A stretch of 64,000 bases of DNA, from assembly GCA_951406725.2 (NCBI GenBank), contig OX597835.1:41044001-41108000 (forward strand). The letters are read 5' to 3'. The notes beneath the pieces are model-generated. The model saw only the letters and a program-made list of their open reading frames with translations, was not told where the DNA came from and ran no database searches. The translations under genes and the position numbers were made by a program. This document shows positions 1-64,000 of the stretch, in pieces (position 1 is the first letter of the stretch; each line of letters opens with the position of its first letter). The DNA comes from Octopus vulgaris. Its lineage: Eukaryota.

Positions 1-10694: not shown

Positions 10695-13600
10695 GATCTT
10701 TGTCTTGACACTGGGTGATTGTTGTAAACCAATGTTTTCCAAAGTAGGCGGTGGAAAGTTCCAAGGGGCTGTTGAAGAAAAGTGGGGTGGTGATGGGGTT
10801 GCGATTCATGTAATAATTGTGGTGATAATGGGGGTGGAGATTCATGTAAAAGCAACAAAATTATGGGTTCGTTGGGTTAAGTTTTATTTGTGAAATACAG
10901 TTGCTTTGAGTTTGCTTCAGAAAGAGGCTTATGTTTGTGATGGTCAGTTGGGGTGGGGTGCTGGGAATGTGGCCTGGTATCATGGTGGGGGCGTCTCTCG
11001 TTTTCAATATGATACCAGTGCGGGTGGCACGTAAAAGAACCATCTGAACGTGGTCGTTGCCAGCGCCACCCTGACTGGCCTCCGTGCCAGTGGCATGTAA
11101 AAAGCACCAACCAATCGTGGCTGTTGACAGCCTCACCTGGCACCTGTGCCGGTGGCATGTAAAAATCACACCCGCTACACTCATGGAGTGGTTGGTGCAA
11201 GGAAGGGCATCCAGTTGTAGAAACACTGCCAGATCAGACTGGAGCCTGGTGCAGCCTCCATGGCTTACCGACCCCGGTCGAACCGTCCAACCCATGCCAG
11301 CACGGAAAACGGACGCTAAACGATGATGATGATGAGAAAACATGCCTGGCCGAGGGGAAATATTGCCTCAGTTGGAAACAGGTGAGGGTTGGCAACAGGA
11401 AGGGCATCCAGCCGTAGAAAATCTGCATCAATAAACTCTGACCCATACAAGCATGGAAAAGTGTATGTTAAAATGATGATGATGCTGCTGTTGATGAAAT
11501 GTTGGTAAGCTACAAACAGCTAAGTTTGACTGATTGCACGACAAAGTTGTGGTTGTCTGTGCATGTGTATGTATGGCCATGCGGGGATGTTAGCAGCAGC
11601 TTGTGATAGGCCATATGTTTATTTATTTATAATTTTAAGTATACTCCGGTTATTCAATAATTTTCACATTATAGAATTAGGTCAAAGCAATCTACTTTAG
11701 CTGGTAATTAGCTAAAAACTGTTTGGTTTTTTTTTTTTGATCATCTAATGAATGTGTATGTGTGTGTGTGTATATATACAGTGTATGTATGTATCCATGT
11801 ATATAAAGATAGGATTGGTTTATAATCTGAATTATTAGGTTGATATTCAGAGAAATTGGGAGAGTTTTGGATTTTGTCTTTGGAATAGAGATGTAGAGTG
11901 GGAAGAGAGGATGGAAAGATGAGGGGGTAAAAATAAAAGTCCAGGGGAAATAGACCCCCACCCTTGCCTGTATCATCATCATCATGTTAATGTTCACTTT
12001 CCCAAGTTCATATTAATTGGACAGAATTTGTTAAGGTGGATTTTCTATGGCTGGATGCTTTTCCTGTTGCCAACCTTCTCTTGTTTCCGATTGAAGTGGT
12101 GTCTCTCCATGATCAGAAATGTCTTTGCAAGATATGAGAAGCGGTAAATCTCAGTATTAACCCTTTAGTGTTTAGATTACTGCATGAAAAGGAATAATAT
12201 TTACCTGTTCACATTACTTTGAATTAATCATGCATTATCTCGTAGCTTTAAGTTTTTGATGAAGACGGCAAAGACACGACAAATGAAGTGAGTTCATGGT
12301 TCACAGGACGGCCTGCTGTGCTAACCTTTGATCATAGAGTGACCCACTGTGCTTGAGGAGACCTATTGAGCCAAGTACGTCAACATCAACATCAAAATAA
12401 AAATCAAATGGAAATTGTAGTTATGATACCTGTGCTGGTGGCATGTAAAAGGCACCAACCGATTGTGGCCATTTGCCAGCCTCCTCTGATGCCAGCACCA
12501 CCTGACTGGCGTCTGTGTCGGTGACATGTAAAAAGCACCAACTGATTGTGGTTGTTTTCCAGCCTCGTCTGGCCCCTGTGCCGGTGGCATGTAAAAAGCA
12601 CCCACTACATTCACGGAGTGGTTGGCATTATGAAGGGCATCCAGATATAGAAAAACTGCTAGATCAGGCTGGAGCCTGGTACAGCCTCCTGGCTTCCCAG
12701 ACCCCAGTTGAACCGTCCAGTCCATGCTAGCATGGAAAACAGACGTTAAACGATGATGATGATGACTCTATTTTTTAAAACAACATTGTAGAATAGGTGT
12801 GAGAGGCTGGGTCCAGCCAATTTGAACACAAAACAATATTTGGATGGATATGGCTAATGTAAATGTTAAAGTGTTAAGACCTTTATTTCTCTCTCCCTCT
12901 CCCCTCCCCCTCCCCTCTCATCTTTTCTGAAACATTAGACTTGACATCTTCCTCACAACACAAGTATTTTCTGTTATCTAAACTATTTGTTTTAACTATT
13001 TTTACCAACAGAGAACATTACTAATTTTATTGGATTCTACTGTTTTACTAAATACCATTTCCATACCCAGACTGTCTCCCTGCAGTGCCTTAAAGGTGAT
13101 CATTTAGCCAAGTGCCTGTGCCAAGGGACCAATTGCTCAATGAGAGCTGATCTGGGGCCACACTGTAACAATTACAACAGGACTTCACTTTTCCCCCAGC
13201 CCTCAACCGTCCAGTCATATCACATCCACATTGACATAAGTAAGCTTTGGCTTGTCCAGTCACTCATTCATCTTTCATGCAAATTCATTAAAAAAAAGGA
13301 AGAAAAAGTACTGGGGTTGATTCATTTGACTGAAAACTCTCGAAGGTGGTGCTCCAGCATGACCGCAGTATAATGACTGAAGCAAGTAAAAGATAAAATT
13401 TCCTGAAAACCATTTTATTCCTGCTTTCTGAGACGCAAAGCGTGACTAACTGGGATTAAGTGCAGAGACCCACAATACGTACAAGATGTCTTGGCACAGC
13501 TGTTTCGGTGCTGCTTATTCGGCACCACAGATTTCATGCTGACTTATTTGACATTAGACGTTCTAATGTTTTTGTTCTCCTTCTCCCCTCCTCCTCTCCC

Positions 13601-13816
13601 CAATCTCTCCCCCTTCCCTCTCCCCCTCTACTCTCCCCAATCTCTCCCCCTTCCCTCTCCCCCTCTACTCTCCCCCTAATCTCCCTCCCCCTCTGTGTGA
13701 ACATGTTTCTATTTATGTGTCTGTGAAGAGGGGAAAGTGTTATTATGTCAAGTGTGTTTATGTAATACATTGTGATATCATCTCACTATCTCTTTGTATA
13801 TATTTCTGCGCATATA

Positions 13817-14210
13817 GGTGCAGGAGTGGCTGTGTGGTAAGTAGCTTGCTTAAGAACCTCATGGTTCCAGGTTCTGTCCCACTGCGTGGCACTTTGGGCA
13901 CGTGTCTTCTACTATAGCCTCGGGCCGACCAAAGCCTCGTCAGTAGATTTGGTACACGGAAACTGAAAGAAGCCCATCATACATATGTATATATATGTAT
14001 ATATGTTTGTGTGTCTGTGTTTTTTTCCCCAACATCGCTTGACAGCCGATGCTGGTGTGTTTATGTCCCCGTAACTTAGTGGTTCAGTAAAAAGAGACCG
14101 ATAGAATAAGTACTAGGCTTACAAAGAATAAGTCCTGGGGTCGATTTGCTCAACTAAAGGCGGTGCTCCAGCATGGCCACAGTCAAATGACTGAAACAAG
14201 TAAAAGAGAG
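13817..14210 (+). mobile_element. SINE family A, full copy
   Basis: Colinear with the 28352 copy; other + copies at ~7686-8048, 23144-23545, 26278-26673, 40115-40428 and 52457-52813. Confidence 0.85.
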
Positions 14211-16170
14211 TATGCGCTTGTGTGTGTGATTTTTGCCTCCAGTCATAAAGTACGGTCACCAAACACACACTGAACGTCTAGTCAGCCGTGAAAATTGTCT
14301 CATTTTCACCTGCAGTATAACCATGACAGGTATGATATAAACTTACATGTTCAAGCCTCTCACACCTACCTTACAATGTCATTCTGAAATGACAAGATTG
14401 TGTATGATTAATTCAAAAGCAATGTGAATAAATAAACATTACCTTTGACAGTAATTTGAATACTAAAGGGTTCGCCCGGTTGCTCTATGGTCCTACCCTC
14501 TGTAAATGAATGACCTAATTTTACTGCCGCTCCCCCCTCCACATTCCTCTCTCCCCTTCACATTCCTCTCTCCCCCCCTCTCTGATTCGAATAAATTTAT
14601 GAAATGGAAATCTGGATTTCTTTTCATTGCTGTCTTTTTCCCTTTTTTTGTATGAGAAGCACACCTACATTATTGTTTATCTCTGTATCATCGTCATTTA
14701 GTTGACACCTGTCACTCTTTCTGTACACACACACACACACACATTACATGATACACCTGTCACTACATGTTTAATTGGATTCAAACAATTTTGTTTTACA
14801 CCTATACATCACACACACACACACATACACACAGAGTTTTTATATTACATATGTTTCTTTACTACCCACAAGGGGCTAAACATAAAGGGGACAAACAAGG
14901 ACAGACACACGGATTAAGCCGATTACATCGACCCCAGTGCGTAACTGGTACTTAATTTATCGACCCTGAAAGGATGAAAGGCAAAGTCGACCTCAGCGGA
15001 ATTTGAACTCAGAATGTAACGACAGACGAAATACCTATTTCTTTACTACCCACAAGGGGCTAAACATAGAGAGGACAAACAAGGACAGACAAAGGGATTA
15101 AGTCGATTACATCGACCCCAGTGCGTAACTGGTACTTAATTTATCGACCCCGAAAGGATGAAAGGCAAAGTCGACCTCAGTGGAATTTGAACTCAGAACG
15201 TAATGGCAGACGAAATACGGCTACATATTTCGCCCAGTTTGCTAACGTTTCTGCCAGCTCACCGCACACACTCTACCACATGTGTATAGGTATAGGCATG
15301 GTTGTGTGCTTAAGAAGCTTGCTTTCCAACCCTGTGGTTCCAGGTTCAGTTCCACTCTGTGGCACCTTGGGCAACTTCTAGTATAGCCCCTGACTGACCA
15401 GAATCACATGAACAGATTTGGTAGAGGGGAAAGGAGCCTATTACATAGGCATGGCTGTGTGGTAGGAAGCTTACTTCTCAACCACATGGTTTTGGGTTCA
15501 GTTCCACTGCATGGCACCTTGGGCAAGAGTCTTCTGCTATAGCCTCAGACCCACCAAAGCCTTATGAGTGGAGTTGGTAGATGAAAACTGAAAGAAGCCT
15601 GTTTTATATGTTTGTATGTGTGTGCCTTTCTCTCCTCCCCCACTTGACAAATAGTGTTGGTGTGTTTATCCCTGTAACTTAGCGGTTTGGCAAAAGACAC
15701 TGATAAAATAAGTGCTAGGTTTTAAAAAAAACAATAAGCCCTGGGGCTTCAAGGCGGTGCTCCAGCATGGCCATGACCAAATGACAAACAAGCAAAAGAA
15801 TGTATATATATATATGTAATGTAAAGGAATATGGAATTGGAACAGATATGTTATTAGCATTTTGAGATGTAGATCTAGCTAACCATGGCTAACCACAGGG
15901 AACATACAGAATTATTTATGATGGACAATTTAACAGTTCTTCACTTGATCGGTAAATCCTGGGTTCGCTTCACTGGATTTCTTACAGCGCACAGAGAATA
16001 TAATTAAGGCATCATAAAGAAGAATGGGGATTTATACATATTCAGAATTTGTTTATTGTAATATTCTCATTAAATTCCAATAATTTAATGAGAATAATAA
16101 TATAATAGATATATTTTGAAGATGTATAATTTTCCATTCTTCTCTATAATATATATATATATATAATATA

Positions 16171-16301
16171 TAATAAGGGTTTTTTGCAATAAGTTGCTGA
16201 AACCACATACTGAAAATTTTAGAAATATTTTAGAAATATTCTAAAATTTTCTAAAATTTTGGTATGTGGTTTAAGCAACTTTTTGCAAAAAATCCTTATT
16301 A
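16171..16301. repeat. AT-rich inverted repeat (~55-bp arms)
   Basis: TAATAAGGGTTTTTTGCAATAAGTTGCTGAAACCACATAC.. / ..GTATGTGGTTTAAGCAACTTTTTGCAAAAAATCCTTATTA. Confidence 0.85.
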
Positions 16302-16411
16302 TTATTAATTATATAAATATTTACCAAATATGGTCCTTTTCCATACCGAAATACTACTAGGTGAAATTTGTTGATTTTATTAAATTAATATTTTCACCCT
16401 ATGTCTGTAAT

Positions 16412-16462
<51 letters not shown>

Positions 16463-16464
16463 TA

Positions 16465-16663
16465 CACAAGGGATACTGAAAAGTTCCTGGCTTCAAAGGT
16501 ATTGTCAAAGACCTGGATGAAGGCCAAACCTTCCAAGTTCTTTTACAGGGCTTAGAAAAACTGAAGGATCTCTGCAGTAAGTGTGTGAATCTGAGAGTGG
16601 AATATGTTGAATAAAATCATAATTAACTAGTCCTCCTGTGTTTCCTTCTTTTCCCCCCTCGTA
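16465..16663 (+). mobile_element. mariner-derived MITE remnant
   Basis: Left end AAGGGATACTGAAAAGTTCCTGGC, right end CCCCCCTCG-TA; internal LQGLEKLKDLCSKCVNLRVEYVE* resembles a mariner C-terminus. Confidence 0.65.
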
Positions 16664-17904
16664 TATGTTGGCATTGAATCAGTGATACTAAACAGATGGT
16701 ACCAAAACAGCTGTGCAAAAATGTCTTGTACTCAGACAGGAAAGTTTGTCTATTTTGGTGAGCAATACACTTGTAATGCTGCAGTACCTGTGTACCTTTC
16801 GTAGGATCCAAATGCAGTTTGATTGTTGTTGTTCTTATTGTGCAGCCCCCACTTTTGCCATGTGTGGCATCATGAGCACTCTTACTCTCTCTACTCTTTT
16901 ATTTGTTTCAGTCATTTGACTGCGGCCATGTTGGAGCACCGCCTTTAGTTGAGCAAATCGACCCCGAGACTTATTCTTTGTAAGCCCAGTACTTATTCTA
17001 TTGGTCTCTTTTGCCGAACTGCTAAGTGTCCAGCAATGCTAGGGGGACAAACACATACACACAAACATATGCACACACATATACATATATACGACGGGCT
17101 TCTTTCAGTTTCCGTCTACCAAATCCACTCACAAGGTTTTGGTCGTCCCGAGGCTATAGTAGAAAACACTTGCCCAAGGTGTCATGCAGTGGGACTGAAC
17201 CCGGAACCATGTGGTTGGTAAGCAAGCCACCCCTGCGCCTGCACGTTTCTTTTTCTATAGCCCTGTGTCACCTGAAGCTTTGAAAGCTCCAGTCTTGTTA
17301 TATTGTGTCACATTCTAATTCCATCTGAAAATTTCGTTAAGAACACACACACGTCTGTGGAATACTCAGCCACATATAACATGCCCGGCATGCTAACAGT
17401 TCTGCCAGCTCGCTGCCTTTAATAATAATAGTCCTTTCTGCTAAAGGCATAATGCCTGAAATTTTGGGGAAGGGGAATAGTCAATTTCATCAACACCTTG
17501 AAAGGATGAAAGGCAAAGTTGACCTCGGCAGAATTTGAACTCAGAAAGCATCCCAGAGTGTAAGCATCTTGAGAGAAAAGTTGGGCATAAGAGGCATCAG
17601 ATGTGGTGTATAAGAGAGACAATTGCACTGATATGGTTATGTGATGTGTATGTGAGCTGGCAGAAACGTCAGCACGCCGGGCGAAATGCGTAGCCGTATT
17701 TCGTCTGTCGTTACATTCTGAGTTCAAATTCCGCCGAGGTCGACTTTGCCTTTCATCCTTTCGGGGTTGATAAATAAAGTACCAGTTTCCAACTGGGGTC
17801 GATGTAATCGACTTAATTTCTTTGTCTGTCCTTGTTTGTCCCCTCTATGTTTAGCCCCTTGTGGGCAGTAAAGAAATACATGTGATGTGTATGGATGAGG
17901 TCAG

Positions 17905-18475
17905 CTGTGTAAAGAAGTACTGATCTCCAACTGTGGAAGGAACCTGTGGTTGAGGTAGACCCAGGAAGACATGGGACGAGGTGGTGAAGCATGATCTTCA
18001 AACTTTGGTCTCAGAGAGACCTTCGGCGATATGCTGTGCTTGAGAAGACCCACCAAGCCAAGTGGAATCGTACTTACGGCAGATGCTGGTGTCACGTAAC
18101 TGGCACTTGTGCTGGTGGCACGTATAAAGCCCCTTTCAAGCATTGTGCTTCACAGAAGCTAAGTAGCTGAGCTCCTTTCAAGTGTTGGGCCTGAAGGAGA
18201 CAATGACCAAGACCTTTGGCACTAAGTTGTGCTTGAGAAGAAGACGTATCAAACCAAGTAAAATTGCAATCATGGCAGATACTGATGTCATGCAAATGGC
18301 ATGTAAAAACACCCATTATACTCTCAGAGTGGTTGGCATTAGGAAGGGCATCCAGCCATAGAAACCATGCTAAATCTGACTGGAGCCTGGTGCAGCTTTG
18401 CAGCTTGCCAGCCGTGGTCAAACTGTCCAACCCATGCCAACATGGACAACGGATATTAAATGATGATGATGATGA
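17905..18475 (+). mobile_element. SINE family C (RTE-related, Ceph-like GGAAGGGCATCCAGC motif, (ATG)n tail), long copy
   Basis: GTGGTTGGCATTAGGAAGGGCATCCAGCC...CCAACCCATGCC..CATGGA..(GAT)n; other + copies at ~11010-11335, 12340-12765, 22150-22547, 35740-35985, 46930-47093, 51797-52127, 53080-53540 and 62330-62553. Confidence 0.75.
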
Positions 18476-18827
18476 ACATAATGATGGGCGAAATACCTAT
18501 TTCTTTACTACCCACAAGGGGCTAAACATAGATGGGACAAACAAGGTCAGGCAAATGGATTAAGTCAATTACATCGACCCCAGTGCATAACTGGTACTTA
18601 ATTTATCAACCCCGAAAGGATGAAAGGCAAAGTTGACCTCAGCGGAATTTGAACTCAGAGCATAATGGCAGACGAAATACGGCTACGCATTTCGCCCGGT
18701 GTGCCAACGTTTCTGCCAGCTTGCCACCTTTGATGGGCAAAATACCATTTAGCATTTTGACTGGCGTAGTAACAATTCTGCCAGCTCGCTGCCTTAATAA
18801 CAAATAATAATAATTATAATAATTAAT

Positions 18828-19045
18828 TCTCTTTATTGGCCACAAGGGCTGACAAACATGATTAGAAAACATAAAGGGACAAAAACAGGACGAAAGGTTA
18901 CAAAAGGTTTTGTCTGTTTTTCGAAAGAAAAAAGTCCGTGTAAACAAGCTTTACAACAACGAAAGAATTCAACAATTTACAAAACTCCCAATAGAGGAGA
19001 CGCTTCAAAAATAGGAAAAGGTATCACGTGGAAAAACCCATAAAT
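18828..19045 (-). mobile_element. Probable Tx1/L1-type 3' UTR fragment
   Basis: Minus strand ends TTTGTCCCTTTATGTTT..AGCCCTTGTGGCCAATAAAGAG, similar to the 50488 tail. Confidence 0.5.
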
Positions 19046-19374
19046 ATTAATAATAATAATGAACTTACTGTATACAGTTCTTAGGTGCATTATAGTTTAT
19101 CGGTAAAGGGTAAAAGAGGGAACAGAAAGACAGGAATGAAAGCCGAAAGTAAATGTGTCGTACATGGGATAAAACATACAAAGAGAGAGAAATGAACAGT
19201 GAAAGGACTACAAAAGGGAAAGGATACATAATTTCTGGGAAGCATGGAATTCTTGAAAGATGCTGTGTCCCGACAGGATTAACAGCTGATGCAGGGGAAG
19301 GGTTAATAAAATAACGATGTTGGTATAATTAAACGAGACTCCACTGTCTTCATATAGTTTTGATATCAGAGATT

Positions 19375-19413
<39 letters not shown>

Positions 19414-20176
19414 ATCCAATCGAGCTGATGGTGGTGGAAAGTAGAGTAGATGCAATACTGGGTCAGTAAATATGTTGTGTTGTTCACTTCCGCCCTCTCT
19501 CTCTCTGTTTGTTGTTGTGAAGACGGGGTGGGGAGAGGCTAACACCCTCCCTCCTCCTACCATCTCTGAAGACTTCTTTCACTGTCTTATTGTGGAAGTT
19601 ATATTTATCGAACACATTACAAATAATGGAGAATACGTGTGTTTGTGCGCGTGTGTACGTGAATGGAGGAGATTAGGATGTGTGTGAATGCGAAAGCGGT
19701 GAGAAGAAAATGCATGCGCATCTATGTGTGTAGATGTATGTAGACGTATTATATGTATGAACACGTGTTTACATTTTCGAGAAAGAGATTAGGAGTGAAA
19801 GGGAGAGAGAAAGAGAGAGAGAGGAGGAGAGAGAGAGATTCAGTGAAAGATCATTTGTGGGTGAGTGTCTGAAAGTAGTTGGTGGTGGTGGTGGTGGTGA
19901 TGGCAGCATGCATTTGGTGTGTGAGATTGAGAGAGAGAGAGAGGGGTGGTGGTGGTGGTGGTGGTGGCGGGTGGGTAGGATGGAGTTGAACCAGCATCGA
20001 GCTATGATTAGATCACCAAAAAGAAGCAATGTGTTTTGTGAAACAAAAATCAATAGATTTCCACAATTATCAATGTTGCTTCTTTATTTATCTTTTTCTT
20101 TACATTTTATATTGAACAGTTTTTCAATTCTCTAAACTCTGGTACACATGGAGGATAATATTAATAGAAATATTAA

Positions 20177-20229
20177 TGGTGGTGGTGGTGATGGTAGTAG
20201 TAGTAGTGGTGGTGGTGGTGGTGGTGGTG

Positions 20230-20264
<35 letters not shown>

Positions 20265-20275
20265 GGTGGTGGTTC

Positions 20276-20315
<40 letters not shown>

Positions 20316-20675
20316 GGTGGTAGTAGTGGTGGTGGTTCTAGTAGTAGTGGTAGTAGTGGTGGTGGTTCTAGTAGTAGTAGTGGTGGTGGTGTTTCTAGTA
20401 GTAGTGGTAGTAGTGGTGGTGGTTCTAGTAGTAGTGGTAGTAGTGGTGGTGGTGGTAGTAGTAGTAGTAGTAGTGGTAGTGGTAGTAGTGGTGGTGTTTC
20501 TAGTAGTAGTAGTAATAGTGGTGGTGGTTCTTGTAGTAGTAGTAGTAGTAGTGGTGGTGGTGTTTCTAGTAGTAGTAGTAATAGTGGTGGTGGTTCTTGT
20601 AGTAGTAGTAGTAGTAGTGGTGGTGGTGGTTCTAGTTGTAGTAGTAGTAGTAGTAGTGGTGGTGGTGGTGATGGT
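20177..20675. repeat. Interleaved (GGT)n/(AGT)n trinucleotide repeat with higher-order units
   Basis: Directly visible. Confidence 0.97.
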
Positions 20676-23600
20676 AAGTAATAAGATGGAATTGGTAAGA
20701 GGAAAGGGGGGGTGTTTATGATTAAATCTGTTCCCAGTAGATAACTGGTGTTTGTTCCTTTCTTCTTGTTATTTGCCCTGTCAGGGTGTGGAGTGGGGCT
20801 GTGGTAGGGGTGAGATAAAAAAAAAGACAACAGCAAGGTCAGTAGGTAATGGTTGGAATTGAACTCGGTTCATAAAGGGATTTAAGTAGAACCTTGCAAT
20901 CTATTTTGCCCACTTCTGCTGCTGTCCCCTACCCAGGGCCTTCAGTTCTGATGATGATGGATCATAGAAATAAACAAGATATTTGATTCTTGTATGCTAG
21001 GAAAAAACAGAAATAATTGCAACACAGGGAAGAATATGAAGAGTAGGAGAAAATAAAAAGAAGGAGAAGACCCATCACCGAAAAAACAAAAAAAACCCAA
21101 AAAGAAAATGTGATAATCAGACAATTTTACATTACTGCAGCTTTCTTCTATCACAATCCACTTTGTCACTTCAGGCCACGGTGGGGAGCTCGGAATAGAA
21201 GCCTTGCAGAAACATACACAACTCTCTTTCTTTACCTCTGTTTCTGTACCTCTCTCTCTCTCTCTCTCTCTCTCTGTTGCTGTGTCACTCTGTCTATTTG
21301 TCTCTCTGTCTCTCACTCCCCAGTCACTCACGCACCCTCACTGATACACATACTGCTGTCATCTAGTGTGCTAAAAATAACAGCTATATCCAGCTATTAA
21401 AAATATAAATCTAAAGATAAATTTTGATTAATTCATCATCATCATCATTTGACATCCACTTTCTTTGTTATCACGGGGTGGACAGTTTGATGGTTTGGCA
21501 GGATCCATCAAACTGCAAAGCCATCTCGAGTTCCAGTGTCAGCATTGGCAGGATTTTGATGGCTGGAAGTCCTTCCTAATGCCAACCACTACAGAGTGCA
21601 TTGGGTGCTCTTTTTTCAAGCCACTGGCACTAGTGGAGCTACTAAGTAACTTGCAAGACAAAAAAGTGAAAGAGTGAAAAGGAAAAAATTTTGACTAAAT
21701 AGGGGATTAGTGTTTAAGAGGGAGAGGAGAGGTTGTTTTTTTTGCCAGGATTTGAGAGGCTAAAGCATGACGGAGGGACACGTCCAGTTGTCTTACTATT
21801 GACGTGATGCAAGGATACCCCTCATTCTAATTCATCATCATCATCATCGTTTAACATCCACTTTCCATGCTAGCATGGGTTGGACGATTTGACTGAGGAC
21901 TGTCGAACCAGATGGCTGCACCAGGCTCCAGTCTGGTCTGGCAGAGTTTCTACAGCTGAATGCCCTTCCTAATGCCAACCACTCCATGAGTGTAGTGGGT
22001 GCTTTTTACATGCCACCGACACAGGTGCCTGACGAGGCTGGCAACGCCCACGATCAGATGGTGCTTTTATGTGCCACGGCACGGAGGCCTAAATAAGGTA
22101 ATTTTGATTTAGATCCACCTGCTATTTTTAACATGCCGATCAACATCAGCGGAAGTTGCAGCTGTGGTTAAGCGAACCATCCGATCGTGGCCGTTGCCGG
22201 CGCCGCCCCGTCTGGCCTCCGTGCCGGTGGCACGTAAAAGCACCATCCGCTCGTGTCCGTTGCCAGCTTCGCCTGGCCTCCGTGCCGGTGGCATGTAAAA
22301 GCACCATCCGTTCGTGGCCGTTTGCCAGCTCCGTTTGGCACCTGTGCGGGTGGCACGTAAAAAGCACCCACTACACTCACGGAGTGGTTGGCGTTAGGAA
22401 GGGCATCCAGCCGTAGAAACACTGCCAGATCAGACTGGGCCTGATGAGGCCTAGTGCAGCCTCCTGGCTTCCCAGACCCCAGTTGAACCGTCCAACCCAT
22501 GCTAGCATGGAAAACGGACGCTAAATGATGATGATGATGATGATGATAGGTGATACAGTGTGTGTGTGTGTTGCTGTTGTTTTACTGTTCTTTCTGTGGG
22601 TTGAGGTGAGAAGTTAGATTGTTGCAAGACGTAGAAAAAAATAGGTGGGTGGTATAAAAGGTGTATAAGCTGTCAACAAATAATAACCTTCCTGGATGTA
22701 GCCTACATCAAGCATGTCCTGGTGTAGAGTTTCTATGGGTCGCTTTGCTCACATGTTGCCAGGGTGGGACCATATATTTCTATAATTTTCCATGTTCCAA
22801 ATCTTCTCAGTTTTAAATTGTGAAACAAATGAGACAGTGCACTGAACGATGTGCACTAAATGCACACATGCAGCATTCAGTTGCAGAAGTTGAAAGGTGT
22901 GTTATAAAACAAGTGCAAAGTTACTAGATCTACAACAACTAAACAGTGGTCATAATTTTAAATTTTATCATATTAAATCTTTATTATTTAAACCGGCCAA
23001 ACCTGGCCAAAATATTCCACCTGTTTTATGTTCAAACAACTGGTCATATTTGGCCTCTTGCACCAACCCTACAATGTCATTCTGATACTTATGTTACCTC
23101 ATCAAATTTTCAAAGCTCCAAGATAATGCTTGGTTAATTCAAAAGAGTGGCTGTTTGGTAAGTAGCTTGTTTACCAACCACATGGTTCCTGGTTCAGTCC
23201 CACTGCGTGGCAACTTGGGCAAGTGTCTTCTACTGTAGCCTCGGGTCGACCAAAGCCTTGTGAGTGGATTTGGTAGACGGAAACTGAAAGAAGCCCCTCG
23301 TATATATGTATATATATATATGTGTGTGTATATGTTTGTGTGTCTGTTTTTGTCCCCCCAACATCGCTTGACAACCGATGCTGGTATGTTTACGTCCCCG
23401 TAACTTAGTGGTTCGGCAAAAGAGACTGATAGAATAAGTACTTGGCTTACAAACAATAAGTCCTGGGGTCGATTTACTCGACTAAGGGCGGTGCTCCAGC
23501 ATGGCCACAGTCAAATGACTGAAACAAGTAAAAGAGTAAAAGAGCAATGTGAATAAATTTGACAGAATAATGTGAATGCTAAAGGGTTAAGCAAAAATCT

Positions 23601-24800
23601 TTTAAAAACCTTTTATTTGTTCATCAATAATCCTAATTTTATTAATTAAATGATGATGATAAATTATTATTGTTTTTATAATTAAAAAAAATTTTGAGTT
23701 CCCAATTTTTTAAACCTCTACCTATGCCATCCATGTGTAGCACTTGTGTTTGAAAAGGGCTGCATGCGGTCTGTGGGCTTCTTGTTTGACATGCCTAGCC
23801 TACGTCATGTACAAAGATACTTTAGTGTGGGGGCACTATTGACATAGTAAACTTCTTCCACTACTTGCATGCACATATATTCTTTTCGGATTCTTTCCTT
23901 TTGATAGCCAGATTTCAACACAATTCCCATGCAACTAAACACTTTTAAACTTCATATACTGGTAGAATGTGTTTATAAAACATCATTTTTTCTTGGCTTT
24001 ATTGAGAAAATTCTATAGTTTGTAAGATATTTCGTCTGAAAATCCGAGCATTTTGGCAATTTTAACCAATCGATTACCTCCATTTAGGTAAACAACATTT
24101 GCTGCGTCTAAAACTGAGACAACATCCTGTAACTAACCCTAACCCTAATTTTTTTCTTAATTGTTAAATTAATTTAATTGTTGCGCATGTAAAAAAACCC
24201 GAAAGCAATGGAAAGTGATTTAAACAATTAACAATCAAAATAATTCTATAATTTTATACACACGCTTTCCCTCTTTTCTACTCTAGGCACAAGGACCAAA
24301 ATTTTTGGGGAAGGGGCTGGTTGATTAGATCAATCTCAGTACTCAACTGGTACTTAATATATTGACCCCGAAAGTATGAAAGGCAAAGTCGATCTTGGCG
24401 GAATTTGAACTCAGAATATAAAGACAGACGGAATACTGCTAAGCATTTTGCCTGGCATGAAAAGAAATTATCTTTATCCTCTTCCTCCAAGTGAAGCAGT
24501 CATTTTTGTCAAAGACATGAATATTTAAATCAAGTTAAAGTTATTTTATATTTACATTTTGAATATGTATTCTAAATATAATCAGATTTGACTTGTAAAA
24601 TCAAAGCCTCTAGTTTGATGGGAGACATACCAGAGGTTTCTTTGGTGCAATCGATATGTCTGTCAGGATTACAGAAAATGCATGATTTGTGTCCCACACA
24701 AAGTCTTCGACCATTTTGATCAATACAGTTAATGTCCAATAGCTTTGATCAATATGCTTAGTGTTCAATATCTTGACTATTATTTATAGTTGTATTCACT

Positions 24801-25318
24801 TTAACCCTTTCAATAATGTATTTATTTTGAGATGCTCTCTGTTTCTTTCAATTGCTTTAAATATAACAAAGAATTTAGTAAAATAATTTGGTTATCATTA
24901 AGCTAGTGTTCTTCATCATCATCATCATCGTTTAACGTCCGCTTTCCATGCTGGCATGGGTTGAATGATTTGACTGAGGTCTGGCAAACCAGATGGATGC
25001 ACCAGACTTTAATCTGATCTGGCAGTTTCTACAGCTGGATGCCCTTCCTAATGTCAACCACTCTGAGAGTGTAGTGGGTGCTTTTATGTGCCACCGGCAC
25101 GAGGGCCAAATCAGGCAGTACTGGCAATGGCCACACTCAAATGGTGCTTTTTATGTGCCACCTGCACAGGAGACAGTCCAGCGGCATTGGCAACAACCTC
25201 GCTCGAATAAATTGTGTCTAAGGTTTGGTGGAAGATTTTAATTCAAAACTTATGAAAACAAGACATTTGTACTTAGAGCCAGAGCCGATTTCAGCCAGGT
25301 TGGTAACGAAAGGGTTAA
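24801..25318. mobile_element. piggyBac-type MITE family 1 split by an (ATG)n-tailed SINE (~24911-25208)
   Basis: TTAACCCTTTC... and ...GTAACGAAAGGGTTAA halves join at AGCTAGTGTT|AAATTGTG. Confidence 0.88.
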
Positions 25319-27896
25319 GATATGATGTTAATGATTTAAATATTTTATGTTGTTGTTTGTTCTTTTTTCTTTCCTATTATTTTCCACCATTTGTTGATGC
25401 AGGTTTCAGTCTCTTGCAACCTCATTAGTATAGCTCATGGATAATTAATGAAACGAAGCCTAAGTTTAGGTTTTCAGAGTTAATTATAAACCTTATGTAT
25501 GCATGCATAAATGTGCAAGAATATATGTACACACATGCATGTAACAAATTTGAAGTACTGCCTAATGTGTAGTATGCTGCATGTCTTGTATAAACTCTTT
25601 GGAATCACCATGAAGTGATGAACAGGATTTTGTAAACCATGTAGACAAGAAGAAGAACAATGACTTCTGATGAAGTTTTTGGTTCCTCAGTTTATGACAA
25701 ATCTTTCTTGTTTGGAAACAATCTTATTTTCCTCAAAGACTGCAAAATAAGGTTGAAGGGAATAATTCAGTTTCACAGGAAGAGGAAAACAAAAATATTG
25801 GTAAATTAAAGTAGTAAAATTTAGAAGTTAATGAAGTTGGTTTTCTTATTGTTTACTTGCTTCAGTCATTGGCCTGTGGCCATGCTGGGGCACCAACCTT
25901 GAAATTGATCCCAGGTACTTATTTTCTCAGTTTCTTTTGCCAAATTGCTAAGCTACAGGGATGTAAACAAACCAACACCAGCTGCCAAGTGATAGAGAGG
26001 TACAAACACAGACACACACACACACACACACACACTCACACACACACTACACACAGATTTTTAATGCATGTAATTCATGTATTTGCCAGTAGGCTGCGAT
26101 TTGGTGTGATGGAGAATACTCTCTCAAAGTGTAGGGTGTTAAAACACCTGGAAGTCGTACCCATTGGGTATTTGTAGTTTGTTAATGTTTATTACATTGG
26201 TTCTACTTCTATTTCATAGTTGTGTGTGTATACACACACACACACATACACACACACACACATATACACACTCATGTGTGCAGGAGTGGCTGTGTGGTAA
26301 AAGTTTTGCTTCCCAACCACATGATTCTGGGTTCAGTCCCACTGCATGGCTCCTTGGGCAAGTGTCTTCTACTATAACCTTGGACCAGCCAAGGCTTTGT
26401 GAGTGGATTTGGTAGATGGAAACTGAAAACAGCCCATTGTATATGTGTGTGTCTTTGTGTCTGTTTGTCCCCACCATCACTGCTTGACAACTGCTGTTGG
26501 TGTGTTTACGTCCCCCATAATTTAGTTGTTTGGCAAAAGAGACTGATAGAAAAGGTACTAGGCTTTAAAAAAGAAATAAGTCCTGGGGTTGATTTGTTTG
26601 ACTAAAACCCTTCAAAGTGGTGCTCCAGCATGGCTGCACTCAAATGACTGAAACAAGTAAAAGAATAAAAGAATCTATATATGACATATTTCTTTATTTC
26701 CGTCTACGACATTCACTCACAAAGGTTTAGTTGAGGCAGGGTTATAGTAGAAGAAATTTCCCAGAGGTGCCATGCAGTGAGGTTGAACCTAAGACCCTGT
26801 GGTTGAAAAGCAAGCTTCTTAACACACAGCTCTGCTTGTGTTTTGAATGTTGAGATTTTAGTCATAGTAAAAATAAATTCTTACTCTCTTTACTCTTTTA
26901 CTTGTTTCAGTCATTTGACTGCGGCCATGCTGGAGCACCGCCTTTTAGTCGAGCAAATTGACCCCAGGTCTTCTTCTTTGTAAGCCCAGTACTTATTCTA
27001 TCGGTCTCTTTTGCCGAACCGCTAAGTTACGGGGACGTAAACACACCAGCATCGGTTGTCAAGTGATGTTGTGGGGACAAACACAGACACACAAGCATAT
27101 ACACACATACATATATGTATACATATATATGACGGGCTTTTTTCAGTTTCCATCTACCAAATCCACTCACAAGGCATTGGTCGGCCCGAGGCTATAGCAG
27201 AAGACACTTGCACATGGTGCCACGCAGTGGGACTGAACCTGGAACCATGTGGTTGGTAAGCAAGCTACTTACCACACAGCCACTCCTGCGCCTTGTATGA
27301 TTTTGTTTTCCATAAAGACTTGAGGTGACTATAGTAGAATTTTCTGCTGTGAAAATTGTAAGACTGACCTTTGTAGAATTGTAAAATTTTGGCAGAAGGA
27401 CAGTATGTGTATGTTGTTTGTTAGATGTGAAGAATTGACTGACTGCTATTGTTGCAGAGTCTGCTACAATCAGGATTCTGTCTGGGTTATTGTTGTTGTT
27501 CTCTATTGAGGGTCCCTCAGTATAGAGCTATTGGTTTCTTCGCCGATCAATAAATATTGCTTCTTGTGTTTTCTTGTGTCTGTTCAAGAAAGATGGTGAG
27601 CTGGCGGAGCTGTTAGAGAGACTGGCAGATAGGAATGCCTTGTGGTGTTTGTTCTGGTGCTCTGTACTATGAGTTCAAATGCCACCAAGGTCAACTTTCC
27701 TTTTAATCTTTTTAGTGGGTCGAGAAAGGATGAGTCTAGTACTGTTGTCAATTTTTCTCTCACTCTCTCCCTCTTGAAGAAATCAAATGTGTTGAGACAC
27801 AGAGAAGGATGAGTTCCTCCAGGTTTTAATATCTCCAAGACTTCATCAGGAATTGAGGGCCTAAGAAAGGTTTCTGAGGTAGCACAATTCCATCTA

Positions 27897-28129
27897 CATG
27901 AGGAATATCGTTGTCCAGATGGACAACGAAAAACCTGGCTGATCTGGAACCCAACCTAGGCCCCCATATCTTCGGCGTTCGCCGCTGTAATAAGGAGTGG
28001 TTGGAGATCACGTGGTCATTAGCCTCAAATCGCCAGGCCTGGTCAGCGTTTGTGAGAGATGCAGCATTGAGGATGAATGAAGCCAGCTCAACCCACCCCG
28101 GGTGAATGCTGTCAAGTCAAGTCAAGTCA
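27897..28129 (+). mobile_element. 5'-truncated RTE-clade LINE 3' end with TSD
   Basis: ORF end ..WLEITWSLASNRQAWSAFVRDAA..PG*, (GTCAA)n tail, 13-bp TSD ACAATTCCATCTA at 27884-27896 and 28130-28142. Confidence 0.85.
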
Positions 28130-28351
28130 ACAATTCCATCTAGATCAGTGTCTCTCAACCATTTTTTGCCTACGGATCCCCTGGATTCCTGTTTCACTCT
28201 ACTGGACTTCCATAGCCATTCGATTTATTTTTTAATTAATTGTTATTAAGAATTGCATGAAAAAATTAAAATATTTTGTGTATTGTAGAAGTAAAACCGA
28301 TTTATTACACATAAATTTTAACAAATCTTTTTTCTTGCTCTTTACATTCTG

Positions 28352-28514
28352 AGGCGCAGGAGTGGCTGTGTGGTAAGTAGCTTGCTTACCAACCACATGG
28401 TTCCGGGTTCAGTCCCACTGTGTAGTTCCTTGGGCAAGTGTCTTCTACTATAGCCTCGGGCCTACCAAAGCCTTGTGAGTGGATTTGGTAGACGGAAACT
28501 GAAAGAAGCCCGTC

Positions 28515-28562
<48 letters not shown>

Positions 28563-28778
28563 TTGTTTGTGTCTGTGTTTGTCCCCCTAGCATTGCTTGA
28601 CAACCGATGCTAGTGTGTTTATGTCCCCGTTACTTAGCGGTTCGGCAAAAGAGACCAATAGAATAAGTACTAGGCTTACAAAGAATAAGTTCTGGGGTCG
28701 ATTAACTCGACTAAAGGCGTCGCTCCGGCATGGCTGCAGTCAAGTGGCTGAATCAAGTAAAAGAGTAAAAGAGAGAGT
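28352..28778 (+). mobile_element. SINE family A: tRNA-derived head + CORE-like domain + internal (TA/TG)n + CR1-type tail (full copy)
   Basis: A box TGGCTGTGTGG, B box GGTTCAGTCC, CCTTGGGCAAGT CORE-like motif; many near-identical copies in the window. Confidence 0.85.
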
Positions 28779-28971
28779 AGGACCCCCAAGGGCCATATGG
28801 ACCCTTGTTGAACCACTGATGTAGGTTGTGTGACATTAAAAGTCATCATTTCTAACAATAATTACTGCCAAGCAAAGTGAGAGCAATCATATTTCCATAC
28901 ATTTTGGCATTTTATGTTTACTACATTTGATGTTGGTGGCAAGCTGGAAGAATCGTTAGCATGTTGGCATC

Positions 28972-29365
28972 GAGAGTTACACAAATGCTTGAACTGGGCG
29001 CCACTGCAGAGTGCCGAGGACTCCAAATTTGCCATCAAGATGTAGGACAAGATACTGTGATAGCCTGGGCTTCAGAGGCCCACAGCTCTTCAATATCCTC
29101 CCGAAGAACCTGAGAGACCTGCATGGGGTGGATGCAGATGTCTTTAAAATAAAACTGGATCTCTTCCTGTCAGGTGTCCCAGATGAATCAACTTCACGGC
29201 AGGAGGTGCAGATGAGGGCAGCTGCATCGAACTCTCTCATGCACCAAATGGCAATTGCTAAAAAGCATTTGTGAAGTAAAATCATGTAGCAACACCAAAT
29301 GGCGGTGCACCAGCATGGCCACAGCTCGTGAGCTGAAACTAGATAAGAAGAAAGAAGAAAGAAGA
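28972..29365 (+). mobile_element. CR1-group LINE ORF2 C-terminus and 3' tail, nested in an old SINE
   Basis: SLGFRGPQLFNILPKNLRDL..VFKIKLDLFLSGVPDE..AASNSL is typical of CR1/L2-group ORF2 ends; tail GGCGGTGCACCAGCATGGCCACAG. Confidence 0.85.
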
Positions 29366-29660
29366 TTATGCTTAGTGGTATTTTTTCTTGCTCTTTACAT
29401 TCTGAGTTCAAATCTTGCCACGGTTGACTTTGACTCCACTACTTGACTATTACCTCATTTTAGCAACCCCTGAAAGGGATGAGAGGCAATGTGATTGACT
29501 TGTCCCCTCTAGCCAAATGGCTGGCCCTGAACTCTGCAACAGATTGGTGTCCCATTCAGGAGGAATGCTGGGATCTCTGTCACTTATTTGTTATGGAAAC
29601 CAGGTAACTGGCTTTAGGAGTTCTAGGGATCAAAAAAGAAGAGAAAAAAAAATCAAAGAA

Positions 29661-30027
29661 TCTCTCTATATATAAACAGCAAAATATCTGTGTGTGTGTA
29701 TGTCCTTTATACAAATCCACAATTTTTCAGTGAGAGGGCTCGCATTTTCTGTGGTCATTCAAAACCGTCCAAGGGTGGTCGTGCACATCTTTACATTTCC
29801 CCAGTCACCCCGCAAAGCCATTAAAAAATCAATAGAAGTGACTTTTTTGTGAATTTTCTATCCAAAACCCAATCAAAATGCCTGAAACTTGATACGCCAA
29901 TTGAATGCCAGCTAGCTGTATGTGATTGGTCAGAGATTTGGACAGTACTCGCGTGTATGTGCGCATGCACGCAGCTGTATATGCATGCACTAGCACTATG
30001 ACCGGCATTGCCAGGTCATAGTGCTAG
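29661..30027 (+). mobile_element. Complete non-autonomous Helitron
   Basis: A|TCTCTCTATATATAAA 5' end, subterminal hairpin, CTAG|T 3' end, inserted between A and T with no TSD. Confidence 0.85.
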
Positions 30028-30232
30028 TTTGATAAAGCTGTTCCCTCGAGTGTTTTGTGATTTGTCCTCATAATGCCATTCCAACTTCTTGTTTGTTGCC
30101 TCTCTGAAATATCTATTAATGTCAATATTCAAGAATTGCTTTTATTGTTTTCCTTTTTGTCTTCCCACCAGGGTCGTTGAATATATCTCAATGGTATTGT
30201 TAACCCACACTGTCAAGTCCTCAAGCTACAAC

Positions 30233-30311
30233 ATGGGTAAGAAGAATCGACTGAAATCTCACCGAGAATCGGTAGTTAATGGCTCTGAATCTTCAGAAGA
30301 AAGTTTCGTAG
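30233..30311 (+). CDS. USP16/45: USP16/USP45-family ubiquitin carboxyl-terminal hydrolase, first coding exon (MGKKNRLKSHRESVVNGSESSEESFV-G)
   Basis: ATG at 30233. The MGKK...acidic N-terminus resembles USP16. Pyrimidine tract + CAG acceptor at 30171; donor G|GTAAGT after 30311 (phase 1) matches the next exon. An in-frame upstream ATG at 30191 is also possible. Confidence 0.8.
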
Positions 30312-30919
30312 GTAAGTCAGTTAAGTCGTAGTTTCAATACACGTCATCTCGTTTATCACCATTTCATTCGTCACCGACGACCCAGGACAACACACGATTA
30401 ACACTGAATCATGTTACGCTTATCACAGATTGATCTGTGATAACACGGGTCAGCTATCAGTCAAAAACTTTCATTTTCTTGTAAAAACATACCTCAACAA
30501 CTAATCACAATGCTCAGCTATCCAAAATGCACTGACTATCGGTTGTGTTTACATGACCTTTCGAAATCTCAAAGCTTCGAGATAATGCATGATTAATTCA
30601 AAATAATGTGAATAAATAAACATTACATTTGACAGAGTAATCTGAAGGCTAAAGGGATAATGATTTATATGCATCAGTAATATATACATACATTAAATAT
30701 TCTACTTGTTTTATGTCCAAACTGGCTGGATCTGGTCTCTCACACCTACTCTACAATGCCATCCTGAAAATAACAACCACATCATTGAAATTTTAAAGCT
30801 TATGAGATAATGCTTGATTAGTTCCAAACAATGTGAATAAATGAGCATAACGTTTGGCTGAGCAATCTGAATGCTAAAGGTTACCCCCCCCCTCCATGAT
30901 AAACAAGGCTAGATGTATT

Positions 30920-31365
30920 ATACTGCATTATTTACATTATTTACTTTTGACGGATGTTTGTCCTGATCTTGTTTGTTGTTAATACAATGTTTCGGCTGAT
31001 ATACCCTCCAGTCTTCATCAGGTGTCTTGGGGAAATTTTGAACCTGGGTTCTCATTCCTAAGGCATTTTTCGATATTATTATTGTTCAGGTCACTGCCTG
31101 GAATCGAGCTCAGAATCTTGGGGTTAGTAGCTCTTGCTCTTAACCGCTCACTATACCATATGCCCACAGGCATATGGCGAACCTGGGTTCCCATTCCTAA
31201 GGTATTTTCTGATGTTATTATTATTCAGGTCACTTCTTGGAATCAAACTCGGAATCTTGGGGTTAGTAGCCCGCACTCTTAACCACTACGCCATATGCCC
31301 GTGGGCATGTAATGTAATTATGTAAATAATGTACATAATTCCTCATCTCTCAAATAAAGAACTGT
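30920..31365 (-). mobile_element. tRNA-headed tandem element carrying a hammerhead motif (SINE/retrozyme-like)
   Basis: Minus strand: two tRNA-like heads (A box TGGCGTAGTGG, B-box-like GAGYTYGATTCC) at ~31300-31229 and ~31165-31090, then ACAC-CTGATGA-..-AGCC-GAAA-CATT at 31026-30981. Confidence 0.65.
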
Positions 31366-32105
31366 ATTTTGTATTACACTAGTTGTCAGGATTGCATTTT
31401 AATTTGGGTCCCTTCCTACTTCAACATTTTCATTTCCAAAAATTAGAATCAGATTAGATTATCAACTAAATAAATTAGAACTGACTGACAGGTAATACTA
31501 TGGACTGTTTTTTTATTCTTTTACTTGTTTCAGTCATTGAACCAAGGCCATGCTGGAGTACTGTCTTGAAGGATTTTAGTTGATCCTATTGATCCCCCTA
31601 GCCCTAACCCCTGCACTTATTTTTAAATCTTAGACTTAATGATCTCTGTAACAATCCAAAGTTATGCAACATAAACACAGACACCATTTTATTAAGTGCT
31701 GTAAATGTTCACACAGACACAGAAGACTATCTCCCCCACTACATCCACAAATGTTGCAGGCTTCCACCTAGTTTCCTTCTAATATTTTTACTCCCAAGCA
31801 TTGGTCAACTTGAGATTATAATAGAAGATATTTTTCCAAGGTGGGACTGAACCTGAGACCACATGGTTATGAAGCAAACTTCTTTACCACAATTTACCCA
31901 TAAAATTTCTATTTTGAGCAACTTTCTAACTCACTCTGCTGCATTTTTCTGAGAATTTTGGTTCAACTTTTTCTAGAAATTGAATTCATTATTGATATGC
32001 TGATAATGGTGATCTTTGACATTGTTTGGGGAGGACTGTAATCAACTAAGTCCACTCCTCTCCACTCCCTCCCCTATATATGATTGATACATATATTATT
32101 ATTGT

Positions 32106-32490
32106 GGAGGCGCAATGGCCCAGTGGTTAGGGCAGCGGACTCGCGGTCATAGGATCGCGGTTTCGATTCCCAGACCGGGCGTTGTGAGTGTTTATTGAGC
32201 GAAAACACCTAAAAAGCTCCACGAGGCTCCGGCAGGGGATGGTGGTGATCTCTGCTGTATTCTTTCACCACAACTTTCTCTCACTCTTACTTCCTGTTTC
32301 TGTTGTACCTGTATTTCAAAGGGCCGGCCTTGTCACTCTCTGTGTCACGCTGAATATCCCCGAGAACTACGTTAAGGGTACAGGTGTCTGTGGAGTGCTC
32401 AGCCACTTACACGTTAATTTCACGAGCAGGCTGTTCCGTTGATCGGATCAACCGGAACCCTCGTCGTCGTAACCGACGGAGTGCTTTCAT
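32106..32490 (+). mobile_element. tRNA-derived SINE (family D head, tail type 1)
   Basis: GGAGGCGCAATGGCCCAGTGGTTAGGGC..GGTTTCGATTCCC with A and B boxes, CpG-rich (young). Confidence 0.85.
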
Positions 32491-32728
32491 TCCATTATTA
32501 TTATTATTATTGAAGGCGATGAACTAGCAGAATTGTTAGCGCACCAGTCAAAATGTTTAGTGGTGTTTTGTCCATCCTTACATTCTGAGTTCAAATTCCA
32601 CCAAGGTTGACTTTGCCTTTCATCCTTTTGGGGTTGATGAAAATAAGTACCAGTTATGCACTGGGGTCGATGTAATCAACTTACCCCCTCCTCCAAAATT
32701 TCAGGCCTTGTGCCTATAGTAGAAAGGA

Positions 32729-32768
<40 letters not shown>

Positions 32769-33227
32769 GTGGTGGATTGGCAAAATCGTTTGAATGTTGG
32801 ACAAACTTCTTTACAGAATTTCTTCAGACTGTTTACTTTCTGAGTTCAAATGCTCATCTGTCTCTCTTGTCTGGTCTGTGGTGACAGTTACATATACTGC
32901 ACCTCCTTGAATCCTTTATAAATATAAAACATTGTCATCTCCTAACATTAGTTTCTCCTTTTAAATAATCCCATCATTCACCATTATTGGCTTCAATCAG
33001 AAAACCTTTATTCTAGACATAAAGAATCCCTCCTGCAGGGGTCAGCTAGCTCTTTGTGTAATGGCCCACTTTGAATTTATAATTTTATATTATCTCCCAT
33101 AGTACACATGTGTATCTTTCATATAAAAATACCCCCGTCTGTATCCCACTTTTTCCATTGATGGTAATGTGTATATTTTCCCATCCTACCAATTGTGACA
33201 CAAGAGATGATTATCTGCATTGACTGC

Positions 33228-33720
33228 TTAAGCCTTTCATTACTGTATTTATTTTGAGATGCTCTGTGTTTCTTTCAATTACTTTAAATATAATAAAGAA
33301 TTTAGTAAAATAACATTGTTATCATTAAAGTAGTATAAGGGACATAAATTGTGACTAAGGTTTGGAGGAAGATTTTAATTCAAAACTTATGAAAACAAGA
33401 CATTTGTACTCAGAGCTAGAGCCGGTTTCAGCCGGGTTGGTAACGAAAGGGTTAATGATCTACAAATAAATTAAATTTGAAAAGCTTTTAGGAAGGTCAC
33501 AAGGCTAGAAATTTTGGGGATGAGGGTCAGTCAATTAAATTGGCCCCAGTGTTCAAACTATTTTATTAGTAAAATAACTTAGTTATCATTAAGTTAGTGT
33601 TAGGAACATAAATTGTGACTAAGGTTTGGTGGAAGATTTTAATCCAAAACTTATGAAAACAAGACATTTGTACTACAGAGCCAGAGGTGGTTTCAGGCGG
33701 TTTAGTATCAAAAGGGTTAA
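33228..33720. mobile_element. piggyBac-type MITE family 1, one full copy (33228-33455) and one partial copy (~33565-33720)
   Basis: Same internal sequence as the 62986 copy in opposite orientation; ends AAAGGGTTAA. Confidence 0.88.
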
Positions 33721-33868
33721 TCTGCATTAGGGTCCTTATACATTACGGGATAAAAGTGATTTTCTTTAACATGTGCAAACAGTTGCTTATCATTTTCTTT
33801 TTTTTGTAAGATATCCTGAAATGATGCATTTTCACTAATATTTAACCATTTTTGTTCTTTTGCTCCAG

Positions 33869-33954
33869 GACAAGGTTGTCCTCACGTAAACAAGGCTGTG
33901 AATTTTGCAGCTATGAAGAAATCATTGCTGAAGGAAAAATTTGGAATTTGCAAA
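33869..33954 (+). CDS. USP16/45: USP16/45 exon, start of ZnF-UBP (GQGCPHVNKAVNFAAMKKSLLKEKFGICK)
   Basis: tttgctccAG acceptor, GTATGT donor, phase 1 to 0; CxH motif of the ZnF-UBP N-terminus. Confidence 0.9.
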
Positions 33955-34440
33955 GTATGTAGCAAAACAAAGTTGTGTATGTTTGAGTGGAATGTTTCAG
34001 TTGAGTTTTTGATAGAAGTCTGTGACCATATTATGTTTGAGTTCTGATTAGACATTTATCTGTGAAAGATATCTACATTGCCTTTGTAGATGTGTGTGTG
34101 TGAGAGCAAGTTTATATATATTTCTGTGTGTATAAAATTGTATTCAAATAAAGGTACATATCATGTGTATGTAAAACTTTAATTGCAATTTTGATGTGTA
34201 TGTGTGTGTGAAAGATACTGTATATGTACATACATCTTTTATTTGCGAGTTTGTATGCATATATACTTGTGAATGAGTATTTATAAGTGTGTGTGTACAT
34301 GTGAATGTGTTTCTATAAGCATGTGTATATATTTCGTTTTGGGATTTGGTTTGCAAGATTCTTTATATGAGTTCGTGTGTTGAAGCATATTCTGTTGTTT
34401 CTGGGGAGAGCCATTCTCTTTTAGTGCCTTATTATTTAAC

Positions 34441-34589
34441 ACACTCACTGCTAAAATTTCCACTTATTTCTTATTTTTATTTTCTAAAATTTTCTCAAGA
34501 GAGTCAAGACTATTGAAAAGGTTGCAACATGCAACGAAAATTTTAGAAAATAAAAATAAGAAATAAGTGGAAATTTTAGCGGTGTGTGT
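34441..34589. repeat. Intronic inverted repeat, ~50-bp near-perfect arms
   Basis: GCTAAAATTTCCACTTATTTCTTATTTTTATTTTCTAAAATTTTC / GAAAATTTTAGAAAATAAAAATAAGAAATAAGTGGAAATTTTAGC. Confidence 0.92.
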
Positions 34590-34676
34590 GTGTGTGTATA
34601 TGTTTATGGTTTTATCTTTCAATCATTTGTAAACATCCATCAAGAACTGATGCGAATGTTGTTTCTCCCTGAACAG

Positions 34677-34784
34677 GACTGTCCCAAGAAGACTGAGAAT
34701 AAGAAAATTTCCGACACTTCACTGGCTGTAAACGGAGATGATTATGAAGGAACATTGTGGGTTTGTCTTCTATGTGGAAATCAG
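34677..34784 (+). CDS. USP16/45: USP16/45 exon, ZnF-UBP (DCPKK...TLWVCLLCGNQ)
   Basis: CAG acceptor, GTGATG donor, 108 nt, phase 0-0; completes CxxC and supplies the W-x-C-L-x-C-G motif. Confidence 0.92.
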
Positions 34785-36600
34785 GTGATGGATTGTTATT
34801 CTTTTATTACTTCAGTTGCTCTTCAACACAGTTTTTAGAATCATCATTGGAGTCCTTAGAAACACACACACACTGTGTTAACACAGTTTGTAGTATGTTA
34901 GTTCACTCAGCTGTAGAAATGAGTTGCGATGTCACAGGTGCCAAGCTGTATTGGCCCTTGCCTTTCCCTTGGATAACACTGGTGACGGTATGCATAGGTG
35001 ACCGCTGGTCTTCTATAAAACGACCTTGCCCAGACTTGTGCCTCAGAGGGTAACTTTCTAGGTGCAAGCCCATGATCAGTGTCTGACCGAAGGGGGTCAC
35101 AAAAAAAAAGTATGTTAGTTGATGTGCATACCACTTGGCCAGTACCCTTGTTGGTGCCATGTAAAAAGCACTCAGCACACTCTGTGAAGTGGTTTGGCAT
35201 TAAGAAGTGCTCCCAGCTGTAGAAACCATGTGAAAACAATTGGAGCTTGGTGCAGCTCTCCAGCTTGCCAGCCCCTGTCAAACTGTCCAACCCATGCCAG
35301 CATGGAAAACAGATGCTAAATGATGATGAGGATGATGATGATGATGATGACATGAAGCAGTGTTGAATAAAAAGTATTCATTTTAAAGTTGTATTTAACA
35401 TTTGAGTGCATTTGAATTATTTGCTGTGAACATCAGATTTGGTGTCCATTGCTGACAAAGTGAAAAGATGTAGAAACACATTCATCCTACGTCTGATGAC
35501 AAATTTCAAAGCCCTAAATGTGTTTTCACACATGTTGAAGAGGAGAATTTTCTCTTGGGATATCTGCAGAGGAAGGTCTTGCTTGCCCTTCAATACATTC
35601 AATTGTTAAATGTGATTGTGTATAGTTTTTATTCTATACTTCTTTGCATGGCATTATTTATTTAATTCCAGCTTGACCAAGCCTCATGCACATCAGCAAA
35701 CATGTTGTTTTAATAAGAATAATTTTGTTCTTATCAAGCCTTGACTGGCTTCTGTGCTGGTGGCACATAGAAAGCACCAACCGATCGTGGCCGTTGCCAG
35801 CCTTCCCAGGCACTTCTGCCGGTGGCACATAAAATGCACCCACTACACTCACGGAGTGGTTAGCATTACGAAGGGCATCCATCTGTAGAAACACTGCCAG
35901 ATCAGACTGGAGCCTGGTGCAGCCTTCGGGCTTCCCAGACCCCCGTTGAACCGTCCAACCCATGCCAGCATGGAAAGCGGACATAAAACAAAAAGGAAGC
36001 TGTGGACGACATTTAGTATTTGTTGCTGACAAATTGTAAAGATGCAAAAATGTTTGTGTCCTGTGATCCAGTGATGCTGTTCACAGCCCAAGATGTATTT
36101 CCACACATGTCCTGGAGGAAAACTTTCCTCTGGGAATATTTCCACAACAGCAGGTCTTCTCACACAAGGACTGTCCAAAGCCTTGTGAGTGGATTTGGTA
36201 GATGGAAATCCATCAGATTTGTGTCTTCCTGTCTTCATATTGTGTGATTGTTATGAATGATTGCTATTCATTTCCGGTATTCTATGGAAATGTATCTGGT
36301 CATGGGGAAATATTACCTTATTTGGAAACTGGTAAGGGTTAGCTACAGGAAAGGCATCTGAGTGTAAAAAAATCTACCTTAATAAACTCTGCTGATCCAT
36401 GCAAGCATGGAATATTGGACGTTAAGAACGATGATGATGATGTGGATGGGTACATAGTCACATCCATGGCTTCCATCTCTTGGATTTTAGCATCCGTCTG
36501 GACTCACTTCCTTGATTCACTAATTTTTTTTTTGTTTTTATGTATGTATCTGTTTGTGTTTTTTTTCTTGCCATATTTATTTCTGTCTCTTCTTCTTCAG

Positions 36601-36701
36601 GGCTGTGATCGAAACTCCACCAGTAAACATGCTTTGAAACATTATGAAAATTCTCATTCATGTCACTTCATTGTCATTAACACAACATCGTGGACTGCAT
36701 G
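36601..36701 (+). CDS. USP16/45: USP16/45 exon, ZnF-UBP (GCDRNSTSKHALKHYENSHSCHFIVINTTSWTAW)
   Basis: Long pyrimidine tract + CAG, TG|GTAAGT donor (phase 2); GCxRNS..HALKHY motif typical of USP16/45. Confidence 0.95.
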
Positions 36702-37271
36702 GTAAGTTTAAGAGTTACAAACACCATGTTAGGGTATACACATGGCTGGGTGCTTAACTAGTTTGCTTCACCGTCATCATCATCTTCATCATTTCATGAC
36801 CATTCTCCATATTGGCATGGGTTGGACAGTTTGACTGGAACCAATAAGCCATAGTATTGTGCCAGGCTCCAGTGTCAGCTTTGGCATGGTTTCTATGGCT
36901 GGAGGCTCCTCCTAATACCAACAACTTTACAAGGCATGCCGGGGTGCTTTTTAAGTGGCACCAGCACCAGTGAGGTTACCAGGTAACTCACAAGACCTGA
37001 TCACTCAAAAGAGGTGGGTGCGATGTATTGCGGGAGGTGGCTTTGTGCCAGGTGATGAAAGGGACAAGGTGGTAAATCAATAAATAATTGTTTTTTTTTT
37101 TAAATTTTCAAAATGTAAAATAACCGTAAAAACATTTACGGTTCATAATTTTTTTCTTTTTCCATTTTCATACAAAATCTTGGTTGTTTCATTCTTGTTG
37201 CTTAACTTTTTTAAAATTTATACTCTTTTTTTAATTATGATATAATAATTTCAATTCTGCTCTTTTTACAG

Positions 37272-37375
37272 GTGTTACGTATGTGATGATGAAGTACCTG
37301 TTGAAAAAAATAAAAAAATTATGGAGTGTTTAGATTTTCTGAAGAAAGAAGCTGGTATTTCTAATTTAGATTCTG
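37272..37375 (+). CDS. USP16/45: USP16/45 exon, end of ZnF-UBP (CYVCDDEVPVEKNKKIMECLDFLKKEAGISNLDS)
   Basis: ttttacAG acceptor completes TGG; W-C-Y-x-C-D motif; G|GTGAGT donor (phase 1). Confidence 0.95.
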
Positions 37376-38194
37376 GTGAGTTATTATATGGGGTTCATCA
37401 TCATCATCATCATCATCATCGTTTAATGTCCGCTTTCCATACTGGCATCGGTTGGACAGTTTGACTGAGGACTGGCAAGGTAGGAGGCTGCACCAGGCTC
37501 CAGTCTGATCTGGCAAGGTTTCTACAGCTGGATGCCCTTCTTAACACCACCCACTCTGAGAGTGCTTTTTATGTGTCACTGGCACGAGAGCCAGTCAGGT
37601 GGCATTGGCATTGATCACGCTTGTACGGTGCTTTTTTTTAAATAAATACAATATCTGGCAACAACCAGCTAAGATATTGGTAGTTTGTATCTTGTTATCT
37701 GTGACCACTTAAGCTCCTTCTTGGCTCTCCTTATTCACTCCTTCATGACTCTCCTTAGCTTTTCCTCCTGCCTGACTTTATTTGCTCTTCACTCTCAACT
37801 TTACTTAGCCAACTCTCTCGACTCCACTTAAGTTCCCTGCCAACTCAAATTAGCTCTTTCAGTCTTGATTAATAAAACCACAGACACGAGTCAGTCTGTC
37901 CCCCCAATAATAGTCATTTTGGTTTCGATCTATATACACTATTGCTATTTCAGAATGTTTCTCTCTGGTGATGGTCTCTATTAGTTGTCATGGTTGTCAG
38001 ACATTCGAGGCACAAGTCCACCAAGTTTACTAGACGAAGGTGCACATGTAGAAACACAATGGGAATATACATAAAGCCCCAAAATACACACACACTTACT
38101 TGCTCACACTCATACATGTACACATACACTCATACCTCTCCCCCTCCCCTCAAATTCTATTGGTCCTCAGATGCATTTTCTCTCTCTTTTACAG

Positions 38195-38295
38195 TTCAGA
38201 AAGATTCTTCGTTGCAGTCACTCAATGATAGCAAACGGAACAAGACCAAAACAGCTTCAAAGTTAACAAACAGTGCATTGAATGTACGAATCAAG
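38195..38295 (+). CDS. USP16/45: USP16/45 linker exon (VQKDSSLQSLNDSKRNKTKTASKLTNSALNVRIK)
   Basis: ctcttttacAG acceptor, AAG|GTAGAT donor; phase 1 to 0 bridges the flanking exons and supplies the K before the Cys-box G. Confidence 0.85.
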
Positions 38296-41194
38296 GTAGA
38301 TATATGTATATGTAGATCTATTCTTCCTTTTTTTTTTTTCTTTTATTTTGGTTCAGTCATTTGACTGTGGCCATGCTGGAGCACTGCTTTTAGTCGAGCA
38401 AACAAACCCCAGGACTTATTCTTTGTAAGCCCAGTACTTATTCTATCGGCCCCGCTTGCCGAACTGCTAAGTTACGGGGACATAAACACACCAGCATCGG
38501 TTGTCAAGCGATTTTTGGGGGGCGGGGGGGGGGGCAAACAGACACACTTAAAAATACGCACCTGACGGGCTTCTTTCAGTTTCCGTCTACTAAATCCACT
38601 CACAAGGCTTTGGTTGGCCCGAGGCTATAGAAGACACTTGCTCAAGGTGCCACGCAGTGGAACTGAGCCCGAAACTGTGTGGTTGGTAAGTAAGCTACTT
38701 ACCACACAGCCACTCTATTATCAATTTAAGTTTGTTTTTCCATACCTGTGTCGGTTACACCAGCCTTTTGCAGCACATTCATGACATTGAGCATCCTGAG
38801 ATCAATCCTCACAACTTCTTCCCACCCATATCTTCTCCTCCACTTCCACAGACTCCTTTTTAGTTCTCTTATTTGTCATTTCTCGACTCATCTGTTATCT
38901 TTCATCCGTTCACATGTCCCCTACAGTCTTCCCTCAAACACTCTACAGTTGACTGCTTTTCATCATCATCATCATCATTTTATGTCTGTTGTCCATGCTG
39001 GCATGGGTTGGACAGTTTGACCAGGGCTGGCAAGCTGCCCCAGACCCCAGTCTGATTTGGCATGGTTTCTACAGCTGGATGCTCTTCCTAACGCCAACCA
39101 CTTTCCAGAGTATGGTTGGGTGCTCTTACATGACACTGCATGGACACTCTTATGTGGCACTGCACAGACACTTTTATGTGACACTGTGGGGCTCCTTTAT
39201 ATGGCACTGCATGGGTGCTTTTACGTGATGCCATGCAGGTGTTTTTACGTGGCACCACCACAAGTGCTTAACACTACCAGCAGGAATGGTCTGAATGTCA
39301 TTTAACATTCATTTTCCCTGCTGGCATTGGTTGGACAGTTTGACAAGATCTGGTGAGCCGCAGGGCTGTGTCAAGCTACAGTGTCAGGTTTGGTATGGCA
39401 TTCCACAGCAGAATGCCCTTACAGGTGCCAACGCTCTACAGTGCATACTGGTTGCTTTTTTTCATGCCACTGGTATCAGTAAAGTCACCAAGCAAGTTGC
39501 AAGACACAAAAAGAAAAGGAAAAAGGAAAAGTCTTCTTGACTAAATGAGGCAGAGTAGTATTTGAGACGGTGGAGTGCAGTGGTTTTGTCCCAGGTTTCA
39601 AGAGACCAAAGTATGGTAGAGGGACAGGCGCCTTGCTATAGAGGAGATGCATGGCTACCCTGCATTTTGTAAGGGTAGGTAGGAGCTGCTGGAAAGGAGA
39701 TAGAAAGAAGATATTTTTACCTCCAGCTCACTTGTTCACCATCTTTCATCTCCATACATCCAACAAAGCATGCTATTTCTATCCCAGTCTTCACAAACCC
39801 TCCACTTTCAATGCCGAAGTTTCTCCCCTCCATCAGGCAACATTGCACTTTGTACACAAGCATCATACAGTCTGCTGTTACAGGAGAAAGCCCTTCGTTG
39901 TTAACACTGAATTTTTCCATCCTATTTTAACTATGGCTTCTATGCTTTCAGACTCACCACCTTCTACGGTTGGTTAGGTCACCTAAATTACAGAAGCCAT
40001 CATCTATTTCTAGGCATTTCAAATAATTCCTCCTTACTACACCTACTCATCTACACACAAAGTATTTCTCTTTCAACTTGCCTGTATTTCCACCTCATCT
40101 CTTATATACCTTACGAACCACATGGTTCCAGGTTCAATCCCACTGCGTGGCACCTTGGGAAAGTGTCTTCTACTATAGCCTCGGGCCGACCAAAGCCCTG
40201 TGAGTGGATTTGGTAGATGGAAACTGAAAAAAGCCCGTCGTATATATGTATATATATATATATATGTGTGTGTTTATGTGTTGTACCCCCCGTAACTTAG
40301 CGGTACGGCAAAAGAAACCGATAGAATATGTACTAGTCTTACAAAGAATAAGTCCTGGAGCCGATTTCCTCGACTAAAGGCGGTGCTCCAGCATGGCCGC
40401 ACTCAAATGACTGAAACAAGTAAATGAGTATACCTATAGTTTATTAGGGGTACATCTACAGTATAGAATTCCACTCCTTCCCCACATTATTGAGCACTGT
40501 CATTCCCACTGGGCAGGAGAGAGTCCTGTCTACTTCCTTGTTAACTGATCTTTGCTAGGTTTACTCTATGGCATCTTCATTTTTGACCCTGCTTCCAGAA
40601 TTTCTTCTCTTAATCATCATCATCATCATCATTTAACATCCACTTTCCATGCTAGCATGGGTTGGACGATTTGACTTAAGGTCTGGTGAACCAGACTCCA
40701 ATCTGATCTGGCAGAGTTTCTACAGTGGGATGCCCTTCCTAATGCCAACCACTCCAAGAGTGTAGTGGGTGGTTTTACGTGCCACCGGCACGAGGGCCAG
40801 TTTGGTGGTACTGGCAACGGCCACGCCCAAATGGTGCTTTTTACGTGCCACCTGCACAGGAGCCAATCCAGCGGCACTGGCGACGCCCTTGCTCGAATGT
40901 TTCACGTGCCACCAGCACAAGTGCTAGTAAGGCGACGCAGTAACAATCACACTCGAATGGTGCGTTTAACGTGACATCGTCATGGAGGCCAGCTTGTTGC
41001 TCTGGCAACGATCTCACTTGTATGGTACTCTTAGCGCTCCACTGGCAACGGATGCCAGTCACCGAGTTTGATTTCGACTTTGATTTCACTTGCCTCAACT
41101 GGTCTTCGCAAGCACAGTTTAGTGTCCAATGAAGAAAAGGCACACACAAGTGGACTGGTTAAACCTCTTCAACAAATTCAGCTATGAGAATATA

Positions 41195-41248
<54 letters not shown>

Positions 41249-41724
41249 GATATATATATTTATAAATATATATATATAGATATATATATATATATTTATA
41301 TATAAATGCATATTCACATGAATATGGAGATGCAAATGTGGGATATGAAACATGTAATTATGAAACCTGAAAAATGGTTCATTAATAGAACATATAATGA
41401 CAATGATGCAATACTTGGGTGACCACAATTTAATATATATTACATTTACAAGACTGATGTCTTGGTACAGGATATAATTATTAAACAATGCAGAATACTT
41501 GAGAAATATCAATGACAATGAAAGAAGTTATCATACTGGTGATAACCTGTTCTCACAGGCAACCAGTTATAGCATGGAGAAATAAACAAAACAAAACAAG
41601 AAGAGTTTGAGAACCCAGCCCACCTCCTTTTTCTACTAATTTAGTGTTGTTTTTTAAAGTTGTTGTCTATTATTGTTGAAATCTTTTCTTTCCTCTCATA
41701 TTTTTCTGTTTGTTTTTTTTTTAG

Positions 41725-41772
41725 GGTATCAGTAACCTGGGCAACACATGTTTTTTAAATGCTGTGCTTCAG
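41725..41772 (+). CDS. USP16/45: USP16/45 exon, catalytic Cys box (GISNLGNTCFLNAVLQ)
   Basis: poly-T + TAG acceptor, CAG|GTAAGA donor, 48 nt; canonical peptidase C19 G-x-x-N-L-G-N-T-C-F motif. Confidence 0.97.
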
Positions 41773-42233
41773 GTAAGAATTTTTTTTTCAGGTGTAGCAA
41801 ATTTTGCTGCATTTGCTGTAACTAGGCAGTAAGGTGGATAATAAGCACGAGACACACACAGACAATGATGGGGGATGAGGAACGTAGAGAGTCATCATCA
41901 TCATCATCGTTTAACGTCCGTTTTCCAGGCTAGCATGGGTTGGACGGTTTGACTGGGGTCTGTGAAGCCAGAAGGCTGCGCCAGGCTCCAGTCTGATCTG
42001 GCAGTGTTTCTACAGCTGGATGCCCTTCCTAACGCCAACCACTCCGTGAGTGTAGTGGGTGCTTTTTATGTGCCACCGGCACAGGTGCCAGACAAGGCTG
42101 GCAAACGGCCACGATCGGATGGTGCTTTTTACGTGCCACCAGCACAGGTGCCAGATGAGGCTGGCAAATGGCCATGATTGGATGGTGCTTTTTACGTGCC
42201 ACCAGCACGGGAGAAATGGACAGAGGGGAAAAT

Positions 42234-42265
<32 letters not shown>

Positions 42266-43700
42266 GTGGGGATCAGGTTGAGATGGAAGAGAAAACAAAT
42301 CTTGTGGTTTGGATGGATAGAACTCATTGGGTCGGGAAGGCAATCCATCTTAGAGAAAGAAAACTAACCTGAAGCTTCTACTGCCTCGTAGCTCTTCCCA
42401 ATCATAGGAAAGATTTTAGGAATAAACTCTGAGGAGAAATCCAAAGCCAGAGTCCTTCTGGTAGCTTGATGTTATCTTCAACTTAGTTCTGGCAATTTCT
42501 ATAATGAAATTGGTGCCAAGTTGTATCAATCTTAGTCTTGATAGCACTCCCCGTTCTATACCAGTGGCCAAGTGGTTAGGGTGTTGCATTCATGATCACA
42601 AAATTGTGGTTTCGATTCCCAGACCAGGTGATGCATTGTGTTCTTGGGCAAAACACTGTAAATGAGTTACCTTGTGATGGACTGGGGCCCTGTTCAGTGG
42701 GGGTGTGACCCCAGTCACATATATGCCACGAAGAAGAGTAACCAACCCTATGAGTCGTAGGACTGGAGACAGTAAAGTGCAGGAGTTCATTATTATGATG
42801 ATGATGATGTATGGAAAGGGGAGTTTTGTTAGATGGGTAACTACTGGTCTTTCATTTAGTCTGGCACAGGCCTATATCACGTATGTATCACACAATGTAT
42901 ATACACAGTTGATAGGCCAGTTACTGTAGTATTTGTCCTGAGATGGCATCTCTCAAGGGTTCACTGTGTTCAAAACAATAAGTATCAAAGTGAGATGAAA
43001 ATTTCTCCCAGCAGCAACCAGTGAGAGTAAGTCCATGAGAGATGTTATCTCAGGATAAATACAACAGTAACTGGGCCTTTGACTGTGTATATACATTATG
43101 TATGATACATAGATCATTGTTTTAATTAAATGCTGTCTCAGTTGCATATTCCTAATTATAAATTGCCTTGTCAGTATGGAAAGGTAATGGTTAGTATAAC
43201 TGATTTTGTTGTCATCATCATCGTTTAGCGTCCGCTTTCCATGCTAGCATGAGTTGGACGGTTCAACTGGGGTCTGGGAAGCCAGAAGGCTGCACCAGGC
43301 TCCAGTCTGATCTGGCAATGTTTCTATGACTGGATGCCCTTCCTAACGCCAACCACCCCGTGAGTGTAGTGGGTGCTTTTTATGTGCCAGACGGGGCTGG
43401 CAAACGACCACGGTCAGATGGTGCTTTTTACGTGCCACCAGCACAGAGGCCAGGTGAGGCTGGCAATGGCCACGATCGGATGGTGCTTTTTACGTGCCAC
43501 CGGCACGGAGGCACGTCGGGGTGGCACTGGCAACGGCCATGTTCGGATGGTTCGCTTACGTGCCACCGGCACTGATATCACAGCTACAATTTCCAGTTTT
43601 TATTATTTATTTTGTGTGTAACTTCAAGAAAGGATTCAACTTTCCGTTTCCCTGTCTCTTCTGCTTGCTTCTAATTTCTTCTACTTTCTTCTAATTTCAG

Positions 43701-43862
43701 AACTTGAGTCAAACCCATGGTCTGGAAACCATTTTAAAAGATGTCAACAAGAAAAGTGCTTTGAGACTTCCTGGTTGCCAACCTATAGAAACAGATAGTT
43801 GCTCGGATATTTCAGACGACAATTCCGATGAGGAAAATTCCAAAGATAACACACAGCGAATA
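43701..43862 (+). CDS. USP16/45: USP16/45 exon (NLSQTHGLETILKDVNKKSALRLPG...DEENSKDNTQRI)
   Basis: ctaatttcAG acceptor; NLSQT follows the Cys box as in USP16; ATA|GTATGT donor, 162 nt, phase 0-0. Confidence 0.9.
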
Positions 43863-44707
43863 GTATGTAATTTTTCTATTGTTATTTGGACATGAACAGT
43901 GTTTTTTTTTAACACTGAAACAAAAAAGCAAAATGTTTTTGAAGATTTCCTTACAGCCAACCGTTGCCTCTGTTTTGTCTGGCAGTTAAATTACTTCCCT
44001 GACAAATCAGCGATCCATTTTAACGATGTTGCAGTTGATTAGCCACTTTCTAATTAAAACAAAGTTTCTAAGTATGATACCTGCTAATTGTTGTTTTTGT
44101 TTAGTGTCTGGTCAGCCTAGCAGACCAATTATCAAAGCATTCCAACCATGACCATTCCCTTTTATTTTTCAGACTGTCTATATATTTATGACTACATATT
44201 ACGTAGTGAGTCTTTCCTGCTTAACTTTTTTTAAGACAGTAAGATGTGCTATGAAGGGAGATTTGGCTGCTATTTTTAGCAGGTCATTGGCTTGACATCT
44301 GCTAATTGCTATATTCTGTTAAAATCTACTGTTTGTTTGATCTATTATTATTAATATTTAATATTATATTCTTAACATTTCAGTTTTTTTTTTTTGGTGG
44401 ATTTTTTTTTCTCAACACCAGTTTTTATCAGAGCCGAAGAAAATTTTTTCAATAAGAACCAACTTAGAACTGTTTCAGAAATGCTCCAATCATTCCTAAA
44501 ATGCATAATTTTTCTTCTTCAAACAGTCAACCATCAGGAGCTAAATTCCTGGTGAGCTGCATCCAAGACTGTCTACTAACAACTCCTGGTTGTAGCTATT
44601 TCACTTCACTTGCATAGTTTAGAGCCTTTAAGGCTTGTTTGTCATGCTTTCTCATTCCATGTTCTTCCCTTAAGGATCTTTGTGTGTTTATAATAATTTG
44701 GTATCAT

Positions 44708-44935
44708 TTAACCCTTTAGTGTTCAAACTGGCCATTTCCGGCCCAAATAATCTACCTGTTTTCTGTTAAAACTGCCCCAGATTTGGTATCTCACACCAAC
44801 CTATAATGTCAATCTAAAAACAGGTGATAACATCATCGAAATCTTAAAGCTACGAAATAGTGCATGATTAGCTCAAAACAATATGGATGAATAAATATTA
44901 TATTTGACAGAATAATCTGAATGCTACTGGGTTAA
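44708..44935. mobile_element. piggyBac-type MITE family 2 (older)
   Basis: TTAACCCTTTAG...TGCTACTGGGTTAA; related copies at ~4998-5583, 12157-12877, 14340-14472, 22985-23590, 30560-30883 and 63434-63664. Confidence 0.8.
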
Positions 44936-45720
44936 TCTTATTCCAAGGTGGTCAGTGGCAGAATCATTAGCTCGTTGGATAAAATGCTTAGCAGTATTTC
45001 TTCCGGCTGTTTATGTTCTGAGTTCACATCCCACCGAGGTCAGACTGTGCCCTTCATCCTTTCGGGGTTGATAAAATAAAGTACCAGTCAAGTACTGGGG
45101 TCGATGTAATTGACTTGTCCCCCTACTCTCAAATTTGCTGACCTTTAACCCTGCAACAGACTAATGTCCCATTCAGAGGGAATGTTGTGATCTTGGTCAG
45201 TTATTCATCATGGAAACCAAGTAACCAACTTATGAATGATCAATACGAAAATCTTACTCCACCCCAACTCCTATAAACCTACCTTTTTTTCTCTGTATCT
45301 AATGCAAGAAATTAATACTTTTCCCCACTGAACCTTCAGTTTGCAAGATATCAGTACATAGAGCCATTGTGTGGACACTGATACACCTAAAGATGTTTTA
45401 TTAACATTTGAGAAACTTTGTTACCTTGTTTATTATCTCGTAGTCATTGTCAAAGTTTCATCATTCATGTGCAAATGTTAGCATTTGTTAAATAATCTCT
45501 CCATATGCTATTCTTGAAAATAAATCAAAAGTAGATTTTTACATGGCTGTGTGGTAAGAAGTTGGCTTCCCAACCCTATGGTTTCAGGTTCAGTCCCACT
45601 GTGTGGCTCCTTGGTCAAGTTTCTTCTATTGCCCCAGGCCAACGAAAGCCTGGTTGGCCTGGGGCAATAGAGGGAAACTGAAAGAAGCCCATCATGTGCT
45701 TGTGTGTATATATATATATA

Positions 45721-45929
45721 TCTGTAAATATAATATGTGACAATTATTCAATAGCCAAGATAGAACTCTGAGTTTCGGATGCCGAGGTGGAAATCCACAA
45801 CACCATCTCTTCAGTTATCTGGCCATCTTGGCTACTGAATAATTGTCACATATTACATTTACAGATAAATTTCCTCTATTTACATAATATTGAGGTCTCT
45901 TTCTTTCTTTTGTTATCTTACCGTCTTTA

Positions 45930-45930
<1 letters not shown>
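45721..45930 (-). mobile_element. Penelope-like terminal fragment: 41-bp inverted repeat enclosing a hammerhead-like core
   Basis: Arms 45721-45761 and 45825-45865 (2 mismatches); the loop reads CTGAAGA-GATG..CATC-C-GAAA on the minus strand; flanked by (TA)n. Confidence 0.55.
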
Positions 45931-45982
<52 letters not shown>

Positions 45983-46193
45983 GAGGTGCATGGCTTATTG
46001 GTTAGGGTATTGTACTCGTAATCATAAAATTGGGGTTTTGATTCCTGGACCAAGCGATGCATTCTGTTCTTGAGCAAAACACTTTATTTCACATTGCTCC
46101 AGTCCACTCAATTGGCAAAAATGAGTGTTCCATCCAGGTGGGGAATATATATGCCAGGAAACCAGGAAACCAGCTCTTATGAGTCAGTATGAC

Positions 46194-46227
<34 letters not shown>

Positions 46228-46725
46228 GTTTCTTTGTCTTGACATTGCACGGTGGTTGTAAATGAGTGTCACTGTCATACAAGCAGTGTCCTTCATTTCC
46301 AGTCTTCCATGGAAACACCTGGTTATGGGGAACCTTGCTGAGAAACAGGTGTGGGTTGGTGACAGGAAGAGTATCCAGCTATAGAAAATTCCACCTCAGC
46401 AAAATTCCACCTGACCTATGCTTGCATGGAAAAGTGGACATTAACTGATGATGATGATGATGATTTTAAATGTGGTCTTGTGGATAAAGACATACAGACA
46501 ACTGCATTGAACATCCTGAACAGGGTTCAATTCTGCCCCAGGTCTGCATTAAGAGATCCTCTTGAAATTTTTCACTTTTTGTTTTAGGTACCTGTGGTTA
46601 TAAAGTACGCTTTGCAACCTTGTGACTTTGGGTTCAATCTCATTGTGCAGCACCTTACTATAGCCACGGGCCAACCTATGTCTTGTGAATGAATTCAGTA
46701 GGAGACTGTGTAGAGGCCCAATGTA

Positions 46726-46756
<31 letters not shown>

Positions 46757-48953
46757 GTATATATATAATACAAATAAGAAAATGGAGAAACAAATCTAGT
46801 TTGTTCATCAACTTTTGGATATTATAATGTTGGATTATTTATTCATTTAACAAAATGAGAACCTCAACAGCATACAAATATATCTTATAATTCAATACAT
46901 ATAAGATAAGAATACAAATTATAAAAGTCAGCACGTAAAAAGCACCCACTACACTCACGAGTGGTTGGCGTTAGGAAGGGCATCCAGCTGTAAAAACACT
47001 GCCAGATCAGACTGGAGCCTGGTGCAGCCTCCTGGCTTCCCAGACCCCAGTCAAACCATCCAACCCATGCTAGCACAGAAAACGGACGTTAAATTATAAA
47101 AATCATAAAATAAATTATTGAAATCATTAAAATCACTTCTTACAGCTGTTTCAGCCTATGGCTAAAAGTAGTTAATTTTATTTTTATTGCCTATAGGTTA
47201 AATAAATGAGTTAATTGCATTGCAATTAAAAACATTTATGTATTAAGAATCTGGGTACTTTACCAACAGTATATTGGATAAGTGCTATCCCTTAGTGGGT
47301 TACATCCATAACCCCTATCTTACTTTGTACTATATATATGTGTGTGTGTGTGTGTATGTACTTTTGTGTTTGTATTTGTACCCCTGCCTCTTAGTAACCG
47401 GTGTTGGTTTGTTTATGTTACTGTATCTTAACGGTTCAGCAATAGAACCGTTAAGCAATAGAAACTGGTAGAATAAGTACCAGAGTTGATTTATACAGAT
47501 AAAGCGCTCAAAGCAATGCTCCTGCATGGCCATGATCTAATGACTGAAGCAAGTATAAGATAAAATACGTTTAAACTAAATGCTTATAGATATATGTCTA
47601 TATATAGATACACCTGGGTCATTAAAAACTTTGCTTTACAGTGACGTTGCCAGGCTTGGTCCCACCGTATAATATGTTGGGCAAGGGTCTTCTACTGTAG
47701 TGGAGGTCTAACCAATACCTTGTGAATGTAAATCATCATCATTGTCATCGTTTAACATCCGCTTTCCATGCTAGCATGGGTTGGACGGTTCAGCTGGGGT
47801 CTGGGAAGCCAGAAGGCTGCACCAGGCTCCAGTCTGATCTGGCAATGTTTCTATGGCTGGATGCCCTTCCTAACGCCAACCACTCCGTGAGTGTAGTGGG
47901 TGCTTTTTATGTGCCAGATGAGGCTGGCAAACGGCCATGATCGGATGGTGCTTTTTATGCGCCACCGGCACGTAAAAATGGATGATGGAAACTGTATGGA
48001 AGCCCATTGTATATGTGTGTTCATATCCTGTTGGTGAAATTGTTGCCCCTTTCTGTCCCCAGTTGTTTATAATGTCTAATGTGTTTATGTCATATATTTA
48101 TGATGTCATTTATGATATCTTATATGCTTATGATTTCTTATATGTTTATGACGTCATGAATTTATGATGTCATAAATTTATGATGTCATAGATTTATGAT
48201 GTTATAAATTTGTGATGTTAGAAATAATTCATCCACATTACTTTGCTTTATAGAAATACAATGTCTGTTGTTGTTTTAGCCCCAGGTCAGTGCTGATGGA
48301 ACAGGCTTTTGATCAAAGGAATTCTTATCATCACCACCTTGCTCTTTTCTTGTGTATTGTGTCTTGGAATACATTATTTAGTGTGTCCTTCCACTTTTCA
48401 AGATGTTTAGGTGCAGTTATCTGCATCTGGTTTGGTTGCTATTTCTAACAGATTGTGTAACCTCATAGAGGCCTCTTCATTACCTCATGGTGTTTGATGT
48501 AATGTAGAGAGAAGTAATGAGCAATTAACCTGTAAATCTCACACCCTGCATAATTACTTTTATATAAACCTGACAGATTACAGGGATCAAAGTAGCTCTC
48601 ATCTGGATTATCTCTTTATTGGATTATCAATCACCTCTTTCACTGCTCTAATTAACATGTTGGTGAGAACTGAACTGTACTGTAAACATATGTTGCTGGA
48701 CCTGCTAGAAACAGCAACTAAATCTTCCTAAGTTACACCATACTACCTTGAAAAAAGAAGGATTGTGGTGGGGGAAAGATGATACAAAAACTGAACTGTT
48801 ATGAATGGAATGACTTTGATCAAGGATGTGCTCAATCAGGTCCGACCTAGGGCTAAACAGCATCATAGTTTAAGAACAATCCATATTAAGATCGTGTACT
48901 TTAGATTTTTATTTGTGATTTTTTTTCTTAGCTTTAAGAAGATATTTTTTCTC

Positions 48954-49140
48954 CTCATCATCATCATCATCATCTCACTACCATCATCACCACCACCACC
49001 ACCACCATCATCATCATGATCACTACCACCATCGTGATCACCACCGCTATCATCACCACCATCTCACCACCACCACTGCCATCGTCATTATCACCATCAT
49101 CATCATCATCGTCACTGCCACCATCACTATCATTATCATT
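48954..49140. repeat. (CAT)n/(CAC)n mixed trinucleotide repeat
   Basis: Directly visible; precedes an old SINE C tail. Confidence 0.9.
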
Positions 49141-49834
49141 TATTTAATGCCCATTTTCCATATTGGCATGGGTTGGATGGTTTGACAGGATTTAGTGAGC
49201 TGCAGGACCTGCATTGAGCTCTAACTGTCTGTTTTCGCATGGTTTCTACAGCTGGATGCCCTTTCTGACCTTAACATTACAGTGTGTATTGACTGCCTCT
49301 TTTCATGTCCCCAGCACCAGTGCAGTTGTCAAGTAACTTGCAAGACAGAATAAGAGCAGGAAAAAGGGTAAAAGCCCCTCACAGCTGAGCAGTGGGAAGT
49401 AATTTAGAGGAGGAGGTGGCTTTATGCCCATTGTTGAAAGGCTTATATTCTGATAGAGGGACAAGCACATGTGTCTTGATATAGAAGGGATACTTGGCTG
49501 CCCCACATTATATAAAGTTGGGTGGGAGTAACTTGGAAAATTATTTTATCGGGCTCGGCTACTTCTTAACCTTTAACTTTTTGTCTCAGATTATTTAATT
49601 AATATTTTCAAAATAAATACCAGTTGACTACTGGGGTTGATTTAATTCACTGATGTTTCTTGTCCCTGTGAATAAGGGATTGGGCAGAGTCATAACTTTG
49701 ACCCTTGTACATATGAAATCATTGTGATTATTTTCATTGTTAGTGTAATGGATTGGCAGAATTGTCAGAGCATTAATTAACCAACAGAATCCTCAGAGCA
49801 TTAATTAACCAACAGAATTATTAGAACGTTTATA

Positions 49835-50067
49835 AGGCGGCGAGCTGGCAGAATTGTTAGCACGCCGGGCGAAATGCTTAGCAGTATTTCGTCTGCCGTT
49901 ATGTTCTGAGTTCAAATTCCGCTGAGGTCGACTTTGCCTTTCATCATTTCGGGGTCGATAAATTAAGTACAAGTTACGCGCTGGGGTCGATGTAATCGAC
50001 TTAATCCGTTTGTCTGTCCTTGTTTGTCCTCTCTGTGTTTAGCCCCTTGTGGGTAATAAAGAAATAA
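49835..50067 (+). mobile_element. SINE family B: long tRNA-like head + Meta-like domain + Tx1-like tail
   Basis: GGCGGCGAGCTGGCAGAA..GAGTTCAAATTC; GTCGACTTTGCCTTTCATC..GGGGTCGATAAA; tail AGCCCCTTGTGGGTAATAAAGAAATA. Other copies at ~14855-15262(-), 17653-17878(+), 18498-18729(-) and 55248-55528(+). Confidence 0.8.
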
Positions 50068-50119
50068 GAATTATTAGAGCATTAATTGACCAACAGAATT
50101 GTTTGAACATTAAAGGGTA

Positions 50120-50450
50120 AAAGGTAAAGACCCTATTTGGCTATAAATGACCATGGGTTTGGAAATTACCTATTTGGGCAAGGTTGTTTTTTTATGGAAG
50201 ACCAGTAATCGCCCATGCATACCAGCCTCCTCTCTCCACGCCACTGATATTTATCCAAGGGCAAAGGCAAAAGAGCCGATACAACTTGGCACCAGTGACA
50301 TAACAACTCATTTCTACAGCTGAGGGAACTGGAGCAACGTGAAATAGAGTGTCTTGCCCATGAACACAACACAGCATGACCTGGGACATTGAACTCACAA
50401 TCTCACAACTGTAAGCTCAATGCTCTAACCACTGAGCCATGCACCTCCAC
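50120..50450 (-). mobile_element. tRNA-derived SINE (older family E)
   Basis: Minus-strand head GGAGGTGCATGGCTCAGTGGTTAGAGC..GAGTTCAATG; body shared with ~8165-8325 (-) and ~34897-35100 (+). Confidence 0.75.
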
Positions 50451-50487
50451 TGTTTGAGCATCAAATGCAACAGGATCAGTAGAGTGA

Positions 50488-51085
50488 TTTTTTTAATTTC
50501 CCACAAAGGGACAACATAGATAAGGGACAATACAATCTGATTGGGGTCAGATGGACGGATGGATAAAGATGACATTAAAAATTCACAAAAATATAAATAA
50601 ATTGAATGATAGGACAGACCAGAAGACGATTATGGATGGAGTGGGGTGGGGGAGTCAATTAGGACCCCATGAGCCCTGCCTCACCACTGATACCTGAGAT
50701 ACATCCTGCGTCGCATTCATAAGGTTATATTCACTTGCAACATCTGTGCTACATTCTTCCATCGATTTTCAAACATTTTCACAGTCAAGCATTTTCTCTC
50801 AAACCCTATTTTCCTTTTAAGGTGATAGGTGAAATAATTCACCAATTCAGGACTGGAGATGAAAGTGCCTGATTTTAATCCTTTCTGTTTCGTCTTCCAA
50901 ATCACCTCTCTCACAATTGCTACTACAAGGAGAAAACAATTCTTACCTTCTTTCGAAAGGAAATCAGGCGGGTCAATTTTTACTATAGACTCAGTCAACA
51001 GCTGTACTCTTCGAGTACTTGACAACAGTTGTTCGGCATAAACCCACACGTCTGACACCTCTGAACACTGAACAATTAACATCTA
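50488..51085 (-). mobile_element. Tx1/L1-clade LINE ORF2 C-terminus + 3' UTR
   Basis: QCSEVSDVW..AEQLL...AIVREVIWKT...FENRW..VA matches the post-zinc-knuckle region of Tx1-like ORF2; pyrimidine-rich 3' UTR ending CCCTTTGTGGGAAATTAAAA. Confidence 0.75.
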
Positions 51086-54000
51086 CACCAAACTTTGTGC
51101 TTCGTGAGAGTTTAAATCTCACTAAAGACAACTTGGCTTTTCACTTTTCTGGGACTGATAAATACCAGTCAAGAACTGGTCAATTTAAATAACCAAAACT
51201 CCTACCCCCACCAGTTTGTGGTCTTGTACCTCTTGTAGGTTGCAGAATTGGTGGACCATCAAACAAAATACCTTCTGGTATTTACTGAGATCCCTTTCTG
51301 ACTCCAAATCTCTGTGAGGTTAAGTTTACCACTGTTGTAGAGAGCTTGAATTTATGAAGGTGAAATGTCTTTCCATCATAATCATCATCAACATTCAACG
51401 GTTGTTTTCCCTGCTGGCATGGGTTGGATGGTTTGGCAGGAGCTGGCAAACCAGAGGGCTGCACCAGGTTCCCGTCATCTGTTTAGGTATGGTTTCTATG
51501 GCTGGATGCCCTTCCTAATGCCAACCCTAACTTTACAGAGTGCGCATTTGTGAGGTTGCCAAGCAACTTGCAAGACAAGAGAAGAACAAGAAGTAGGGAA
51601 AAGGAGGAAATGGAAAAAAAAAACCAAGTGGGTTGCTATGGAAGAAATACGAGGCTACTATGTATTATATTTGGATGGGTGGAAGTGACTGGAAAGAATA
51701 TAAAGATGGTGGTGATGGTGGGTTGCCAGAGCATTTCTAGATACAAGAAATTGGGTATTAGAGGGAATACACACAGCCAAGCAGGGTATGTATATATGGA
51801 AATTGTAGCTGTGATACAAGTGCCGGTGGCATGTAAAGGAACCACCCGAATGTGGCCGTAGCCAGCGCCACCCTGACTGGTCTCCGTGCAGATGGCACGT
51901 AAAAAGCACCAACTAATCGTGGCTGCTGCCAGCATCCCCTGGCACCTGTGCCGGTGGCACGTAAAAAGCACCTACTACACTCATGGAGTGGTTGGCGTTA
52001 GGAAGGGCATCCAGCTGTAGAAACACTGCCAGATCAGACTGGAGCCTGGTGCAGCCTTCCGGCTTCCCAGACCCCAGATGAACCATCCAACCCATGCTAG
52101 CATGGAAAGCAGATGTTAAATGATGATATATATAATGCCAACATGGAAAACGTATGTTAATTGATGATGATGGTCTATTTACGCACACACACACATTTGT
52201 ATATATAACTATTCAGTTACATGTATCTTTTAATTGATAGATGATACTGGGAAACAAGTTTGTTGTTAATAAAATAGGGGTAAACAGACCTTTCAAAAGC
52301 TTATGGTGTGTGATAACATTTAATTTAAATAATAGGGTCTTGGGTTGTGAAAAGGTCGGGATCTACTGTTGTAGAGAGCTTGAATTTATGAAGGTTAAAT
52401 GTCTTCTTAGCTATTGACTTTGTGCAGTGCTATTAATGAGATAGCTAACGAGCTTACGAACCACATGGTTCCGGGTTCAGTCCCACTGTGTGGCACCTAG
52501 GGCAAATGTCTTCTACTATAGCCTCGGGTCGACCAAAGCCTTGTGAGTGGATTTGGTAGACAGAAACTGAAAGAAGCCCATCGTATATATGTATATATAC
52601 TTTATATGTATGTGTGTGTCTATGTTTGTCCCCACCAACTTCGCTTGACAACTGATGCTGGTGTGTTTACGTCCCCGTAACTTAGCAGTTCGGCACAAGA
52701 GACCGATAGATTAAGTGCTAGCCTTACAAAGAATAAGTCCTGGGGTCGATTTCCTCGACTAAAGGTGGTGCTCCAGCATGGCCACAGTTAAATGACTGAA
52801 ACAAGTAAAAGAGACCCTTCACTTCTAGTAGGTTTTAATGTACTTAATGATGTTGACTATTACCTGTAACAGGTCTTAATTATGCTATGGGTATCCAGAG
52901 ACAGTGGTTAACTCATTGATTTAAATATTATAAAAGATACAAATTTAAAAAAGAAAAAAGTTGTATAAATTTATAAAACGGGGATTTTTTGTCTTAAGAT
53001 TGTAATTTTTCAAGCAATTAAAAGTCTTGACTGGTGATAAAAAGATCCTCAGACATTTACACCTCAATCCTATCTTTTGACAGAGCGCCTAACTGGCTTC
53101 CGTGCCAGTGGCACATAAAAGGGCAACATTCGAGTGTGATCGTTACCAGCGTCGCCTTACTGGCACTTGTGCCCGTGCTAGTAGGGTGCCAAGAGCACCA
53201 TCCAAGCGTGATCGTTGCCAGAGCGGCCAACTGGCCCCCGTGCCGTGGCACGTAAAAAGGCACCATTCGAGCGTGATAGTTACCAACGTCGCCTTACTGG
53301 CACCTGTGCCGGTGGCATGTGTAATTGCCAGTACCGCCTGACTGGCCCCATGCCGGTGGCACATAAAAAGCACCCGCTACACTCTAGGAGTGGTTGGCAT
53401 TAGGAAGGGCATTCAGCTGTAGAAACTCCGCCAGATCAAAATTGGAGCCTGGTGCAGCCATCTGTTTCGCCAGCCCTCAGTCAAAATCGTCCCACCCATG
53501 CTAGCATGGAAAGCAGATGTTAAACAATGATGACGATGATTCCTGATTATGTTTGGATGTTTTATTCTTGGATGTGTCTATAGAACCATGCTGGTTGATT
53601 GGTATAATTGTTAGAGTGAAGAGAATCAGAAGAGATTTTGCAAAGCATTTCATCCAATACGTTAGGTTTAAATTCTGCTGAGCTCAACTTTGCATATCGT
53701 CCTTTCAGTGCTGGCATGGACCTCTCCCCTGGTAGGTCAAGGTTAGGCAAGCTGAAAAGTGTTTGTGTTCCCTGGAAACTCCACAAACTTCTGGAGTAAT
53801 TGGTAAAAGCATCATACATGCTCCCAAGTCATCTTCACTTGCAAGTGGAAGCTGTAATTTGATACAGAACCAGACAAGATTTGAACCAAAGCTTCCTCCT
53901 CAATTGAGATCTTGGGAGTTACTTGATGACCTCACTAGTGCTGGTGCTGCAAAAAAAGCACCCAGTACACTCTGTAAAGTGGTTGGCGTTAGGAAGGGCA

Positions 54001-55004
54001 TCTGACCATAGAAACCAGGCCAAAGTAGACATGGAACTTTGGTGCAGGTCGCTTGGCTTTCCAGCTCCTGTCAAAACATCCAACCCATGATGGCATAGAA
54101 AAGCAGATGTTAAATGATGATGGTGGGAGTAATGCCATTCTGGTCCACGAGGCCACTGATGCCTGTTGCTTAGCTAACCATTATTGTGGACCTCTAATAA
54201 TATTTACATCAAAGAATAAGAAATCAGGTGACCACAGGTCAAACCAGTTAAATTGTGGTGCAAATGTGAATGTTGAGAAGAGAACATCTTCCTTGTCTGA
54301 AGATTAATAGCGAGAAAAATAAAAAAATCTTGTTAAACTCTGCTTGAACATTTAGGCATTTAATTTCTCACAGTTCTTTCTTTCCATCTTTTATTTTTTC
54401 CATTCTCCTCCATGCCTGTTCTTTGACCGTGTTTTCCTGTAAGTAACATATTCCTCAGACAATGCAAAAACAATGTTCCTTCTTCCTTTCTCTCTTTCGA
54501 ATGGTGTTATTTGCTGCTTCTGCTGTTATTACTTGTTGTTGCTGTTGTTCTTGTTGCTGTCTCTCACTGACCGTCAAGTTTTGAATTACATGCAGGCTAG
54601 AATCAGCTCCCTTGTATGGCGGATGTTTACAAAAGAACGAAGAAGTTTCAGAGCAGAGATTACATCAGGAATCCCTGCAAACGGCCCCAAAAACCAGGTC
54701 AGGTGGGATCAGCTCTTGATTGGCCCCTTCACTCTGTAACTCCTTTCTCTTTAAAAACTTCAGCTTCTACAAATCTTGTCCTTCATTTCTTCTTCTTCTT
54801 CTTCATTGTTGTTACTGTATTGTCCTCTTCATCTTCCCACCCATCTTCAACTCTAGCTAACCCCTGTAAATACAGACTCCTTTCATTCTCACTTGTAGCT
54901 GTGTCATTTCATTTACATTGTCCTTTGGAATACCATAAGGTCTCAAACTTCCTCCCTTTTCTCCATAAATGTAAGGTTTTCTCCTCAATCAAAATAAGGT
55001 GCTG

Positions 55005-56450
55005 TGCTGGCAGAATCAGCGCATTGGTAAGAATGCTTAATATCATTTCTTCTGACCTTATATTCTGACTTCAATTTTTACTCTTTTGTATGTGTGTGGG
55101 GTTCAATGAAACAGGTATCAGTTGAACACTGGGGCCAATGTAATTGACTGACCCTCATCCCCAAAATTTCTAGCCTTGTACCTGTAGTAGTAAAATTATT
55201 ATTTTTATTAAAAGCAGCAAGTTGGCAGAATTGTTAGCATGCCAACAGGTGGCGAGCTGGCAGAAACGTTAGCACACTGGGCGAAATGCTTAGCGGTATT
55301 TCGTCTGCCGTTATGTTCTGAGTTCAAATTCTGCCGTGGTCGACTTTTCCCTTCATCCTTTCGGGTTCAATAAATTAAGTACCAGTTATGCACTGGGGTC
55401 GATGTAATCAACTTGGGTCAATAAATTAAGTACCAGTTGCGTACTGGGGTCGATGTAATCGACTTAATCTCCTTGTCTGTCCTTGTTTGTCCTCCTCTGT
55501 TTAGCTCCTTGTGGGTGATAAAGAAATAAGAATTGTTAGCATGCTGGGGAAAATGTTTAGCAACATTTCTTGTGGTTTTACATTTTGAGTTCAAATTCCA
55601 CAACAGCTAACTTAAGCTTTTCACCCTTTTGGGGTTGATAAAACAAGTACCATTTAAACACTGGAGTCGATGTAATTGACTAGTCCCCTCCCCCATAATT
55701 TCAGGTCTTGTGCTTTTAGTAGGAAGGATTATTTATTATTATGGCAGTGAGCTGGCACAATCGTTGGCATGCCGGGCAAAATGCTTAACGGTATTTCATC
55801 CGTCTTTATGTTCTGAGTTCAAATTCTGCCAAGGTCGACTTTGCCTTTCATCCATTTGAGGTCGATAAAATAAGTACCAGTTGAGCACTGGGGTTGATGT
55901 AATCGACTTACCCCTACCCCGAAATTGCTGGCCTTGTGTCAAACTTTGAAACCATTATTATTATTGTTATTATTATTGCATACAAGCTGGAAGAGTCATT
56001 AGCACACTGAAAAAGGGGTTAGCAACATTTCTTCTGGGTTCAAATGCTGCCAAAGTCAACTTTGCCTTTCATCCTTTCATGGTTGAGGGAATACTGTACC
56101 AATTGGGTACTGGGGTTGATGTAATCGACTAGTCCTGTCCCCTAAAATTGCTGACCTGTCCCCCAAAGGCAATGGATTGGCTAAATCATTAGCGTCGGAC
56201 AAAATGCTGTGCAGTATTTTATTCCAGATTTTTGTGTTCTGGATTCAGATCCCGTTGAAGTCAACTGTACAACTCCCCCTCCCCTCAAATGTCAAGCCTT
56301 CTGCCTATGTTAGAACTATTAGGAGAAGTGGATTGGCAGAATTGTGTCGGACAAAATGTGTTGCAGAATTTTTTCCTGTTGAGGTCAACTGGGTGCAGGG
56401 TAATAAAGCAAAGCACTAGTTGACTACTGGGGTTGATATAATTGACTATG
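55005..56450 (+). mobile_element. Head-to-tail cluster of young and old SINE B copies
   Basis: At least six repeats of TGGCAGAA...TTCAAA...AGTACCAG...CTGGGGTYGATGTAAT in the same orientation. Confidence 0.8.
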
Positions 56451-57125
56451 CTCCTGTGTGTGTGTGTGTGAAATAGAGAGACCGATCACCATAATCTCCT
56501 TTTATCTCATTTCCCTCCATGTCCCTAATTTCTCTCTAAGGCTTTCCATCTTCCCTTTTTTAATTTCTCTTCATGCCCCTTTTTCCCTGCCCCCGTTTTT
56601 ACTTTGCCCTATTGTTCTCTCCAATTGGGAGCTGTATCCCACCATCCAAAGGAACATTGCATTATTGTCCTTTGATAAAAAATAGACATTTTATGCAGTT
56701 TTTATTTATTTTAAAGAATTCATTAGTTTTTTTTTTTTTTTTTTTTAAGTCTTGTAATTAATTAAACTCAGTCATTAACTTCTTTTCATCCATCATTACA
56801 AAGAAATAAGAATCTTAAAATAGTTTATTTCTTATAAGTTCTGTCATCCTTCATGTAACTCAGCAGCCGAAGAAGATGGCAATTGTAACCAATGTCATTA
56901 ATTTCTTTCTAAAGTAGGGACCCTCTTGTCTAACGTTCTTCCTGATCCTTAAATTATCCATCAACTCTACATGTTTTCTCCCCCACCTCTTCTACTTCTT
57001 CGATCTATCGCTTTCTTTATAAACTTATAAGATTCTAAAAACTCAGAATAGTTTTGTGTTGATTTTTTTTTTCCCTTTGAGCACTAGGTACTCATAGCAC
57101 CTTGAAACCTTCTTACCCCCTCTAG

Positions 57126-57143
57126 GAACTACGCTCTGAACTG
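57126..57143 (+). CDS. USP16/45: Candidate 18-nt microexon of USP16/45 (ELRSEL)
   Basis: cttcttaccccctctAG|GAACTACGCTCTGAACTG|GTAAGT; phase 0-0, no stop, in a repeat-poor island. Confidence 0.6.
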
Positions 57144-60034
57144 GTAAGTGGTTTTTAATCTACCCTTTTTTTTTTGTTCTTTAAATGGTTGTCTTGCCTG
57201 ATCAGCTTAGGTGATTGTCTTTGGCCCATTGCATCCCAGCATAGCATCACTGATTTTTGCTTTCAGTATTAGCATAGTGTTTCTCTGACTTAACAGCCTG
57301 GAACAAACTACACTCTGGCAGTCGACTCAATCTTTTCGGATAGAGTTGGTGATCGACAGAATTAGTTTAGTTCTACGGACTTAGCCTGGTGTACTTACTT
57401 TATTATTATTATTTTTTTTTTTTTTTTTGTGAATGCAAACTACCAACTAGCCTTTCTACTAAAATGTTAAGTCTATCAATTTCTCAAAAATAAATTGTTA
57501 GTGCTTCTTCCTGGCTGAAGACAGTTGAACTGATATTAAGTGATTCAAAGATCAAATTATTTCTCTAGGATTTCAGGATTCTTTAAATAAAAAAAATAAA
57601 TAAATAAAAAATCCTCAAGTAAATAAAACATAAATTTTGGTAAATTCTTCAGTGGAATTTCCACTTCAAATTTCAAAACAACTGATTGCAAAGTTTATTG
57701 ATCATATATCGTAGCAAGATTTCCAAAAAAAAAAAAAAAAATTCTTGTACTATCCTGCAACTTCCTTTCAAGTTAAATAGTTTTCTAAATGTTGTTAGTA
57801 TGAAGTTGGTAGTATTTGTGGCATCATTTGGTAGATTTAGTGTTTCATTATAGCCATATCCTTAGTACTTCCATCATCTATGGACCTGTGTGTATGTGTG
57901 TATGTATGTCTATAGTTGCACCTATATTTTCAAACTTAGTCACATTAGTATTGTCTCTACTGTGAAACAAAATTAGCTTCTTTTATCAGATTTTGTTTAC
58001 AGGTTCACAAATTTTGGAAGGAAACAAAACCATTCCAACAAAAAAGGCTGAAATAGTGAAGTAGCAATCAATATTTTAAATTGTTATTTCACAACATTAA
58101 CATTTAAGTAATGGCTACTTCATCTCAACCAAACTGCTCATTTTTATTATTATTATTTTCGAAGCTGCATTAGCCTAAATTTTTAGGCTTTTCTTTATAT
58201 TTTGTTGTGATTTTAATTTTGTTTTCTTTTCAGTGAAGTTGCAATTGTTTTTATTCAAATATTTTTTTTTTTTTTCCAAATTGCAAAATTTCTTTAAACG
58301 AATTTGTCTTTTTAACTGATTGCCTTTTTTTTTCTTTACTTTTATCAATAAATCCTGCAGTTGATATCAGTGTTTCTTATTTTACTTTTATCTTCATCAG
58401 CAAAAAAAAAAAAAAAAAAGCAAAAAAACAAAACAAAAAAAAAGCCCCAGCTACAAATTGTTGCTATTTGTGTGTTTTTTTAGATTGTTATAGTCTACAC
58501 AAATTTCTCTTTTATTTGCCACCAGTTTTCTTCTGATTTTTGGCTTTGATATCAACATACGCTGTTATGAACTCCATCTTCTGAGATGAGATGAGCAATG
58601 ATGTGTCTTTTTTTATAACGCTGACATTATTCAAATAATAATAATAATAATGATAATAATAATAATAACAATAATAATAATGTTGTTGCCTTGTCTGTTT
58701 GCAAGTTCATAATTATGAGAAAAGCACCAACGCAAAATAACATGCCTCTCTTTATTTCATTGTTTCTTTTTTTCTCTGTGCATTAATATATATATATATA
58801 TAATGTGTGTGTGTGTATGCACATATGTGCGTGATGTATATCAATACGCTGTCTAGTTTTGCTTTGAACAAATGTAATTTTCCTTTGTGAATCTTAAACT
58901 CTGTATTGTTTTTGTTATTTCTCCCTCATATTTAGCCATGTATCTTCTCTATAGCAAGACCCCTATTCTTATCCCTCTATCATACTTTAGCACTCAACAC
59001 TTTGCATAAAACCACCTCTCCCCTCTAAACTAAACTCCCTCCCCTCCCCACCATACACACACTTAGTTAAGGGGTCTTTCCTTCCTCCTTGTTTTTTGTC
59101 TGTCTTGTGAGTTATGTGACAACCTCTTTAGTGCTGGCGGCATAAGAAACCCCCCAAGTACACTGTAAAGTGGTTGTGTTTGGAAGGGCATCTAGTTGTG
59201 GAGACCATGCCAAAACTGACACAGGGGCTTAGTGCAGCCCTTTTGCTTGCTAGATCCTGTTCAAACCAACCCCCCTTTGCCAGCATGGAAAAATGGATGT
59301 TAAATGATGACAACAGCGATGATGATATATGTGGCTTCTGTCGTTCAAGATTGATTGTGCATCTGCACATATATGTGTAAGCCTTGAGCAAGTTTTTTTT
59401 TCTGGAAGACAGGCATGCAGATCTTCCCTTTCCACAATATCGGTGTTCATCCCAAAATGTCATTGCTGTCTGAACAGTTGGAACCAGAAGGCATCTGGGC
59501 CCTGAGCCTTTAACAGTTCCGTTACTCCACTGGCCTGGATTCGTTTATCCTTTTGCTGGTTTTAATGAGGCACTGATGATGGTATTTTGTTTTAGACAAT
59601 TCTTAGGAGATTAAAAGACAGTGTTGGACTCAGTGGGGTTGAGAGAAATACTGTTAGGAATTCTGTGAAATGGTCGAATGGAGCTGGGTCTTCTGTTGCT
59701 GTGTGTTTATTGATTGTTGCTGTTGTTGTTTTTACAGGTGAGAACGAGAAACTCAGAATAGCAACTGAAGAGGGCAGTGGGACCCGAGCTTGGAATGCAC
59801 ACACACATACAAACCATACATACACCGATACAAAAAAAAAGTACACATTCCCAATGCAAAGTGAAAGATTGAAATAAAAAATAGCCCAACAAATGTCTGT
59901 CTGTTTGTCCATCTATCCATCCATCAATAGATAGACAGACAGACATATGAAATGTGTGTGTGGGTCATCATCATTATCATCATCATCGTTTAACGTCCGC
60001 TTTCCATGCTAGCATGGGTTGGACAATTTGAATA

Positions 60035-60221
60035 AGGACTGGCAAACCAGATGGCTGCACCAGGCTCCAATCTGATCTGGCAGAGTTTCTACAGCTGGAT
60101 GCCCTTCCTAATGCCAACCACTCCGAGATTGTGGTGGTTGGCATTAGGAAGGGCATCCAGCTAAAGAAACTCTGCCAGATCAGATTGGAGCCTGGTGCAG
60201 CCATCTGGTTTCGCCAGTCCT
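60035..60221. repeat. Fold-back of SINE C onto itself (~87-bp stem, 12-nt loop)
   Basis: Arms 60035-60121 and 60134-60221, with about 3 differences. Confidence 0.92.
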
Positions 60222-61142
60222 CATGAATTTGAATTGTATGTGTGACTCTCCCTCCTTCTCTCTCACTTGTTCTCCTCTCTCCCTCCCTCCCTCTCATTGG
60301 TTCTCTTCTCTCTAACTGCCTTCCTTCTTCTTACACTATCAACATAAATTCTAAAGTTATCCCCTCCCCCATTCACAAAACTTCATTTTTTCCAGGTATT
60401 CAACCGTTTAACCATCACATTATCAACTCTTCTAACATGAAACACTATCATAAGTTTTCTTCAGGTGTATCTATATGTATCTATGTGCGTGCTTACATTT
60501 TAACGTTTCTAATCTGAGTAGTTTTTTTCCTGTCAACAAGTTATCCATTTACTTCACACCTTCATAGACATGTGAAAATAAAAATTCCTTATTTGGAAAA
60601 TTGGTAAGTGTTAGTGACAGGAAGAGCATCTGACTATACAACAATCTCTCAGTAATGTATCCATCTAACCCATACTGACATGGAAAAATGGATATAAACC
60701 AAATGAACAAATATATATTTTAACATCCACTTTTCCATGCTCATATGGATCAAATGGAATTTATTCATGCAGAATTTCTACAGCCAGATGCCGTTCCTGT
60801 CATCAACCCTCACCTGTTTCCAGGTGAGGCAATATTTCTCTATGACGATTCATCTTTTCACTGAAGATTGGAAATGAAGGACTCTGCTTGCATGACAGTG
60901 GCTCTCGTTTACAACTCTCATGCAATGTCAAGGCAATGTGATAGTAAAACACACACACACACACATGATGGGCTTCTTTCAGTTTCCATCTATGAAATCC
61001 ACTTGCAAGGTTTTGGTTGGCCTGAAGCTACAGTAGAACGTACTTGCCCAAAGTGCTATGCAGTGGGACTGAACCTGGAACAATGTGGTTGGAAAACAAA
61101 CTTCTTACCATGCAACTACTCCTGCACCCTATACATATATAT

Positions 61143-61443
61143 GGAGGCGCAATGGCCCAGTGGTTAGGGCAGCGGACTCGCGGTCGGAGGATCGCGGTTT
61201 CGATTCCCAGACCGGGCGTTGTGAGTGTTTATTGAGCGAAAACACCCAAAGCTCCACGAGGCTCCGGCAGGGGGTGGTGGCGATCCCTGCTGTACTCTTT
61301 CGCCACAACTGTCCCTCACTCTTTCTTCTGTTGGCCTGCTCACTTAGCCAGTGGGGTGGTGTCATTTGAAGGCTTAGACAATGCGAAGCGCATTGTGACC
61401 AGCGGTGTGTAGCAACATCTGATGGCCTGGTCGGTCACGGTGA
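61143..61443 (+). mobile_element. tRNA-derived SINE (family D head, tail type 2)
   Basis: First ~170 bp are nearly identical to the 32106 copy; the 3' part is unrelated. Confidence 0.85.
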
Positions 61444-61736
61444 TATATATATATATATATATAAAAATAAATAAATATAATGAACCAGCACTCAGCGACG
61501 GCCCGATCCCTTCTCCATCGAGTGAACAAGGAAACTATTATAACAATTCCCTCTCCCCTTAGGATGGATGTATTTATGTAAAAAAGGAAAGCAAAGCAAA
61601 TCTTGCTTAAGCTGACGATGTTTCAGGGTTTTTTTAATTTTTTTTTTTTTTTTTTTTTCTATACATATTCTGCTGGTTGTTGGGTTTTTCACAAATCTCT
61701 CTCTGCTCTACATATGATGCTTTCTTTCTATTTCAG

Positions 61737-61873
61737 CCTCCAATTGACATTGGCATCACAGATGCTGGGCCACTCACGCGGTCTCTCCTTAAATTCTTAC
61801 ACGATATGTCAAATTCTTCTTCAAACAATTCTGTCATCCATCCTGACACCCTTTTTGGCCAGATTTGTAAAAA
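61737..61873 (+). CDS. USP16/45: USP16/45 exon (PPIDIGITDAGPLTRSLLKFLHDMS...HPDTLFGQICKK); gene continues past the window
   Basis: tttctatttcAG acceptor, AA|GTGAGT donor; GPLT..L..FL..M and P..LF.Q.C.K motifs of USP16/45 that precede APxF..xQQD. Confidence 0.93.
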
Positions 61874-62985
61874 GTGAGTGAATTGTGTTTTTTTCCATTT
61901 TATCATAATCATCATCATCATCATCATCATTTAACGTCCGCTTTCCATACTAGCATGGGTTGGACGATTTTGACTGAGGACTGGCGAACCAGATGGCTGC
62001 ACCAGACTCCAATCTGATCTGGCTGAGTTTCTACAGCTGGATGACCTTCCTAACGCCAATCACTCTGAGAGTGTAGTGGGTACTTTTACGTGCCACCGGC
62101 ACGAGGGCCAGTCTGGTGGTACTGGCAATGGCCACACTCAAATGGTGTTTTTTACGTGTCACCTGCACAGGAGTCAGTCCAGCGGCACTGGTAATGACCT
62201 CGTTCGAATGTTTTGTTCACATTTTTATTAATTTTGTTGGTGATTTGCTGTACTTGAGAAGACACATCAAGCTAGGTAAAATTGCAGTATTCTATACGTA
62301 CAGGCTTGTCCTTTACTGGTGTTAGTGTCTCATAAAATGTGCTCGTACAGGTGCTGCATAAATACACCCATGCCACTGGCACTTGAAAAGCACCCAGCGC
62401 TCTCTGTAAAGTGGTTGGCATCAGGAAGGGCATCCAGTCATAGAAAACATGCCAATACGGACAACTGGAGTTTGGACAGTTCCCCAGCTGGCCAGATCCT
62501 CTCAAACCATCCAAACCATCCAGCATGGAAAATGGACATTAAATGATGATGATTTCCTCCCCAATCACATATTGCTCTCAGGTTTTGGCATAAGGCCAGC
62601 AATTTCGGGAGAAGGCTAGGTTAATTAGATCGACCCTAGTGCTCAACTGGTACTTATTTTATTAACTCCAAAAGGACAAGAGACAAAGTTGACCTCAGTA
62701 GAATTTGAACTCAGAATGTAAAGACAGACGAAATACCACCAAGCATTTTGCCAAGTATTGTAGGGATTCTGCTAGCTCACCACCTTATTGATCATGTATT
62801 AGCATCTTCTTTCTTTCCCTTTTATGGAACCTGTCATAGTTTTAATATTGAATTCGGTAATAGCCTAACTTGGCCAAATTTAGTAGCATTAACTGGTACC
62901 TCAGTAGTTTTAGCTAAGTTCAGTTTGTTGTAAGAATTTGGATCAGGGTTCTACATTTTTGCTGCAGATCTTGACCTAGAGATGT

Positions 62986-63214
62986 TTAACCCTTTCGTTA
63001 CCAACCCGGCTGGAACCAGCTCTGGCTCTGTTGTACAAATGTCTTGTTTTCTTAAGGTTTTAATTAAAATCTTCCACCAAACCGTAATCACAATTTATGT
63101 TCCTAACACTAGCTGAATGATAACTAAGTTATTTTACTAAATTCTTTGTTATATTTAAAGCAACTGAAAAAAACACAGAGCATCTCAAAATAAATACAGT
63201 AACGAAAGGGTTAA
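62986..63214. mobile_element. piggyBac-type MITE family 1, intact copy
   Basis: TTAA TSD on both sides, perfect TIR CCCTTTCGTTAC/GTAACGAAAGGG. Confidence 0.92.
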
Positions 63215-64000
63215 ACTAGCCGCTGGCTGCATCAATGTCAGTTGTCAGTAGAGAAGGGCTTGCGGATATAATGGGGGCCCTGCTCCCTTTCCTCACTAAA
63301 TTATGTTTGAAAAAGACGAAAGCTTTTCTGTTCTGCCTATCAGTCCAGGGTTGTAGACTTGGTACATCTGGTTTAATAACATTCCTTGACGCTTAGGTGT
63401 CTTTAATAAAGTCCAATCTGTTGTGGGGTAGACTTGACCCTTTAGTATTTAAACAGGCCATATCTGGCCCAAATATTCTACCTCTTTTCTGTTGAAACCA
63501 GCCAGATCTTATCTGTCGCACCTACCCTACAATGCCATTCTAAATATAAATAACCACATCATTGAAATCTCAAAGCTACAAGTTAATACATGATTAATTC
63601 AAAAACAAAGTGAATAAATAAGCCATTTGACATTTGAGAGAAGAATCTGAATGCATACAGTTAAGTTGCCTACATTAACACCACCACCTCACTTTTAGCT
63701 GCCTTTACAGGAGTTTACTATTGCAAACCTTCAGGCCAGCTCTCTGTTTTGAGGGTAATTTCTTCCTTTTTTCACCCCTAGTCTTGGTGGCCCTTCTCTC
63801 TTTGCTAACAGATAGAACACTACTTACTTTCACTTTCGCTTTGTCCATTTTGTTAAATTTCAGAATGCTAATATATAACATGCTGTTGTTGTTGTTGAGG
63901 CTTACATTCAAGTTAACTCTGAGCAAAGGCATTCCAGCTGTGACCATCCCATCTTTTTTAAGACTTAATTACCAAATGTTCCTTTCCTTATTTAAATCAA

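Follow-up and report, generated by a model that had tools for sequence, protein, structure and literature searches.

A decayed octopus insertion that is very probably the pseudo-LTR of a Penelope/Poseidon-type retroelement with a tRNA-like head

Anatomy of the insertion

The stretch of Octopus vulgaris DNA analysed here (the window) is 64 kb long, and the features described below lie on its minus strand unless otherwise stated. It holds a compound of two head-bearing units and an inverted arm, flanked by an 11-bp target-site duplication that was read directly from the sequence (left copy, 30914..30924, plus strand; right copy, 31370..31380, plus strand; one mismatch between the two). The head-bearing units started at 31300 and 31165, and had 109 nt in common that were 85% identical, at a spacing of 139. 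Unit 2 (30926..31165) was a complete pseudo-LTR (pLTR) without its tail, i.e., with head, AAT tract, ORF start, hammerhead, and a tail-less 3' end. Its tRNA-like head (31087..31165) aligned best with tRNA-Arg among the six amino-acid types sampled, and carried an A box broken by a 4-nt insertion (31158-31144) and a B box with a T-to-C change (31109-31100). The head was followed by an (AAT)n linker (31073..31086), a tract whose length is highly variable among copies, and by the inferred start codon of an 835-codon ORF (31053..31055), which lies inside the pLTR, 5' of the hammerhead, and whose downstream frame aligns with the N-terminus of a relative, P0007. The unit ended at 30926..30944 with the nearer of the two discrete 3' ends of the family.

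Upstream of unit 2 lay a short inverted head fragment (31166..31179, plus strand), a fold-back at the palindromic 5' end of this unit, and then unit 1 (31179..31300), a partial pLTR of 122 nt with head, AAT tract, and the first ~35 nt of the hammerhead module. The A box of unit 1 was intact (31293-31283), and its B box had a C-to-T change (31248-31239). Beyond it, a leader dinucleotide and a fold-back of the first bases of the head (31301..31308, plus strand) led into the inverted arm (31309..31369, plus strand), which consists of the 3' end of the element with its ~25-nt tail and a few further bases. This tail is the true 3' terminus and was present in the window on the inverted arm only (31340-31364, plus strand). 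Two inverted pairs resulted, one of 20 nt with 95% complementarity (31160-31179 and 31289-31308) and one of 18 nt (30927-30944 and 31322-31339). An earlier note, made from the letters of the window alone, had described two heads, their 5' inversions, a hammerhead, and a 3' motif inverted near 31322 on this strand, and all of these pieces were found there, the hammerhead at 31026-30981. Its description of two tandem units was right in that both bear a head, although only unit 2 is whole, and that without its tail. Because the 11-bp duplication flanks the whole compound, this was likely a single insertion event, running from the tail-less unit through a fold-back, a jump to the partial second unit, and another fold-back to the tailed inverted arm.

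The minimal type I hammerhead motif of unit 2 (30981..31026) had the anatomy defined in the passages available of PMC4209133. Stem I (31026-31022 and 30985-30981) was followed by CTGATGA (31021-31015), an unpaired A, and stem II, and GAAA (30993-30990) was followed by a palindromic helix III; the predicted cut falls after 30986. Across the family, the hammerhead of the unit has an unpaired base after A9, a G10.1-C11.1 pair, a 5-bp helix I, and a palindromic helix III, and the same marks are listed for minimal PLE hammerheads in those passages (PMC4209133). The ribozyme is thus of the minimal PLE type, not of the canonical Schistosoma type to which it had first been likened. Compared to the family consensus, the window copy carried three G-to-A changes, at 31012 (stem II), 30988 (the palindrome), and 30983 (stem I). 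An intact copy was predicted to fold with stems I and II at -13.6 kcal/mol, versus -5.7 kcal/mol and loss of the palindrome for the window copy. The consensus core is thus foldable, and the window copy, with its stem changes, is inactive; both had been anticipated. The predicted minimum free energy fold of a dimer did not recover the catalytic dimer form, and Rfam did not score the motif as a hammerhead; hammerhead and tRNA-like head were identified by motif anatomy and alignment. Cleavage would occur only as a dimer or with the help of protein, and since the cut would fall inside the ORF, the hammerhead likely limits the message rather than makes it. Cleavage as the start of translation, an idea drawn from the abstract of PMC13725137, was rejected, since the first ATG remaining after the cut lies downstream of the point where protein homology begins.

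Other parts of the window held similar motifs. Two minimal-hammerhead-like motifs, 285 nt apart, were seen in other repeat families (6863-6905 and 7148-7185, both on the plus strand), and a head-to-head inverted pair at about 8540-8930, with one hammerhead-like motif per arm (8666, minus strand; 8764, plus strand), is probably another PLE pLTR insertion.

The family and its ORF-bearing element

The 2.8-Gb genome of the species itself contained at least 4,097 candidate copies, and among the 40 that were scored, the best full-length matches had 85 to 91% identity. The intact 44-nt hammerhead core, the consensus of which the earlier note had predicted exactly, had 955 exact matches in the genome compared to 0 for a reversed control. 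We therefore conclude from the copy and core counts that the pattern in the window is far beyond chance. Defined from 30 copies, the unit is ~266 bp long and consists of a 76-nt head, (AAT)n of very variable length, a ~150-nt hammerhead module, and a ~25-nt tail. Head and hammerhead co-occurred in other copies, as foreseen: the module was found downstream in 60 of 70 copies selected by their head, and the head upstream in 18 of 30 copies selected by their hammerhead core, being absent from the other 12. Several headless copies (L045, L053, and L153; L050 and L055; L052 and L156) began at the (AAT)n tail of other repeats, which suggests AAT microhomology or an ATT-type target choice. In addition, many copies (L086-L115) had cleanly lost segments from inside the pLTR, which would fit frequent template jumps by the RT.

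The head was compared with 27 distinct tRNA sequences of six amino-acid types from the same genome. The three best alignments were all to tRNA-Arg genes (48 of ~73 positions identical, z of 7 to 8 against shuffles), while Ala and Cys reached 46, and the isotype of the head is therefore tentatively given as tRNA-Arg. Its A and B boxes fit the consensus of type 2 Pol III promoters, and its cloverleaf is decayed. Neither Rfam nor ARAGORN scored the head as a tRNA, and Rfam returned only chance snoRNA scores. Elsewhere in the genome, 26 matches to a tRNA-Arg D-arm motif were seen at C2:211887752-211907143, many of them ~206 bp apart, i.e., a tandem tRNA array.

Eight loci had sequence in common upstream of the head, and its translation was the end of a Penelope ORF. 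A search of the genome with this ORF end gave 2,667 candidates. In 26 of 30 ORF-end loci, the head directly followed the ORF stop and a ~25-nt spacer; two of the remaining loci kept only the first 5 nt of the head, one its later part, and one had no head. Farther upstream, module or tail ran into the ORF start in 5 of 25 loci. The exact junction of tail and ORF occurred 56 times in the genome, and 19 of 30 examined continued into the ORF. In one locus (L161), a single continuous stretch held the head, the module, and the ORF start, and another (L124) was near full length. The ORF of the element was found to have a pLTR at both ends, as in PLEs with an endonuclease. A full head before the ORF start was seen in only 1 of 30 junction loci, and in two loci (L135 and L143) an ORF end lay upstream of another ORF start, a layout that needs a template jump or read-through from outside; both observations count against the explanation we prefer. 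By sequence, the ORF stop is followed by a ~25-nt spacer and the head; next come (AAT)n, the ORF start, the minimal hammerhead, and the tail, and then the ORF. The element is ~2.9 kb long.

The column majority of 39 natural segments gave one open frame of 835 codons from the ATG just 5' of the hammerhead, and it is the frame across the tail that aligns with the N-terminus of P0007. A natural open stretch matched RVT_1 (E=5.5e-10), and DKG, YxDD, and GIY-YIG-like motifs lie at codons 296, 536, and 726, respectively. The endonuclease piece had no Pfam match, but it aligned to the C-terminal region of Pfam-positive PLEs. The zinc finger of the linker that joins RT to endonuclease, a feature of Neptune and Nematis and present in L177 and L180, was absent from the tRNA-headed family. 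The closest protein relatives (P0001-P0013) were 60 to 72% identical, and in a quick tree, which contained no curated reference members, the protein grouped with P0001-type proteins in a set holding an Anolis protein, apart from the Neptune-type. A search of the same genome for other Poseidon-type families as a control found the tRNA-headed family itself in 30 of 30 matches. We conclude, with a probability of about 0.95, that the unit is the pLTR of a PLE, and the stretch in the window is taken as one decayed insertion of the pLTR of a Penelope/Poseidon-type element. An autonomous PLE sharing the 3' ~120 bp, for which the earlier note had suggested looking, was thus found, although it is the entire unit, including the head, that forms its pLTR. 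A Neptune-type family was rejected as the partner, as the unit was present in 0 of 25 top GIY-YIG loci (mostly 781-codon ORFs). This young Neptune-type family, seen in L177 (945-3287), L178, and further GIY-YIG matches, has many intact 781-codon ORFs and is possibly still active.

Marks of insertion agreed with a Penelope-type element. The 3' ends of the module peaked at unit positions 240-241 (74 copies) and 265-266 (118 copies), and a shoulder was seen at 231-239. Of 96 head-to-head pairs, 76 had the tail on one end, 15 on neither, and 5 on both, and inverted PLE arms with the tail on one end are drawn likewise in Fig. 2 of PMC8557442, the part considered here. Flanks of 27 of 40 head-to-head compounds shared at least 7 nt, whereas in shuffled pairs 1.8 did so on average (maximum 5). 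Together with the ORF-linked heads, these marks supported the previously proposed mobilisation by Penelope enzymes, as judged from genomic sequence. In the mechanism we propose, the RT-endonuclease of the element would nick both strands of an AT-rich target, and copying would start at one of two internal sites on either side of the tail; the RT of an anole Poseidon starts in vitro at two internal sites bounding the tail, according to the passages available of PMC11167929. Copying begun in the first pLTR would run out at the 5' end of the RNA and yield short copies resembling SINEs, and the palindrome TGCCC-AC-GGGCA, formed by leader and head, would let the cDNA fold back and jump templates, giving the inverted and repeated heads of the window.

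The 5' boundary and the Pol III question

In the genome, a head 24-mer had 3,293 exact matches and an ORF-end 24-mer 914. We took the first 70 matches to the head on contig C1, a set that keeps three pairs resembling segmental duplicates. Of these, 56 matched only 0 to 7 nt of the leader, i.e., the 0 to 7 nt upstream of tRNA +1, 14 continued 30 to 60 nt into the ORF end, and none stopped at -8 to -29; as the search pattern begins at +2, copies truncated within the head fall outside this sample. Upstream of the solo heads lay an inverted piece in 41, plain flank in 14, and a direct repeat in 1. Random truncation is disfavoured, as it would not end four-fifths of the copies inside an 8-nt stretch while leaving the following 50 nt almost empty of ends. 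The sharp boundary points to an RNA 5' end there, as initiation by Pol III would give. The RNA would have begun at about -6 relative to the head, with the A box some 14 nt further on, and such a start would let the cDNA end fold back, giving the observed arms. From this boundary and the two boxes, we consider it rather probable that the head set the RNA start as an internal Pol III promoter.

We also looked at whether the sense strand is free of T runs. In 2,957 columns there were 16 T3 runs and no T4, compared to an expectation of 5.6 T4 by mononucleotide shuffles (P=0.0035) and, in the ORF, of 2.9 by synonymous shuffles (P=0.029). T4 occurred 9 times in the 2,343 nt of the Neptune-type ORF. 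A control set of 26 ORFs with at least 400 codons, taken from 80 metagenome loci with relatives 28 to 49% identical, had T4 in 25 cases and lacked T5 in 11. TTTT ranked 13 of 256 four-mers under an order-2 model, and G4 was also absent (P=0.30). The absence of T4 lends weak support to a Pol III that would read the whole ORF. The sole control ORF without T4 (L288, 3477-4895; 473 codons) had a T-rich pLTR region and no head. The Phe content of the sister clade (P0001-P0013), where a low value could betray avoidance of T runs, gave no signal (2.82% versus 3.08% in 53 others). An A/B pair was found within 300 nt upstream of 0 of 12 hammerhead sites in 11 control loci (one site had no upstream sequence), and the head is therefore not general to the clade. 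A tRNA-like A/B-box segment was seen in one metagenome locus (L292, about 3017-3070), 480 nt upstream of a Poseidon-type ORF fragment with no hammerhead between them, and is possibly an unrelated SINE.

RNA-seq came from three unstranded runs of one study and was dominated by read-through, with 76 to 81% of reads running into unrelated flanks. In these runs, depth rose about twofold at the head, much like DNA copy number, and no pile of read starts was seen at the head or at the cut site; no back-joints were among the best-supported joints listed. A search across sequencing runs listed no RNA data set holding the unit, which is present in five organisms.

Several other explanations were weighed. 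Transcription could be by Pol II, from a promoter of the element or by read-through from the host, with the head only marking a processing site or a strong RT stop (an RNase P-like cut or hairpin arrest) that makes the sharp 5' boundary. The promoter of the studied Drosophila Penelope has been compared with Inr/DPE-type internal promoters of LINEs (in the passages available of PMC2377424), RNA made by Pol III, being uncapped, serves poorly as a message, partial tandems exist, and 18 of 56 solo copies had no leader match at all. However, the other 38 matched 1 to 7 nt of the leader, bases that would be lost if the RNA were cut exactly at +1, although fold-back or chance could account for some of these matches. 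The cloverleaf has decayed to the point that neither ARAGORN nor Rfam recognises it, yet both promoter boxes are intact, and an RT would presumably run into the structure at its 3' side rather than once past it. We regard this explanation as unlikely. Less likely still, a tRNA-derived SINE inserted into an ordinary Poseidon pLTR could be carried as an inert passenger. Head and (AAT)n do resemble a short SINE with its tail, 12 of the 30 hammerhead-selected copies lack the head, with several starting at the AAT tail of other repeats, and the control relatives have none, but the copies that stop at the 5' edge of the head would be left unexplained, and we give this account very little weight. The head likely arose by SINE insertion either way, and the point at issue is its use.

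The unit could also be a separate, non-autonomous, Pol III-driven family of SINEs or retrozymes with its own masters, parasitic on a Penelope element, as the earlier note had it. Solo copies number in the thousands, with about four solo heads for each ORF-linked one; no T4 run occurs in the unit, which means that a solo copy, if intact, could serve for transcription and renewed copying; and one head-to-tail array of 4 to 5 units (L021) exists. Against this, the whole unit belongs to the ORF-bearing element. Furthermore, a comparison of 181 units (50 ORF-linked and 131 solo) found three non-CpG variants at like frequencies (p=0.47, 0.82, and 0.62), and only 2 of 26 variable columns differed with p<0.05 (one CpG, one gap column). 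Divergence outside the variable columns was 4.4% for ORF-linked and 3.8% for solo units, values that lie below the true divergence since the units were picked for similarity. As solo and ORF-linked copies carry the same variants, no separate SINE lineage was seen. The units of this array, the one multi-unit head-to-tail array found, share private mutations and thus reflect local amplification; 1 of 70 head-selected copies was classed as tandem and 41 as inverted, and the window holds one hammerhead. An independent family is therefore quite improbable in our judgement. Among 70 listed matches to a 679-aa relative, none spanned it without stops, and the tRNA-headed family therefore appears extinct; a divergence of 4% would correspond to about 11 million years, as a lower bound, at the rate quoted in the accessible part of PMC13282606.

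Returning to the Pol III promoter, the coding RNA may also have been a product of Pol III, a tentative step further with the odds against it. We likewise put forward as possible, though doubtful, the fuller account in which an autonomous Penelope swapped Pol II for a captured tRNA-derived Pol III promoter, purged T-runs from its 2.5-kb ORF, and became its own SINE.

Known systems and significance

In the parts of PMC11167929 considered here, the PAc Poseidon of Anolis carolinensis is like the octopus element in having a single RT + GIY-YIG ORF that starts inside the pLTR at the hammerhead, a cut site inside the ORF, two 3' ends that define a tail, no linker zinc finger, and partial tandem and inverted insertions. 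Unlike PAc, the octopus pLTR starts with a tRNA-derived head with A and B boxes, most octopus copies are pLTR-only and end at the head, and the tail is ~25 nt versus 30 to 40. Like the minimal type I PLE hammerheads (PMC4209133, in part), those of octopus are mostly single motifs away from ORFs, although helix II has 5 to 6 bp versus 7 to 8 bp and octopus cleavage is only predicted. The unit also resembles animal non-LTR retrozymes, which the accessible passages of PMC7229834 and bioRxiv 10.64898/2026.07.22.740005 present as short units with type I hammerheads and a link to the pLTRs of PLEs. However, these are defined as tandem repeats with at least two hammerheads that give circular RNAs, whereas the octopus copies lie dispersed, for the most part head-to-head, and are identical to the pLTR of the autonomous element; the accessible part of the bioRxiv text makes no mention of tRNA or promoter. 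Schistosoma Sm-alpha (PMC6765202) likewise has a Pol III-type promoter followed by a hammerhead, but consists of non-coding tandem repeats with an active hammerhead and, in the described passages, no ORF-bearing form, whereas the octopus unit is ORF-linked. The TRIMp3 elements Helenus, Ajax, and Cassandra, with tRNA or 5S heads in their LTRs (PMC10886601, in the passages available), are similar in bearing a small-RNA-derived Pol III promoter in a terminal repeat, with a proposed origin by SINE insertion; they are non-autonomous LTR elements, whereas the octopus head sits in an ORF-bearing one. PLE hammerheads, tails, and inverted arms have thus been described, as have retrozymes tied to pLTRs (PMC7229834, as above), and a 2026 octopus repeat annotation (PMC13282606) gives class totals only, with no mention of hammerhead or ribozyme in the part of its supplement available.

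No tRNA-headed pLTR was found in the literature searched, with subscription papers and repeat databases outside the search, and the unit may already be catalogued as an octopus SINE. The octopus SINEs OK, OR1, and OR2 of Ohshima and Okada (1994) reportedly have tRNA-Arg-derived heads, with OR2 ~270 bp long, and they would thus be similar to the unit in size and in their tRNA-Arg-type head. A different tRNA-headed repeat in the window (about 7690-7840) bears a CORE-type motif at 7754-7764, which is absent from the pLTR unit. This repeat is a better candidate for the published OR2, listed as a CORE SINE in PMC4758252, than is the unit.

If the autonomous element did take up a Pol III promoter, each of its end-repeats would be promoter, ribozyme, RT landing site, and mobile unit at once. 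Pol III promoters are known in non-autonomous elements such as SINEs and TRIMp3. According to the passages available of PMC10886601 (2024), the autonomous partners of TRIMp3 must use Pol II. A Penelope element that has an ORF and yet carries a tRNA head in its pLTR puts this rule to the test and raises the question of how an uncapped RNA would be translated. The sharp 5' boundary and the fold-back arms are a genomic record of how PLEs make inverted ends, and repeat libraries could split the tRNA-headed family into SINE and Penelope entries. The family offers a concrete route by which a PLE can lead to repeats like SINEs and retrozymes, seen at a stage when the short form had not yet become separate.
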